NCBI GenBank assembly: GCA_014360805.1
Contig: JACIWU010000005.1
Coordinates: 1,206-65,205, forward strand
Reading direction: 5' to 3'
From: Chloroflexota bacterium
Lineage (GTDB): Bacteria > Chloroflexota > Anaerolineae > DTLA01
DNA length: 64,000 nucleotides
This document shows, one piece after another, positions 1 through 64,000 of this stretch. Position 1 is the first letter of the stretch; each line of letters starts with the position of its first letter. Both the position numbers and the translations under genes were made by a program. Under the pieces are notes generated by a model, which was not told the origin of the DNA, searched no databases, and was given only the letters and a program-made list of their open reading frames with translations.

Positions 1-724
1 TCGGCGCGCCCTCGTAGGCATCCGGCGACCACTGGTGGAAGGGCACCAGCGCGATCTTGAACCCGAACCCCGCCAGGAGCATCACCAGCGCCGGCAGCAT
101 CAGCCATAGCATGTCGCCGGTCAGTTTGCCCGAGGCCAAGGTCTGGGCAATCTGCGCCAGGTTCGTGGTGCCGGTTACGCCGTACACCAGCGACATGCCG
201 TAGAGCATGATTCCCGAAGCCACCGCGCCGTACAGGAAGTACTTGATGGCCCCCTCGTTGGACTTGGGGTCCTCGCGCAGGTAGCCCACCAGGATGTACG
301 AGCCGATGCTCAGGAACTCCATGGACAGGTACACCATGATGAGGTCGGTGGAAGCCGCCGCAAGGGTGATAGCCAGGGCCGCGAGCACCAACAGCCCGTA
401 GAACTCGCCCTCATAGGGCGTCTTGCCCCGAAAATAGTCCCACGATGCCAGGATGACGAGCAGCGTGGACAGCCCCGCCACCACCTTGAAGAACAGGGCG
501 AAACTGTCCACCGCCATCATGTCGCTCAGCAAGGACTCGTGCGTGCCCCAGAGAAAGGAGGTTGCAATCAGGAACACGACGAGGCCGGCGATGGCGACGA
601 AAGGCATCCACTCGCGCCGCCCCTGCCTGCCGTGGAAGGCCATGTCCAGGATGAGCACCAGCAGGCCGGTGGCCAGCAGTATCAACTCCGGCGAAAGAAG
701 ACCTAGCAGGTTCAATGCACAACC
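1..724 (-). CDS. nuoN: NADH-quinone oxidoreductase subunit N (partial; 3' end runs off the window). TTG start at 724, preceded by GGAGG 7 nt upstream
   Basis: My own translation of the reverse strand gives LNLLGLLSPELILLATGLL...DLIMVYLSMEFLSIGSYILVGY...LVPFHQWSPDAYEGAP, a typical NuoN/ND2 antiporter-like subunit. It lies downstream of nuoM in the canonical gene order. Confidence 0.8.
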
Positions 725-783
725 TCCGCAATCCCGTCATTCTGAGCGGAGCGAAGAATCTCGCCTCGCCGAATCCGCGCCCC

Positions 784-2283
784 TTACAGGCCCGACAGCA
801 ACCGCGTCATGGCCGCGTTGATCGTGTCCACAATCAGCGGCGGGTACAACCCGAACAGCACCATGAAGATCACCAGCGGCCACAGCGTGATCTTCTCGTA
901 GGTTTCCATATCGGTCAGATTCGCCCACTTCTCGTTGAACGGGCCCAGGAACACGTGCTGGATGACTTTCCACAGGATGTACGCGGCGGTGAAGACGATG
1001 CCGATGACACCCACCACCGCATAGACCGGCGCGATGGCAAAGGTCCCGCGGAAGACGAAGAACTCGCCCCAGAACCCGGCCAGGCCCGGCAGCCCCAGCG
1101 ACGCCAGGCCGGCCACCAGCATGATGCCGTAGTAGTACGGCACCTTGCTCGCCAGGCCGCCAAACGCCTTCAGGTCGCGCGTGTGCGCCCGCTCGTAGAT
1201 GACGCCCACCAGGAAGAACAAGGCGCCCGTGATGATCCCGTGGTTGAACATCTGGAAGACCGCGCCGTTCATGGCGATGGCCTGGCTGGTGAGCATGTCC
1301 TCGGACCCCAGAGCAAGAGCCGCCGCGGCCAACCCCAGCATTACATATCCCATGTGGCTCACCGAGGAGTAGGCGATGAGTTTCTTGAGATCCCACTGCG
1401 CCATGGAGACCATCGCTCCGTACACGATGCTGATGACCGCAAGGACGGCGATGATGGGCGCGAACCGGTGGAACTGCTCGGGGAACATGGGCAGCAGGAT
1501 GCGGAAGAAGCCGTAGCAGCCCAGTTTCAGCAGGATGCCGGCAAGGATGACGGAGCCGGCCGTGGGCGCTTCCACGTGGGCGTCGGGAAGCCAGGTGTGG
1601 AACGGGAACATGGGAACCTTGATGGCGAACGCCAGGAAGATGGCCCAGAAGGCCAGCGCGCCCAGGGTGAAGTTCTCCACGAACGGGCGCAGCGCCGCCG
1701 CCTGGATGATGTCAAAGGTGCCCGTGTTCAGGTAGATGCCGATGATGGCCAGCAGCATGGCCACGCTGCCCACCAACGTGTAGATAAAGAACTTGATGGC
1801 GGCGTACTCCCTGCGCGGCCCGCCCCACACGCCGATGAGGAAGTACATGGGCACCAGGCCGATCTCCCAGAACACGTAGAACAGCACGAAGTCCAGCGAC
1901 ACGAACACGCCGAACATCCCCATTTCCAGCAACAGGAACAGGAAGAAGAACTCCTTGACCCTGTTCTTGATGGTAAACGACGAGTAGAAGAGGGACAAGG
2001 TGGTGAGCAGCGCCGTCAGGAAGATGAGCGGCACGCTCAGCCCATCGGCCCCCACGTGGTAGTTGACGTGGATGGTCGGAATCCAGGCAACCTGCTCCTC
2101 AAACTGGATGCCGCCGCCCTTCTCCAGGTTCACCCACAGCAGGATGGACAGGATGAGCGGGATGAAGGACACGGCGATGGAGAACTGCTTGATGAGCCGC
2201 TCCTTGTCCTTGGGCATCAGCAGCACGATGAGACTGCCCAGAAGGGGTACGAACGTGATCACGGTCAGTATGGGAAAATCCAT
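784..2283 (-). CDS. nuoM: NADH-quinone oxidoreductase subunit M
   Basis: 499 aa polytopic protein with the FWEIGLVPMYFLIGVWGG and WLPDAHVEAPTAGSVILAGILLKLG motifs of NuoM/ND4. GAGGAGG RBS. Confidence 0.9.
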   Translation of the reverse strand: MDFPILTVITFVPLLGSLIVLLMPKDKERLIKQFSIAVSFIPLILSILLWVNLEKGGGIQFEEQVAWIPTIHVNYHVGADGLSVPLIFLTALLTTLSLFYSSFTIKNRVKEFFFLFLLLEMGMFGVFVSLDFVLFYVFWEIGLVPMYFLIGVWGGPRREYAAIKFFIYTLVGSVAMLLAIIGIYLNTGTFDIIQAAALRPFVENFTLGALAFWAIFLAFAIKVPMFPFHTWLPDAHVEAPTAGSVILAGILLKLGCYGFFRILLPMFPEQFHRFAPIIAVLAVISIVYGAMVSMAQWDLKKLIAYSSVSHMGYVMLGLAAAALALGSEDMLTSQAIAMNGAVFQMFNHGIITGALFFLVGVIYERAHTRDLKAFGGLASKVPYYYGIMLVAGLASLGLPGLAGFWGEFFVFRGTFAIAPVYAVVGVIGIVFTAAYILWKVIQHVFLGPFNEKWANLTDMETYEKITLWPLVIFMVLFGLYPPLIVDTINAAMTRLLSGL

Positions 2284-2346
2284 CTATGCTTCCTCCTCGG
2301 TTCCCCACAAGTTCTCAGCGTAGAATGCGGTGCTCATGAGTTTCAC

Positions 2347-4392
<2,046 letters not shown>

Positions 4393-4574
4393 CGGTGAGT
4401 TCGCTCCCGCTCGGATGTTCACCTGCTGGGCCGTTGGCCGTCAGCCTCTAGCCTTTGGCCGATAGCCTTTAGCCCCTAGCCTCTAGCCCTTGGCACTTCG
4501 CTGGTGGCCAGCCTTTCGGGCTGACCGCTGCCCGCTGACGGCTAACGGCTAATGGCTAACGGCTAGCGGCTCAT

Positions 4575-4883
4575 CTACATCTTCAGCAGATCCACGTCTT
4601 CCACGATGACGGTGTCGCGGGTGCGGTAGATGGCGATGATGAGCGCCAGGCCCACCGCCGCCTCCGCCGCCGCGATGGCCATCACGAACACCGCAAAGAC
4701 CAGCCCCGTGAGTTGGTCGGGCGTGCGATACCGCCAGAAGGCGATCAAGTTCACGTTCACGGCGTTCAGGATGAGTTCCACGCCCATCAGAATGCCGATG
4801 GCGTTCCGACGGGACAGGACGCCATACACGCCGATGCAGAACAGCGCCGCCCCCAGAATCAGAAACCACGACAGAGGAATCAT
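4575..4883 (-). CDS. nuoK: NADH-quinone oxidoreductase subunit K (about 100 aa; the ORF-track N-terminal 35 aa extension is rejected)
   Basis: MIPLSWFLILGAALFCIGVYGVLSRRNAIGILMGVELILNAVNVNLIAF matches NuoK/ND4L. ATG at 4883. Confidence 0.85.
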   Translation of the reverse strand: MIPLSWFLILGAALFCIGVYGVLSRRNAIGILMGVELILNAVNVNLIAFWRYRTPDQLTGLVFAVFVMAIAAAEAAVGLALIIAIYRTRDTVIVEDVDLLKM

Positions 4884-4896
4884 CTCGCTACCCCCG

Positions 4897-5388
4897 CTAT
4901 CGCTCGCGCGCGATGATGATGGCGCCAACCAGCGCCACCAGGAGCACAACGGACACCACCTCAAACGGCAAGGCGTAGGTGCCCACAAACGCCTCGCCCA
5001 GCCCGCCGATGGCGTCCACGCTCAGCGCCTGCTTGGCCGCGGGCCAGGCCGCCTGGAGCGTGAGGTAGGCCAGCACGCCGAACAACGCAACGGCCACGAT
5101 GAGCGACAGAAGCCACTGGCTGTTGCGTTGCACCAGGTCGGGCGCGGCCACCTTGCGGCTCAACATGATGGCGAAGACGATGAGCACCGAGATCGCGCCG
5201 ATGTACACCAGAACCTGGGCTGCGGCCAGGTACGGCGTGTCCAGCAGCACGTACAGCACAGCGACGCCGAAAAAGGTGAGCGCCAGCAGGAACGCGCTGT
5301 GCAGCACGTTTCGGCTGGTTACCACGGCAACCGCCGCCCCCAGCGTAACCGCTCCGACCACGAGAAAGAGAATCTGCGGCACACTCAT
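4897..5388 (-). CDS. nuoJ: NADH-quinone oxidoreductase subunit J
   Basis: NuoJ/ND6-like hydrophobic 160-aa protein. ATG at 5388 overlaps the nuoI stop as ATGA, suggesting translational coupling. An alternative GTG lies at 5403. Confidence 0.85.
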   Translation of the reverse strand: MSVPQILFLVVGAVTLGAAVAVVTSRNVLHSAFLLALTFFGVAVLYVLLDTPYLAAAQVLVYIGAISVLIVFAIMLSRKVAAPDLVQRNSQWLLSLIVAVALFGVLAYLTLQAAWPAAKQALSVDAIGGLGEAFVGTYALPFEVVSVVLLVALVGAIIIARER

Positions 5389-5915
5389 TCGGTAACCCCC
5401 CACGCCTCACCGGTTCTGTGGATGCCGTACTTGTCGCCGATCTTCAGCAGTTCGTCCAACTCCAGGAGGAAGTCCTTCTTGTAGCGCGCGAGTTCGTACT
5501 CGTGGCTCATCTCAATGGCGTTGAAGTTGCACGACTCCACGCACAGGCGGCAGAAGATGCACCGGCCCAGGTCGTACCGGTAGGCGGTAACTTTGCGGTC
5601 TTTGCCCTTGCCCTCGCCCTCCACGCTGATGACGCCATGGGGGCATGCGCGTTCGCACGCGCCGCACGCGGTGCAATTCGGCTCGCCGGTCTCCGGATTG
5701 CGCAGATGCATGAGCGCCCCGCGAAACCGCGGAAACATCTCATACCGCTCCTCCGGGTACTGGAGCGTGAACAGACCGTATAGGTCATAGTCGGGGCGCT
5801 TGGCGATGCCGCCCGGCGCGTAGCGCCTGGGGAACTTCTTGATGTCCTTGGCGTAGGTTCCCCACAGGTGTTTGAGGGTAACCCAGAGGCCTTTTGCGAT
5901 GCCCTTCCCGTACAT
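5385..5915 (-). CDS. nuoI: NADH-quinone oxidoreductase subunit I (2x[4Fe-4S] ferredoxin-like). Start moved to ATG 5915 (MYGKGIAKG...)
   Basis: Two CxxCxxCxxxCP ferredoxin motifs (CTACGACERACP and CIFCRLCVESCN). The 86-aa upstream extension in the track overlaps nuoH and is Arg/Trp/Ser-rich junk. Confidence 0.88.
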   Translation of the reverse strand: MYGKGIAKGLWVTLKHLWGTYAKDIKKFPRRYAPGGIAKRPDYDLYGLFTLQYPEERYEMFPRFRGALMHLRNPETGEPNCTACGACERACPHGVISVEGEGKGKDRKVTAYRYDLGRCIFCRLCVESCNFNAIEMSHEYELARYKKDFLLELDELLKIGDKYGIHRTGEAWGVTE

Positions 5916-5922
5916 ATCCACC

Positions 5923-7110
5923 TCAACGAATCGGACTGCCGTAGTAGCGCCGGATCGCGGCCTCGCCCGCCACCCGCGCCTGCTCCTCGCGCTTGCGGGA
6001 TTGGCGCGACAGGATGGCTCCCGCACCAGCAAGGAGCGCGAGGTTGCTGACGAACAGGACACCCGTGCGCGCCCACCCCGGCTCCAGCACCTTCGCCACC
6101 AGCGCGACCACGAACAGGTTGACCAGCGACAGCGGCACCAGCGCCTTCCAGGCGAAGCCCAGCATCTGGTCAATGCGGAAGCGCGGGATTGTGGAGCGAA
6201 TCCACATCATCAGGAAGATGACGACGATGACCTTGATGAGAAACCACAGCCAGGATGGCAAGATCGGCCACTGCCAGCCCGCCAGGAACAGCGTGGTGAT
6301 CATGCCCGCCACCATGAACAGATTGATGTACTCGGCCAGGAAGAACATGGCGAACTTCATGCCGCTGTACTCAATGAAGTAGCCGGCCACAATCTCCGAG
6401 TCGGCTTCCAACAGGTCAAAGGGCGTGCGGTTGAGTTCGGCCAGCCCCGCCAGCATGTACACCACGAACGCGACAGGCGTAACGAGGGCAAACGGGAATC
6501 TCGCCTGGGCCTCAACGATGCCCACGGTAGACATGGTGCCGGCCAGCAGCACGACGGTGAGCAATGCCACCACCATCGGCACCTCGTAACTGATGAGTTG
6601 GGCCACCGTTCGGAACCCGCCCAGCAGGGCGTACTTGTTGTTGGATGCCCAACCGGCCATCAGCATGGTCAGGATGGGGATGCCGCCCATCGCCACCACA
6701 AACACCACGGCGATGCTGAGATCCACGCCCACCATGCCCCGCCCGAAGGGGAGCACAGCATACAAGAGCACGGCGGGGATGACGATCACGATGGGCGCTG
6801 CCAGGAACATCGCGCGGTCGGCGTTGGTCGGCGTTACGTCTTCTTTGGTGAGCATCTTGATGGCATCGGCGATCGCCTGGAAAATGCCAAACGGGCCGGC
6901 GCGGTTGGGCCCGATGCGGTCTCCGACGCGGGCGATGACCTTGCGCTCCATGTAGGTGAACGCCAGGACAACGACGATGCCCCACACGATGAGGAGCAGA
7001 ATCCCCAGCACGTCCATCACCAACTGGGCGGCCCAGGGCGGAAGGAACGAGTCAAACACGCCGCGAAGCCACTGCGCGATCCTTATCCAGAGGTCGTCTA
7101 GAACTTGCAT
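5923..7110 (-). CDS. nuoH: NADH-quinone oxidoreductase subunit H, with a C-terminal extension of about 60 aa
   Basis: NuoH/ND1 motifs ERKVIARVGDRIGPNRAGPFG and EYSGMKFAMFFLAEY are present. Confidence 0.9.
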   Translation of the reverse strand: MQVLDDLWIRIAQWLRGVFDSFLPPWAAQLVMDVLGILLLIVWGIVVVLAFTYMERKVIARVGDRIGPNRAGPFGIFQAIADAIKMLTKEDVTPTNADRAMFLAAPIVIVIPAVLLYAVLPFGRGMVGVDLSIAVVFVVAMGGIPILTMLMAGWASNNKYALLGGFRTVAQLISYEVPMVVALLTVVLLAGTMSTVGIVEAQARFPFALVTPVAFVVYMLAGLAELNRTPFDLLEADSEIVAGYFIEYSGMKFAMFFLAEYINLFMVAGMITTLFLAGWQWPILPSWLWFLIKVIVVIFLMMWIRSTIPRFRIDQMLGFAWKALVPLSLVNLFVVALVAKVLEPGWARTGVLFVSNLALLAGAGAILSRQSRKREEQARVAGEAAIRRYYGSPIR

Positions 7111-7120
7111 AGTCCCCCCA

Positions 7121-8221
7121 TCAGCGGTCTACGTCAGCAAGGGTGATGTCAATGCTTCCCAGAATCGTTACCACGTCGGCCACCTTGTGCCCGAGGCACA
7201 TCTCGCGCAGCGCCGACAGGTTGATGAGCGACGGCGGACGGTTGCGCCAACGGTACGGGTTGGGCGAACCGTCGCTGACTAGGTAGAAGCCCAGTTCGCC
7301 CTTGGGCGATTCAATGCGGGCGTAGGCTTCGCCCTTGGGTGGGCGCAGGCGCGACGGAACCTTGGTGGCGTACTCCCCGTCGGGGATGCGTTCCACGGCC
7401 TGGCGCAAAATCTTGAGGCTCTCGTCCATCTCGTCCAGGCGCTGGAGATAGCGCGCGTATACATCGCCGGCCACCTGGGTCGGCACGTCAAACTCAAACT
7501 GGTCGTAGATGGAATACGGCTCGGCCTTGCGCACGTCGTACTTCACGCCCGACGCGCGCAGCACCGGCCCCGTGATGCTGTAGGCCACCGCCATGTCCGC
7601 CGGCAGGAAGCCCACGCCCACGGCCCTCGCCTTGAAAATCTCGTTGTCCGAAAGGTAGTCGCGAATCTCCTGGACGAAGTTCTCCAGGTGGGGAATCATC
7701 TGCCGCAGGAGCGGGAGGAACTCCGCAGGGAGATCGCCCGACACGCCGCCCGGCCGGATGTAGTTGCACATCATGCGCGACCCGCTGGCCATCTCAAACA
7801 GGTCCAGGATGCGCTCGCGCTCGCGGAACGCATAGACCACGGGCGTGTACCAGGCCCCCAGGTCGTTGAACAGGAACCCGACGGCCAGCATGTGGTTGAC
7901 CAGACGGGTCAGTTCGGCCATGATGACGCGGATGTATTCGGCGCGGATGGGGACCTCAATGCCCGCCAGTTTCTCCACGGCCACCGCGTAGGCAAAATTG
8001 TTGCTCATGGAGCAGATATAGTCCAGGCGGTCGGTGAAGGGAACGGCCTGAAGGTAGGTTCGGCTTTCGCTGGTCTTTTCCAGCCCTCGGTGCAGGTAGC
8101 CGAACATGGGCTTGAGGTCCACGATGGTCTCCCCGTTGAGGGTCAAAACCATGCGGAAGACGCCGTGCGTGCTGGGGTGTTGGGGCCCCATGTTGATGGT
8201 GATCGTCTCGGTCTTTAGCAT
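7121..8221 (-). CDS. nuoD: NADH-quinone oxidoreductase subunit D (49 kDa)
   Basis: [31 protein letters not shown] is a classic NuoD N-terminus. 366 aa. Confidence 0.92.
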
Positions 8222-8269
8222 TGTTCCCCCGCTGTTCCTCGGAATCAGGCGCTCGGAGCCTCGGCCGCG

Positions 8270-8791
8270 CTACCAGTTGGGCGGTTTGGGACGGGTCGGC
8301 TCCAACTCCTTGTACGTGTACAGGCGGTTCTCAAAATCTTTGCGTAGAGGATGCCCCGGAAAGCCATCCCACAGCATGATGCGGCGCAGGTCGGGATGAT
8401 TCCGGAACGAGATGCCCATGAGGTCATAGACCTCGCGCTCCTGGTAGTTGGCCCCCGGCCAGATGGGCGTTACCGAGTCCACCTCGGGGTGCTCCTTATC
8501 GGGCAGGTGGACTTTCAGCGTCAGGACGCCCCCGCCGCGCTTCATGCTGAACAGGTGGTAAACGACCTCAAATCGGTCGGGATAGTCCACGCTCGTTACG
8601 TCGGAAAGATAGTCAAAATCCAGATGATCGCGCAGGTGAGTCGCCACCTCCACCAATCGTTCCGCGGGGACAATCAGGGTAAAGTCCTTGGTCTCCTCGG
8701 TCTGCACCTGGAACGCGACATCTGGGAACGCGTCTTTCAGCCTTGACAGGATTTCTTCGTTGGTCACTCCTCTACCTCTCCGGACGGTCAT
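8270..8791 (-). CDS. nuoC: NADH-quinone oxidoreductase subunit C (30 kDa)
   Basis: 173 aa. The EVYDLMGISFRNHPDLRRIMLWDGFPGHPLRKDF motif belongs to the NuoC family. Confidence 0.9.
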   Translation of the reverse strand: MTVRRGRGVTNEEILSRLKDAFPDVAFQVQTEETKDFTLIVPAERLVEVATHLRDHLDFDYLSDVTSVDYPDRFEVVYHLFSMKRGGGVLTLKVHLPDKEHPEVDSVTPIWPGANYQEREVYDLMGISFRNHPDLRRIMLWDGFPGHPLRKDFENRLYTYKELEPTRPKPPNW

Positions 8792-8835
8792 TGGCGAACG
8801 CGCCTGCGCCGGCGGCGCGTCGGCGCTAGGCTTCC

Positions 8836-9360
8836 TTACTTCTCCTTGCCGTACCAGCGCACCGTCTTGATGGACTGGGCGCGCACCATCTGGTGGATCT
8901 TGCGGATACCGTCAAACAGCGCCTCGGGGCGCGGGGGGCATCCGGGCACGTACACGTCCACCGGCACGATCTCGTCCACGCCCTGAAGCACGGCGTAGGA
9001 CTTGAAGATGCCGCCGCTAATGGCGCAAGAACCCATGGCCAGGCAATACTTGGGTTCGGGCATCTGATCCCAGATGCGCTTGACCTGCGGCGCCATCTTG
9101 TGGGTAACGGTGCCGGCCACGATCATCAGGTCGGCGTGGCGGGGGGATGCGCGGTAGAACTCCATCCCAAAGCGCGCGATGTCGTAGCGGGCCGTGGACG
9201 CGCCGATCATCTCAATGGCGCAGCACGCCAGACCGAACATCGCCGGCCACATGGAGTATTGGCGTCCCCAGTTGTAAATCCAATCCACGGTGGTAAGAAA
9301 TATGTTGCGGTCAATCTTCTCTACCGGAACAGCGTCGTCTTCAAACATACGATCTCCCAA
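8836..9360 (-). CDS. nuoB: NADH-quinone oxidoreductase subunit B (20 kDa, N2 cluster)
   Basis: [16 protein letters not shown] ... GSCAISGG ... VPGCPPRPE cysteine motifs. Confidence 0.92.
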
Positions 9361-9387
9361 CGCGAACAGATGCGGCGCGCCCTGCCG

Positions 9388-9756
9388 CTACATCCATCGG
9401 AGCGCGCCCTTGCGCCAAGCGTAGGCCAGCCCCGCGACCAGAATGCCCACGAAGATGAACGCCTCCACCAGCGCAAACAGCCCCAGGCGGTTGTAGGCCA
9501 CCGCCCACGGGTACAGGAACACCGTCTCCACATCAAACACAACGAACACGAGCGCGTAGAGATAGTACTGGGCCTTGAACTGCACCCAAGTCTCGCCGAT
9601 GGTCTCAAGGCCGCACTCATATGTGGAGGATTTCACAGGGTCTGGCCGCTTGGGGCGAAGGAGGTACGCCAAGCCCAGCGCCACAAAGGGGAAGGCAATG
9701 GCGATGAGCAGGTACAAGCCGAGGAAGCCGTAGTTGTCTTGCACGCCAACCTCCAT
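9388..9756 (-). CDS. nuoA: NADH-quinone oxidoreductase subunit A
   Basis: 122 aa with 3 TM helices. [10 protein letters not shown] and [12 protein letters not shown] motifs of NuoA/ND3. Confidence 0.9.
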
Positions 9757-9788
9757 CGTTGGTGTCAGGGTTCACAAGCCCTGGCGCG

Positions 9789-9817
9789 ATTATAGCACGG
9801 AAACGCCCAAATGCGAA
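9789..9817 (-). promoter_or_regulatory. Candidate sigma70 promoter of the nuo operon: -35 TTCGCA, 17 bp spacer, -10 TATAAT, embedded in the motif cGTGCTATAATc
   Basis: Read on the minus strand about 30 nt upstream of the nuoA ATG. The same GTGCTATAAT -10 module recurs at 27568 and 41644. Confidence 0.4.
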
Positions 9818-9925
9818 AACAGGCTTCCGCGCGAAAACATGGGCAGAGAGATCAGCAGGGCCAATGCTCTGCCGATCTCTCATCCTATCGCAGGCTATCG
9901 CGCGTTTGCGCGCTTTTTCTCGCTC

Positions 9926-10870
9926 TCATACCAACGGGCGCGGCGCATACAGCTCCGACCCGAGGCGCGACAGAATCGCCGCCCCGACGGCCAACGACGC
10001 AATCGCCGCATAGACAAGCCCGCCCAGGCAGCAGGGCAGATACGTCAGCAGCATCAGCACAAACGCGCCCACCAGCACCGCCACCGCGGGCGCGAACGAC
10101 CGCGCGCCGAAGCCCTTGAGCAGGCGCTCGCCCATCTCCAGCCCCAGCGCCGCCAGCCCCAGCATCCCAACCGCCCACACGGCCGCCCACACGAGCGCCC
10201 CCAAGACGGCCAGGCAAATGATGATGATCAGCAAGAACCCGAGAACCAGAGCCACGAGATAGGCAAGGAACCCCACACCCAGCGACGCCCACGGCGCGAC
10301 ACGCACCGTCTGCCGCACCTTGTGGACGCGGTCGGGGAACAGCACGACGACGAGCACGGCAACCAGCACGCTCAACATCTTGCTGAGGAAGCCGCTGACC
10401 GCATTCCACAGCCAGCCGCCCTCCCATCGCCACTCCCACGGGCGGCCGACGGATGGCAGCGAAGGAATTCCAGCCCCCCTGCCGAGTTCCTCCCAGCCCG
10501 ACCGCACCTCGCCCCGCACGATGGCGAGCGACTCATGATTCACCGCCCCGCCCAGAGCCGACACATCGCCTTCCGTCACCGAGCCAGAGCGGAGCGTTAC
10601 GTCGCCCCCGATCACGAGGACGCTCCCGCGCACGGTGCCCGCGGAGACGACATTCCCGCCCACCACCAGGATGTCCCCCTCGGCAACCCCGCCGAAGGGC
10701 ACGTTGACATCGCCGTCCACCACCACCAGATCCGAACGAAGAGGACTCCCTAGGGCAATGCTTACGTCCCGTCCGATGACGATCTCCAAGCCCCCCTGGG
10801 CGAAGACGGGCGCCGCCGCCGCCACCACCAGCGCGAGCGCAACAACCAGAACCAGGGCCAGACGTTTCAT
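9926..10870 (-). CDS. Secreted/membrane-anchored hypothetical protein: signal peptide, Gly/Val-rich beta-helix repeats (bactofilin/DUF4097-like), C-terminal polytopic membrane domain
   Basis: MKRLALVLVVALALVVAAAAPVFA signal peptide. Repeats GDVNVPFGGVAEGDILVVGGNVVSAGTVRGSVLVIGGDVTLRSGSV. About 5 C-terminal TM segments. Confidence 0.6.
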   Translation of the reverse strand: MKRLALVLVVALALVVAAAAPVFAQGGLEIVIGRDVSIALGSPLRSDLVVVDGDVNVPFGGVAEGDILVVGGNVVSAGTVRGSVLVIGGDVTLRSGSVTEGDVSALGGAVNHESLAIVRGEVRSGWEELGRGAGIPSLPSVGRPWEWRWEGGWLWNAVSGFLSKMLSVLVAVLVVVLFPDRVHKVRQTVRVAPWASLGVGFLAYLVALVLGFLLIIIICLAVLGALVWAAVWAVGMLGLAALGLEMGERLLKGFGARSFAPAVAVLVGAFVLMLLTYLPCCLGGLVYAAIASLAVGAAILSRLGSELYAPRPLV

Positions 10871-11018
10871 GCGCAGCCTCCTTAATCGGGCAATATCGGA
10901 TTCTCCGCCTACCTTTAAATCTACCTGAACCGACAGATTTAAGACGAGCCGTTCTTGACTTTAGGCCCCGAAAGGCTTATCCTAGAAACGCAACCAAATC
11001 CACGGGAAGGGGCTTCAG

Positions 11019-11663
11019 ATGTACCGTCATCCCTACATTGCCATTGAAGGGCCCATCGGCGTAGGCAAGACCACGCTGGCCCGCCTTCTCCAGCCCGAAC
11101 TGGGCGCGTCGCTGCTGCTAGAAGTCTTTGAAGAAAACCCGTTTCTGAAGGACTTCTACCGCGACCGAGAGCGCTACGCCTTCCAGACGCAGATCTTCTT
11201 CCTGCTCAGCCGCTACCACCAGCAACACAAAGCCGTCCCCAAGGCGTTGGAAAAAGGCCCCCTCATCAGCGACTACACCTTCGCCAAAGACCGCATCTTC
11301 GCGCACCTGAACCTGCGCAACGAAGAACTGGCGCTGTACGAGCAACTCCACGCCGCGATGGCCGAGAAGATTCCCGTGCCCACGCTGGTCATCTACCTGC
11401 GCGCATCCTTGGACGCGCTGATGGAACGGATCGCCCTGCGCGACCGCCCCTACGAGCGCAACATGGACCGCGACTACATCCGCGAACTCAGCGAAGCCTA
11501 CGAGCGGTTCTTTGAGCATTATACCCAAAGTCCGGTTTTGACGCTAGACACGGACACCCTGAACTACGTCCGCAATTCCGACGACCTGAACCTGGTCCTG
11601 GAGCGAGTCCGAAGCGCCCTGCGCCACGCGCCGTACCAGCAGCCGCTCATTGAAATCCCGTAG
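11019..11663 (+). CDS. Deoxynucleoside kinase (dAK/dCK/dGK family), paralog 1
   Basis: IAIEGPIGVGKTTLARLL P-loop. dNK-family length and motifs (ERY..FQ, DRI). Confidence 0.8.
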   Translation: MYRHPYIAIEGPIGVGKTTLARLLQPELGASLLLEVFEENPFLKDFYRDRERYAFQTQIFFLLSRYHQQHKAVPKALEKGPLISDYTFAKDRIFAHLNLRNEELALYEQLHAAMAEKIPVPTLVIYLRASLDALMERIALRDRPYERNMDRDYIRELSEAYERFFEHYTQSPVLTLDTDTLNYVRNSDDLNLVLERVRSALRHAPYQQPLIEIP

Positions 11664-11721
11664 CCCCATACCCACCGGCAAGGACAGGTTCATCCAATTC
11701 CTCATGTGAGGCGACGAGAGC

Positions 11722-12357
11722 ATGGGCAAGTTTATCGCAGTGGCGGGGAATGTGGGCGTCGGCAAGTCCACGCTGACACACCTGTTGAGCGCGCGGCTGG
11801 GCTGGGAGCCGTTCTATGAAGCCGTGGACGACAACCCGTATCTGGCGGACTTCTACAGCGACATGCGGCGATGGAGTTTCCACTCGCAGATCTTCTTCCT
11901 GTCGCGCCGCCTGCGCCACCATCGGGAAATCCTCAGCCACCCCAATACGGTGATCCAGGACCGCAGCGTGTACGAAGACGCGGAAATCTTCGCCCGCAAC
12001 CTGTATCTCCAGGGGCACATGCAGGCCCGCGACTACCGCTGCTACCGCGAATTGTACGAGGTGCTGACCCAGTTCCTGCCCCCGCCGGACCTGGTCGTGT
12101 ACCTGCGGGCCTCGGTGCCCACGCTCCAGCATCGCATCGCGCTGCGCGGGCGCGACTTTGAACGCCAGATTCCCGACGAGTACCTGGCCCAGTTGAACAC
12201 CCTGTACGAGGACTGGATTGAAGGCTTCACCCTCTGCCCTGTGCTCACGGTTCCCGCCGACCAGTTGGACTTCGTGAAGTACAACTCGCACCTTGAGTTG
12301 ATCTGCGAGAAAATCCTAGACAAACTTCAGGGGAAGGAAGTCGTCGTCTTTGACTGA
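11722..12357 (+). CDS. Deoxynucleoside kinase, paralog 2 (tandem with 11019..11663)
   Basis: IAVAGNVGVGKSTLTHLL P-loop. About 35% identical to the upstream paralog by eye. Tandem dAK/dGK-like arrangement. Confidence 0.8.
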   Translation: MGKFIAVAGNVGVGKSTLTHLLSARLGWEPFYEAVDDNPYLADFYSDMRRWSFHSQIFFLSRRLRHHREILSHPNTVIQDRSVYEDAEIFARNLYLQGHMQARDYRCYRELYEVLTQFLPPPDLVVYLRASVPTLQHRIALRGRDFERQIPDEYLAQLNTLYEDWIEGFTLCPVLTVPADQLDFVKYNSHLELICEKILDKLQGKEVVVFD

Positions 12358-12374
12358 CCCTCGGCAAGAACGAT

Positions 12375-12810
12375 ACTTCGCGCAGATTCGTACTATTCGT
12401 AGATGCGCATGACCCCGCGCGGGGCTGAACCCCCGCGCTACGTGGGCGAAGCCCCCTCCGGGGGCTAACCCCAGCCCGCAGGGCATCGCCCTCTCAGCCC
12501 GATGCTTCAGCGTCGGGCGGGCACGCCAGCACATCCCCTCTCCCACTGGGAGAGGGCTAGGGTGAGGGGCGACGCGCGGGGCTGAACCCCCGCGCTACGT
12601 GGGCGAAGCCTCCTCCGGGGGCTAACCCCAGCCCGCAGGGCTTCGCCCTCTCAGCCCGATGCTTCAGCGTCGGGCGACAAGGAACCGCGAACCCACGCGA
12701 ATAAACGCGAATTTGCCCCAGCCCGCAGGGCTTCGCCCCTTCAGCCCGATGCTTCAGCGTCGGGCTGAACACCCTTCGCGCAGATTCGTGTGATTCCTGG
12801 ATGCCCATGA
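12375..12810. repeat. Non-coding structured repeat block (family B). Two full ~100-bp copies (12415..12508 and 12574..12676) and one partial copy (12716..12776), bracketed by about 35-bp direct repeats (12376..12413 and 12774..12812)
   Basis: The unit gggctgaacccccgcgctacgtgggcgaagccccctccgggggctaaccccagcccgcagggcttcgccctctcagcccgatgcttcagcgtcgggcg contains nested inverted repeats: gggcgaagcc/ggcttcgccc, ccccctccggggg and cagcccga/tcgggctg. ORFs 12316..12546 and 12557..12808 in the track are artefacts of this block. Confidence 0.8.
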
Positions 12811-12828
12811 CCTGCTTTTTGACAGCAG

Positions 12829-12857
12829 CCCCTCCAAATGGTACAATATGTCAGACA
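12829..12857 (+). promoter_or_regulatory. Consensus sigma70 promoter: TTGACA, 17 bp spacer, TACAAT
   Basis: Exact -35 hexamer (12829..12834) and -10 TACAAT (12852..12857), 65 nt upstream of the 12923 ATG. GGAGG RBS at 12911. Confidence 0.7.
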
Positions 12858-12858
12858 T

Positions 12859-12874
12859 CTGACAAACCTGCCGA
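12859..12874 (+). promoter_or_regulatory. Perfect 7-2-7 palindromic operator-like site TGTCAGA-CA-TCTGACA overlapping the predicted transcription start
   Basis: Begins 2 nt after the -10 box. No matching palindrome elsewhere in the window. Confidence 0.5.
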
Positions 12875-12922
12875 GGACGCATCCGACCGCAAACGGCAGG
12901 AAGCATACCACGGAGGCAAGGC

Positions 12923-14392
12923 ATGATTGACCTGACCCTTCACCCTGAATCTCTGCAACGTTCGGTGCAGCGGGCCCGCGAACGGCACATCATCATCCCC
13001 ACCTTCGCCCAGATGAAAGACCCGTCGCTCATCCCCGACTCCATCAAGGCGCGGCTGAAGAACGTCGGCTTGTGGGACGTGAATCCCCTCAACCTGTTCC
13101 GCATCACGTGGAAGAACGAGCCGGTGCCCTTCGGCGGCGGGTTTGACGGGGTCAACTACGTGGAACTGCCGCCTTCGCTAACGGGGGTGCCCGCCCGCAT
13201 CATCGCCCTCGTGGGCAAATGGTTCCCCACGGGCGCGCACAAGGTGGGCGCCACCTTTGGCTGCCTGGTTCCGCGGCTGGTAACGGGCCAGTTTGACCCT
13301 TCCTACCACAAGGCCGTCTGGCCGTCCACCGGCAACTTCTGCCGGGGCGGGGCGTACAACGCCGCGCTCCTGGGTTGCGAGTCCATCGCCATCCTGCCCG
13401 AGGAAATGAGCCGCGAGCGGTTTGAGTGGCTATCCAAACTCGCCGGCGAGGTGATCGCCACCCCAGGCTGCGAAAGCAACGTCAAGGAAATCTTTGACAA
13501 ATGCTGGGAACTCCGCAGGACCCGCGGCGACAAAGTCTTCATCTTCAACCAGTTTGAGGAGTTCGGCAACTACCTTTGGCATTACGAGGTCACCGGCCAC
13601 GCGATGGAAGAAGTGCTGCGCCAGGTGATGGGGCCGCGCGACGAGTACCGAGGCGTGGTGCTCACCACCGGCTCGGCGGGCACCATCGGCTGCGGCGACT
13701 ACATGAAGCAGGTCTTCCCCGCCAGCAAGGTCGCCGCCAGCGAGGCGCTCCAGTGTCCCACGCTGCTCCTCAACGGCTTCGGCGGACACCGCATTGAGGG
13801 CATCGGCGACAAGCACGTGCCCTGGGTGCACAACATCAAGAACACCGATCTCGTGATGGCCATAGACGACGAAGCGTGCGTCAGCCTGGTGCGCCTATTC
13901 AACGAGCCGGCCGGTCGGGCCTACCTGGTCAAGCGCGGCGTCCCCGAATCCCTCGTCGGGCGGCTGGACCTGCTGGGCATCTCCAGCATCGCCAACGTCC
14001 TGTCGGCCATCAAGTTCGCCAAGTGGTACGAACTCGGCGAGCACGACATCGTGCTGACGGTCTGGACCGACTCCATGGAACTGTACCAGAGCCGCGTGCA
14101 GGAATTGCGCGCCGAGCGCGGCGAGTACACCGAAAAGGACGCCGCGGCCGACTACAGCCGCTACCTGCTGGGGTGCAGCGTGGACTACGTGGAGGAACTG
14201 GGCTACTGGGACCGCAAGCGGGTGCACAACCTCAAGTACTTCACATGGGTAGAGCAGCAGGGCAAGACCGTGGCCGAGATTCAGGCCCAGTGGTACGACC
14301 CGGACTACTGGACCGGGTTCCAGCGCCAGGTTCCGGAGATAGACGCGCTCATCCAGCAGTTCAACGAGATGACGGGATTGCTGAAGGGCTAG
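12923..14392 (+). CDS. PLP-dependent fold-type II enzyme, TrpB-like (tryptophan synthase beta-related) family
   Basis: 489 aa. The FPTGAHKVGA motif resembles the TrpB HTGAHK lysine motif. Gly-rich GSAGTIGCG PLP-phosphate loop. C-terminal extension. Confidence 0.6.
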   Translation: MIDLTLHPESLQRSVQRARERHIIIPTFAQMKDPSLIPDSIKARLKNVGLWDVNPLNLFRITWKNEPVPFGGGFDGVNYVELPPSLTGVPARIIALVGKWFPTGAHKVGATFGCLVPRLVTGQFDPSYHKAVWPSTGNFCRGGAYNAALLGCESIAILPEEMSRERFEWLSKLAGEVIATPGCESNVKEIFDKCWELRRTRGDKVFIFNQFEEFGNYLWHYEVTGHAMEEVLRQVMGPRDEYRGVVLTTGSAGTIGCGDYMKQVFPASKVAASEALQCPTLLLNGFGGHRIEGIGDKHVPWVHNIKNTDLVMAIDDEACVSLVRLFNEPAGRAYLVKRGVPESLVGRLDLLGISSIANVLSAIKFAKWYELGEHDIVLTVWTDSMELYQSRVQELRAERGEYTEKDAAADYSRYLLGCSVDYVEELGYWDRKRVHNLKYFTWVEQQGKTVAEIQAQWYDPDYWTGFQRQVPEIDALIQQFNEMTGLLKG

Positions 14393-14582
14393 CCCGTAGC
14401 CCATCCGTAGGGCAGGTTTCCATACCTGACCTATGGATGGGGGGGCAGCCCGCAGGGGGTTACCCCTCACATCCCCCTGACCCCCTTCTCTCCCCGCAGG
14501 CGGGGCGAAAAGGGGGAATGGGCGCGCGGGGCTGGGCCGTCTCCTCTCCCGCCGAGAGTATGGGCGACGCATGCGGTAGGAG

Positions 14583-14617
14583 CGACACATGTGTCGGGGC
14601 GACACATGTATCGCCCC
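14583..14617. other. Two adjacent ACATGT-centred palindromes (CGACACATGTGTCG perfect 14-mer; GGGCGACACATGTATCGCCC) in a convergent intergenic gap
   Basis: Seen directly in the sequence. Lies between the 3' ends of the TrpB-like gene and the nitroreductase gene. Confidence 0.5.
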
Positions 14618-14638
14618 TACTTTGCGCCGGGCGCGGCA

Positions 14639-15217
14639 TCACTCGCGGCTCCCTGCGCCCTCCCCGAACGTCCAGCGATCCCACGCCACCGTCTCCGCAA
14701 ACGGCTTGCGCGTGCGCGGCTTCTCATCCTTGGCCCGCGTCTCCTCGTCCAGCAGGTCAATGGGGCCTTCGTATCCCAGCGCGACCACCGCCACGACGCT
14801 GTACGCTTCCGGGATGTCCAGGGCCGCCTTCACCTTGGGCGCGCTGTAGCCAGCCATCGGGTGGCCCATCAGCCCCTCCTGCACGGCCGCCAGCAGCAGG
14901 TTCTCCACCCCCAACCCGCACGCGAACAGATGGTACGAGACGGGGTCATCCTTGCGCACATAGTCGTCCTCGGCCCGTGCGCACACCGCGATGAGCACCG
15001 GAGCCTTCCACGCCCAGCGGTTGCCGCGGTTCAGCGCCTCCCGAAATGCCGCCAGGCGCTGCGGGTCGCGCACCACGACAAACCGCCACGGCTGATTGTT
15101 GTTGGCCGAGGGAGCCCAGCGCGCCGCCTCCAAAATGCGCAGCAGGGCATCTTCGGGCACGGGTTTGTCCAGAAAGGACCGCTTGCTATGTCGGCGGAAG
15201 AAAAGAGAGTCCTCCAT
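14639..15217 (-). CDS. Nitroreductase family protein (start placed at MEDSLFF)
   Basis: RHSKRSFLDKPVPEDALLRILEAARWAPSANNNQPWRFVVV is a canonical nitroreductase N-terminus. The 20-aa upstream extension in the track is optional. Confidence 0.75.
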   Translation of the reverse strand: MEDSLFFRRHSKRSFLDKPVPEDALLRILEAARWAPSANNNQPWRFVVVRDPQRLAAFREALNRGNRWAWKAPVLIAVCARAEDDYVRKDDPVSYHLFACGLGVENLLLAAVQEGLMGHPMAGYSAPKVKAALDIPEAYSVVAVVALGYEGPIDLLDEETRAKDEKPRTRKPFAETVAWDRWTFGEGAGSRE

Positions 15218-15284
15218 AAGAACCCCCGAGCGTGGTAATTTGCGCGAAACTATAGGACGGACAGCCGTGGGTGTCAAACCGAGC

Positions 15285-18014
15285 CTAGCGGCCTACTTTG
15301 GGAATCCACAGCCGATAGCGCGGCGTGGGCGTCGGACTTGGAGTCGGGCTAGGGGTTGGGCCGGGCGGCGTGCCCACGCTCACCTGGTCTATGACGGCCA
15401 CGGTGGGCCGCTGCGAGGAGTCCTGCCAGACGTTGAGAATCAACTGCACGGTGCGCCCGCGCCACGGCGAAAGGTCGTACACGAACAGTTGCCAGCCCGG
15501 CGTCGTCTGCCACACCGTGCGCGGCGGCATCGGCTCGTACCGCGTCGTGCCATCAATGAGGAGCACCTCCAGCCAGTCGTGGCCGGCCTCGCTCTCCAGG
15601 GTTACCACCTGGTACACAAGCGACAGGTACACCGGCGATTGCGTCTGCGGTATGGCGATGCTCTGGCTGACGGTGGAATTGCCGCCGCCGCCCAACTCCG
15701 GCTGGCCCACGAAGTCCTTGCCCAGCGCCAGCGACCGCAGGCCGGCGAACCCGGCGGTGTGAACCTGCGCGGGCGTACTCCCGCCAGGGGTCCAGCCCTC
15801 CAGCCCCGCCTCAAAATCCCCGTTGCTGACCAGGTTCACCCCAGGCGCGACGAACACGTCAAACCCCGCCACGCTTCCATCCAGCCGCAGATGGCGCGGC
15901 GACCAGGGGCTATACCCCAGCGCGTAGCCGCGGATGCCGTAGTCGCCCTTCGGAAGCCCCGCCACTTGCCACCAGCCCGACTCGTCGGCGGCGATGGTGC
16001 TCGGCATGCCCCAGGCGTTGGTTACAATCACGCTCCCGCCGGGCACCGGCGTGCCCAGGGGGTTCAGGATGCGCCCGCTGAGGACCGTGCTGGCAATCGG
16101 CGTGGGCGTCGGCGTGGCCGTGGGCTGGGGCGTTGCCGTCGGCGTGCTGGGCAGCGCGATGACGGTCTCGGTCTGCGCGGCGCGAGGCGTCGCTCCGGCG
16201 TTGCCGGCGCGGTCCACGCCGCGCGCCGCGAACCCATACGAATGCCCGGGCACGCCGCTGTAGGTCGCCGACGTGGCTTGCGTGCCCTGCAACCACAACA
16301 CCATCGGCCCGCCGTCCACGGACACGAACACATCGTAGGCGACGACGCCCGACCCCTCATCCGTTCCCTGCCAGGAGACCGTGAAACTCGTCGGGCTGTA
16401 CAGGGGAAGATCTTGCACGGTAACGACTGGCGGCGTAGTGTCCCGCTCCACCAGCATCAGCGGGCGACCGCCGATCATGTAGGTGATATGATCGGGCAGG
16501 TTGCGATTGGTGGCGGCAGGCAGCATCACCGTGTACGCCCCGTTCGTAGGGGTCAGAGGCTGCGCCGAGCCGTCCTGGCCAAGCGCCATAGCCTGGGTTC
16601 CCACCGCGCCCACCTGAACAACGACGGGCGACCCACGCGTGGCCCACAGGAACAGCACGCGCTCGCGCGTGTCGGGGCGATAGTAGGCGATCTCCTCGTG
16701 GTCGCCCTGAAGGTTGCGCCGCCAGAGGGGGATCGCCCCGTTGAGGTACGCGGCCGCCAGTTGGTAAGCCTTGTACGAGGGCCGAGGCGAATTGGGCGAC
16801 GAATGGCTCCGAAAACAGATGGCGTCGGCGGGGTTCCGGTACAGCCCGTAGGCATCGCCCACGTCGTTCGTGCCCGCGGGACTGTTGCCGCAATCGTCGT
16901 ACAATTGGAAATGGAAAATCCGCTCGGCGCCGGCGTAGAACCCGTAGGCGTAGTTCTGGATGATGTAAGCCGCCTGCTCCTCCATCGTGGCGCGGTACAG
17001 GCTGGCAGGGTCCCACGTGGGGCCTGGATAGTCGTTCCAGACCGGCACGCCGCTCTCGTTGATCCAGATGGCCTTCGCCCCCAGGCCGTACTTCTGGAGC
17101 AGCGTGCGCACGCGCCGCACCTGGTAGTATGTCTCATACGACGTGCTGTAGATGTGCAGAGGGAGGACGTCAAAGTACCAGCCATTGGCGTCGCGCTGCG
17201 TCCGCGCGGTGTCGGCCTTCATGACCTCCAGCAGGTTTTCCAGCCAGTTGGGCGTGATGTAGATGGCCAGGCCGCCCAAGAGCACCGTGCAATCCGGATC
17301 GGCGAACTTGGCCGCGATGTACGCCACCTTCAGTAGGCGATAGTAGTCCTGCACCGAGCCGTTCCAGAACAGGGCGTAGTCCGGCTCGTTCCAAATCTCC
17401 CAGTGGCGGATGCGCGGGGTGTAGCGCGCCACAGCCTCGTAAACAAACCTGGCCCACGGGTTGGCAGAGTTGACGCTCTTGCCCGGAGCCGGAATATCCG
17501 TGCCATCGCTGAAGATCGGCGCGTATAGATTCTTGGGCGCGGAACTGGCCGGGCTAATCGGTTGCCGCTCGCTCGGCCCGGATAGGGGCACCGGCCGCTT
17601 GCCCACCTGCGGCAGAGGCGCGCCGCTCTGCCCAGCCGTCGCGTACTGGGAAGGCGTGCCCAGCAGGATGGCGTTGGTCCTGAGTCCGTTGGCCTGATCG
17701 GACGCGACGACGCGGTCCACGGCGCTCCAATCAAAAGCGCCGCTGCTCTGCTCCACGTTCCCCCAGTAGATGGGCCAGCGGTTCCAGGCCGCGCCGGCGG
17801 CAACCGCCTTGCCATACCGCCCCGCGTCCGCGGGAGCCTCGGCGGAACTCACGAAACACAGGCCGAAGCGGTCGTTGAGTGGCACCGTCTGGCCGATGAC
17901 CTCATCCGGCTCGGGCGGGCGGAACGCGCCCACCGCGGCAGGCCCGGGCACCTGCGTGAGGGCCAGGCAGACGACGATGTACAGGAGCCCCAACCGCAAC
18001 CGACGCGATGTCAT
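15285..18014 (-). CDS. Secreted multidomain glycoside hydrolase (clan GH-A TIM barrel, GH5/GH39-like) with FN3-like, Thr/Pro linker and C-terminal carbohydrate-binding-like domains. Start re-placed at ATG 18014 (MTSRRLRLGLLYIVV...)
   Basis: Signal peptide. HWEIWNEPD catalytic-acid motif. Linkers PTPTATPQPTATPTPTPIAS and [14 protein letters not shown]. The 136-codon upstream extension in the track overlaps the next gene and is not coding. Confidence 0.7.
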   Translation of the reverse strand: MTSRRLRLGLLYIVVCLALTQVPGPAAVGAFRPPEPDEVIGQTVPLNDRFGLCFVSSAEAPADAGRYGKAVAAGAAWNRWPIYWGNVEQSSGAFDWSAVDRVVASDQANGLRTNAILLGTPSQYATAGQSGAPLPQVGKRPVPLSGPSERQPISPASSAPKNLYAPIFSDGTDIPAPGKSVNSANPWARFVYEAVARYTPRIRHWEIWNEPDYALFWNGSVQDYYRLLKVAYIAAKFADPDCTVLLGGLAIYITPNWLENLLEVMKADTARTQRDANGWYFDVLPLHIYSTSYETYYQVRRVRTLLQKYGLGAKAIWINESGVPVWNDYPGPTWDPASLYRATMEEQAAYIIQNYAYGFYAGAERIFHFQLYDDCGNSPAGTNDVGDAYGLYRNPADAICFRSHSSPNSPRPSYKAYQLAAAYLNGAIPLWRRNLQGDHEEIAYYRPDTRERVLFLWATRGSPVVVQVGAVGTQAMALGQDGSAQPLTPTNGAYTVMLPAATNRNLPDHITYMIGGRPLMLVERDTTPPVVTVQDLPLYSPTSFTVSWQGTDEGSGVVAYDVFVSVDGGPMVLWLQGTQATSATYSGVPGHSYGFAARGVDRAGNAGATPRAAQTETVIALPSTPTATPQPTATPTPTPIASTVLSGRILNPLGTPVPGGSVIVTNAWGMPSTIAADESGWWQVAGLPKGDYGIRGYALGYSPWSPRHLRLDGSVAGFDVFVAPGVNLVSNGDFEAGLEGWTPGGSTPAQVHTAGFAGLRSLALGKDFVGQPELGGGGNSTVSQSIAIPQTQSPVYLSLVYQVVTLESEAGHDWLEVLLIDGTTRYEPMPPRTVWQTTPGWQLFVYDLSPWRGRTVQLILNVWQDSSQRPTVAVIDQVSVGTPPGPTPSPTPSPTPTPRYRLWIPKVGR

Positions 18015-18037
18015 TTGCCCTTCCCGCTCTCCCTGGA

Positions 18038-18526
18038 TTAGAACTCCACGGTCTCGGCCTCGTGGGTTTCCGTATCGTACAACGCAAAAGTCGGCTTCCC
18101 GAAACGCCCCATCACCTCGCCTGGGTTGAGCACCAGGGTGCGCCCCTCCCACGTGTGGACGGCCTTGTGGGTGTGGCCGAAGAAGACGGCGTCGTACCGT
18201 CCCGACGGGGCGATGGCCGCGGCGATGTGCGGGTAATGGGTCAGCGCGATCTTCCGGCCGCCCAGTTCCAATTCCGCCAGGCCATCCGTGTACAGGCGAA
18301 CGCGCCCGCTCCCCGAGGCCACGCGGAGCAGAAGCGCCACGTCGCCGTCGTTGTTGCCCTGCATGACGTGGATCGGCCCCGCGAACCCGTCGGCCAGCAT
18401 CTTCAGCGAGAACGGCGCGCACAGGTCGCCGCAGAACAGGAGCACATCGGCCCCCTGAACCCGCCGCAGCGCCTTCTCCAGATTCCAGATGTTGTCGTGG
18501 CTATCGGACATGACCGCGATCTTCAT
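18038..18526 (-). CDS. Metallophosphoesterase, YfcE/MJ0936 family (start at MKIAVMSDSHDN)
   Basis: MKIAVMSDSHDN...GDLCAP...GNND...GHTH motifs of the calcineurin-like phosphodiesterase family. 163 aa. Confidence 0.75.
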   Translation of the reverse strand: MKIAVMSDSHDNIWNLEKALRRVQGADVLLFCGDLCAPFSLKMLADGFAGPIHVMQGNNDGDVALLLRVASGSGRVRLYTDGLAELELGGRKIALTHYPHIAAAIAPSGRYDAVFFGHTHKAVHTWEGRTLVLNPGEVMGRFGKPTFALYDTETHEAETVEF

Positions 18527-18763
18527 GCACACCTCCTGCACCGAGAGAGTTGCAGGAAGTATACCACAGCCGTGCGGTGTTGACAGGAGACACCGTGCAA
18601 CTTGCGGGCCAAACCCGCGGCGAAGGCGCGAAGCAAGGCATGCGCGAACCGTGCGCGGCGCCCCGATCCGCCTGGACCTACGTGGGTCCACTTCGCGTCA
18701 GACTCAGTTCCAAACCGGATTGGTCTGTCCCGCACACCGCCTTCCCGCTCCTTGTCATGCTGA

Positions 18764-18897
18764 GCCGAAGGCAGAGGGCAGGTATGGAAACCTGCCCTAC
18801 ACTCGCCATGGGTTGGCGCCGCAATCCCAAGACCCGTAGGGCGGCTTTCCATAGCCGCCCAAGGCAGAAGCCGGGCACGGAAACCTGCCCTACGGCC
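18764..18897. repeat. Family A double-hairpin repeat: one partial copy (18764..18800) and one full copy (18836..18897)
   Basis: cgtagggcggctttccatagccgcc...ggaaacctgccctacgg. Matches copies at 22251, 22359, 32468, 41750, 51890 and 63834. Confidence 0.8.
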
Positions 18898-19036
18898 CAT
18901 TCGTTTCATGCTGCCGCCCGTCGGTCTGCCAAGTTCCCACCGAAATGTACACGGTGCACACTACCCTCAGCGCACCATTTGTCGCACCGCGCCGTGCTGT
19001 GGTACAATTCGGCACGCTTCGGAGGCGCAAGGACGC

Positions 19037-20032
19037 ATGTGGAACATAATCGGGCATGAATGGGCCGTTCGCCTCCTGTCCGGCAGCCTTGCGGACGGGC
19101 GGTTGTCCCATGCGTACCTGTTCACGGGGCCGCCAGGGGTGGGCAAGACCACGCTGGCCCTGAACTTCGCGCAGGCCATCGTGTGCGAGGGCAGCGAGCC
19201 GCCCTGCCAACAATGCGCCCCCTGCCAGCAGGTCGCGCGGCTGACCCATCCCGACGTGCGGCTGGTGGAAGCCGATGGCGCGACGTTCAAGATCGGCCAG
19301 GTGCGCGAACTGGAGCGAGAGGCGGCGCTGGCGCCCCATTCGGCCCGCCACCGCGTGTACATCCTGGCCGAGACCGAGCGCATGTCCAGAGAGGCGGCCA
19401 ATGCGCTCCTAAAGACGCTGGAGGAGCCGCCGGAGCCGGTCGTGCTGATCCTGCTGGCCAGCGATGCGGCCCTGCTTCCGCCGACCATCGTGTCGCGCTG
19501 CCAGTGCCTGGATCTGCGGCCGGTGCCGCTGCGCCAACTGGCGCAGTCGCTGGTGGAGCGCGAGGGGGCCGACCCCGCGCAGGCCGAACTCCTGGCGAGG
19601 GCGAGCGGCGGCAGGCCCGGCTGGGCCATCTCGGCCCTGCGCGACCCGTCGGTCATGCAGGCGCGCATCCGGCATCTGGACGACCTGCAACGCCTGCTGG
19701 GGAGCGACCTAGTAGAGCGGTGGCAATGGGCCGCCGAGGCCTCCACCGACCGGCGCGCCGTGCGCGAACTGCTGGACTTCTGGGTGTCCTGGTGGCGCGA
19801 CGTGCTCCTGGTGGCCGCGGGCCAGGGCGACAACATCGCCAACCTGGACCGCCGCGACGCCTTGCAGGCCGTGGCCGCCTGGTGCCCGGCTGACAGCGCC
19901 CGCGCCTTTCTCGCCCAGGCGCTGCGCACCATGCGGAGCCTGGCGCAAAACGTCAACACGCGGCTGGCGCTGGAGGTTCTGACCATGGACATGCCTTCGG
20001 CGCCCCGACGGCAAGAAACTCACGGAGGGTGA
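19037..20032 (+). CDS. holB: DNA polymerase III subunit delta-prime (start at ATG 19037, MWNIIGHEW)
   Basis: YLFTGPPGVGKTTLA Walker A. CxxCxxC zinc module (CQQCAPCQQ). SRC motif (IVSRCQ). Confidence 0.85.
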   Translation: MWNIIGHEWAVRLLSGSLADGRLSHAYLFTGPPGVGKTTLALNFAQAIVCEGSEPPCQQCAPCQQVARLTHPDVRLVEADGATFKIGQVRELEREAALAPHSARHRVYILAETERMSREAANALLKTLEEPPEPVVLILLASDAALLPPTIVSRCQCLDLRPVPLRQLAQSLVEREGADPAQAELLARASGGRPGWAISALRDPSVMQARIRHLDDLQRLLGSDLVERWQWAAEASTDRRAVRELLDFWVSWWRDVLLVAAGQGDNIANLDRRDALQAVAAWCPADSARAFLAQALRTMRSLAQNVNTRLALEVLTMDMPSAPRRQETHGG

Positions 20033-20058
20033 ACCGTCCGGTTCACGGATGGGAGAAT

Positions 20059-20934
20059 ATGCCAAGAGTTGTAGGAATACGGTTCAAACCGGCTACGAAG
20101 ATTTACTATTTTGACCCGCAAGACCATGACCTGAAAGCGGGGGACTTCGTCGTGGTGGAGACCACCCGCGGCAAAGAAATCGGCCGGGTCGTCATCCCGC
20201 CGACCGATGTCCCCGAAAACGAAGTGGTGGGGCAACTCAAGCCCATAGAGCGCGTGGCCACCGCCTGGGACACGATGCAGATGCACCAGCGGCAGGCTGA
20301 GGAGCCGAAACTCCTCGCCCAGTGCCGCGCCAAGGTGGCCGAATCCCGCCTGCCCATGAAGGTCATCCGCGCCGAGCAGAGTTTTGACGGCACACGCATC
20401 ACCTTCTACTTCACGGCGGAACAGCGTGTGGACTTCCGCCAACTGGTCAAGGACCTGGCCAAAATGTTCAAGGCGCGGATAGAACTGCGACAGGTGGGTG
20501 TGCGGGACGACGCCAAACTCCTGGGCGGCATCGGGATATGCGGTCGGCCCCTGTGCTGCGCCACGTTCCTGTCCGAGTTCCACCAAGTCGCCATCAAGAT
20601 GGCGAAGCAGCAGGACCTGCCGTTGAGCCCCAACGAAATCTCGGGGGTCTGCGGGCGGCTGCTGTGCTGCCTGGCCTACGAGTACGAGACCTACGCGGAA
20701 CTGCGCAAGAACCTGCCCAAGAAGAACGAGATCGTGCAGACGCCCTACGGCCAGGGGAAGGTCGTTGAGGTGCACCCGCTGAAGGAACAGGTGGTCGTCC
20801 TGTTTGAAGACGGCGACACCAAAACCGTCAGCGCCGCGGAACTGGGCCTGAAACCAGGCGCGGGCAGATCATCCGAGCACGAGGAACCCGACGACACGCC
20901 AGAGGCCGATGAGGACGATTGGCCGGCGGACTAA
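20059..20934 (+). CDS. ricT: PSP1 C-terminal domain protein (RicT/YaaT homolog). Start at MPRVVGIRFK
   Basis: N-terminus VVGIRFKPATKIYYFD. PSP1 cysteine motifs GGIGICGRPLCCATF and GVCGRLLCCLAYE. holB-yaaT adjacency as in Bacillus. Confidence 0.8.
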   Translation: MPRVVGIRFKPATKIYYFDPQDHDLKAGDFVVVETTRGKEIGRVVIPPTDVPENEVVGQLKPIERVATAWDTMQMHQRQAEEPKLLAQCRAKVAESRLPMKVIRAEQSFDGTRITFYFTAEQRVDFRQLVKDLAKMFKARIELRQVGVRDDAKLLGGIGICGRPLCCATFLSEFHQVAIKMAKQQDLPLSPNEISGVCGRLLCCLAYEYETYAELRKNLPKKNEIVQTPYGQGKVVEVHPLKEQVVVLFEDGDTKTVSAAELGLKPGAGRSSEHEEPDDTPEADEDDWPAD

Positions 20935-21776
20935 CGCGCGGCCCGCGTCCCATGGAGGGCGCTGCGCCGTTCGTCCAGGGCCTGCACAACCTCCTCGGGC
21001 ACATCCACGGAGCCGATCTCTATCCCCGGCGACACGCACGGCCCGTGGTAGTCGGACCCGCCGGTAACGATGAGGCCGTTGCGTTGCGCGATGACCACAA
21101 TCTGCGCGGACACGTCGGGCGTATAGCCGGGATAGTACGCCTCCAGCCCGTCCAGCCCCTCGCCGGCGAGCCAGCCGATGACATCCACGATGTCCAGCGG
21201 GTGCGCCAGAACGGCCACCCCGCCCGAGTCGTGAATCAGGGCGATGGCCTCCTCGGGAGTCAGTTTGAAGCGCGGGACATAGGCCGGCCCGCCCCGGAAC
21301 AGGTAACGCTCAAAGGCCTCCGCCACGCTCTGCACATACCCGCGAGCGGCCAGCGCCTGGGCCACGTGGGGCCGACCCACGCTTTCGCCGCCCGCAAAGG
21401 CCTCCACCTCGCCCCAGGTCAGGGGCATGCCCAGGCGCGCCAGTTTCTCCAGCATCGCCCGGGCGCGCTCGGCCCGCGACGCGCGAAACCGGGCCAGCAT
21501 CCGCGACAGGGGCGTATCCCTGTCCCAGTCCACGAAATAGCCGAGGAGGTGGACTTCCCCCTCGGCCAACTCGCAGGATATCTCCACAGCCGGAATCAGG
21601 CGCAGGCACACCACATGTGCGCTCCGCATGGCCTGCGGAATCCCGGCCATCGTATCATGATCGGCGATGGCGATGGTGCGCAGCCCTTTGGACGCAGCCT
21701 GCCGCACGACCTCCTCTGGCGGGAACTCGCCGTCCGAACACAGGGTATGAAGGTGCAAATCCACGGTGGACGGCAT
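20931..21776 (-). CDS. PHP-domain phosphoesterase (TrpH/YciV-like). Start at MPSTVDLHLHT
   Basis: DLHLHTLCSDG ... IADHDT ... HP motifs of the PHP family. Confidence 0.75.
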   Translation of the reverse strand: MPSTVDLHLHTLCSDGEFPPEEVVRQAASKGLRTIAIADHDTMAGIPQAMRSAHVVCLRLIPAVEISCELAEGEVHLLGYFVDWDRDTPLSRMLARFRASRAERARAMLEKLARLGMPLTWGEVEAFAGGESVGRPHVAQALAARGYVQSVAEAFERYLFRGGPAYVPRFKLTPEEAIALIHDSGGVAVLAHPLDIVDVIGWLAGEGLDGLEAYYPGYTPDVSAQIVVIAQRNGLIVTGGSDYHGPCVSPGIEIGSVDVPEEVVQALDERRSALHGTRAAR

Positions 21777-21786
21777 GACGTACCCG

Positions 21787-22047
21787 CTAGCGAGGCTCAA
21801 CGACCATCTTTAGTGCCGTTCGCTCCTGTCCTTCAATGTCCACTTCCGCGAACGCCGGGATGCAAACGATGTCCATTCCTTCCAGTGCCAGATATCCTCT
21901 GGCGATAGCCACCGCCTTGATGGCCTGGTTGACGGCTCCAGCGCCAATAGCCTGCACCTCCGCGCGGCCGACCTCCCGGATCACCCCCGCAATGGCTCCC
22001 GCTACCGCAGTGGATCTGGACTTCGCCGAGACCTTGATGATTTCCAT
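21787..22047 (-). CDS. spoVS: Stage V sporulation protein S homolog
   Basis: 86 aa. MEIIKVSAKSRSTAVAGAIAGVIRE...AIGAGAVNQAIKAVAIARGY...CIPAF...ERTALKMVVEPR is near-collinear with SpoVS. AAAGGAGG RBS 8 nt upstream. Confidence 0.85.
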   Translation of the reverse strand: MEIIKVSAKSRSTAVAGAIAGVIREVGRAEVQAIGAGAVNQAIKAVAIARGYLALEGMDIVCIPAFAEVDIEGQERTALKMVVEPR

Positions 22048-22165
22048 GAATGTCGCCTCCTTTGCTACATTCCCGATGCTGAAGTGCCGGGCACTTCATC
22101 GTGCGGAGCCACCCGTTGCAAGACCGACCATGGAAATGTCCCAGCGCCCAACATTCCCTACACAT

Positions 22166-22194
22166 ATTGTACACGATAATTCGCACAAAATCAA
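22166..22194 (-). promoter_or_regulatory. Strong sigma70-type promoter for spoVS: -35 TTGATT, 17 bp spacer, -10 TACAAT, in a locally AT-rich patch
   Basis: Read on the minus strand. About 110-nt leader followed by a strong SD. Confidence 0.55.
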
Positions 22195-22250
22195 TAGGCA
22201 CTTTCCATAAAATTGCAGGGCGCGCGTTGTGGTAAACGCTGTAATTCCCG

Positions 22251-22412
22251 CTGCGGGGCGGCTTCCCATAGCCGCCAACAGGGCAGGTATGGAAACCTGC
22301 CCTACGTATCCACGAATAACACGAATTCACACGAATGGAGAATAGACCCCAAAAGTTTCGTAGGGCGGCTTCCCATAGCCGCCAACAGGGCAGGTATGGA
22401 AACCTGCCCTAC
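22251..22412. repeat. Two tandem family A double-hairpin copies (22251..22310 and 22359..22412) with a conserved cgaataacacgaat flank
   Basis: ggcggcttcccatagccgccaacagggcaggtatggaaacctgccctac occurs twice. Track ORFs 22213..22434 and 22096..22278 are artefacts of this repeat. Confidence 0.8.
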
Positions 22413-22466
22413 TACATTCGCGCGATTCGCGTGATTCGCGGTTACAATTCCCCCATTCGCAGGCGC

Positions 22467-22494
22467 TTGCAAAACTGCAAGACTATGCTATAAT
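22467..22494 (+). promoter_or_regulatory. Candidate promoter: TTGCAA, 16 bp spacer, TATAAT
   Basis: About 100 nt upstream of the 22600 ATG. Confidence 0.45.
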
Positions 22495-22599
22495 CCATGC
22501 GCAAGGTTCCAGGGATGTCGGGCCATGCTGTGGAGATGCCCCCGCGCGAAGGGCGTCGCGTTGTCGCACAGCAAGGACGCGCTATCGGGAAGTTGAGCC

Positions 22600-24153
22600 A
22601 TGACCAGAGGACAAATCGCTCTGCTCGTTGCACTTGGCGCGACGGTGCTGGCCGTATATGTTCTGCTCGGTCTGCTGGTAGCAGGGCGCATCCCCATCGG
22701 CTTGCCGCCCGCCCCCACCGACATGCCCGTGCCGACCCCCACCCTGACCCCCGCCCCCGGCATGAGCCGCCAGAACCCCATGCCCTTCGGCGAGACCATT
22801 GCCACCGACAGCATGGAAATCCACGTCCTTGAGGTGCACCGCCACGCCAATGCGCTCATCTCCCCCCTCAACTCGCCCATCCCAGAAGGCCACGAGGTGG
22901 TCGTGGTCAACGTGGAGGTGCACAACCGTGGAACCGCGCCCATCACCCTAAGCCCGGGGACGTTTCGGCTGACGGGAGACCGCGCCATCCTCTACCAGCG
23001 GCCGCCGCTGCTGCTGGACAACGAACTGCGCGGGGAACTGGCCCCCGGCGAGAGCCGCTCGGGCTACCTGGCCTTCGTCGTGGCCGACGGGGAGGACAAC
23101 CTGGCCCTGGCGTTCATCCCATCGGGGAGCATGTCAGACGAAGGGGCGCGGTGGCTGTGGGCCGACCCCGATGCGAACCCCCAGGCCTTCGCCGTCCAGG
23201 GGGTAGCCCCGACGGCCTCGCCGCGCACCGGCGGGAGCCGCCTCAACCCCGCCCTCATGCGCCAGCCCGCCGTGGCCGACGACCAACTGGAGATCAGCGT
23301 CCTCGCCGTCCAGCGAGACGCCTGGCCCGTCATACGGGAGATGAGCCCACTGAACCAGCCGCCCGAACCCGACAAAGAGTACGTGCTCGTGCGCCTGCGC
23401 GTGCGCTTCGTGGGCCAGATGGATCAACTCCTGTCGGTCAACTGGTGGGCCTTCCGCATGACCGGCGCGGACAACATCCTGTACCCCAACCCGTCGCTCA
23501 TCCTGACGGATGAACTCAAGGGCGACCTGTTCCCGACCGGCACGTTGGAGGGCAACCTGGCGTTCCAGGTGCGGCGCGGGGAAGAGAACCTCATCCTGGC
23601 GTATGACCCTTCGGGCGTGGGGGTGAAAATCGGGCGGGGGGTTCGCTGGTTCTGGGCCACCGAGACGCCCAACCTGGATTTGCTGAAGATGCCGGTGCGG
23701 GCGTCGGCGGCCCTGCCCGCTTCGGGGCGCTCGTCGCAGCAGCCCGCGCCCATTGGCGTGCCCGTGCTGTCCGACGGGCAGATAGAGATCACGGTGGAGG
23801 ACGCGGTTCTCCTGCCCGACGACGCCAGCACCTGGGATCGGTGGACGCTGCCCGTGCCCGAACCGGGGAGGCACTACGTGGTCGTTACGGTGGTGGCGCG
23901 GAACCTGGCGCCGGAGGAGCGCCCCCAGGCGATCCACTGGGATGGCTTCCTGCTGCACGAGCCGGCGGGGGCTTCGGTGTACAAGCCCACCGTGCTGGGG
24001 GGCTGCGAACTTGAGGGCGACGCTTTCACCGGCGCCACGCTGCGGGCCTATCTGGTCTTCCAGGTGGCCAGCGGCCAGCGGTTCCTCCTCTCCTACGACC
24101 CCGCCGGCCTGGGCAACACCATGTCCTACCGGTGGTTCGCCATAGAACTGTAG
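22600..24153 (+). CDS. Membrane-anchored protein with three tandem DUF4352-like (Ig-like) domains of about 150 aa each
   Basis: N-terminal TM helix, Pro/Thr linker, then three repeats sharing the pattern ...EI.VL.V.R...........EYVLV.L.V.N.G.....S..WF.L.G.....Y.P......EL.G.L.PG....G.LAF.V.... Confidence 0.55.
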   Translation: MTRGQIALLVALGATVLAVYVLLGLLVAGRIPIGLPPAPTDMPVPTPTLTPAPGMSRQNPMPFGETIATDSMEIHVLEVHRHANALISPLNSPIPEGHEVVVVNVEVHNRGTAPITLSPGTFRLTGDRAILYQRPPLLLDNELRGELAPGESRSGYLAFVVADGEDNLALAFIPSGSMSDEGARWLWADPDANPQAFAVQGVAPTASPRTGGSRLNPALMRQPAVADDQLEISVLAVQRDAWPVIREMSPLNQPPEPDKEYVLVRLRVRFVGQMDQLLSVNWWAFRMTGADNILYPNPSLILTDELKGDLFPTGTLEGNLAFQVRRGEENLILAYDPSGVGVKIGRGVRWFWATETPNLDLLKMPVRASAALPASGRSSQQPAPIGVPVLSDGQIEITVEDAVLLPDDASTWDRWTLPVPEPGRHYVVVTVVARNLAPEERPQAIHWDGFLLHEPAGASVYKPTVLGGCELEGDAFTGATLRAYLVFQVASGQRFLLSYDPAGLGNTMSYRWFAIEL

Positions 24154-24225
24154 GCGGCGATACGGCCGTCGCGGGAAATGAAAAGGCCCCTCGTCGGAGG
24201 GGCCTTTGGTTTGCCTGCGGTCGGT

Positions 24226-25851
24226 CTAGTACTCGGGCATCGGCGGGGTGCCGGCCTTCTCCTTCTCCGGCAGGTCGGAGATGAGCGCCTCGGTGGTCAG
24301 GATCATGGCCGCGATGCTGGCGGCGTTCTCCACGGCCGAGCGGGTAACCTTGGCCGGGTCAATGATGCCCTTGGCCACCATGTCGCCGTAATCGTTGGCC
24401 AACACGTCGTAGCCGATGTTGAGGTTATTCTGCTCCTTCTGGAGCCGACGCACGGTGTCCAGAACCACGGCGCCGTCCATGCCGGCATTCTCCACGATGC
24501 GGCGCAGGGGCTCCTCCAGGGCGCGGCGCACAATCGCGACGCCGGTCGCTACATCGCCGGTCTCCTGCACCTTGTCCAGCGCCGGGATGGCGTTGATGAG
24601 GGCCACGCCGCCGCCCGGGACAATCCCCTCTTCCACGGCCGCGCGGGTCGCCGAGAGCGCGTCCTCCACGCGGTGCTTCTTCTCCTTCAGTTCAACCTCG
24701 GTCGCCGCGCCCACGCGGATGATCGCGACGCCGCCCGCGAGTTTGGCGAGCCGCTCCTGCAATTTCTCCTTGTCGTAGTCCGACGTGGAGATTTCAATCT
24801 CGGCCTTGATCTGGTCAATGCGGCCCTTGATCTTCTCGGGATCGCCCTTGCCGCCGATGATGGTGGTGTCCTCCTTGGTGGCGACGACGCGGTCGGCCCG
24901 CCCCAGGTCGGCGATGGTTACCGACTCCAACTTGCGGCCCACTTCCTCGCTGATGACGGTCCCGTTGGTCAGGATCGCGATGTCCTGCAGCATAGCCTTG
25001 CGGCGATCACCGAAGCCAGGGGCCTTGATGGCGACGCAGTTGATCATGCCCCGCAGTTTGTTGAGCACGAGGGTCGCCAGCGCCTCGCCGTCCACATCCT
25101 CGGCGATGACGAGCACCTCGCGCTTGCCCACCTGGACCAACTTCTCCAGCACAGGGACGATGTCGGTGGCCGCGGAAATCTTCTTGTCCGTGATGAGGAT
25201 GTACGGCTCCTCCAGGACGGCCTCCATCCGCTCGGGGTTGGTGATGAAATAGGGCGAGATGTAGCCGCGATCCAGTTGCATACCCTCTACGTACTCGGTC
25301 TCAAACTCCAGGCCCTTGGACTCTTCCACCGTGATGACGCCGTCCTTGCCCACCTTGTCCATGACCTCGGCGATGAGCGCGCCGATGGTCTTGTCGGCGG
25401 CGGAAATGGCGGCCACGTTGGCGATGTCGTCCTTGTCCTTGACTTCCTTCGCCTCGGCCTTGATGGCCTCTACCACGGCGGACGTGGCCAGTTCAATGCC
25501 GCGCTTGATGAGCATCGGGTTGGCGCCCGCGGCCACGTTCTTCAGCCCCTCGGTAACGATGGTGTGGGCCAGCACGGTGGCGGTGGTGGTGCCGTCGCCC
25601 GCCACGTCGTTGGTCTTGGTAGCGGCCTCCTTCAGCAGTTGCACGCCCATATTCTGGAAGTGGTCTTCCAGTTCAATCTCCTTGGCGACGGTTACGCCGT
25701 CATGGGTGATGGTGGGGGCGCCGAACTTCTTGTCCAGGGCGACGTTGCGCCCCTTGGGCCCCAGGGTGGTGATGACGGCATTCGCCAGGATGTCCATACC
25801 TAGTTTCAAATTGCGTCGCGCTTCTTCTGCAAAAACCAGTTGTTTCGCCAT
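24226..25851 (-). CDS. groL: Chaperonin GroEL
   Basis: 541 aa. [27 protein letters not shown]-terminal GTPPMPEY. Confidence 0.97.
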
Positions 25852-25902
25852 GCTTTACAACCTCCTTCAAGGGTTTAGGTCAGTCGGATAAAAGGCTGGG
25901 GG

Positions 25903-26199
25903 TTATTCCTCAAAGATCGCCAGAATGTCGCTTTCCTTGAGAATCAGGAGTTTCTTGTCGTTGACCTTGACCTCGGTGCCGGCGTACTTGGCATACAGGA
26001 CCTTGTCGCCCACCTTGACTTCCATGGGGACGCGCTCGTCCTCTTCGCCATAGCGGCCCGGGCCGACTGCGATGACGACGCCCTTCTGGGGCTTCTCCTT
26101 GGCGGTCTCGGGCAAGATGATGCCGCCTGCGGATTTCTCTTCCTGCTCAATGGGTTCCACAACTACACGGTCTGCAAGGGGTTTGAGTTTGACTGTCAT
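25903..26199 (-). CDS. groS: Co-chaperonin GroES
   Basis: 98 aa. [43 protein letters not shown]. Confidence 0.95.
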
Positions 26200-26279
26200 T
26201 GCCTTACCTCCTCACTGAAATTGGATTTGCGAGACTTGGTGGCGCACGGTTGTGGCGGGTTCTGGGCATCAGAACCGCG

Positions 26280-26306
26280 TTAGCACTCTTGCGCCGAGAG
26301 TGCTAA
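26280..26306. promoter_or_regulatory. CIRCE (HrcA operator): TTAGCACTC-N9-GAGTGCTAA, perfect consensus
   Basis: ttagcactcttgcgccgagagtgctaa. The palindrome extends to cgcgttagcactc...gagtgctaacgcg. Sits 9 nt downstream of the -10 box and about 75 nt upstream of groES. Confidence 0.9.
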
Positions 26307-26315
26307 CGCGGCCTT

Positions 26316-26344
26316 ATCATACACAAGGTGCCCCGAAACTGCAA
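26316..26344 (-). promoter_or_regulatory. groESL promoter: -35 TTGCAG, 17 bp spacer, -10 TATGAT
   Basis: Read on the minus strand immediately upstream of CIRCE. Confidence 0.55.
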
Positions 26345-26422
26345 ATTCGCGTCTAGAGGCGTAGAAACGGGTCTATGGCAATTGTCGGCCTATTTTGCCC
26401 GATTTCTCGCGAATGCGCATGA

Positions 26423-27535
26423 TTACTTCTCCGGACACATCCGGAGACCTTCCAGCGCCGGCTGCGATGAGGGGTTGATTTCCAGCGCCTTCTGGAGCCA
26501 CGGGCGCGCCTGGTCGCACTGGTCCAGGTACGCATACGAGAGGCCGATTTCGTACAGGACCTCTTCCGTCTGCCATCCCAGTTCCACCGCTTTCTGCAGG
26601 TTCTCTATCGCGCCCTCGTAGTTGCGCAGGACGTAGTACGTGATCCCCAGGTGAGCGTGGGCGCTGCCGAACTCGGGGTCAGCCTGGATGGCGGACATGA
26701 ATTCGGGGATCGCGCGGTCGTAATCCTGAAGATAGAAGTAGGTCCACCCAATCTGGTCGTAGGCCTCGGCGTTGTCGGGATCCAGCGCCACAGCCTTCTC
26801 CAGGTAGGCGATGGCCCCGTCGTAGTCGCCCAGGGCGCGCAGGTTGCGGGCCGCGTCCAGGTACAGGTAACTCAGCCGCGGGTGCAACTCAATCGCTCGC
26901 TTGTAACTCTCCAACGCGCCGCGGTAGTCGCCCTGCGCCTCCAGGACGTACCCGTAGTTCCGCCAAGCGTCCACATTGGCGTCGCTCAAGTCCAGGGCCT
27001 GGTTGGCCTCGTCCTCGGCCTGCCGCCAGAAGCCCTTGTCGGCGTACACTTCGGCCAGGTAGGCATGGGTTTCGGGGGTGTTAGGGCCGAGTCGGGCTGC
27101 CTTGAGCGCCGCCTCCAGCGCCTGGTCGTAGCGGCCCATCCAGTCGTACACGCGCGCCAGCGTAGCGAGGGCCAGCGGGCTATCGGGCGCGAGGGCCGTC
27201 GCCTGCTGGGCCATTTGCAGGGCCTGGCCGAGTTTGTGGCGCATCATGAGCAGGCGCGCCGCCCGGATCAGCGGCTCCGGGTTGCCGGGGTCAGCCTGGG
27301 CCGCCTGGGTGTACGCCGCGATGGCTGCGGTCAGTTCGCCGTTCTGGTAGTGCTCGTCCGCCTCGGCAAGCCACTCGGCTGCCGGCTTCTGCGGCGTGGG
27401 CGTCGGGCCCGGCTGGGGCAGCATGGGCAACTCGGGGCGCTTGACGATGAGGTACGAGAAAAACGCGATGAGGATGAGATAGATTGTGATGCGCGCCGGA
27501 GAAGAGCGCCGCCTTCGCCGAGGGCCTAGATACAT
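26423..27535 (-). CDS. Membrane-anchored TPR-repeat protein
   Basis: N-terminal TM (ITIYLILIAFFSYLIV), Pro-rich linker, then at least 7 TPR units (AEAYDQIGWTYFYLQDYDRAIPEF etc.). Confidence 0.75.
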   Translation of the reverse strand: MYLGPRRRRRSSPARITIYLILIAFFSYLIVKRPELPMLPQPGPTPTPQKPAAEWLAEADEHYQNGELTAAIAAYTQAAQADPGNPEPLIRAARLLMMRHKLGQALQMAQQATALAPDSPLALATLARVYDWMGRYDQALEAALKAARLGPNTPETHAYLAEVYADKGFWRQAEDEANQALDLSDANVDAWRNYGYVLEAQGDYRGALESYKRAIELHPRLSYLYLDAARNLRALGDYDGAIAYLEKAVALDPDNAEAYDQIGWTYFYLQDYDRAIPEFMSAIQADPEFGSAHAHLGITYYVLRNYEGAIENLQKAVELGWQTEEVLYEIGLSYAYLDQCDQARPWLQKALEINPSSQPALEGLRMCPEK

Positions 27536-27567
27536 ACATTCGCCTCCGCCACCGCCGTGCCTGGCCG

Positions 27568-27596
27568 ATTATAGCACAGGGCGGGTGCCATCCCAA
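27568..27596 (-). promoter_or_regulatory. Candidate promoter for the TPR gene: -35 TTGGGA, 17 bp spacer, -10 TATAAT, within cTGTGCTATAATcgg
   Basis: Shares the gattatagcac...cccaaatgc module with the nuo promoter region. Confidence 0.4.
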
Positions 27597-27659
27597 ATGC
27601 ACGGGAGACCCCGAATCGGTTCCAAAGCACGGAGCGCCCGAAGCAATCGCCGTCGGGCC

Positions 27660-27950
27660 GGCGGGGCGCACACCCCACCCCAACCCCATTCGCGTGGATT
27701 CGCGCGATTCGCGATGACGGTTGGGGGCGACAACGTGCGCCGCACCTTCGCCTCCGCCGCAGGCAGGGAATGTAGAGCAAATTGGCAATTTGCTCTACAC
27801 GCGCGGGGCTAACCCCAGCCCGCAGGGCTTTGCACCTTCAGCCCGATGCTTTAGCGTCAGGCCGGCGGGGCGCACACCCCACCCCAACCCCCATTCGCGT
27901 GGATTCGCGCGATTCGCGATGACGGTTGGGGGCGACAACGTGCGCCGCAA
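27660..27950. repeat. Composite repeat region: an approximately 85-bp direct repeat (27660..27745 and 27862..27950) flanking a partial family B copy (27801..27862)
   Basis: ggcgcacaccccaccccaaccccattcgcgtggattcgcgcgattcgcgatgacggttgggggcgacaacgtgcgccgca occurs twice. Between them, gctaaccccagcccgcagggctttgcaccttcagcccgatgctttagcgtcagg matches the 12.4-kb repeat unit. Confidence 0.8.
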
Positions 27951-28085
27951 GTAACCGCCTTCGCGCGAATTCGTGCGATTCGCAGACGTCCATCGCCCTG
28001 GCGAGGCGGCGCGATGGCCCGTCGGAACCGAGCCCAGGGCGCGCGGGATTTTTCAGTATCGGGCAGGTATGGTAAAATATGCGAC

Positions 28086-31027
<2,942 letters not shown>

Positions 31028-31037
31028 CGGCGACGGT

Positions 31038-31075
31038 AACCGCGAATGGACGCGAATTCGCGCCCATTCGCGGTT
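31038..31075. terminator. Near-perfect 38-bp palindrome (aaccgcgaatggacgcgaattcgcgcccattcgcggtt) followed by a T-rich tract. Likely the gyrB intrinsic terminator, possibly bidirectional with convergent sigA
   Basis: Starts 11 nt after the gyrB stop and is followed by tctctttgcc. Confidence 0.6.
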
Positions 31076-31165
31076 TCTCTTTGCCATGCCGAGCGAAGCA
31101 TCTCGTTTGGCGAGACTCTTCGCCGCCCCGCGGCCCAGAATGGCAGGGAGCCCGCCCCCGCGCCC

Positions 31166-32260
31166 CTACCGCAGATAGTCCCGCAGTTTGCTGCTGCGGC
31201 GCGGATGGCGCAACCGCATGAGCGCCTGGGCCTCTATCTGGCGGATGCGCTCGCGGGTCAGGCCGAACTTGCGCCCCACCTCTTCCAGCGTGTGGGTCTG
31301 CCCGTCCACCAGGCCGAACCGCATCTGGAGGATGCGCACCTCCCGCTGGCTGAGCGCGCACATGAGTTCCTCCAGTTGCTCGCGCAGGAGCGAATGCGAG
31401 GCCGCCGTGCTCGGGCTGACCGACGTCTCGTCCTTGATGAACTCGCCCAACTCGCTGTCGCCATCCTCGCCGACGGGAGCCTCCAGCGACAGGATTCGGG
31501 TGGCGGCCTTCATGATGCGGCGGACTTTGTCCTCCGGAAGGTTGAGCCGCTCGGCCAGTTCCTGGTGGGTCGGCTCGCGCCCCAATTCCTGGGCCATGTC
31601 CTGCGAAATGCGGGCCACGCGGGCGATCTGGTCGTGCATGTGGATGGGCACGCGGATGGTGCGGCTCTGATCGGCCACGGCACGCGCCACCGCCTGGCGA
31701 ATCCACCACGTGGCGTAGGTGCTGAACTTGTAGCCGCGCCGGTAGTCAAACTTCTTCACCGCACGGATCAGGCCGATGTTGCCCTCCTGGATGAGGTCCA
31801 GGAACGGCACGCCCCTGCCGATGTACTTCTTGGCGATGCTGACGACCAGCCGCGAGTTGGCGCGGATGAGGTGATCGCGGGCCTCCTCCCCCTCGCGCAC
31901 CCAGGCCTCCAGCCGTTCCCGACGCGCCGGCGAGAGATTGGTCTGCTCCAGCATGCGCCGCGCCTTCTGGCCGCGCTCCATGCGCTTCGCTAGGGTTACT
32001 TCGTCCTCGGCGGTCAGCAGCGGCACGCGGCCGATCTCCCGCAAGTACAGATTGATGGGATCGCTCACGTCGGCCGGAGACTCGTCAATGTCAAGGATGT
32101 GTCTGGCTTCCAAATCGGGGACGTCTTCGTCGGCCGAATCTTGCTCCGCAGGCCATGGGGACTCATCGTCAAGGGGACAGAGGGCAAAATCCTCTTCGGG
32201 TTCCGTGAATGCAGCAACCTCGTCGTCCGTCTCGCCGATTGGTAGGCGGTTGAGATTCAA
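31166..32260 (-). CDS. sigA: RNA polymerase principal sigma factor (sigma-70 family), with an acidic N-terminal region
   Basis: Regions 1.2-4.2 present: [37 protein letters not shown] and [24 protein letters not shown]. Confidence 0.93.
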
Positions 32261-32467
32261 GTTGCCTCCTCACTCTATTATCTATTATATGAAACGTGCA
32301 AACGTAACGCTCGGTTCCGCTGGAGCCCGCGACACTACTCGTGAGTTTCAAACCCTTCCCATTATTATACCACAGTTTTCATAAATTGGCACACCCAATT
32401 TTCTTAAAACATACGTTTCCACCTTCTACGAGCCCTCTCCCCGTGGAGTTGGAACTGCGAATCGCGC

Positions 32468-32528
32468 GCGTAGGGCAGGTTTCCATACCTGCCCCCTGCG
32501 TCCGGCGGCTATGGAAAGCCGCCCTACG
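32468..32528. repeat. Family A double-hairpin repeat, inverted orientation
   Basis: cgtagggcaggtttccatacctgccccctgcgtccggcggctatggaaagccgccctacg. Confidence 0.8.
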
Positions 32529-32638
32529 AACTCGGAAAAGGTCGCTTCGGATGCTGCGCGCCCTCGCAACGCCGCGCCAACGGACGTTGGAACCGAGCCT
32601 TCCCCAGCCCCGCACAAAGCCCGCGCCCCAAGCCCCCA

Positions 32639-33250
32639 TCAGGGCGTCGGCGTGGGTGTGGCGGATGGGATGGGCGTTGCCGACGGCGTAGGCGTTACCG
32701 TCGGCGTCGGTGTAGGCGTCGGCTTCCGTGGCGGCTCGGCGATCATCTGCTCCAGCGTGTTGATGCTCCAGGCATACACCAGGTGCACCTCCGGACGGTC
32801 GTCGGCGATGGCGTACCGGTACGTCCCCGTGGGGTTCTGGTCGCCCACCCGCAAGGTATGATGCTCGCCGCTCGCCAGCGTGAGCGTTACCGTGAGAGTC
32901 GGTGCCGCAAGCCCGTAGTCCGACAGGTTCAGCGTGTCGCTGAGCGCGCGGGTGGAACGCAGGCTGCTCAAGTCGCTCACGACGCCCCCCACGCGGCTCC
33001 CGTCCGCTTCGTACACAAACGGCGCGCGTATCCACCAGGTCTGGCCTTCCGCGCGCTCCAGGACAAGCGCCTGGCCGTCGCTCTTGGCCGCTTCCAGGCG
33101 CACAACCTGATCCTGCGGAATCTCCCAGAGCGGAGCCGCCCCGACCTGCTCCTGTGGCGACTGCTTGGACTTGGGCACCTCCACCAGGAACACGTAGCCC
33201 GTCAGCGCCAGGAGAATGACGAACAGGATGAGCGTGTTGCGCAGTCTCAC
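32639..33250 (-). CDS. DUF4340-like auxiliary protein of the GldG-type ABC system. N-terminal TM and C-terminal Pro/Thr tail
   Basis: Position and size match the DUF4340 partner usually found downstream of gldG-like genes. PTPTPTPTVTPTPSATP tail. Confidence 0.5.
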   Translation of the reverse strand: MRLRNTLILFVILLALTGYVFLVEVPKSKQSPQEQVGAAPLWEIPQDQVVRLEAAKSDGQALVLERAEGQTWWIRAPFVYEADGSRVGGVVSDLSSLRSTRALSDTLNLSDYGLAAPTLTVTLTLASGEHHTLRVGDQNPTGTYRYAIADDRPEVHLVYAWSINTLEQMIAEPPRKPTPTPTPTVTPTPSATPIPSATPTPTP

Positions 33251-33271
33251 CTCAACCCTCCGAACCCGGCG

Positions 33272-34795
33272 TTATCGCCGCCGCCACCAGACCAGCAGCC
33301 CCACAAACAGTACCATCGCCGGCAACACGAGGGCGCTGCTGTACAGGATGAGCCGCATCTGCGACGGCGTGAGGAACACGGTGCGCACGTCCCCTGTCTT
33401 CGGGCCGATGGCGATCAGCGACTCCTCCTCGGCCAGCCAGTTTATGGCATTGACGAACAGGTCCGCGTTGCCAAAAGCACCGCGCACCGAGTTCAGCACG
33501 TTGTTGGCGGCGAAATCCGAATCGCCCACGAGCACGAGCCGCGTTTTGCCCTTCTGCACCTGCGCCACAAGGGTCAGCGGGCCAGGAGTGTCGGCGGCGT
33601 CCTTCTGCACCTGGCGCTGGGTCAGGTTGGTCTCGCCCCAACTCTGGTCGCTGGTGGTTACCAGGTCGGTAATCGTCGCGCCCTCCGGCGCGGTGCCCAG
33701 CCGCTCTATGGACCGCGCGTATGGGAAGAAACTGGTCAGCCCCGTCATGTCCTTGGTGATCATGCTGTACGGATAGCGCGCGGTCAACGGCGTCAGCGGG
33801 TCGCCGAAGAAACTGCTGTAGATGTCCACCACCAGGTCGTTGCGGAAGCGCACGCCGTAGGTCTCCAGGACCGAATTGAGGTCGACGCCCGAGGCGGGGT
33901 CCAGCAGCACCATGAGTTTGCCGCCGCCGTTCAGGTAGGTGGCCAGAGTCTGGCGCTCGTCCTCGGCGTAGGCGGTCTGCGGGCCGGCGACGACCAGGGC
34001 CGCCGTATCCGACGGGATGGTGCTGGTCATGGCCAGGTTTAGCGTGCCCACCTTGTAGTTGTTCTTCTCCAGCAGGGCCTTGATGGCGCTGAAGCCATCG
34101 TCGGCATAGCCCTCGGGGTCTCGCTCCTTGTGGCCGGTGAGGAAGTAGATGCCCTTCTGCTCGTCGCGCGAGACCTTGAGGATGGCGCTGGTGATGCTCT
34201 GCTCGTCGGTGCCGAAGGTGTCTTGACGGCGCGCGCCGCGCTCAAACACGATGGTGCCGTAACTGGTGATGCCGTACTGCCGCGCCACCGCGGGCTTCTG
34301 GTCCGGGTCCACGAATTCCACCGACAGTTTGTCCGTGTGGTACGTGTACTCGGCCAGCAGGTCCTTCAGCGTGGCCTGGGCGCTGTCGGCGGGCGAGAAG
34401 AACGCCGTGATCTTGATGGGTTCCTTCAGATCCTTGAGAATCTGAATCGTCTGGCTGGACAGCGAGTACTGCTTCGCGCTTGTCAAATCCCACCGCGCAT
34501 GATGTCGGTTGGCCAAGAAGTTGACCAGCGCCAGGATGGCCAACAGGATGAGGCTCATGGCCACGGCGTTGGAGCCGTAGCGCGCCCGCCTGCCCGTCAG
34601 CGCCCTGCGCACCTCGGCGGGGCGACCCAGCGCGGCCGCCACGAGCAGCACCGCCCCAACGGCCAGGATGGCCCCCGGAACCCAGCCCATCTTGCCCATG
34701 AACAGCGCCGCGACAAGCCCCGCGGCAATGGCAAACAGACCCGCGTAGGCCAGCGTGTTGCTCCAGCGGGAGAGTCGTTCGCGCATCATCGCCAC
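33272..34795 (-). CDS. GldG-like ABC-type uncharacterised transport system component (large extracytoplasmic domain, N- and C-terminal TM)
   Basis: 507 aa. N-terminal and C-terminal TM helices. The FLTGHKERDPEGYADDG and LVLVGDSDFAANNVL motifs resemble GldG / ABC_transp_aux. Confidence 0.65.
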   Translation of the reverse strand: MAMMRERLSRWSNTLAYAGLFAIAAGLVAALFMGKMGWVPGAILAVGAVLLVAAALGRPAEVRRALTGRRARYGSNAVAMSLILLAILALVNFLANRHHARWDLTSAKQYSLSSQTIQILKDLKEPIKITAFFSPADSAQATLKDLLAEYTYHTDKLSVEFVDPDQKPAVARQYGITSYGTIVFERGARRQDTFGTDEQSITSAILKVSRDEQKGIYFLTGHKERDPEGYADDGFSAIKALLEKNNYKVGTLNLAMTSTIPSDTAALVVAGPQTAYAEDERQTLATYLNGGGKLMVLLDPASGVDLNSVLETYGVRFRNDLVVDIYSSFFGDPLTPLTARYPYSMITKDMTGLTSFFPYARSIERLGTAPEGATITDLVTTSDQSWGETNLTQRQVQKDAADTPGPLTLVAQVQKGKTRLVLVGDSDFAANNVLNSVRGAFGNADLFVNAINWLAEEESLIAIGPKTGDVRTVFLTPSQMRLILYSSALVLPAMVLFVGLLVWWRRR

Positions 34796-35496
34796 CTCCT
34801 GGTTTCCAGCACTCGCGTGGCAAGGAACAGCGCCGCCCCGATGACGCTGAGGTAGTAGAGCACGTCCTTGGTGTCAATCACGCCTTTGAAGAAATCGTAG
34901 AAGTGCTCCGACAGCGCCAGGTACTGGAACACGCCGGACAGCGGGGCTCCCGTTACATCCCCCAGCGCGCCGACAAGCCACAGCAGGACGATGAGCACCA
35001 CGCCCAGCACCGCCGACACAATCTGGTTCTGCGTCAGCGACGAGGTCAGCACGCCCAGGCTGAGCAGCGCCCCGCCCAGCAGGAGCATCCCCAGATAGCC
35101 CGAAACGATGGGGCCGAAATCGGGATTGCCAACGATGCTGAGGACGAACGGGAAGTACAAACTCACGCCCAACATGCAGGCGTACAGCGTGAGGGAGCCG
35201 AGAAACTTCCCCAGCACCACCTCCCAATCATTCACAGGGGCGGTGAGCAGCAACTCTATGGTGCCCATGCGCTGCTCCTCGGCCAGCAGGCGCATGGTCA
35301 GGATGGGCGCCACGAACAAAAGCACCGTCGTCATGTTGCCCAGTGTGTAGCGCATGGTGGCCTCGCGCGAGTAATACAGGATCATGGCGAAGAAGTAGCC
35401 CATGATCGCCAGGAACGCCGCGGCCACCACATAGGCAATCGGCGACACGAAGTATGCCTGAATCTCTCTGCGCGCGATGGTCAGGGTGTTCTTCAT
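34786..35496 (-). CDS. ABC-2 family permease (GldF-like)
   Basis: 236 aa, 6 TM. N-terminus TIARREIQAYFVSPIAYVVAAAFLAIMGYFF is typical of ABC-2/GldF permeases. Confidence 0.75.
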   Translation of the reverse strand: MKNTLTIARREIQAYFVSPIAYVVAAAFLAIMGYFFAMILYYSREATMRYTLGNMTTVLLFVAPILTMRLLAEEQRMGTIELLLTAPVNDWEVVLGKFLGSLTLYACMLGVSLYFPFVLSIVGNPDFGPIVSGYLGMLLLGGALLSLGVLTSSLTQNQIVSAVLGVVLIVLLWLVGALGDVTGAPLSGVFQYLALSEHFYDFFKGVIDTKDVLYYLSVIGAALFLATRVLETRRWR

Positions 35497-35508
35497 GGGG
35501 AACCTCCG

Positions 35509-36423
35509 CTACTCCGTGGTGAGTTTCAGGAAGATTTCCTCCAGGCTCATGCCCACCGGCCGGAGTTCCAGCAGGCTCCAGCCGCGGCCCACGACCTCAC
35601 GGGCGATCTCCGGGCGCTTGTCAGTGCCCAGCGCGCACTCCACCTCGTAGGCGCCGTCGCCCTTCTCGTCCACGGCCAGGATGCCATCCAGCGAGCGGAA
35701 CAGATGCAGCGCCTCGTCGTCTTTCGCGCCCGCCAGTTGGACGAAGATACGCTCGGCGCCCTTGAGCCGCGCCATGAGCCGTTCGGGCGTGCCCTCGGCC
35801 ACGATCTCGCCCTCGTTGATGATGAGGACGCGCGTGCACGTCTGGCTCACCTCGGGCAAGATGTGGGTGCTCAGAATCACCGTGTGATCCTGCGCCAGGC
35901 CGCGAATCAACTCGCGCACCTCAATGATCTGGCGCGGGTCAAGCCCGATGGTGGGTTCATCCAGAATCAGCACCTCGGGGTCGTGCAGCAGCGCCTGCGC
36001 CAGGCCCAGCCTCTGCCGGTAGCCCTTGGACAATTTGCCGATCATCATGTCCGCGTGGTCGGCGATCCGCACCTTCTCCATGGCCTCGCCGATGCGGCGC
36101 TCCCGCTTGTCCACGCCCCGCAGGCGCGCCATGAAGTCCAGGTAGCCCCACACCGTCATTTCGGGATACAACGGCACGGTCTCCGGCAGGTAGCCGAGGC
36201 GCTTTCGCACCTCCAGCGAATCCGTCGTTACGTCAAACCCCGCCACGGTTACCGTGCCGGACGTGGGCGGCAGGTAGCCGGTGAGGATCCGCATCGTGGT
36301 GGTTTTGCCCGCGCCGTTGGGGCCGAGGAAGCCGAGAATCTCCCCCTTCGCCACGTCAAAACTGACGTTCTTCAGCGCCTGAAAATCCCCATAGTGCTTG
36401 GTGAGGTTGCTTACGTGAATCAT
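35509..36423 (-). CDS. ABC transporter ATP-binding protein (GldA-like)
   Basis: GPNGAGKTTTMRIL Walker A. LSKGYRQRLGLAQAL signature. ILDEPTIGLD Walker B. Confidence 0.9.
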   Translation of the reverse strand: MIHVSNLTKHYGDFQALKNVSFDVAKGEILGFLGPNGAGKTTTMRILTGYLPPTSGTVTVAGFDVTTDSLEVRKRLGYLPETVPLYPEMTVWGYLDFMARLRGVDKRERRIGEAMEKVRIADHADMMIGKLSKGYRQRLGLAQALLHDPEVLILDEPTIGLDPRQIIEVRELIRGLAQDHTVILSTHILPEVSQTCTRVLIINEGEIVAEGTPERLMARLKGAERIFVQLAGAKDDEALHLFRSLDGILAVDEKGDGAYEVECALGTDKRPEIAREVVGRGWSLLELRPVGMSLEEIFLKLTTE

Positions 36424-36576
36424 CCTCCTCGCTCCTATGTCGGATTGTTCAGCCAGGTACTATAACGCAAGAAGATTAACGGGACATTAGAATCGGTTTA
36501 GAGTACGGCGAAAAGTTAGGCCAAGCGCCTTTGACGTGAGAGGGCGTTCTCGGTACAATGCGAGCGAGGTGAAGGC

Positions 36577-37371
36577 ATGGGCATTATCACGCTGATGACG
36601 GATTTCGGTGAGGAGGACAGTTACGTGGCGGAGATGAAGGGGGTGATCCTCTCCATCTGCCCCAACGCCACGCTGGTGGACATCACCCATCACGTGCGGC
36701 CGCAGGACATCCGCCAGGGAGCCTTCGTCCTGGCCGCATCCAGTCGCGCGTTCCCGATGGGGACGGTGCATCTGGCGGTGGTGGACCCAGGCGTGGGCAC
36801 CGAGCGACGGCCCATCGCCGTCCAGACCGACCGCGGGTTCTTCGTGGCGCCGGACAACGGCCTGCTGTCCTTCGTGCTGGCGGATGCGGCGGATCACCAT
36901 GCAGTGGTCCTGTCCAACCAGGCGTACTACCGCCAGCCGGTGAGCCAGACGTTCCACGGGCGCGACATCTTCGCCCCCGCCGCGGCCTACATCCACAACG
37001 GCGTGCCGCTGCAGGCTTTTGGCCCCGACGCGGGCACGCTGGCGCTGTTTCCGGTGCCGCGCCCGCGCTGGATTCGCGAGCATCTGCTCGCCGGCGAGGT
37101 GCTCCACACCGACGCGTTCGGCAACGTCATCACCAACATTCGGCAGCAGGACGCGGACTGGGCGCGCTTTGCCCACGTGCAGGTGGGCCGCCACAAGATC
37201 CGCCGTCTCTGCCGCACCTATGCCGAAGGTGGGCCACGCGAGGTCATCGCCCTGTTCGGCAGTTCGGGCTATCTGGAACTGGCCCAGCGCGATGGGTGCG
37301 CCGCCCGCCGCCTTCGGGCAGGGCCGGGGACGCCCGTTCGGGTGGCCTTCCGGGAACCCGCGCAGTCCTAG
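36577..37371 (+). CDS. SAM hydroxide adenosyltransferase family protein (DUF62 / fluorinase-chlorinase fold)
   Basis: [27 protein letters not shown]-terminus and the DAFGN motif are characteristic of the SAM-hydroxide adenosyltransferase family. Confidence 0.75.
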
Positions 37372-37462
37372 CGAGCGTCTTTCATACAGGCAGGCGCGCC
37401 CCACACGGCCCCGACCGGAAAGGCAGCGCGGCCATCTCCCTGACCAAGATAAGGAGCGCAAC

Positions 37463-38740
37463 GTGGCGAAATTCATCATAGAGGGTGGGAACCGCCTACA
37501 CGGGCGGGTAACTCCGAGCGGCAACAAGAACGCGGCGCTGCCCATCATGGCGGCGTCGCTGCTGACGGATGAGCCTCTGATCCTGCACAACGTCCCCCGC
37601 ATCCGCGATGTGGAGACCATGCTCCAATTGCTGGTGGCGTCGGGTGTGGATGCCGAATGGATCGGCGAGCACGACCTGCGGCTTCACGCGCGGGATGTGC
37701 GGTCTGCCCATCTGGATCCCGTGCTGTGCAAGGAGATTCGCGCGTCCATCCTGCTGGCGGGACCCATGCTGACGCGGCTGGGCAGGGTGGAACTGCCGCC
37801 GCCGGGGGGCGATGTTATCGGGCGCAGGCGGGTGGACACGCACTTCGTGGGCCTGGGGTCGCTGGGGGCCGAGTTCGCCATTGGCCAGACGTTCCGCCTG
37901 TCCACCACGGGCCTGCGCGGCGCCGACATCTTCCTGGACGAGGCCAGCGTTACCGGCACCGAGAACGTGCTCATGGCCGCCAGCCTGGCCAAAGGCACCA
38001 CCATCATCCGCAACGCGGCGTCGGAACCGCACGTGCAGGACCTGGCCCGCTGCCTGAACCAGATGGGCGCCCAGGTGCAGGGCATCGGCACCAACACGCT
38101 CTTCATCCAGGGCGTGGACCGTCTCCACGGGGCCGAATTCACCATCGGCTCCAGCCACGTGGAGGTGGGGAGTTTCATCGGCCTGGCGGCGGCCACCAAG
38201 AGCGAACTGACCATCACCGACGCCGTCCCCGACGACCTGCGCATGATTCGGCTCATGTTTGAGCGGCTCGGCGTGCACATAGAAATTCGCGACAACGAGG
38301 TCTTCGTGCCGGCGGATCAGCCGCTGGAGATCATGCCCGACCTGGGCGGGGCGATTCCGAAAATAGACGATGCGCCCTGGCCCGGCTTCCCCGCCGACCT
38401 GATGAGCATCGCCCTGGTGGTCGCGACACAGGCGAAGGGCACGGTCCTTTTCCACGAGAAGATGTTTGAGAGCCGCCTGTACTTCGTGGACAAACTCATC
38501 AGCATGGGCGCGCACATCATCCTGTGCGACCCGCACCGCGCCGTCGTCGTGGGGCCGGCCCAGTTGCACGGCGAGCGGCTGGAAAGCCCAGACATCCGCG
38601 CCGGCATGGCGTTGCTCATCGCCGCCCTGTGCGCCGAAGGGCAGAGCGAGATTCGCAACATCGGCCAGATAGACCGCGGCTACGAGCGCATTGAGGAGAA
38701 ACTCCAGGCCCTGGGGGCGAACATCCGCCGCATAGAGTAG
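37463..38740 (+). CDS. murA: UDP-N-acetylglucosamine 1-carboxyvinyltransferase. GTG start at 37463 with AAGGAG 7 nt upstream; the track's 148-codon upstream extension is rejected
   Basis: [33 protein letters not shown]. The catalytic Cys region is replaced by Asp (MurA families vary). 425 aa, EPSP-synthase fold. Confidence 0.88.
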
Positions 38741-38746
38741 CCGCGC

Positions 38747-39409
38747 CTACGGCTCCTGATAGCGGATGACCTTGGCCGGGACGCCGACCACCACGGCGTT
38801 GTCGGGCACATCGTCTATGACGACCGCGCCGATGCCGATCACCGCGTTGTCGCCAACGCGCAGGCGCGCGCCTGGCCCCCATTCGGGCGTCATCACCGAC
38901 GCGCCAAGCCCCACCAGCACGTTCCGCCCGATGTCAATCCGCGCGCCGATAGTTGCGCCCGACGAGATGAGCGCGTTGTCGCCGATGACCGTGTCGTGCG
39001 TTACGATGGCGCCGGCGTCTATGTACACGTTGTTGCCGATGACCGGGTCCACGTACAGCGTAACCCCGGCGCCGATGATATTCCCCCGCCCCATCCGCAC
39101 GTCCTTAGAAATGTGGGCCGTCGGGTGGATGGCGTTGATGATCTCAAACCCCATCTGGGCCATCCATTCGGACAGGCGACCGCGCGCCTTGTTGTCGCCG
39201 ATGGCGCAGATGGCGCCCGCCACGCCATCGGCCAGGAGCGCGGGGAGCCTGTCGGGCCCGCCGACAACCGGCACGCCCCGCACTTCCTTGCCCCACATGT
39301 CGCGGTTGTCGTCCACCATCGCCACGACCCGAACGTCTTCTCGGTAACTGAGGATGTAGGCCACCATCTTGCCCACATTCCCCGCTCCGTACACGACAAC
39401 GCGCATCAC
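38747..39409 (-). CDS. Sugar N/O-acyltransferase, NeuD/PglD family (left-handed beta-helix)
   Basis: N-terminal Rossmann-like VVVYGAGNVGKMVAYIL followed by hexapeptide repeats. NeuD/PglD architecture. Confidence 0.7.
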   Translation of the reverse strand: MMRVVVYGAGNVGKMVAYILSYREDVRVVAMVDDNRDMWGKEVRGVPVVGGPDRLPALLADGVAGAICAIGDNKARGRLSEWMAQMGFEIINAIHPTAHISKDVRMGRGNIIGAGVTLYVDPVIGNNVYIDAGAIVTHDTVIGDNALISSGATIGARIDIGRNVLVGLGASVMTPEWGPGARLRVGDNAVIGIGAVVIDDVPDNAVVVGVPAKVIRYQEP

Positions 39410-39561
39410 CGCATCACCTCGGGCATGGATTCTATCGCGAAGGCAACGGGCCGGGCCGACTCGCCGTCATGTACCCGCAGAGCGCGCGAAGCACGCAGAA
39501 AATCCCTCAAGACTTCTCGGCGGTCTCTGCGCGCTCAGCGGTTGAGAGGGAACCCGCCGAC

Positions 39562-40179
39562 TCACCCCGTCTGCGAAATCTCGTCGGGGACGCCGTCGTT
39601 GTACACGCCCTCGCGCCGAAGCACGACCCCCACCGTCTGCCACAGGATTTTCAGATCAAGGGCGTAGGACCAATGATCCACGTACCAGACATCGCGCTCT
39701 ATGCGCTGGGGCCAGGTGAGTTGATTCCTGCCGTTGACCTGGGCCAGGCCGGTTACGCCCGGGCGCACCAGCAGTCGCCGCCGCTGGAAGTCGTTGTACT
39801 TCTCCACCTGGTAGGCCAGCGTGGGCCGCGGCCCCACCAGGCTCATGTCGCCCACCAGGATGTTGAAGAACTGCGGCAGTTCGTCCAGGCTGTACTGGCG
39901 CAGGAAGCGGCCCACCCTCGTTACGCGGGGGTCGTTGTCGTGGGTGTGATACCCCAGCGGGTGCGCGGTGGCGTTCTGCACCATGGTGCGAAACTTGAAG
40001 ATGCGGAAGATGCGCCCATCCTTGCCCACGCGCTCCTGCCGGAAGAAGACCGGGCCGGGCGAATCCAACTTGATCGCAACCGCGATGACGAGGAACACCG
40101 GCGCCAGGAGCGCCAGGCCGACGACCGAGACCACGATGTCCGTCGCCCGTTTGAGAAACCGCTGAAACGCCACGCTCAT
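39562..40179 (-). CDS. Undecaprenyl-phosphate sugar phosphotransferase, small PglC/WbaP-C-terminal type (bacterial sugar transferase family). Start at MSVAFQ, abutting the upstream gene's stop
   Basis: Single N-terminal TM. KFRTM...[21 protein letters not shown] catalytic motifs. Confidence 0.8.
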
Positions 40180-41597
40180 CGCCTGCAACCGTACTGCGCC
40201 ACGCACCGGAAGCCCTCGTAGGCGCTGGAGTTGTCCACGGCGCTGTCCAGTTTCACCTGATTCACGATGGCCACCAACTCGTCGCCGGGCGCGCCTTCCA
40301 CGACCACGGAGTACTGGGCGTTGTTGGCCAGGTCGGCGTCGCTATACGTCCAGGGCCGCTCGGCCACCGACCGTCCCGGAGCCAGGGCGTAGTTCTTGAG
40401 GCCGGCGTTGGGCCACTCGGTGCCGGTGTTGAAGTCGTAGTAACGCACTGTTACCGTGGCCGTAACCGCGCCCACGTTCTGGATGATGATGGGCGTGATG
40501 TAGCCGTAGTAGCCCTTGACCACGTTGGGCAGGAACACGTACTGCGCGCCTTCGTTGAAGCCGTTGTAGGCCGAGCCGTCCTTGTGATCGGCCAGGTTGC
40601 GGTTCTGATTGACGATGGCCACCAGTTCGTCGCCCGGCTGCCCCCGCACCACGACGGAATACTGCTTGTTGGGCGGCAGAACGTTGTCGGGGTAGGTCCA
40701 CGGGCGCTCGGGCAGGGAGCGGCCCGGCTTCAGTTCGTAGTTCTTCTTGCCGGCCAGCGGGTAGAACGTGCCATCAAACCCGTAGTACTCCACGTTGACG
40801 TAGGCCGTTGTCGTGCCGACATTCTGGATGATGGCGGGGGTGATGTAGCCCGCGTACCCCTTGACCATATTGGGCAGGTACACATTCGGCCCGCCCGACG
40901 GGAAGCCCGAATAGGCCAGGTCGGTGTCGCGCCCGACCTGGTTCACCGCGCCGACGATGGACTGCCCGACGTCCGCCGTCGCCACCACCGCGTACTGTTT
41001 GTTGGTGGGCAGTTCGGAGTTGGGGGCAACCGCCGGGTCGTACTCGTAACTAACGTTGGGCGGCAGGACGATCACGCGCTTGGCGCTCTCAATGGGGTTG
41101 CCGGTATTGAAGTCAAAGAACTCAATGGTAACCGTGGCGTCGGTGTCGCCGCTGTTCTGGATGTAGAACGGCGTGCTGAAGCCATAGTAGTGCTTGGTGA
41201 TGTTGGGCAGGAAGACCTTGCGCGTGCCCGGTTCCAGGGCGTTGTAGGCCATCTCGCGGCCCGTGGCCAGTTCGTTGACCACCCCCGCCAGCGGACGGGT
41301 GCCGTGGATGACCATGGAGTACATGCCGTCGGTGAGAGCGGGGTCGGGGTTGAGATAGGGGCGGACGGCGCGCGCGCGGCCCGGCTCCAACTGGAAGGTC
41401 TCGCGGGCCGAGGGGATGTACGCGCTGTCGGACATGCGGTAGTAGTCCACGAAGACCGTGGCCGTAGCGTCGCCCATGTTCTGCACGACGACCGGCGAGC
41501 GCCAGACCATCCCCGGCGGGTAACTGCCCTGTCCCTGCGCCGCGATGGGGAGGAGCAGGACGATCACGGCCACGGCGACGACCAGCGACTTTCTCAT
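40176..41597 (-). CDS. Secreted hypothetical protein with four tandem repeats of about 95 aa. Start at ATG 41597 (MRKSLVVAVAVIVLLLPIAAQG), with AAGGAGGG RBS
   Basis: Signal peptide. Repeat core (V/F)(F/Y)LPN(I/M/V)(T/V)K.Y.G..TP..IQN.G...A.V.(I/V)E(F/Y)(F/Y).F. The 56-codon upstream extension in the track is rejected. Confidence 0.65.
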   Translation of the reverse strand: MRKSLVVAVAVIVLLLPIAAQGQGSYPPGMVWRSPVVVQNMGDATATVFVDYYRMSDSAYIPSARETFQLEPGRARAVRPYLNPDPALTDGMYSMVIHGTRPLAGVVNELATGREMAYNALEPGTRKVFLPNITKHYYGFSTPFYIQNSGDTDATVTIEFFDFNTGNPIESAKRVIVLPPNVSYEYDPAVAPNSELPTNKQYAVVATADVGQSIVGAVNQVGRDTDLAYSGFPSGGPNVYLPNMVKGYAGYITPAIIQNVGTTTAYVNVEYYGFDGTFYPLAGKKNYELKPGRSLPERPWTYPDNVLPPNKQYSVVVRGQPGDELVAIVNQNRNLADHKDGSAYNGFNEGAQYVFLPNVVKGYYGYITPIIIQNVGAVTATVTVRYYDFNTGTEWPNAGLKNYALAPGRSVAERPWTYSDADLANNAQYSVVVEGAPGDELVAIVNQVKLDSAVDNSSAYEGFRCVAQYGCRR

Positions 41598-41643
41598 GAC
41601 GCCCTCCTTGTGTGCGCCCCCCAAGTTCCCCCTTGCCGCGCCA

Positions 41644-41672
41644 TTATAGCGTGCCCCGCGAAAAATGACAAC
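41644..41672 (-). promoter_or_regulatory. Candidate promoter for the repeat-protein gene: -35 TTGTCA, 17 bp spacer, -10 TATAAT, within cGTGCTATAATgg
   Basis: About 40-nt leader to the RBS and ATG. Confidence 0.5.
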
Positions 41673-41700
41673 TGGGTGCGGGCTGCGCGAGCGTTCCCAC

Positions 41701-41729
41701 CTGCGACGCACCTCGGAGGTGCGTCGCAG
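41701..41729. repeat. Family C palindrome ctgcgacgcacctcggaggtgcgtcgcag
   Basis: 12-bp perfect arms around a ctcgga loop. Related copies at 43567, 47952 and 56558. Confidence 0.7.
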
Positions 41730-41749
41730 GTTGAGCCGCATAGCGAGCA

Positions 41750-41803
41750 CAGGGCGGGTTCCCATTACCTGCGCCCCCGGCGGCTATGGAAAGCCGCCCT
41801 ACG
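41750..41803. repeat. Family A double-hairpin repeat (inverted orientation, first hairpin degenerate) with the shared cgaataacacgaat flank to 41850
   Basis: cagggcgggttcccattacctgcgcccccggcggctatggaaagccgccctacg. Confidence 0.75.
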
Positions 41804-41855
41804 TGCCCACATTTATTCCCATTCGCGTGGATTCGTGTTATTCGTGGATAAGCGC

Positions 41856-43124
41856 CTACCGAATCACCTCCACCCCGCCCATGTACGGGCGCAGCACCTC
41901 GGGCACCACAATGCTCCCGTCGGCCTGCTGGTAGTTTTCCATCACCGCGATCATGACGCGGGGCAGCGCCAGTCCCGACCCGTTGAGCGTGTGCACGTAC
42001 TCGGGTTTTGCGCCCGCCTCGCGGCGGAAGCGAATGTTGGCGCGCCGCGCCTGGAAGTCCAGGAAGTTGGAGCATGAGGAGACCTCCAGCCACTCGCCGC
42101 AGCCCGGCGCCCACATCTCCACGTCGTACTTGGCAGCGGCGGTGAAGGACAAATCTCCCGTGCACATCTGCACCACGCGGTGCGGAATGCCCAGTTTCCG
42201 GCACACGTCCTCGGCGTTGTCAATCAGGGTTTCCAGTTCCTGCATGGACGTTTCGGGCGCGACGATCTTCACCATCTCCACCTTGTCAAACTGATGGCCG
42301 CGCTTGATGCCCCTCACGTCGCGGCCCGCGCTCATCTTCTCGCGTCGCCAGCACGGCGTGTACGCCACATAGTACAGAGGCAGCGTGCCGGGGTCCAGGA
42401 TCTCCTCGCGGTGCAGGTTGGTTACCGGCACCTCGGCGGTGGGCACCCACCATAGGTCGTCCTCCACGTCGTGGTAGAGGTTCTCGCCGAACTTGGGCAA
42501 CTGCCCCGTGCCCCACAGGCACTTCTCGTTGACCACGAACGGCGGATAGACCTCGGTATAGCCGTGTTCGTTCACGTGCAAATCCAGCATCCACGCGATG
42601 AGGGCGCGCTGGAGCCGAGCGCCCAGTCCCCTGAGCACGTAGAACCGCGCGCCGGCGATCTTCACGCCGCGCTCAAAGTCCAGGATGCCCAGCGCAGGCC
42701 CCAAATCCCAGTGGGGCAGCGGCTGGAAGTCAAACTGCCGCGGCTCGCCCACGGTGCGGACGATCACGTTGTGGGTCTCGTCGGGGCCCACGGGGACGCC
42801 GGGCGCCGGCATGTTGGGCACTTCGTACAGCGCCGCCGTCAGCCGTTCGTCCACGGCCTTCAGTTCCGTTTCCAGTTCGCGGATTTGGTCGCCCACCTGG
42901 CGCATCTCGGCCACCAACTGCTCCCGCTGGGCGGCGTCCTTGATGCGGGGAATCTCCCTGGACACCGCGTTGCGCCGCGCCCGCAGGCTTTCCACCACCT
43001 GCAGCAGTTCGCGCCTGCGCCGGTCCAGTTGCAGGATTTCGTCAATGGGCGCGGTGGTGTTCAAGTCCACCAGCGCCTGCTTCACCTCGTCGGCGTGCTC
43101 GCGTATGAAGTTGAGGTCTAGCAT
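41856..43124 (-). CDS. serS: Seryl-tRNA synthetase. Start at ATG 43124 ([15 protein letters not shown]) with AAGGAGGG RBS; the 155-codon in-frame upstream extension is rejected
   Basis: Class II aaRS motifs 1-3. N-terminal coiled-coil arm. 423 aa. Confidence 0.93.
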
Positions 43125-43198
43125 TTTCTCCCTCCTTGACACAACGACTCTCCGGATTGTCCATGCCGCACGGCGCGGCCCCGAAAAACGAAAAGGCC

Positions 43199-43216
43199 CC
43201 CATCCGAAAGGACGGG
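43199..43216 (-). terminator. Leader hairpin CCCGUCC-UUUC-GGAUGGG (extendable to 9 bp) followed by GGCCUUUUCGUUUUUC, about 60 nt upstream of the serS ATG. Candidate attenuator/terminator
   Basis: Read on the minus-strand transcript. Confidence 0.45.
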
Positions 43217-43484
43217 AGCCTCGGCTACCGTGTTGCCACCTTCCTGCGCCTGCCCCTCGCGGAGCAGACCTCAGTGGGTCGGCGCGCGTCCGACCCTGCC
43301 CTGTAACGGGGGCCACCGGCTCGGCATACTCCGGGCGGATGCCTCCGCCCGTTTCCGCCTGCGACTCCGGAGTGCTTTTCGGCCGGGCCGTGCTGCCGCT
43401 TTCCACCTGCTGCGGCTCTCTGGGAGCCGTGCGCCGCGACCTACTCGTCTCCATCACCGTCGTTGCTATACGCTTGTTGTCAAC

Positions 43485-43513
43485 ATTATGGCGCGAACCC
43501 GCGTCGGTGTCAA
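43485..43513 (-). promoter_or_regulatory. Candidate serS promoter: -35 TTGACA, 17 bp spacer, -10 CATAAT. Implies a 5' leader of about 350 nt
   Basis: Read on the minus strand. Confidence 0.45.
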
Positions 43514-43566
43514 ATCGGCCCCGCGCCAGGCCGGGTTCTATTTTGTGTTGGCGTGCGAGGTGCGAC

Positions 43567-43602
43567 GCACTTCCGGAAGTGCGTCGCACCTCGGATCAGG
43601 GT
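43567..43602. repeat. Family C: perfect 36-bp palindrome gaggtgcgacgcacttccggaagtgcgtcgcacctc
   Basis: Exact reverse-complement identity over 36 nt, checked by hand. Confidence 0.85.
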
Positions 43603-43634
43603 CTCGGAGACTCTTGGGGTCTTGGAGATGCCAC

Positions 43635-44939
43635 TTATCGCCCGCCCGCGCCGCGGACGTCGCTAGGAGCCTCTGGCGCCGGAGGCGTTCGCGCGGACGC
43701 CCAGGGGACGTAGATTTCCCAGCGCTCGCGCAGGTAGGGGCGCTGGCGGATGAACGCCTCCGCCTGGCGCGCCACCACCCGCTCGGTCTCCTCAACGGAC
43801 ATCCCTTCCGTCTCCTGAAGGAACGCCAGTTGTCGGGCGGCGCATAGCGGGATGAGGGATTCCACCACCCGGTCGGGGTCGGCCTCTCCCTTGTTGTACA
43901 CGGTAACGAAGTCGTACACACAGCGCGCCCAAAGGTCGTCGGGGAAGCGGAAGCCCTCGGCCGGTTGATTCTGCAGTTCGCGTATCGCGTCCAGGTGCTC
44001 CGGGGTCAGAGCCACCTGCCACAGGCGGCGGTGGCGCTTGGATGGCTGGCGGAACCGCTCGCCAAGGTACGCCTCGGTGAGGATGCCCCGGTCCGGCGCT
44101 TCCAGCGGCGTGCTGCCGAGGACGGGCGTGGGCTGCACCGCCGGGAAGGTAAGCCACGTCTTGCGGAACACGTATGCTATGCGGAACAGCGTCCCCGCCA
44201 TCTGCGCGAACGCCTGATCGGTGGTGGAGGACGGTTCGCGCGATTCGTGCCTGCGCGTGCCCAGCGCGACCTGGCCGATGCGTCGCCCCTCCTGGACGGC
44301 GACGGCGGTCATCCAGACGCCCACGCCCGCCCTGGCCACCTCCGTCTCCCAGACATCCTTGTCGGCGAAGTGGCCTGCCAGTTCGCCCGACACGCCCAGC
44401 ACATCGGCGGTGGGCTGGCGCACATCGCGCCCCAGGAGCGCACGGAGGAGGGGATAGGCGATGAGGTCTATGGGGCCGCTCTCGGTGCGCGGATAGGTGT
44501 AGTACGGGGTAACGTATTCGTACTCGCCCGAGAGGATGGGGCCGGCGAGAGCCTGCACCCACCAGGGCGGCACGCCCTTCAACTCTCCGTCCAGGATGAT
44601 GCAGGCGTCGGCCTCCAGGGCCATGGTCATCTGGAAGATGGCGCGCACTGCGCTGCCCCGCCCCGTAACGCCGTGGTAGCCGGTTACGATGCGCTTCACG
44701 TTGTCGGGCATGGGCGGGGCCGATGCCGCCGCCACGGTGTCGTCGGTGGAACCCCCATCGGCCACCACGAGCACCGTACGCAGGTCCGGATAGTGCGCGG
44801 CGAGGCCCATGGACACCTGTTGCACAAGGGCGGCAATCGTTTTCGCGTTGCGGTAGGCAGGGATGCCTGCGACAAGGTCTGCCCTGCCGATCTGCCGGAT
44901 GCGCCGCCTGGCGTCGGCCCTGAGGGCTGTCTCAAACAT
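43635..44939 (-). CDS. GT-A fold glycosyltransferase (family-2-like / glycosyl-3-phosphoglycerate-synthase-like)
   Basis: N-terminal LVAGIPAYRNAKTIAALV...LVVADGGSTDDT is the nucleotide-sugar binding part of GT-A enzymes. 434 aa. Confidence 0.55.
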   Translation of the reverse strand: MFETALRADARRRIRQIGRADLVAGIPAYRNAKTIAALVQQVSMGLAAHYPDLRTVLVVADGGSTDDTVAAASAPPMPDNVKRIVTGYHGVTGRGSAVRAIFQMTMALEADACIILDGELKGVPPWWVQALAGPILSGEYEYVTPYYTYPRTESGPIDLIAYPLLRALLGRDVRQPTADVLGVSGELAGHFADKDVWETEVARAGVGVWMTAVAVQEGRRIGQVALGTRRHESREPSSTTDQAFAQMAGTLFRIAYVFRKTWLTFPAVQPTPVLGSTPLEAPDRGILTEAYLGERFRQPSKRHRRLWQVALTPEHLDAIRELQNQPAEGFRFPDDLWARCVYDFVTVYNKGEADPDRVVESLIPLCAARQLAFLQETEGMSVEETERVVARQAEAFIRQRPYLRERWEIYVPWASARTPPAPEAPSDVRGAGGR

Positions 44940-44968
44940 GACGGTTCCTCCTCAGTGCATCGCGTAGT

Positions 44969-46351
44969 CTAGCCCACGAGGACAAACGCAAGGTCGTTCA
45001 CGTTCGTTCCCGTGGGGCCGGTTATCACAGGATCTCCCAGAGCCTGGAAGAATCGGTACGAGTCATTGTTGCGCAGGAAGTCCTTGGCCACGAGGCCGGC
45101 TGCGCGGGCGCGGGCCACCGTCTCGCCGGTAACAAAAGCGCCCGCCGCATCGGTGGGGCCGTCGCCGCCGTCGGTCGCCAGAGTGGCCAAAGCGACGCCG
45201 CTCCACCCCTCCAGGGCGATGGCCGCCGCCAGGGCCAGTTCCTGATTGCGGCCGCCTGTGCCGTCGCCCGTTACGGTAACGGTGGTCTCGCCGCCGGTGA
45301 CGATGCACGCAGGGAGCGGGACCGGATTACCGCTGTGCACGCACTCCTTGGCGATGGCCGCCAAGACACGGGCCACATGGCAGGCCTCGCCTTCCAGGTA
45401 CGTCGTCAGCAGGAGCGCGTTGTATCCCCGGCTGCGCGCCTCGGCCACCGCCGCCGACGCCGCGATTTCGTTGCTGCCGATGATGACATTGTGCACGTTG
45501 CGGAAGGCGATGTCGCCCTCCTTGGGGGTTTCGGGGATAGCGCCCGCCAGCCCCGCTTGCAGGCGCCCCCGGATGCTCGGATTCAGGCCGCGGATGAGGT
45601 TGTAACGCTCCAGAATGTCCCAGGCATCCGAAAACGTGGTCGGGTCGGACACCGTCGGGCCCGAGGCGACGACATCCAGCGGGCTGCCCACCACATCCGA
45701 CAGGATGAGCGAGATAGTCGTGGCCGGATACGCCAGCCGCGCCAGTTGGCCTCCCTTGACCAGCGACAAATGCTTGCGCACGCAGTTGATTTCGTTGATG
45801 GTCGCGCCCGACTTCAGCAGAGCCTGGGTCAGTTCCTGCAAGTCGGCCAGGTGTATGCCGCTGGCGGGAAGGGTCAACAGCGCCGACCCGCCCCCGGAGA
45901 TGAGGCAGATGACAAGGTCGCGAGGCCCAAGCGGCTCCAACAGGTCGGCGATTCGCTGCGCTCCGTGAAGCCCCGCCTCATCGGGCGTCGGATGGCTCGC
46001 CTCCACGATCTGGATGCGGCGGCCTTTGCCCCCAAAGACCTGCCCCCGCTTGGCGATCACCAGGCCCTCCGCGATGCGGTCGCCCAGGATCTCTTCCACC
46101 GCCTCGGCCATGGATGGCGTCGCCTTGCCCGCCCCGACCACCACAATCTTGCGAAACTGCCCCAGGTCATAGGCTCGGTCCTGCACGTAAAGCGTATCAT
46201 CGGCGAGGCGCAGCGCGGTCCGTATCGCCAGGCGGGGATCCACCGCGTCCAGCGCCGCGCGCATCAGCGCGGCCGCGTCCTCGCGGTGGCGGGTCTCCGT
46301 AGGGTTCTCTGCAATGGGGCGCACAAACCCGAAGGGCGTTGCCACGTTCAC
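44969..46351 (-). CDS. Glycerate 2-kinase, MOFRL family
   Basis: 460 aa. IVVVGAGKATPSMAEA, ICLISGGGSALL, VASGPT. Length and motifs fit GckA/TtuD-type glycerate kinase. Confidence 0.8.
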   Translation of the reverse strand: MNVATPFGFVRPIAENPTETRHREDAAALMRAALDAVDPRLAIRTALRLADDTLYVQDRAYDLGQFRKIVVVGAGKATPSMAEAVEEILGDRIAEGLVIAKRGQVFGGKGRRIQIVEASHPTPDEAGLHGAQRIADLLEPLGPRDLVICLISGGGSALLTLPASGIHLADLQELTQALLKSGATINEINCVRKHLSLVKGGQLARLAYPATTISLILSDVVGSPLDVVASGPTVSDPTTFSDAWDILERYNLIRGLNPSIRGRLQAGLAGAIPETPKEGDIAFRNVHNVIIGSNEIAASAAVAEARSRGYNALLLTTYLEGEACHVARVLAAIAKECVHSGNPVPLPACIVTGGETTVTVTGDGTGGRNQELALAAAIALEGWSGVALATLATDGGDGPTDAAGAFVTGETVARARAAGLVAKDFLRNNDSYRFFQALGDPVITGPTGTNVNDLAFVLVG

Positions 46352-46352
46352 C

Positions 46353-47693
46353 TCACTGCTGCCGGATTTTGTTCAGAGCCTGCTCGGCGGCCTGTCGGGG
46401 CGCGAGTTGGCCCTTGAGCACCTGACTGAGGGCGGTGTGCAGCGCCGACGCAACGGCGGGCGTCCTCAACGTCGATGGGCATGGGGTAGCCGCCTGGGCC
46501 ATGCCTAGCAAGAACTCGCTGTGGGCGGCGGACAGCCCTGCCAGAGGCCACGCGCCGGCCTGAGTGGGCACCAAATGGGCGGCCTCGCACCACGCCGATT
46601 GCGGCCCGACCTGGAGCACCCACGCCAGGAACTGGACAGCGGCCTGCTGCCTTTCGGGCGTCGGCGATACGATGGCCCACGACCACACGCGCGCCAGGGC
46701 GATGGGGCGCCCGTCGGCAGTGGGAAGGGCCGCCAAGTCCGCGTCGGCCAAGGCGGATGGATGGCCCCAAACCTGCGACGCCCAGACCTCGGCGAAATCG
46801 GCCCCGCCGGCCCTGTACAGATCCCAGACCTCGTCGCGATCCAAAGACAGCACCTGCGGGGCCAGCACGCCCTGATCGGCCAGCCCCCGATACGCCTCCA
46901 GAACGCGCGCGAGAAGCCGACTGTCCAGTGCCGCCTTGCCCTCTTCATCCACGAGCGCCCCGCCCAGGCCCACGTACTGGGCCAGCAGCGACCGCACCGC
47001 GGCATCCTCATCGCCGACGGCGAAGGCGTAGCGGCCCCCGCTTTCGGCGATGGCGCCCAAGGTGAGGGGCAAGGGCAGCGTCATGGGAGTACGATACACA
47101 AGGAGCGGGAAGTCCATCGCGAACGGGACGCCGCTCCCTGCCGCCTGGACATTCGCGAACAGCGCCCCGCGCACAGAGGGCGCCAGCACGTCCACGGGCT
47201 GGACGAGGCCCAGAGCCGCAACCTGCTCCAGGCTATCTTCGTCCAGCAGGATCAAGTCGGGGAGATAGGCCGGGGCAACCCGGCTGGCCCCAGCCAGCAA
47301 ATCCACCATGCCACCTTTGCCGTAGGTCTCCTTGACCGAGACGTGCACGCGAATGCCGGGATAGGCCTCGGCGAACCCCTGCAGGAGCGCGGCGTTGTCG
47401 GGCTGGGCAGCAAAGGCGAATTCGGACGACACCCAGATGTACAGGGTCATCTGCGATTGCACAGGCGTGGGCGAAGCCTGGCGCGCCGGAGAGGTGGGCA
47501 CCGTCGGCGCGGGGCCGGGGGCCGGCGTCTGGGTCGGCGCGGGGGCCGCCCCGCCACGACACGCGGCCAGCGCCACTGCCAGCGCGAGAGCCGCCACCGT
47601 CGTCAGCACGCTCGTGCGCGCCCCTCTGTTGGAGGCCGCGCAAATCGTGGGTTTCGGTTCCAACGCACTCCCAACCGCGCAATCCTGAGTCAT
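46353..47693 (-). CDS. Extracellular solute-binding lipoprotein (ABC transporter SBP, family-1-like)
   Basis: Lipobox LALAVALAAC. Pro/Thr/Ala linker. Alpha/beta core with a TLYIWVSSE start typical of SBP_bac_1. Confidence 0.55.
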   Translation of the reverse strand: MTQDCAVGSALEPKPTICAASNRGARTSVLTTVAALALAVALAACRGGAAPAPTQTPAPGPAPTVPTSPARQASPTPVQSQMTLYIWVSSEFAFAAQPDNAALLQGFAEAYPGIRVHVSVKETYGKGGMVDLLAGASRVAPAYLPDLILLDEDSLEQVAALGLVQPVDVLAPSVRGALFANVQAAGSGVPFAMDFPLLVYRTPMTLPLPLTLGAIAESGGRYAFAVGDEDAAVRSLLAQYVGLGGALVDEEGKAALDSRLLARVLEAYRGLADQGVLAPQVLSLDRDEVWDLYRAGGADFAEVWASQVWGHPSALADADLAALPTADGRPIALARVWSWAIVSPTPERQQAAVQFLAWVLQVGPQSAWCEAAHLVPTQAGAWPLAGLSAAHSEFLLGMAQAATPCPSTLRTPAVASALHTALSQVLKGQLAPRQAAEQALNKIRQQ

Positions 47694-47951
47694 GCTTCTG
47701 CCTTTATCCGAACGAGTGTCCTGCGAGCAGCCACCAAAAAGAAGGCTTCTTTGGCTTGGCGACGAGCATCCGCAGATTCCGCAGGGTTTCCGTGTCGTGC
47801 AAAACGGGTCAACCAGAGGCGCCCAGAAGATCCATCAAGGGCCCTGCGTTCATTATATCACACTTTTCCGCTTCTGGAGCAAGGAGTTTTGCATCGTTTT
47901 GGTTCAGGGCGCGCGGGCCATTCCCACGGGCACGCCTCACGCCATGGGCAT

Positions 47952-47984
47952 GAGTGCGACACACTTTCGGAAGTGCGTCGTGCC
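47952..47984. repeat. Family C imperfect palindrome gagtgcgacacactttcggaagtgcgtcgtgcc
   Basis: Shares the gtgcgtcg core and ttcgga loop with the other family C copies. Confidence 0.6.
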
Positions 47985-48021
47985 TTCGGTCGCTAACACA
48001 AGACGGAGCCGAATGCGAAAC

Positions 48022-48050
48022 TTGCATTTTCGTTGCACGTCGTGTAAACT
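48022..48050 (+). promoter_or_regulatory. Candidate recA promoter: TTGCAT, 17 bp spacer, TAAACT, with the overlapping imperfect palindrome TGTAAACTAATGTACA (48042..48057)
   Basis: About 45 nt upstream of the recA ATG. Confidence 0.4.
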
Positions 48051-48095
48051 AATGTACAGGTGCGATAGGCGATTGTGCACCGGGAGGAAGGACGT

Positions 48096-49175
48096 ATGCC
48101 AGAAGCAGGGCGAGAGAAAGCGCTAGAAACGACGCTCTTGGGGTTGCGGAAGCGGTTTGGGGATGGGGTCATCATGCGGCTGGGCGAAAGCACCGGCCTC
48201 AACGTGGATGCCATACCCACAGGCTCCATCGCACTGGACATCGCGCTTGGGGTGGGGGGCATCCCGCGCGGGCGCATCACCGAAATCTACGGCCCTGAAG
48301 CGTCGGGGAAGACGACCCTGTGCCAGCACATCATCGCCGAAGCACAAAAGCGAGGAGGCATTGCAGCATTTATTGACGTGGAGCACGCCCTGGATCCGGC
48401 GTATGCCCGCCGCTGCGGGGTGAACATTGACGAGTTGTACATCTCGCAGCCGGACACTGGCGAGCAGGCGCTGGAAATCGCGGAGGCGCTGGTGCGCAGC
48501 GGAGCGGTGGATGTCATCGTGGTTGACTCCGTTGCCGCGCTGGTGCCACGCGCCGAGATTGAAGGCGAAATGGGCGATGCTCACATGGGGTTGCAGGCAC
48601 GGCTGATGTCGCAGGCCCTGCGGAAACTCGCGGGCGCCATCAAGCGATCCAACACAGCCGTCGTGTTCACCAACCAGTTGCGGATGAAAATAGGAGTGCT
48701 TTTCGGCAATCCAGAAACCACGCCTGGCGGGAATGCCCTGAAGTTCTACGCGTCGGTGCGGCTGGACATGCGCCGACTGGAAGCCATCAAGCAAGGCGGC
48801 GCGGTGGTCGGAAACCGCGTCAAGGTGAGCGTCAAGAAGAACAAGGTAGCGCCGCCGTTCCGAGTGGCCGAATTTGAAATCATGTTTGACGAGGGCATCT
48901 CCCGCACGGGAGACCTCCTGGATGTGGCAACGGCGCTGGGCGTCGTGGAAAAGCGCGGCGCCTTCTACTCCTATGGCGACTTGCGACTGGGACAGGGACG
49001 CGACAACGCGAAAGCGTTCTTGGCCGAGAACCCCGACCTGTTTGCAGAAATAGACCACAAAGTCCGTGACATCGCAGGCTTGACACGGCAGGGAGGTGCA
49101 GCGTCGGGGCCCTTCTCCGCAGAAGGGGATGAAGACTTAGAAGACATAGAAGGCACAGAAGAAAGCGACGAATAA
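48096..49175 (+). CDS. recA: Recombinase RecA (start at MPEAG; GGAGG 8 nt upstream)
   Basis: [17 protein letters not shown] Walker [20 protein letters not shown]. Acidic C-terminal tail. Confidence 0.97.
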
Positions 49176-49540
49176 TCACCTGGCTGAGTGCAACACCGTT
49201 GCTGATTTTCACCGAGACAGGACGCCATGCGTTCACGAGCCGCCGCGACAGCAGGCGACTCGTGTGAGCGACGCAATGCGGGCTTCGCCCACAGGCAGGG
49301 CAAGCCCTGGCAAGCAAAGAGGTCTATATGGAAAACCCTTTGCCCGACCATTGTGAGCAGGGCAAGGTCTGTGTACAACATCTGAACAGCGCGGTGCGGA
49401 TGGGGAGCGACGCCAGACCGTAGCGCGGTCTCGCAGGCCCCCTATCCGCCAATTCCATATACTTCTTTTTCCGAGTCAGTGCGAAAATCAGCCATGGCAC
49501 TCCGCCATGGCTGCTTGCGTTTCAGGGGTCTGCCAGAAAA

Positions 49541-50194
49541 GTGAGCATGCACGAAATCACGGCGCTGGAGGCGCAAAAGCGCAACAAAGAGCGGGTCAAC
49601 CTGCACCTGGACGGGACCTATGCATTCAGCATCACCGCCCTGGAGGCGGCCCGCCTGAAGGTGGGGCAACGCCTGTCCGACGCCGAAGTGGCGCGACTGA
49701 GGGCGCAGGCCGAGGTTGACCGCGCCTACGACCGCACCCTGCGCTTCCTGACGTACAGGCCCAGAAGCGAGGCGGAGGTCGCCAAGTACTTGGCATCCAA
49801 AGGCGTGGATGAGAGCGTGCGGGCCGAGATCATGGCGAAACTGCGCCGCCTGAACTTGGTGGACGACGAGGCGTTCGTCCGCTTCTGGGTGGAGAGCCGC
49901 GAGCAGAGCCATCCCCTGGGCCGCATGGCGCTTCGGGCCGAACTGCGGCTCAAGGGAGTGCGCGACGAGACGATAGAACGCGCCCTGCAGGCGCTGGACG
50001 AAGAGGAAAGCGCCTACCGCGCCGCGCGCAAGCAGGCCCGACGCTACGCAGATTTGAACGACGAACAGGCCCAAGCCAAACTTGGCGCATTCTTGGTTCG
50101 CAGAGGTTTCCCCTACACGGTGGCCAGGGCCACCGTGAAGCGGCTGGTGGAAGAATCGGCCGCTGAGGGTACACTAGAGGAAAGAGAGGACTGA
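49541..50194 (+). CDS. recX: Regulatory protein RecX
   Basis: Three-helix repeat RecX family, about 215 aa (YALRLLSYRPRSEAE-like motif: RTLRFLTYRPRSEAEV). recA-recX linkage. Confidence 0.8.
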   Translation: MSMHEITALEAQKRNKERVNLHLDGTYAFSITALEAARLKVGQRLSDAEVARLRAQAEVDRAYDRTLRFLTYRPRSEAEVAKYLASKGVDESVRAEIMAKLRRLNLVDDEAFVRFWVESREQSHPLGRMALRAELRLKGVRDETIERALQALDEEESAYRAARKQARRYADLNDEQAQAKLGAFLVRRGFPYTVARATVKRLVEESAAEGTLEERED

Positions 50195-50197
50195 AAT

Positions 50198-51739
50198 ATG
50201 AACGGTGGAGGACGAGTCATCTGGATCGCTGTGGAGGTCATTGTTGCGGCACTCCTGGGCGGCGGCCTGGGCTATCTCGTCGCCCAGTACCTGAACAAGA
50301 CCCGCATGCGCGAAAAGGAAGAACGCGCCCAGATGCTCATCGCCGAGGCCGAGGCCAAGGCGAAGGATATCATCATCCAAGCGAAAGACGCCGCCCTGAA
50401 ACTCCGCGAGAGCGCTGAGGCGGAGATAGAAAGGCGGCGCCAGGACTTGCAACGCCAGGAGGAGCGGCTCCAGCAACGACGCGAGTCGCTGGATCGGCGC
50501 ATGGAGAACTTGGAGAACCGCGAGCGGAAACTGGATCAGCGTCAGAGCAGAATTGACAAGATGGAAAGCGAGATCCAGCAGTTGCATGACCAGCGGATCA
50601 AGGAACTGGAGCGCATCGCCGCCATGACCCAAGAGGAGGCCAAGCAGTTGCTCCTGGAAATGGTGGAGCAGAGCGCGCGCCAGGACGCCGCTCGCATCAT
50701 CCGCGAGGTGGAGGCCGAAGCGCGAGAGCAGGCCGAGGAGAAGGCGCGGGAAATCATCACCGTTGCCATCCAGCGCCTGGCATCCGACCAGGTGTCGGAG
50801 ACAACCGTCTCCGTCGTGCCGCTGCCCAACGATGAGATGAAGGGGCGCATCATCGGGCGCGGCGGCCGCAACATCCGCGCCATTGAGAACGCCACGGGCG
50901 TTGACCTCATCGTGGACGACACGCCCGAGGCCGTAACCATCTCCAGTTTTGATCCTGTGCGACGCGAAATCGCGCGCCTCGCCTTGAGCAAGTTGATCAC
51001 CGACGGCCGCATTCATCCCGCCCGCATTGAGAAACTGGTGAAAAAGGCCGAGCAGGAAGTGGAAGCCATCATCCGCGAGGACGGCGAGCGCGCCGCCCTG
51101 GAGGTGGGCGTGCACGGGCTGCGGCCCGAACTCATCAACCTCATCGGGCGGCTGCGCTACCGCACCAGTTACGGGCAGAACGTGTACCTGCACTCGCTGG
51201 AGTCGGCCCACCTGGCGGGCATGATGGCGGCGGAACTGGGCGCGAACGTGCAGGTCGCCAAGATGGGCGCCCTGCTCCACGACATCGGCAAGGCCGTGGA
51301 CCACGAAGTGGAAGGGCCTCATGCCATCGTGGGCGCCGAGATCGCCCGCCGCTACGGCGTCAGCCCTGATGTGGTGAACTGCATCGCAGGCCACCATAAT
51401 GAAGAAGAGCCGCAGAGCCTGGAAGCCATCATCGTCCAGGCCGCGGACGCCATCTCCGGCGCACGGCCCGGCGCTCGCCGCGAGAGCCTGGAAGCCTACG
51501 TGAAGCGTATCAAGGCGCTGGAAGAAGTGGCCAACTCCTTCCCGGGCGTGGCGCAGTCCTTCGCCATCCAGGCCGGCCGCGAAATCCGTATCATCGTGAA
51601 GCCGGAGGAGATAGACGACCTGGCGGCGATTGAACTGTCCAAGAACATCGCCCGGAAGATAGAGGAGAGCCTGGAATACCCCGGGCAAATCAAAATCTCC
51701 GTGATCCGCGAAACGCGCGCGGTGGAGTACGCCAAGTAG
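50198..51739 (+). CDS. rny: Ribonuclease Y
   Basis: N-terminal TM, coiled coil, KH domain ([15 protein letters not shown]), HD domain ([11 protein letters not shown]). Confidence 0.93.
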
Positions 51740-51889
51740 CCCATCGCCGCCACGCACTGCGCGGCCAAGACCTTGAGGGCATCCGAGGCCCTCAAGGTCT
51801 CTGTCCCCGCCCGCGCACTCGGTTCCAAACTCCGTTGGTCGCAGCACAGGTACAAGTGCGTCGCGCCTCGCTCACCAACACAATAGACA

Positions 51890-51943
51890 CGTAGGGCGGC
51901 TTTCCATAGCCACCGAAGGGCAGGTATGGAAACCTGCCCTACG
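51890..51943. repeat. Family A double-hairpin repeat (canonical orientation)
   Basis: cgtagggcggctttccatagccaccgaagggcaggtatggaaacctgccctacg. Confidence 0.8.
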
Positions 51944-52022
51944 CTCTTTGCCTTTCATGCTGCCGCCCATCGTTCCGACAAGTTTGCACCGAAAGGTATA
52001 CACACCCCCTCCCCGGAAAGCC

Positions 52023-52052
52023 TTGACGCCGTCTTCCAACATGTGCTATAAT
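52023..52052 (+). promoter_or_regulatory. Candidate promoter: TTGACG, 18 bp spacer, extended -10 TGcTATAAT
   Basis: About 50 nt upstream of the 52110 ATG. GGAGG RBS at 52097. Confidence 0.5.
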
Positions 52053-52109
52053 CCTACTGCACGTGGGGAAAGCGGTTGGAGGGCTTGCATGCGCAGAGGA
52101 GGTGGCACC

Positions 52110-52475
52110 ATGTGGCAATTCCTGGCCGGTCTTGTTGTGGGTCTTGCCCTGGGCTGGTGGCTGGACTGGTACCTGGGCCGCGAAGACGCGCGTGCGCTGC
52201 GCGCCGAGGTCGCCGAAAAGAATGCCACCATCGCCAAACTCCAAAAGGAACTCCTGGCATCCAAGCAGGGCGAGGTACGCGCAGCACCCAAGCCGGAGGC
52301 GGCGCCCCCTGCGCCTGCGGCGGCGGAAGGCACCGTTACCGCCTACTGCGTGAAGTGCCGCGCCAAGCGACCCATGCAGAACCCCCGCCGCGTTACCTTG
52401 AGCAACGGGCGGCCCGCGCTCAAGGGCACCTGCCCCGTCTGCAACACCGGCATGTTCCGCACCATCAAGTTGTAG
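52110..52475 (+). CDS. Small membrane protein with a C-terminal zinc-ribbon (DUF5679-like). Start at MWQFLAG
   Basis: N-terminal TM (FLAGLVVGLALGWWL), coiled coil, Ala/Pro linker. C-terminal module YCVKCRAKRPMQNPRRVTLSNGRPALKGTCPVCNTGMFR. Confidence 0.6.
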   Translation: MWQFLAGLVVGLALGWWLDWYLGREDARALRAEVAEKNATIAKLQKELLASKQGEVRAAPKPEAAPPAPAAAEGTVTAYCVKCRAKRPMQNPRRVTLSNGRPALKGTCPVCNTGMFRTIKL

Positions 52476-52522
52476 GTGCGGTTACCGCACCGAGAGCGGG
52501 CTGGATTGCGAGGAGAACAACT

Positions 52523-53443
52523 TTGGAACAGGGCGTAGTAGGCGAAATCTACTTCGCAGATAACCTGGACGTGCTTGAGGCGCTGCCCTCCGGCTCCATT
52601 GGTCTCATCTACATTGACCCGCCGTTCAACACGGGTAAGGTCCAGCAGCGGACACAACTCAGGACTGTGCGCTCCGACGCAGGGGATCGGGTCGGGTTCC
52701 AGGGCCGCCGCTACCAGAGCATCGCCGTGGGAACCAGGCGGTTCAGCGACCTCTTTGACGACTACCTGGCCTTTCTGGAGCCGAGGCTCGTGGAAGCCCA
52801 CCGCGTTCTAGCAGATCATGGCAGTCTGTACCTGCACGTGGACTATCGGGAGGTCCACTACTGCAAGGTGCTGTTGGACGCGATTTTCGGCAGGGAGTGC
52901 TTTCTCAACGAGATTATCTGGGCGTATGACTATGGGGGACGGCCGAAGAACAAATGGCCCCCCAAGCACGACAACATCCTCCTGTACGTCAAGAACCCAT
53001 CCGACTACGTCTTCAACACCGACGAAATTGAGCGGATTCCCTATATGGCGCCCGGCCTCGTGGGCCCCGAAAAGGCGGCGCGCGGCAAACTGCCAACCGA
53101 CACGTGGTGGCACACGATTGTTCCCACCAACAGCGCCGAGAAGACCGGCTACCCAACCCAAAAACCATTGGGGGTTCTGCGACGCATTATCCAGGCCTCC
53201 TCCCGCCCCAACGCGATCGTGCTGGACTTCTTCGCGGGGAGCGGCACAACGGGAATCGCAGCCCTTGAAAAGGGGCGGCGCTTCATCCTGGTGGACAACA
53301 ATCCCGAAGCCCTGGAGATCATGGCGCGCCGCTTTGATGGCGTTGACGGCATCCGGTGGGTTGGCTTTGACCCATCTCCCTATCAAAGCCGCTATAGGCA
53401 GGGCATGCTCGTGACGGCGAGCACGGAGACCCTGTTAGAATAA
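52523..53443 (+). CDS. DNA methyltransferase, beta-class (PF01555-type), probably N6-adenine. TTG start at 52523 with AGGAG 7 nt upstream
   Basis: Motif IV IYIDPPFN near the N-terminus and motif I DFFAGSGTTG near the C-terminus (CcrM/HinfI-like order). No cognate restriction endonuclease in the window. Confidence 0.75.
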   Translation: MEQGVVGEIYFADNLDVLEALPSGSIGLIYIDPPFNTGKVQQRTQLRTVRSDAGDRVGFQGRRYQSIAVGTRRFSDLFDDYLAFLEPRLVEAHRVLADHGSLYLHVDYREVHYCKVLLDAIFGRECFLNEIIWAYDYGGRPKNKWPPKHDNILLYVKNPSDYVFNTDEIERIPYMAPGLVGPEKAARGKLPTDTWWHTIVPTNSAEKTGYPTQKPLGVLRRIIQASSRPNAIVLDFFAGSGTTGIAALEKGRRFILVDNNPEALEIMARRFDGVDGIRWVGFDPSPYQSRYRQGMLVTASTETLLE

Positions 53444-53491
53444 CCGTTTGTGTATCCGGTTCCATCCATACTTCGTGTGAAGGAGGTTTCC

Positions 53492-53899
53492 ATGGCAAGT
53501 CTTCTGGACATTGAAGGCATCGGCGAGCATTACGCAGAAATCCTCAAGACCAAGGCGGGCATCCGCACCACCGAGGCGCTGCTCAAGGCTTGCGCCACAC
53601 CCGCCGCGCGGCAGGAACTGGCCGAGAAGACCGGCATCTCCCCCAAGTTGATCCTGGAGTGGGCCAACCTGGCCGACCTCATGCGCATCAAGGGCATCGG
53701 CGAGGAATACTCGGACCTCCTGGAAGAGGCCGGCGTGGACACCGTCAAGGAACTCAAGACGCGGGTGCCCAAGCACCTGCACGAGAAAATGGCCGAGATC
53801 AACGCCGAGAAGCGCCTGGTGCGGCGACTGCCCACCCTCCACATGGTAGAGTCATGGGTGGAGCAGGCCAAGTATCTGCCTCCGGCGCTGGAGTACTAG
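53492..53899 (+). CDS. DUF4332-like helix-hairpin-helix protein (start at MASLLDIEGIG, with GGAGG RBS)
   Basis: Two HhH-like units: LLDIEGIGEHYAEILKTKAGIRTTEALL and LMRIKGIGEEYSDLLEEAGVDTVKEL. Confidence 0.55.
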   Translation: MASLLDIEGIGEHYAEILKTKAGIRTTEALLKACATPAARQELAEKTGISPKLILEWANLADLMRIKGIGEEYSDLLEEAGVDTVKELKTRVPKHLHEKMAEINAEKRLVRRLPTLHMVESWVEQAKYLPPALEY

Positions 53900-54048
53900 C
53901 CCCGGAGTTCGCGTCCGGCCCTCGCGCCGGATATCCCTTGCCATAGGCAACCCACCGCGCGATCCGCGAGTAGCGCGAAGACCGCGAACCACGCTTCGCG
54001 TCTATTCGCGTGCTCCGCGGGTCGCGCATTCTGGGGCGGAGGTGGACC

Positions 54049-56556
54049 GTGCAGGAACGGTTAGGCGAGTTCTACCTGGGCAAGAAATACGACATCCACT
54101 CGCGGCAAGTCCTGGATGAGCCGGTGCTGTACGACGCCCGCGACCTGACGACCCATGCCGTGTGCATCGGCATGACCGGCAGCGGCAAGACCGGCCTGTG
54201 CATAGACCTCCTGGAAGAGGCCGCGCTGGATGGCATTCCCGTCGTCGCCATTGACCCCAAAGGCGACCTCACCAACATGCTGTTGACCTTCCCCGACCTG
54301 CAACCTTCGGACTTCCTGCCCTGGATCAACGTGGACGACGCGCGCAGAAAGGGTCTGACCGAAGAAGCCTACGCCGAGCGCACGGCCAAGCAGTGGGCCG
54401 AGGGGCTGGCCCAGTGGGGCCAAGGCCCCGACCGCATTCGGCGACTGCGCGAGGCCGCCGAGTTCGTCATCTTCACCCCAGGCAGCGATGCGGGCATTCC
54501 GGTGAACGTGCTCCGCAGCCTGCAAGCGCCAGGCTCCGCCATCGCCAACGACCCCGAGGCGATGGTGGACCGCGTGGAGGGCACGGTGTCGGCCCTCCTG
54601 GGGCTGGCGGGCATCAAGGCCGACCCCATCAAGAGCCGCGAGCACATCCTCCTGTCCACCATATTCCAGGACGCCTGGCAGAAGGGGCAGGACATGGACA
54701 TCGCCAAACTCATCGCGGCCATCCAGAACCCTCCGGTGCGCACCATCGGCGTCTTTGACGTGGATACCTTCTTCCCGCCCAAGGATCGGTTCGGCCTGGC
54801 GATGGCCCTGAACAACATCATCGCGGCCCCCAGTTTCCAATCGTGGACGCGGGGCGTGCCGCTCAGCCTCGCCGACATCCTCACCACGCCGGAGGGCAAG
54901 CCGCGCGTGTCCATCTTCTACATCGCCCACCTGAGCGACGCCGAGCGCATGTTCTTCGTTACCCTCCTGCTGGAAGAGGTGCTCAATTGGGTGCGGCAAC
55001 AGACGGGCACCACCAGCCTGCGCGCCATCCTGTACTTTGACGAGGTCTTCGGCTACTTCCCGCCGATTGAGAACCCGCCGTCCAAGAAACCCCTGCTGAC
55101 GCTGATGAAGCAGGCGCGGGCCTTCGGATTCGGCATGATGCTCACGACCCAGAACCCCGTAGACTTGGACTACAAGGGCCTGACCAACGCCGGCACGTGG
55201 ATGATCGGGAAACTCCAGACCGACCGCGACAAGATGCGCGTGCTGGAAGGGCTACAGTCCGCCTCGGCCACCGCGGGCCAGATGACCGACCCCTCGTACC
55301 TGGACAAACTCATCTCGTCGCTGGACTCGCGGGTATTCATCCTGCACAACGTGCACGCCGCCGGCCCGGAAGTATTCATGACGCGCTGGGCCATGGCCTA
55401 CCTGCGCGGCCCGCTGACCAAGCCACAGGTGAAGGCGCTCATGGACCCCGTGCGCGACCGGATACTAGCGAAGGCGGCAGTCGCCCCGTCGCCCGCCGTC
55501 GCCGCGCCCACAGCCGCTCCCGCGACTGCCCGCGGCCTCCAGGCGCAGCCCCCGCCGGTGGAAGCCGGCGTTACGCAGGTATTCCTCCCCGTGGACATCT
55601 CGCCGCAACAAGCGGTCTCCGCCTATTCGGCCACGGCCGTGCGCCCGCTGGTGATGAAAACCAGCGTGCTGCGCTTCACCCCGATGGCATTGGGGCACGC
55701 GATGGTGCGCTTCGTGGCCACCGCTCGGGGCGTGGACACGCAGAAGGAGTACTGCCTACTGCTGGAACCTCCCGTTGAGGGCCGGGGCGTGGACTGGCAG
55801 GCGGCCACCGAGTGCACGGCGGACGTGCGAAAGTTGCCCTCGTATCCGCCGCAGGAAGCCGCCTTTGAACCGGTTCCATCGTCGCTGGCGCAGGCCGCCG
55901 ATTTCAAGGCGCTGGCGACTTCGCTCCAGGACTACCTGTACCGCACGGCCACCCTCACCCTACCCTACAACCGCGCGCTGAAACTCTACTCGCGCCCCGA
56001 CGAATCGGAACGCGAATTCGTTGCCCGATGCCGGGATGCCGCGCGACAGAAGCGCGACGAGGAAGTCGCCAAGTCCAACGCGGCCTACGAGCGGAAGTTG
56101 GACCAACTGCGCGACAAGTTGCGCCGCGAGGAACAGAAACTCGCCAAAGACGAGGCTACCTATAGCGGGCGGAAGACCGAGGAAATCCTCACGGTGGGCG
56201 AGTCGGTCGTCGGGTTCCTGCTCGGGCGGCGCTCCACCCGCGTCCTCTCCACCGCCAGCCGCAAGCGGCGCATGACCGCCGAGGTCAAGGCGCGCATGGA
56301 GCAGACCAAGCAGACCATCGCGCTGCTGCAAAAGGAAATCGCCGAGATGGAGCAGGAGCGCGACCAGGCGGCCAAGTCCATCTCAGATCGGTGGGCGGCC
56401 ATCGCCGAGCAGACCGAGACCACCGACATACGCCCGCGCAAGGCCGACGTGCTGGTGGATCTCGTGGCGCTGGCATGGGCGCCGCAGTGGATCATCCGCG
56501 GCGAGACACCCGACGGGACGGAACAAGAGGTGATCCTGCCCGCGCGGCGCGATTAG
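54049..56556 (+). CDS. HerA/FtsK-superfamily P-loop ATPase, DUF853 (YjgR)-like, with a long C-terminal coiled-coil extension. GTG start at 54049
   Basis: HAVCIGMTGSGKTGLCIDLLEEAALDGIPVVAIDPKGDL: an H..GxTGSGKT Walker A followed by the DUF853-type D.KGDL motif. LYFDEVF Walker B. C-terminal charged coiled coil (residues about 690-800). Confidence 0.6.
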   Translation: MQERLGEFYLGKKYDIHSRQVLDEPVLYDARDLTTHAVCIGMTGSGKTGLCIDLLEEAALDGIPVVAIDPKGDLTNMLLTFPDLQPSDFLPWINVDDARRKGLTEEAYAERTAKQWAEGLAQWGQGPDRIRRLREAAEFVIFTPGSDAGIPVNVLRSLQAPGSAIANDPEAMVDRVEGTVSALLGLAGIKADPIKSREHILLSTIFQDAWQKGQDMDIAKLIAAIQNPPVRTIGVFDVDTFFPPKDRFGLAMALNNIIAAPSFQSWTRGVPLSLADILTTPEGKPRVSIFYIAHLSDAERMFFVTLLLEEVLNWVRQQTGTTSLRAILYFDEVFGYFPPIENPPSKKPLLTLMKQARAFGFGMMLTTQNPVDLDYKGLTNAGTWMIGKLQTDRDKMRVLEGLQSASATAGQMTDPSYLDKLISSLDSRVFILHNVHAAGPEVFMTRWAMAYLRGPLTKPQVKALMDPVRDRILAKAAVAPSPAVAAPTAAPATARGLQAQPPPVEAGVTQVFLPVDISPQQAVSAYSATAVRPLVMKTSVLRFTPMALGHAMVRFVATARGVDTQKEYCLLLEPPVEGRGVDWQAATECTADVRKLPSYPPQEAAFEPVPSSLAQAADFKALATSLQDYLYRTATLTLPYNRALKLYSRPDESEREFVARCRDAARQKRDEEVAKSNAAYERKLDQLRDKLRREEQKLAKDEATYSGRKTEEILTVGESVVGFLLGRRSTRVLSTASRKRRMTAEVKARMEQTKQTIALLQKEIAEMEQERDQAAKSISDRWAAIAEQTETTDIRPRKADVLVDLVALAWAPQWIIRGETPDGTEQEVILPARRD

Positions 56557-56557
56557 G

Positions 56558-56590
56558 CGTCGTCTTCACGTGCGACGCATCCCCGAGGGT
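56558..56590. repeat. Family C imperfect palindrome cgtgcgacgcatccccgagggtgtgtcgcacg between convergent genes
   Basis: Begins 2 nt after the ATPase stop. Could serve as a bidirectional terminator. Confidence 0.55.
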
Positions 56591-56604
56591 GTGTCGCACG
56601 GCAA

Positions 56605-57432
56605 TCACGGCCTGCAATTCTTGCACGGCCTGTACCCCTGCGCGATCGCTTCCTCTCGGGTGGCAAAGCACACCTTGTTGGCGGGGTTCATCTGCGCGAC
56701 GGAACTGCACCAGGCGTGGTGGAACACTTTGGAGTTCTTGTTGCCGATATAGGGACAGTCGCCGGCCTGCTGCGCAGTCGGGGCCGGTTCCGCTCCCCAG
56801 AAGCCACGGCCTGCTTCGCGCGCCTCCCGCTCGCACGCCAGGAAGATGTCCTGGTACTTGACATCGGGCGGATACGTGGCGACCGTCGCGTAGCCCTGGC
56901 AGACCAGTTCGCGGTTGATCATCCTGCCGCCAATCCAGACGTAGCGCAGCAACCGGCCGTACCGGTCCACCTCGGACACGTCTTTCTCCAGTTCCACCGT
57001 CTGGCCGCTCACCAAATCGGCGTTTCGCTCCGCCGCCTCGCGGCCAAAGGGTTCATCGGGCTCCGGCGTGTCTATGCCGATGTAGCGCAGGGAATAGGTC
57101 CGCCCGTTGAGTTCCACAACGATGGTGTCGCCGTCTATGACCCGCACGACACGCGCGACCTCAACGTGGCCTTTGCTGGGCGTTGCCTGCGTGCTCGTGG
57201 GCGGAACTTGGGGCATGATCGGAGGCTGGGGCGACACGGCGACGCCACGCGTAGCCGTCGCGGGGATGCGAGAGGACGTCGCGGCGGGGAGATGCGTCGC
57301 GGCCTGGGCAGGCGACGTGGCGTACTGCCCAGGGGCGGGAGCACCCGAACAGGACAATAGCCCACCCGCCAGGGCGAGCGCGACGCAAATCATCAGGCCG
57401 ATTGCAGATGCAGCGCGTCTCACCTTTGTCAT
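56605..57432 (-). CDS. Secreted thermonuclease (SNase/micrococcal-nuclease-like) lipoprotein with a C-terminal Cys/His-rich metal-binding module
   Basis: Lipobox LLSCSG. SNase core VIDGDTIVVELNGRTYSLRYIGIDTPE...REA..A. C-terminal CPYIGNKNSKVFHHAWCS...YRPCKNC. Confidence 0.75.
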   Translation of the reverse strand: MTKVRRAASAIGLMICVALALAGGLLSCSGAPAPGQYATSPAQAATHLPAATSSRIPATATRGVAVSPQPPIMPQVPPTSTQATPSKGHVEVARVVRVIDGDTIVVELNGRTYSLRYIGIDTPEPDEPFGREAAERNADLVSGQTVELEKDVSEVDRYGRLLRYVWIGGRMINRELVCQGYATVATYPPDVKYQDIFLACEREAREAGRGFWGAEPAPTAQQAGDCPYIGNKNSKVFHHAWCSSVAQMNPANKVCFATREEAIAQGYRPCKNCRP

Positions 57433-57542
57433 GTGCTAGTAAACCCAAGTACCCGCCAGCCGCCCCTCGGGGTCGTACAAATGTGCCTCGTCGCGGCTTC
57501 GCCGTTCAGAATGACAGCCCTCGGAGTTCGCGTAGATTCGTG

Positions 57543-58202
57543 TTATCCGTGGATATGTCGCGGCGCGGTGTCGCCCTGCGGCTCCTCTCCCCGCTTGTCC
57601 CAGCCTTCCGGCTCCAGCAGGTAGCGCAGCGCCACCGCGCCGATGACCGACACCACCGAGAACAGGAACAGCGCCGCCAGCACGCCCGACAGCACCATGA
57701 CCCCCGCCATCACAACCACGATGACCAGCAGAACCAGATTGAACAGCGGTCGGGACACGGCCAGGATGGCCGCGTTCTTGAAAAGCGCCCTCACGCTCTT
57801 GTCCCGTTGGTACACCAGCAGCGGGAACAGGTAGAACTGGAGCGCCAGCCACACGAACCCCACGAACGCCCACAGGATGACCAGCAGCCGCAGATAGGGA
57901 TCCGTCTGCCGACTGTAGAAAAGCAGGTTGATGAGCAGCAGGAACCACCCCACCAGCGAGGGAATGGCAACTTTCCAACTGTGCCATAGGTACATGCGAA
58001 AGCCAGCCCAGAAATCGCGCGGCGCAAAGGCCAGGCCGTGGGCCACGCGGTGCGCGACGAAGGCCGCCCCCGCCAGCGCGGGCGGAATCGTAACGACGGG
58101 CAGGCACATGAGCAGGGTAAACGAATTGACCCCCATGAGCATGAACATGTCGTCGTACACGTCGCGCAGGCTTCGCCACACGACGCGAAACGCATCAACC
58201 AC
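57543..58202 (-). CDS. Hypothetical polytopic membrane protein
   Basis: 219 aa, at least 5 TM. No recognisable motif. Overlaps the upstream gene by 8 nt. Confidence 0.5.
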   Translation of the reverse strand: MVDAFRVVWRSLRDVYDDMFMLMGVNSFTLLMCLPVVTIPPALAGAAFVAHRVAHGLAFAPRDFWAGFRMYLWHSWKVAIPSLVGWFLLLINLLFYSRQTDPYLRLLVILWAFVGFVWLALQFYLFPLLVYQRDKSVRALFKNAAILAVSRPLFNLVLLVIVVVMAGVMVLSGVLAALFLFSVVSVIGAVALRYLLEPEGWDKRGEEPQGDTAPRHIHG

Positions 58203-59088
58203 GGCGCGGCTCCCGCTCAGCCAAACCGAGGACGACGAACAGCCACGGCGCCAGCAAGCCGGCCCACACGCCCACCAGGGCGTAGCGCACGAAGCGGAAC
58301 AGGTCGCCTTCGGGGAACACGAGTTTCAGCCCCAGGTACAGGGCGAGCAGGGGAATCACCCCGACGATGAACCGCACGACCCGCTTCCACCACACGCCAT
58401 CGCTGCGGAACCGCACGAAGTGCTCCTCCACCACGAACCCAGGCAACATGCCAAAGGCCACGCCCGTAATCAACGCCGAGCCTTCCGAGGGATGGAGCGC
58501 GAACAGAAGCAGCGGCACCACCAGCGCAATGCCGAGTTGAATCCCCAGCGACAGAATCACCCCTCGCACCATGCGCCGCGCCCAGAAGTACAGCGCCAAG
58601 AGCACAAGCCCAACCACCCAGCCGCCCAGAACGTCCTGGGGAAAGTGCACGCCCAGGTAGATGCGCGACAGGGAAATCAACAGGATGAGCACGACGGAGA
58701 CTACCCACATCCACTTCCGGCGCACCAGGGCCGCCATCGTGCCCCAGAAGACCAGCGACCCCTGCGCGTGCCCGCTGGGGAAGGACGGGCTGGTCTCCGG
58801 CAGGGGCGCGCGGATGCGGGGGTCAAACTCGTTAGGGCGGGGCAGACCGAAAGCGTCCTTCAGGATGCCGTTGACGTACTCGGACAGGAGAAAGACGATG
58901 GACAGCGCCCTACCCAAATGCTTGTGGATACACCAGTACAGGACGGGGAGGAACAGGATGTAGAACTGCTCCCTGCCCAGATAGGTGGCAACGGTGAACA
59001 GAACGTCCAGCGCGCCGTTGGAGAACCCCTGCACCCAGACGATGACATCGGCCCCCCAGGGCATCAGCGACCTCAGAAGTTCGGCCAT
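58195..59088 (-). CDS. PAP2-family membrane phosphatase
   Basis: KDAFGLPRP ... PSGHA ... SRIYLGVHFPQD: the three PAP2 acid-phosphatase motifs. Confidence 0.8.
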   Translation of the reverse strand: MAELLRSLMPWGADVIVWVQGFSNGALDVLFTVATYLGREQFYILFLPVLYWCIHKHLGRALSIVFLLSEYVNGILKDAFGLPRPNEFDPRIRAPLPETSPSFPSGHAQGSLVFWGTMAALVRRKWMWVVSVVLILLISLSRIYLGVHFPQDVLGGWVVGLVLLALYFWARRMVRGVILSLGIQLGIALVVPLLLFALHPSEGSALITGVAFGMLPGFVVEEHFVRFRSDGVWWKRVVRFIVGVIPLLALYLGLKLVFPEGDLFRFVRYALVGVWAGLLAPWLFVVLGLAEREPRRG

Positions 59089-59113
59089 CTCGCTACCTCC
59101 CGCTGCTCGTGGA

Positions 59114-60193
59114 CTAGAGCGCCGTTACCACGGCGTAGACCAAGTCGGCTGCGCCCAGCAAGTCGGCAATGGCGATCTGTTCGGCGGTTGTGTGCACGTT
59201 GCTCATGCCCGTGCTCGTAACCACGCACTGAATCCCCTTGGCGTTGTACACATTGGCATCGCTGCCGCCGCCCGACGACACCAAGATTGGCTCAACGCCC
59301 AGGCGCTTGCAGATGCCGACGAGGTGGCGAACCCACGGGTGATCGTTGGGGAGATGGTAGGCTTCGTAGGAACGGGTAACGTGAATCTCGGCCCTGGCCC
59401 CGTGGCGGGCTGCGGCGGCTTCAAATGCCTTCACCATGCGGCTCGTCTGGGCCGCCAGTTTCTCGCCCTTGAGGCTCCGCGCCTCACCGGCAATCTCCAC
59501 GCGATCTGGCACGATGTTCGTGGCGACCCCGCCCGCGATCTTGCCCACGTTGGCCGTCGTCTCGGCGTCTATGCGGCCCAGCGGCATCTGCGCGATGGCC
59601 TCGGCGGCGACGACAATGGCGTTGATGCCCTTCTCCGGGTCCGTGCCGGCGTGGGCCGCCTTGCCGTGGATCGTTACCGCCAGCGAGTCCTGGCACGGAG
59701 CCTGGCGCACCAACGTCCCGATAGGCCCGCCCGAATCCAGCACCAGCCCGACCCTGGCGCGGACCGCCGACACGTCCAGCCGCTTGGCTCCGATTAGCCC
59801 GCCTTCCTCGCCCACGCTGAAGACGATGTCCAGAGGGCGGTGGCGCGCGCCTGTGGCCTTGAGCCTGCGCAGAACCTCCAGCACGACCGCGATGCCCGAC
59901 TTGCAGTCGCTGCCCAGAATCGTCGTGCCATCGCTGGTGATGATGCCGTCCTGGATGCGCGGCTTGATTCCCCGCCCTGGCTCCACCGTGTCCATGTGCG
60001 CCGACAGCAGGATGGGTTCACCCTCGCCGTCCAGCGCGGTGATGACGTTGCCCGCAGCGTCCGTGTGCGCCTGCGCCCCCAGGTCGCGGAGCATCCCGAG
60101 GAGCGTCTCCGCCAACTGCTGCTCATGGCCCGTCGGGCTGTCAATCTGAATCAGGTGCAGGAACGTCTCAACAATGGGAGGATTGTCGGTCAT
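59114..60193 (-). CDS. M20-family metallopeptidase (peptidase T-like tripeptidase)
   Basis: HMDTV, GSDCKSG, GEEGG metal-ligand motifs. 359 aa. Confidence 0.7.
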   Translation of the reverse strand: MTDNPPIVETFLHLIQIDSPTGHEQQLAETLLGMLRDLGAQAHTDAAGNVITALDGEGEPILLSAHMDTVEPGRGIKPRIQDGIITSDGTTILGSDCKSGIAVVLEVLRRLKATGARHRPLDIVFSVGEEGGLIGAKRLDVSAVRARVGLVLDSGGPIGTLVRQAPCQDSLAVTIHGKAAHAGTDPEKGINAIVVAAEAIAQMPLGRIDAETTANVGKIAGGVATNIVPDRVEIAGEARSLKGEKLAAQTSRMVKAFEAAAARHGARAEIHVTRSYEAYHLPNDHPWVRHLVGICKRLGVEPILVSSGGGSDANVYNAKGIQCVVTSTGMSNVHTTAEQIAIADLLGAADLVYAVVTAL

Positions 60194-60236
60194 CGTCGCT
60201 TCGCCCTCCTATGCATTGTGCGCCGCGAAAGGGCCG

Positions 60237-61958
60237 CTAGCGGCACTCGGATTTCACGCGCTCCAGCATTTCCTGCGCGCTTTCGCGGGTGGTGTCGGTA
60301 ACGCTGCCCAGCATCTGGGCAATCTCGTCCACGCGGCGCGCATCGCGGATTTCCTCCACCCGCGTAACCGTGCGGCCCGCCACCACCTCCTTGCGGATGG
60401 CCAGGTGTCGGTCTGCATACGCCGCGATCTGCGGCAGGTGCGTTACGCACAAGACCTGGTGCCGACTCGCCAGCGTCCAAAGTTTGCGGCCCACGGCCAC
60501 ACCCACCCTGCCGCCGATGCCCGTGTCAATCTCGTCAAAGATCAGCGTGGGGGTCTGGTCGGCCTCCGACAGGACGGTTTTCAGCGCCAGGAGCAACCGC
60601 GAGGTCTCGCCGCCCGACGCGATCCGAACCATCGGCTTGAGCGGCTCGCCCACGTTCGGCGCCACGAGGAACTCCACGCGGTCAATCCCTGTCGCGTCAA
60701 AGGCCAGCCGTGCGCCGTTCACAGGCACGCCGTCGGGGGCCTCGTCCTGCGCCACATCCACCACAAACCGCGCCTTCTCCATGGCCAGGTCGGCCAGTTC
60801 GCGCTCCACCTCGGCCGACAGTCGTTGCGCGGCCTCCTTGCGCGCGGCGGACAGGCGCGCCGCCTTCTCGCCGATTCGCTGCAACAGGCGCTGCTCCTCC
60901 GCTTGCAGTTCGGCGATGCGCTCCTCGCTATGGGTGATGGTCTCCAACTCGTGGGCCGCGCGCCTGCAGAACTCCAGCACCTCCTCTACGGTGTCGCCGT
61001 ACTTCCGTTTCAGGTTGAAGTACAGGTTGAGGCGCTCTTCCACCCGCGCCAGTTTGCTCGGGTTGTACTCTATGCGATCGCCGTAGTCGCGCAGTTCACG
61101 CGCCAGGTCGTCCAACTGATACTGCACATCCCGCACCGCCTGAAGCCAGGTTTCCCATCGCACGTCGTAGCGGCACAGGCCCGCCAGGCTCTGCTCCACC
61201 TGGCCCAGCAGGTCGGTGGCCGACAGTTGCTCTTCGCCGCCCTCGTACAGGCGGTGGTAGGCTTCCTCGGCGAGGGACTGCAATTGCTCGGCGTTGGCCA
61301 GGCGCGTGCGCTCCTGGAGGAGTTCCTCTTCTTCGCCCACGCGGAGGGCCGCCGCGTTGATTTCGCTCACCTGGTAATGGAGCAGTTCCACCCGCCGCGC
61401 CAGTTCGCGCTCGTCCTGCTGGAGTTCCCGCAGTTCCCTCCGCACGCCGCGCAGTTCGTGCACCAGGTCGGCCACTTCGCGCCGCGCGTCCATCAGGCCG
61501 CCGTAGCGGTCCAGGAAGTTGATGTGCTCCTGCACCCGCAGCAGGCTCAGGTGGTCGCCCTGGCCGTGAATGTCTATCAGGCGCTCGCCCACCATCTGGA
61601 ACTGGCGCAACGTTACGGCGCGGCCGTTGATACGGCAGATATTACGGCCCTCGCGCCGCACCTCCCGCGAGAGGATGAGCGTCTCGCCTTCGCTTTCCAG
61701 CCCGCCTTCGGCCAGGATGGGGGCGATTTCGGCCTGGGCGGCCGCATCCAGGGTGAACGTCCCTTCCACCAGCGCGAAGTCGGCCTCAGCGCGGACGACC
61801 TCGGTATCGGCGCGCCCGCCGAGGAGAAGCGCCACCGCGTCCACGATGATGGACTTGCCCGCGCCCGTCTCGCCCGTGAGGATATGCAGGCCCGCGCCCA
61901 GGCGAAGGGTGAGTTCATCTATAATCGCGAAATTGCGGATGTGGAGTTCAGACAGCAA
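60237..61958 (-). CDS. recN: DNA repair protein RecN
   Basis: 573 aa SMC-like. ILTGETGAGKSII Walker A. C-terminal LIFDEIDTGIGG. Confidence 0.93.
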   Translation of the reverse strand: MLSELHIRNFAIIDELTLRLGAGLHILTGETGAGKSIIVDAVALLLGGRADTEVVRAEADFALVEGTFTLDAAAQAEIAPILAEGGLESEGETLILSREVRREGRNICRINGRAVTLRQFQMVGERLIDIHGQGDHLSLLRVQEHINFLDRYGGLMDARREVADLVHELRGVRRELRELQQDERELARRVELLHYQVSEINAAALRVGEEEELLQERTRLANAEQLQSLAEEAYHRLYEGGEEQLSATDLLGQVEQSLAGLCRYDVRWETWLQAVRDVQYQLDDLARELRDYGDRIEYNPSKLARVEERLNLYFNLKRKYGDTVEEVLEFCRRAAHELETITHSEERIAELQAEEQRLLQRIGEKAARLSAARKEAAQRLSAEVERELADLAMEKARFVVDVAQDEAPDGVPVNGARLAFDATGIDRVEFLVAPNVGEPLKPMVRIASGGETSRLLLALKTVLSEADQTPTLIFDEIDTGIGGRVGVAVGRKLWTLASRHQVLCVTHLPQIAAYADRHLAIRKEVVAGRTVTRVEEIRDARRVDEIAQMLGSVTDTTRESAQEMLERVKSECR

Positions 61959-61983
61959 CCCCGCCCTCCCCGCTCATGCCGTA

Positions 61984-62823
61984 TCATCGCAGTCGGGCGA
62001 TGGCCGCGCCCACGCCCAGCACCAGGTATAGCCCCACGGCCAGCAACTCATAGGGCGACAGAAGCGCCCGAAAGTCCCGCGCCAGCAGCGCGATGCTGAC
62101 CAACGGCAGCAACGCCCCGATGACCATTGCCGCGCCCGTTACTGCCCACAGTTGGCGTCCCCGCCGGCGGCGCACCGCCCGAAAGATGATTTCGCCCAGC
62201 AACCCGCCCGCGGCAGGGCCGATGAAGAGCATGAAGAACCAGCCCACCAGCGAAGCCAGCAAACCTACCCCCGCGGAAAAGATCAGCGCCACGACCGCGG
62301 CGACAACATAGTCGGTCCAAACCGCGTTGTAGAATACGGCGCTCTGGGCGCGGACGCAGTCGGGACACCGAAACCCCACGGGCGTCTGGATGGCGCAGCG
62401 TGGGCAGATGGGCGTGCCGCACCGATTGCAGCGCAGCGTGGTTTCCACGTCGGGGTGGCGCGCGCAATGCAGAATCTCCTCGGTTTCGGCGACGGCGCTC
62501 TCGGGTGCGGGGGCCAGCCTGGACGGGGGCTTGTACGCCTCGGGCACCTGTCCCCGGGCGATCAACTCGGCTTCGTGGCGCCGCACCCAGGCCAGGGCCG
62601 CTTTCACCTCCTCGTTGGCAGGGTCCAACGCAGCGGCGCGCTCCAGGCAGCGGCGCTTCTCGCCCATGTCGTGCGTTACGCCGCTGAGTTCCAACCACAC
62701 GTCGGCACGGTCGGGCGCGATCTCGGAAGCGCGGCGGAACAACGACTCCGCCACCGCATCCTCGCCCGCGCGGTGCGCCGCCCGTCCCTGCTGCAACAGT
62801 TCCCGAACCTCGTCCGCGGTCAT
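61984..62823 (-). CDS. Membrane-anchored protein with an N-terminal TPR-like region and a B-box/zinc-ribbon (C-x2-H ... C-x2-C ... C-x2-C ... C-x2-C), then 3-4 TM helices
   Basis: HCARHPDVETTLRCNRCGTPICPRCAIQTPVGFRCPDCV, followed by hydrophobic segments. Confidence 0.5.
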   Translation of the reverse strand: MTADEVRELLQQGRAAHRAGEDAVAESLFRRASEIAPDRADVWLELSGVTHDMGEKRRCLERAAALDPANEEVKAALAWVRRHEAELIARGQVPEAYKPPSRLAPAPESAVAETEEILHCARHPDVETTLRCNRCGTPICPRCAIQTPVGFRCPDCVRAQSAVFYNAVWTDYVVAAVVALIFSAGVGLLASLVGWFFMLFIGPAAGGLLGEIIFRAVRRRRGRQLWAVTGAAMVIGALLPLVSIALLARDFRALLSPYELLAVGLYLVLGVGAAIARLR

Positions 62824-63689
62824 TCTCCCGTCTCTTCGCCGTGGTTGATGGTGAGCCGCTTCATCAGGCTGCGATAGAAATACGTGCGCTCGCGGGTGCG
62901 GATGAAACGGGCCACGTGCGCGCTCGCCGTTACGCGGACGTTGTCGCCGTCCATGACCGCCACCTCAAACTGCCCGTCCACGGTGAGCATGGCCCTGTGG
63001 TCCGTGGAGACCTCAATGCGCACCGAAGCCCCCTGCGACAGGACGATGGCGCGATCCAGGCTCAAGTGCGGGGCGATGGGAATCACCAGGATGTTCTTGA
63101 GTTCGGGCGGGAGGATGGGGCCGCCCACCGCCAGCGCGTAGGCCGTAGAACCCGTGGGCGTGGCCACGATGATGCCGTCGGCCGCGTAGGTGGTCATGTA
63201 CCCGCCGTCAATGTACGTGGCCAGGCGCACGATGCGGGCCAGCGCCCCCCGACTGACGACGACTTCGTTCAGGGCCTCGTAGGAGTTCAGGTGGTTGTCG
63301 CCCCGCAGCACCTCGGCGTGGAGCATCATCCGCTCCTCTATCCAGAAGTTGCCCTCCAGGATCGCGGGAAGCCGCTCGCGCCAGACGGCAGGCTCAAACT
63401 CGGAGAGGAAACCCAGGCGGCCCACCTTCATCGCCAGGATGGGCACGCCCATGCGCGCAGCCATACGCGCCGCCCGCAGGACGGTGCCATCGCCGCCCAG
63501 CGTGAGCAGCAAGTCCAGGTCGCAGACGCGGCTCTTCACCTCGTCCTCGTCCCAGGCCGAACACAGCCAGGGCGACAGGCCCCGCTCGCGCAGGAACGCC
63601 GCGATCTCCTCACCCAGGGGCAGCGAAGCGGGCAGTTTTGGGTGAAAGAGAATGCCTATGCGCTTGAAGGCAACCTTCTCATTGGCCAC
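62820..63689 (-). CDS. nadK: NAD kinase
   Basis: GGDGT motif (LTLGGDGTVLRAARM). NGxxxATPTGSTAYALAVGGPIL. nadK-recN linkage. Confidence 0.9.
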   Translation of the reverse strand: MANEKVAFKRIGILFHPKLPASLPLGEEIAAFLRERGLSPWLCSAWDEDEVKSRVCDLDLLLTLGGDGTVLRAARMAARMGVPILAMKVGRLGFLSEFEPAVWRERLPAILEGNFWIEERMMLHAEVLRGDNHLNSYEALNEVVVSRGALARIVRLATYIDGGYMTTYAADGIIVATPTGSTAYALAVGGPILPPELKNILVIPIAPHLSLDRAIVLSQGASVRIEVSTDHRAMLTVDGQFEVAVMDGDNVRVTASAHVARFIRTRERTYFYRSLMKRLTINHGEETGE

Positions 63690-63833
63690 GTGCGCGGTCT
63701 CGCATTCCTCTCGGATTCACAGGGTCATTATAGCCAAAGGCGGCGCGGGCGCAAGGGACGGGCGCAAACGATAGTGTATACATTTCGGTGGAGACTTACC
63801 AGACCGATGAGCGGCAGCATGAAACGCATAGAG

Positions 63834-63895
63834 CGTAGGGCGGGTTTCCATACCTGCCCCCTCTGCCTTCGGCGGCTATGGAAAGCCGCCCTACG
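63834..63895. repeat. Family A double-hairpin repeat (inverted orientation); a degenerate partial copy follows at about 63915..63960
   Basis: cgtagggcgggtttccatacctgccccctctgccttcggcggctatggaaagccgccctacg. Confidence 0.8.
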
Positions 63896-64000
63896 TGTCT
63901 CGGCATTGCGCCGCCCACCCATGGCGAGCACGGGATCGGTTTCCATGCCTGGCCCCAACATCTGTGGTCTGCGTTACGCAATTCTTACCGAAAAAGACAC

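Follow-up and report, generated by a model that had tools for sequence, protein, structure and literature searches.

A probable GTAG-tagged REP family of head-to-head hairpin units in Chloroflexota, with a linked RAYT gene

GTAG-tagged REPs, head-to-head dimers, REPINs and the flanking of RAYT genes by such repeats are established (PMC3733652, PMC3116915, PMC2817692), and GTAG repeats are also known in Chloroflexi, where GTAG-23 occurs in Thermomicrobium roseum and Roseiflexus castenholzii (PMC3733652). The E. coli enzyme TnpArep acts on REPs only as single-stranded DNA and needs both the GTAG and the hairpin; the reaction proceeds via a 5'-phosphotyrosine intermediate, and the enzyme catalyses strand exchange and cuts at C|T, also within the CTAC of an inverted REP (PMC3333891). 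Recognition of small perfect-palindrome REPs requires specific bases in the loop (PMC8266576).

The repeat described here, family A, was encountered in a stretch of DNA of 64,000 nucleotides (the window, i.e. the whole stretch that was analysed). The initial annotation did not recognise it as a named family, yet it most probably belongs to the GTAG-tagged REPs, with REPIN/BIME-like dimers beside a RAYT gene (PMC3733652).

Copies and anatomy of family A in the window

The window contained 15 clear family A units, 24-29 nt long, most of them within seven inverted doublets of 55-65 bp. A single-unit covariance model (CM R1), run unfiltered, returned 15 units at E <= 1.3e-4. Word counts were far above expectation: the 20-mers GGCAGGTATGGAAACCTGCC and GGCGGCTTTCCATAGCCGCC had 7 and 8 matches at up to 3 mismatches (0.01 and 0.00 expected, respectively), and the octamer TATGGAAA occurred 15 times against 0.29 by chance. 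Repeat finding recovered the same loci in both orientations. All copies listed by the initial annotation lay at or within a few bases of where it had placed them, again in both orientations; the single unit 14405-14433 had escaped it.

Each unit consists of an unpaired 5'-(C)GTAG tag followed by a 7-bp stem (GGC-R-G-S-T / A-S-C-Y-GCC; in general form GGC-N1-G-N2-T ... A-N3-C-N4-GCC) and a TTCCAT loop. Two stems dominate, GGCGGCT/AGCCGCC ("GC-type") and GGCAGGT/ACCTGCC ("AG-type"), which differ by two compensatory pairs. The consensus proposed earlier (cGTAGGGC-GGCGGCT...) was three bases too long and should read CGTAGGGCGGCTTTCCATAGCCGCC. In about 75% of units the base opposite the final G of the tag is G or A, and the tag is accordingly considered unpaired. 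The GTAG columns and loop columns T15 and C16 were at least 90% conserved, a value that is partly built in since units were detected with a consensus (up to 4 mismatches) containing tag and loop; the four free stem positions are unaffected. The copies of the window are as follows.

14405..14433 (+): single AG-type unit; CM R1 34.1 bits, E = 5.7e-7
18774..18802 (-): single AG-type unit retaining half of the doublet spacer; CM 39.9 bits
18834..18895: head-to-head doublet, GC-type 18834-18862 (+) and degenerate AG-type 18867-18895 (-); CM 43.4 and 25.3 bits, fold, Pfam
22251..22307: head-to-head doublet, GC-type 22251-22279 (+) and AG-type 22279-22307 (-); CM 31.0 and 40.8 bits
22358..22414: head-to-head doublet, 22358-22386 (+) and 22386-22414 (-); CM 39.8 and 38.9 bits
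32468..32529: head-to-head doublet in opposite order, AG-type 32468-32496 (+) and GC-type 32501-32529 (-); CM 40.1 and 43.9 bits
41750..41804: doublet with decayed left unit 41750-41775 and intact GC-type 41776-41804 (-); CM 43.5 bits, right unit only
51889..51944: head-to-head doublet, the one originally flagged, GC-type 51889-51917 (+) and AG-type 51916-51944 (-); CM 40.7 and 40.7 bits, folds
63833..63896: head-to-head doublet, GG-type 63833-63861 (+) and GC-type 63868-63896 (-); CM 38.3 and 44.7 bits
63915..63960 (+): linker and decayed unit GGATCGGTTTCCATGCCTGGCC (near 63934-63957), recognised from sequence and complementarity to 18776-18868, without CM score

The pairing of the stem was examined in 148 distinct units, i.e. 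the 15 of the window and 133 from loci that had been fetched via a protein rather than via the repeat. Standard pairs occupied 97.3% of stem cells against 80.4% in shuffles, and compensatory changes on both sides, which the initial annotation had proposed to look for, were found at 7/7 stem pairs. Doubly changed cells numbered 144 against 35 in shuffles, the observed values being reached by 0/500 shuffles, and sliding the partner by 1-3 columns reduced pairing to only 32-48%. One pair position displayed GC, AT, CG and TA. Such free but complementary changes point to intrastrand pairing and not to base-specific recognition of a duplex.

The element is best read as one unit occurring twice, head to head, and not as a special double hairpin. 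The mutually complementary loops noted earlier do exist but are not informative in themselves, since the second unit is an inverted copy of the first. A kissing-loop pair was dropped as a candidate: the inverted arrangement by itself makes the loops complementary, and their bases are also used in the long hairpin. Likewise, only part of the proposed 8-bp outer stem CGTAGGGC/GCCCTACG stood; its GGC is shared with the inner stems, which leaves just about 5 bp (CGTAG/CTACG) that are compatible with both hairpins. In the form of single-stranded DNA or RNA, a doublet may adopt two hairpins or one long imperfect hairpin of nearly equal energy, with z of -4 to -8 for intact copies. The six intact doublets of the window displayed gaps of 4-12 nt; the flagged copy reads CGTAGGGCGGCTTTCCATAGCCACC-GAAG-GGCAGGTATGGAAACCTGCCCTACG.

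Close head-to-head dimers always combined a GC-type with an (A/G)G-type unit (6/6 in the window, 39/39 at listed genome loci and 36/36 at RAYT loci), while homotypic dimers would be expected to be common if units paired at random. This strict heterotypy suggests that the dimer is the unit that is copied; it may also reflect avoidance of a perfect long palindrome.

All 15 units of the window lay outside genes supported by third-position GC (GC3), in line with the intergenic location first described. Their neighbours are housekeeping genes without functional relationship (Pfam), coding for a PLP enzyme, a nitroreductase, a pol III delta-prime-like protein, a PHP-domain protein, sigma-70, SerS (serS), RNase Y, a DNA methylase and NAD kinase. 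The unit 14405-14433 lies 13 nt past the stop of the PLP-enzyme gene, with convergent genes on either side. Doublet 18834..18895 occupies a divergent intergenic region upstream of the DNA pol III delta-prime-like (holB-like) gene, doublet 32468..32529 separates the end of a DUF4340 gene from the start of the sigma-70 gene (Pfam), and the flagged doublet 51889..51944 lies between the end of the RNase Y gene and the DNA methylase gene (Pfam), with a promoter-like site downstream at 52023-52052 (promoter scan). Doublet 41750..41804, downstream of serS, has a weak fold (z = -2.2), and doublet 63833..63896, upstream of the NAD kinase gene, has the most stable one of the set (-25.2 kcal/mol, z = -8.0). 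In doublet 22251..22307 the tag of the GC-type unit has degenerated to GCGG; 50 nt of doublet 22358..22414 are 100% identical to this doublet, which lies 107 nt upstream. For annotation, open reading frames through family A units (GRYGNLPY, AAFHSR and similar peptides) are to be regarded as artefacts, as initially proposed: they are read-throughs of the repeat, and the same peptides occur in a spurious ORF of locus L117 (see below).

Further repeats were recorded in the window and at some of the loci from other genomes (numbered with L, see below). A second intergenic repeat consists of three ATTCG(C/T)G heptamers spaced by about 10 and 9 nt. It sometimes adjoins family A units and forms joint tandem arrays with them in relatives. 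It was rejected as an obligatory part of the element, many copies being kilobases away from any family A unit. A module of roughly 60 nt, TTTCATGCTGCCGC...CCACCGAAATGTATACAC, is in every case directly adjacent to a family A doublet and oriented toward a downstream gene (holB-like, DNA methylase and NAD kinase, with sigma-70-like promoter matches after 2/3 window copies). An interpretation as conserved small ORF or paralogous N-terminus was discarded, given mostly non-synonymous substitutions, unrelated downstream genes and a total of only 5 copies in roughly 1 Mb of sequence.

22311-22336 (-), 22416-22440 (+), 27688-27713, 27893-27918, 41811-41850: ATTCGYG triple repeat
12376-12401, 12774-12799, 57526-57551, also loci L053, L083 and L097: ATTCGYG triple repeat
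18895-18961 (+), 51944-52010 (+), 63767-63833 (-), L006 3728-3794, L022 1822-1889: module of about 60 nt

Regions 12416-12765 and 27760-27863 are packed with repeats (560-nt intergenic block). A second GTAG-tagged hairpin, GTAGCGCGGGGGTTCAGCCCCGCG, occurs there at 12418-12441 and 12575-12598 (-), in a block that also contains repeats of 50-104 nt. A GTAG palindrome, GTAGAGCAAATTGCCAATTTGCTCTAC, lies near 27772-27798. A perfect palindrome with 15-bp arms, GTGCGACGCACTTCC/GGAAGTGCGTCGCAC, was found at two intergenic positions (43558-43589 and 47954-47985), with a similar sequence in L097, and may be yet another repeat family. Elsewhere, a T-box leader-like element at 43205-43466 (-) scored 53.7 bits (E = 6.3e-9), under the Rfam gathering score of 93, immediately before the seryl-tRNA synthetase domains encoded by ORF 41856-43589, the real start of which is probably near 43140. 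Two tandem paralogous genes for deoxynucleoside kinases were recorded at 11019-11663 and 11722-12357 (+) (Pfam dNK, E = 8e-43 and 5e-55). ORF 40176-41765 (-), 529 aa long, had no Pfam match; it contains DNA repeats at intervals of about 345 nt, which suggest a repeated-domain protein.

Distribution and association with a RAYT gene

Family A was not confined to the window. Scanning species-representative genomes with GTAGGGCNGNTTYCCATANCNGCC uncovered at least 120 loci from at least 43 species-level assemblies, of which at least 39 were labelled Chloroflexota. Among the matches listed (L001-L120), most occurred in Anaerolineae/Anaerolineales, with others in Caldilineae, Thermoflexales, Chloroflexia and Ktedonobacterales, and the free N positions were overwhelmingly complementary (AG..CT 59, GC..GC 57, GG..CC 16). 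Three MAGs each carried at least 13-14 separate loci. Four listed matches fell under other phyla: two were unpaired and chance-like, the third was a true doublet, and the fourth, from a 2.2-kb contig, was a perfect unit; they do not count as evidence for spread beyond Chloroflexota. The best nucleotide match of the window itself was a GroEL gene (77%) of an Anaerolineae MAG, and the genome of the window was absent among the listed loci. Many listed matches lay a few dozen bases from MAG contig ends, which suggests that family A repeats break short-read assemblies and so fragment MAGs.

In relatives, units also occurred in tandem arrays with a period of about 92-110 nt. Clusters 18774-18895 and 63833-63960 of the window are short versions of such arrays. 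In the former, unit 18774..18802 clusters with the neighbouring doublet 18834..18895; segment 18776-18868 is 84% complementary to 63862-63954, and 63915..63960 is a remnant of the second period of the array.

The lead to locus L117 came from an E. coli RAYT query, and the ORF was then checked independently. This 173-aa ORF matched NCBIfam NF047646 (REP_Tyr_transpos, "REP-associated tyrosine transposase", equivalog) with 149.8 bits for a cutoff of 80, and Pfam Y1_Tnp ("Transposase IS200 like") with 28.5 bits. It aligned with TnpArep (PDB 4ER8, E = 1.4e-21) over both the HUH motif (HFH; LPDHFHW with LPEHMHC) and the YIxxNP tyrosine region (DYIHWNPVRHG with DYIYINPVKHG). The gene is flanked by family A units on both sides.

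A clear relationship was observed between RAYT similarity and repeat type. The L117 protein was used in a metagenome scan that gave 79 RAYT loci, where a family A unit was counted if it had at most 2 mismatches and lay at most 200 nt from the gene. Such a unit was present at 18/21 loci with RAYTs at least 65% identical to that of L117 and at 20/31 loci with RAYTs 57-64% identical (together 38/52), but at 0/27 loci with RAYTs at most 54% identical. Several of the 14/52 close-RAYT loci that had no unit at the 2-mismatch threshold had short flanks or diverged units. The nearest upstream unit was mostly on the strand of the RAYT gene and the nearest downstream unit mostly inverted, i.e. both pointed inward. 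Flanks of more distant RAYTs carried other GTAGG-hairpin repeats of the same design (e.g. GTAGGTCACGTTTGTAACGTGAC, GTAGGTCAGGCATTCTTGCCTGAC and GTAGGCCGGGTTTCACAACCCGGC), so that the type of repeat tracks the RAYT lineage. No RAYT gene was encoded in the 64-kb window, and the genome to which it belongs presumably carries the cognate one elsewhere.

Nature of the repeat

We regard it as highly probable that family A is a GTAG-tagged REP family, preferably arranged as a head-to-head REPIN/BIME-like dimer and processed by a RAYT as single-stranded DNA hairpins; the REP/MITE-like character first suspected was thus borne out. The RAYT is most likely the enzyme that spreads family A, as judged from the biochemistry of E. 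coli, Stenotrophomonas and Marinomonas, which also suggests its binding to single-stranded DNA and its cleavage site. When DNA is single-stranded, e.g. on the lagging-strand template, a unit would fold into its hairpin, and the cognate RAYT (TnpArep, an HUH/Y1 enzyme) would bind tag, stem and loop bases. It would then cut and rejoin nearby, probably at C|T within the CCCTAC of the inverted partner, and this reaction could copy or move doublets and build tandem arrays. From the perfect stem, the conserved T15 and C16 and the CCCTAC at the inverted partner, we infer such hairpin recognition and cut-and-rejoin by the RAYT of this clade.

Of the alternatives, an unlikely one is that family A has been co-opted as a genome-structuring or regulatory module, with accessory motifs upstream of housekeeping promoters and the RAYT as maintenance enzyme. 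It was considered because tag and loop are nearly unchanged across several Chloroflexota classes and alongside RAYTs down to about 57% identity, and because the dimers are obligately heterotypic.

A primary role at the RNA level appears similarly improbable. Transcribed hairpins would then stabilise mRNA 3' ends, serve as attenuators or constitute a small RNA family, and linkage with the RAYT would be secondary. Such a role would fit the very stable folds of doublet RNAs (-34 to -38 kcal/mol, z = -4.5 to -6.3), the excess of G.T over A.C pairs on the GTAG strand (about 45 vs 25 in units of RAYT loci) and the position of unit 14405-14433 just past a stop codon; mRNA fate is reportedly affected by E. 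coli REPs, and transcription has been suggested for many GTAG repeats (Di Nocera et al., PMC3733652). Yet the small structured RNA that had been envisaged initially found no match in Rfam at the repeats, whether the limit was the gathering threshold or E <= 1. Copies run either way relative to genes, a feature that the nearly palindromic doublet leaves unconstrained, and several of them are located in divergent promoter regions or precede promoter-like sites. A promoter scan placed no promoter inside the repeats but promoter-like sites downstream of two copies. An intrinsic-terminator scan of three regions with repeats found neither terminator-like sites nor T-rich tails, the units ending in CCCTACG. 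An RNA role also leaves unexplained why the type of repeat tracks the RAYT lineage, and is possible as a secondary use but unsupported as a primary one.

It is very unlikely that family A owes its conservation to a host protein that binds the duplex DNA, be it at an operator or at a nucleoid or gyrase site of the sort proposed for BIMEs. The unit is indeed palindromic, intergenic and often close to promoters, its loop bases are conserved in many species, and E. coli BIMEs are reportedly bound by IHF, gyrase and Pol I (PMC3333891, PMC2817692). However, a stem that varies freely as long as it remains complementary is not what such a site would display, copy number and tandem arrays fit a replicating element, and the neighbouring genes are functionally unrelated. 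Least probable of all are non-autonomous IS200/IS605 derivatives (MITE/PATE) mobilised by a classical TnpA(IS200) rather than a domesticated RAYT: the linked protein does match Pfam Y1_Tnp and that IS family is characterised by subterminal hairpins (PMC3333891), but the RAYT equivalog score of 149.8 bits contrasts with just 28.5 bits on the general Y1_Tnp model, units are GTAG-tagged, flanks are REP arrays devoid of distinct left and right IS ends, and an IS608 TnpA query (a weak test) had no credible match in the fetched loci.

Comparison with known systems

A literature search found no paper joining "repetitive extragenic palindromic" with Anaerolineae, and the family A stem-loop (GGCRGST-TTCCAT-ASCYGCC) was absent from the text and supplement sequences of the PMC3733652 catalogue, where neither TTTCCATA nor TATGGAAA occurred. 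GTAG-23 translates to other peptides and is therefore distinct in sequence from family A.

The closest resemblance is to the GTAG REP superfamily and REPINs (Nunvar 2010; Bertels & Rainey 2011; Di Nocera 2013, PMC3733652), with which family A shares the unpaired 5' GTAG before a stem of 6-9 bp. As in that superfamily (PMC3733652), sub-families are set apart by complementary stem changes, head-to-head dimers with GTAG outside are favoured, repeats are intergenic and the RAYT is flanked by its own repeats. The loop, in contrast, has 6 nt instead of the 2-4 nt typical of the catalogue in PMC3733652, and family A, common to at least 39 species-level Chloroflexota assemblies, has a wider distribution than most REP families.

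Like the BIMEs of E. coli (y, z1 and z2 REPs, PMC3333891), family A displays alternating inverted REPs with two stem types per pair, short variable linkers and tandem arrays. The likeness extends to the enzyme, as the HUH and Tyr regions of the family A RAYT align with those of E. coli TnpArep (PDB 4ER8, E = 1.4e-21), and to the CC|TAC cleavage context at the inverted partner. Yet E. coli TnpArep requires a bulge or mismatch, whereas the family A stem is perfectly palindromic, and family A is accompanied by the ATTCGYG triple repeat and the module of roughly 60 nt. In its short perfect stem, family A recalls the small perfect-palindrome REPs of S. maltophilia and Marinomonas ("group 3" REPtrons, PMC8266576). 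Loop bases are likely specificity determinants in both, T15 and C16 being at least 90% conserved in family A (partly by construction, see above), but the sequences are unrelated and the host phylum is another one.

With these data, the known range of REP-RAYT systems comes to include Anaerolineae and other Chloroflexota, for which a well-defined consensus and a linked clade of RAYTs are now available. They offer a non-proteobacterial test case for long-term co-inheritance of REPINs and RAYTs and for loop-based recognition of perfect-palindrome REPs. In kind, family A is an ordinary REP/REPIN family that involves no new mechanism, and its breadth across Chloroflexota is mildly notable.
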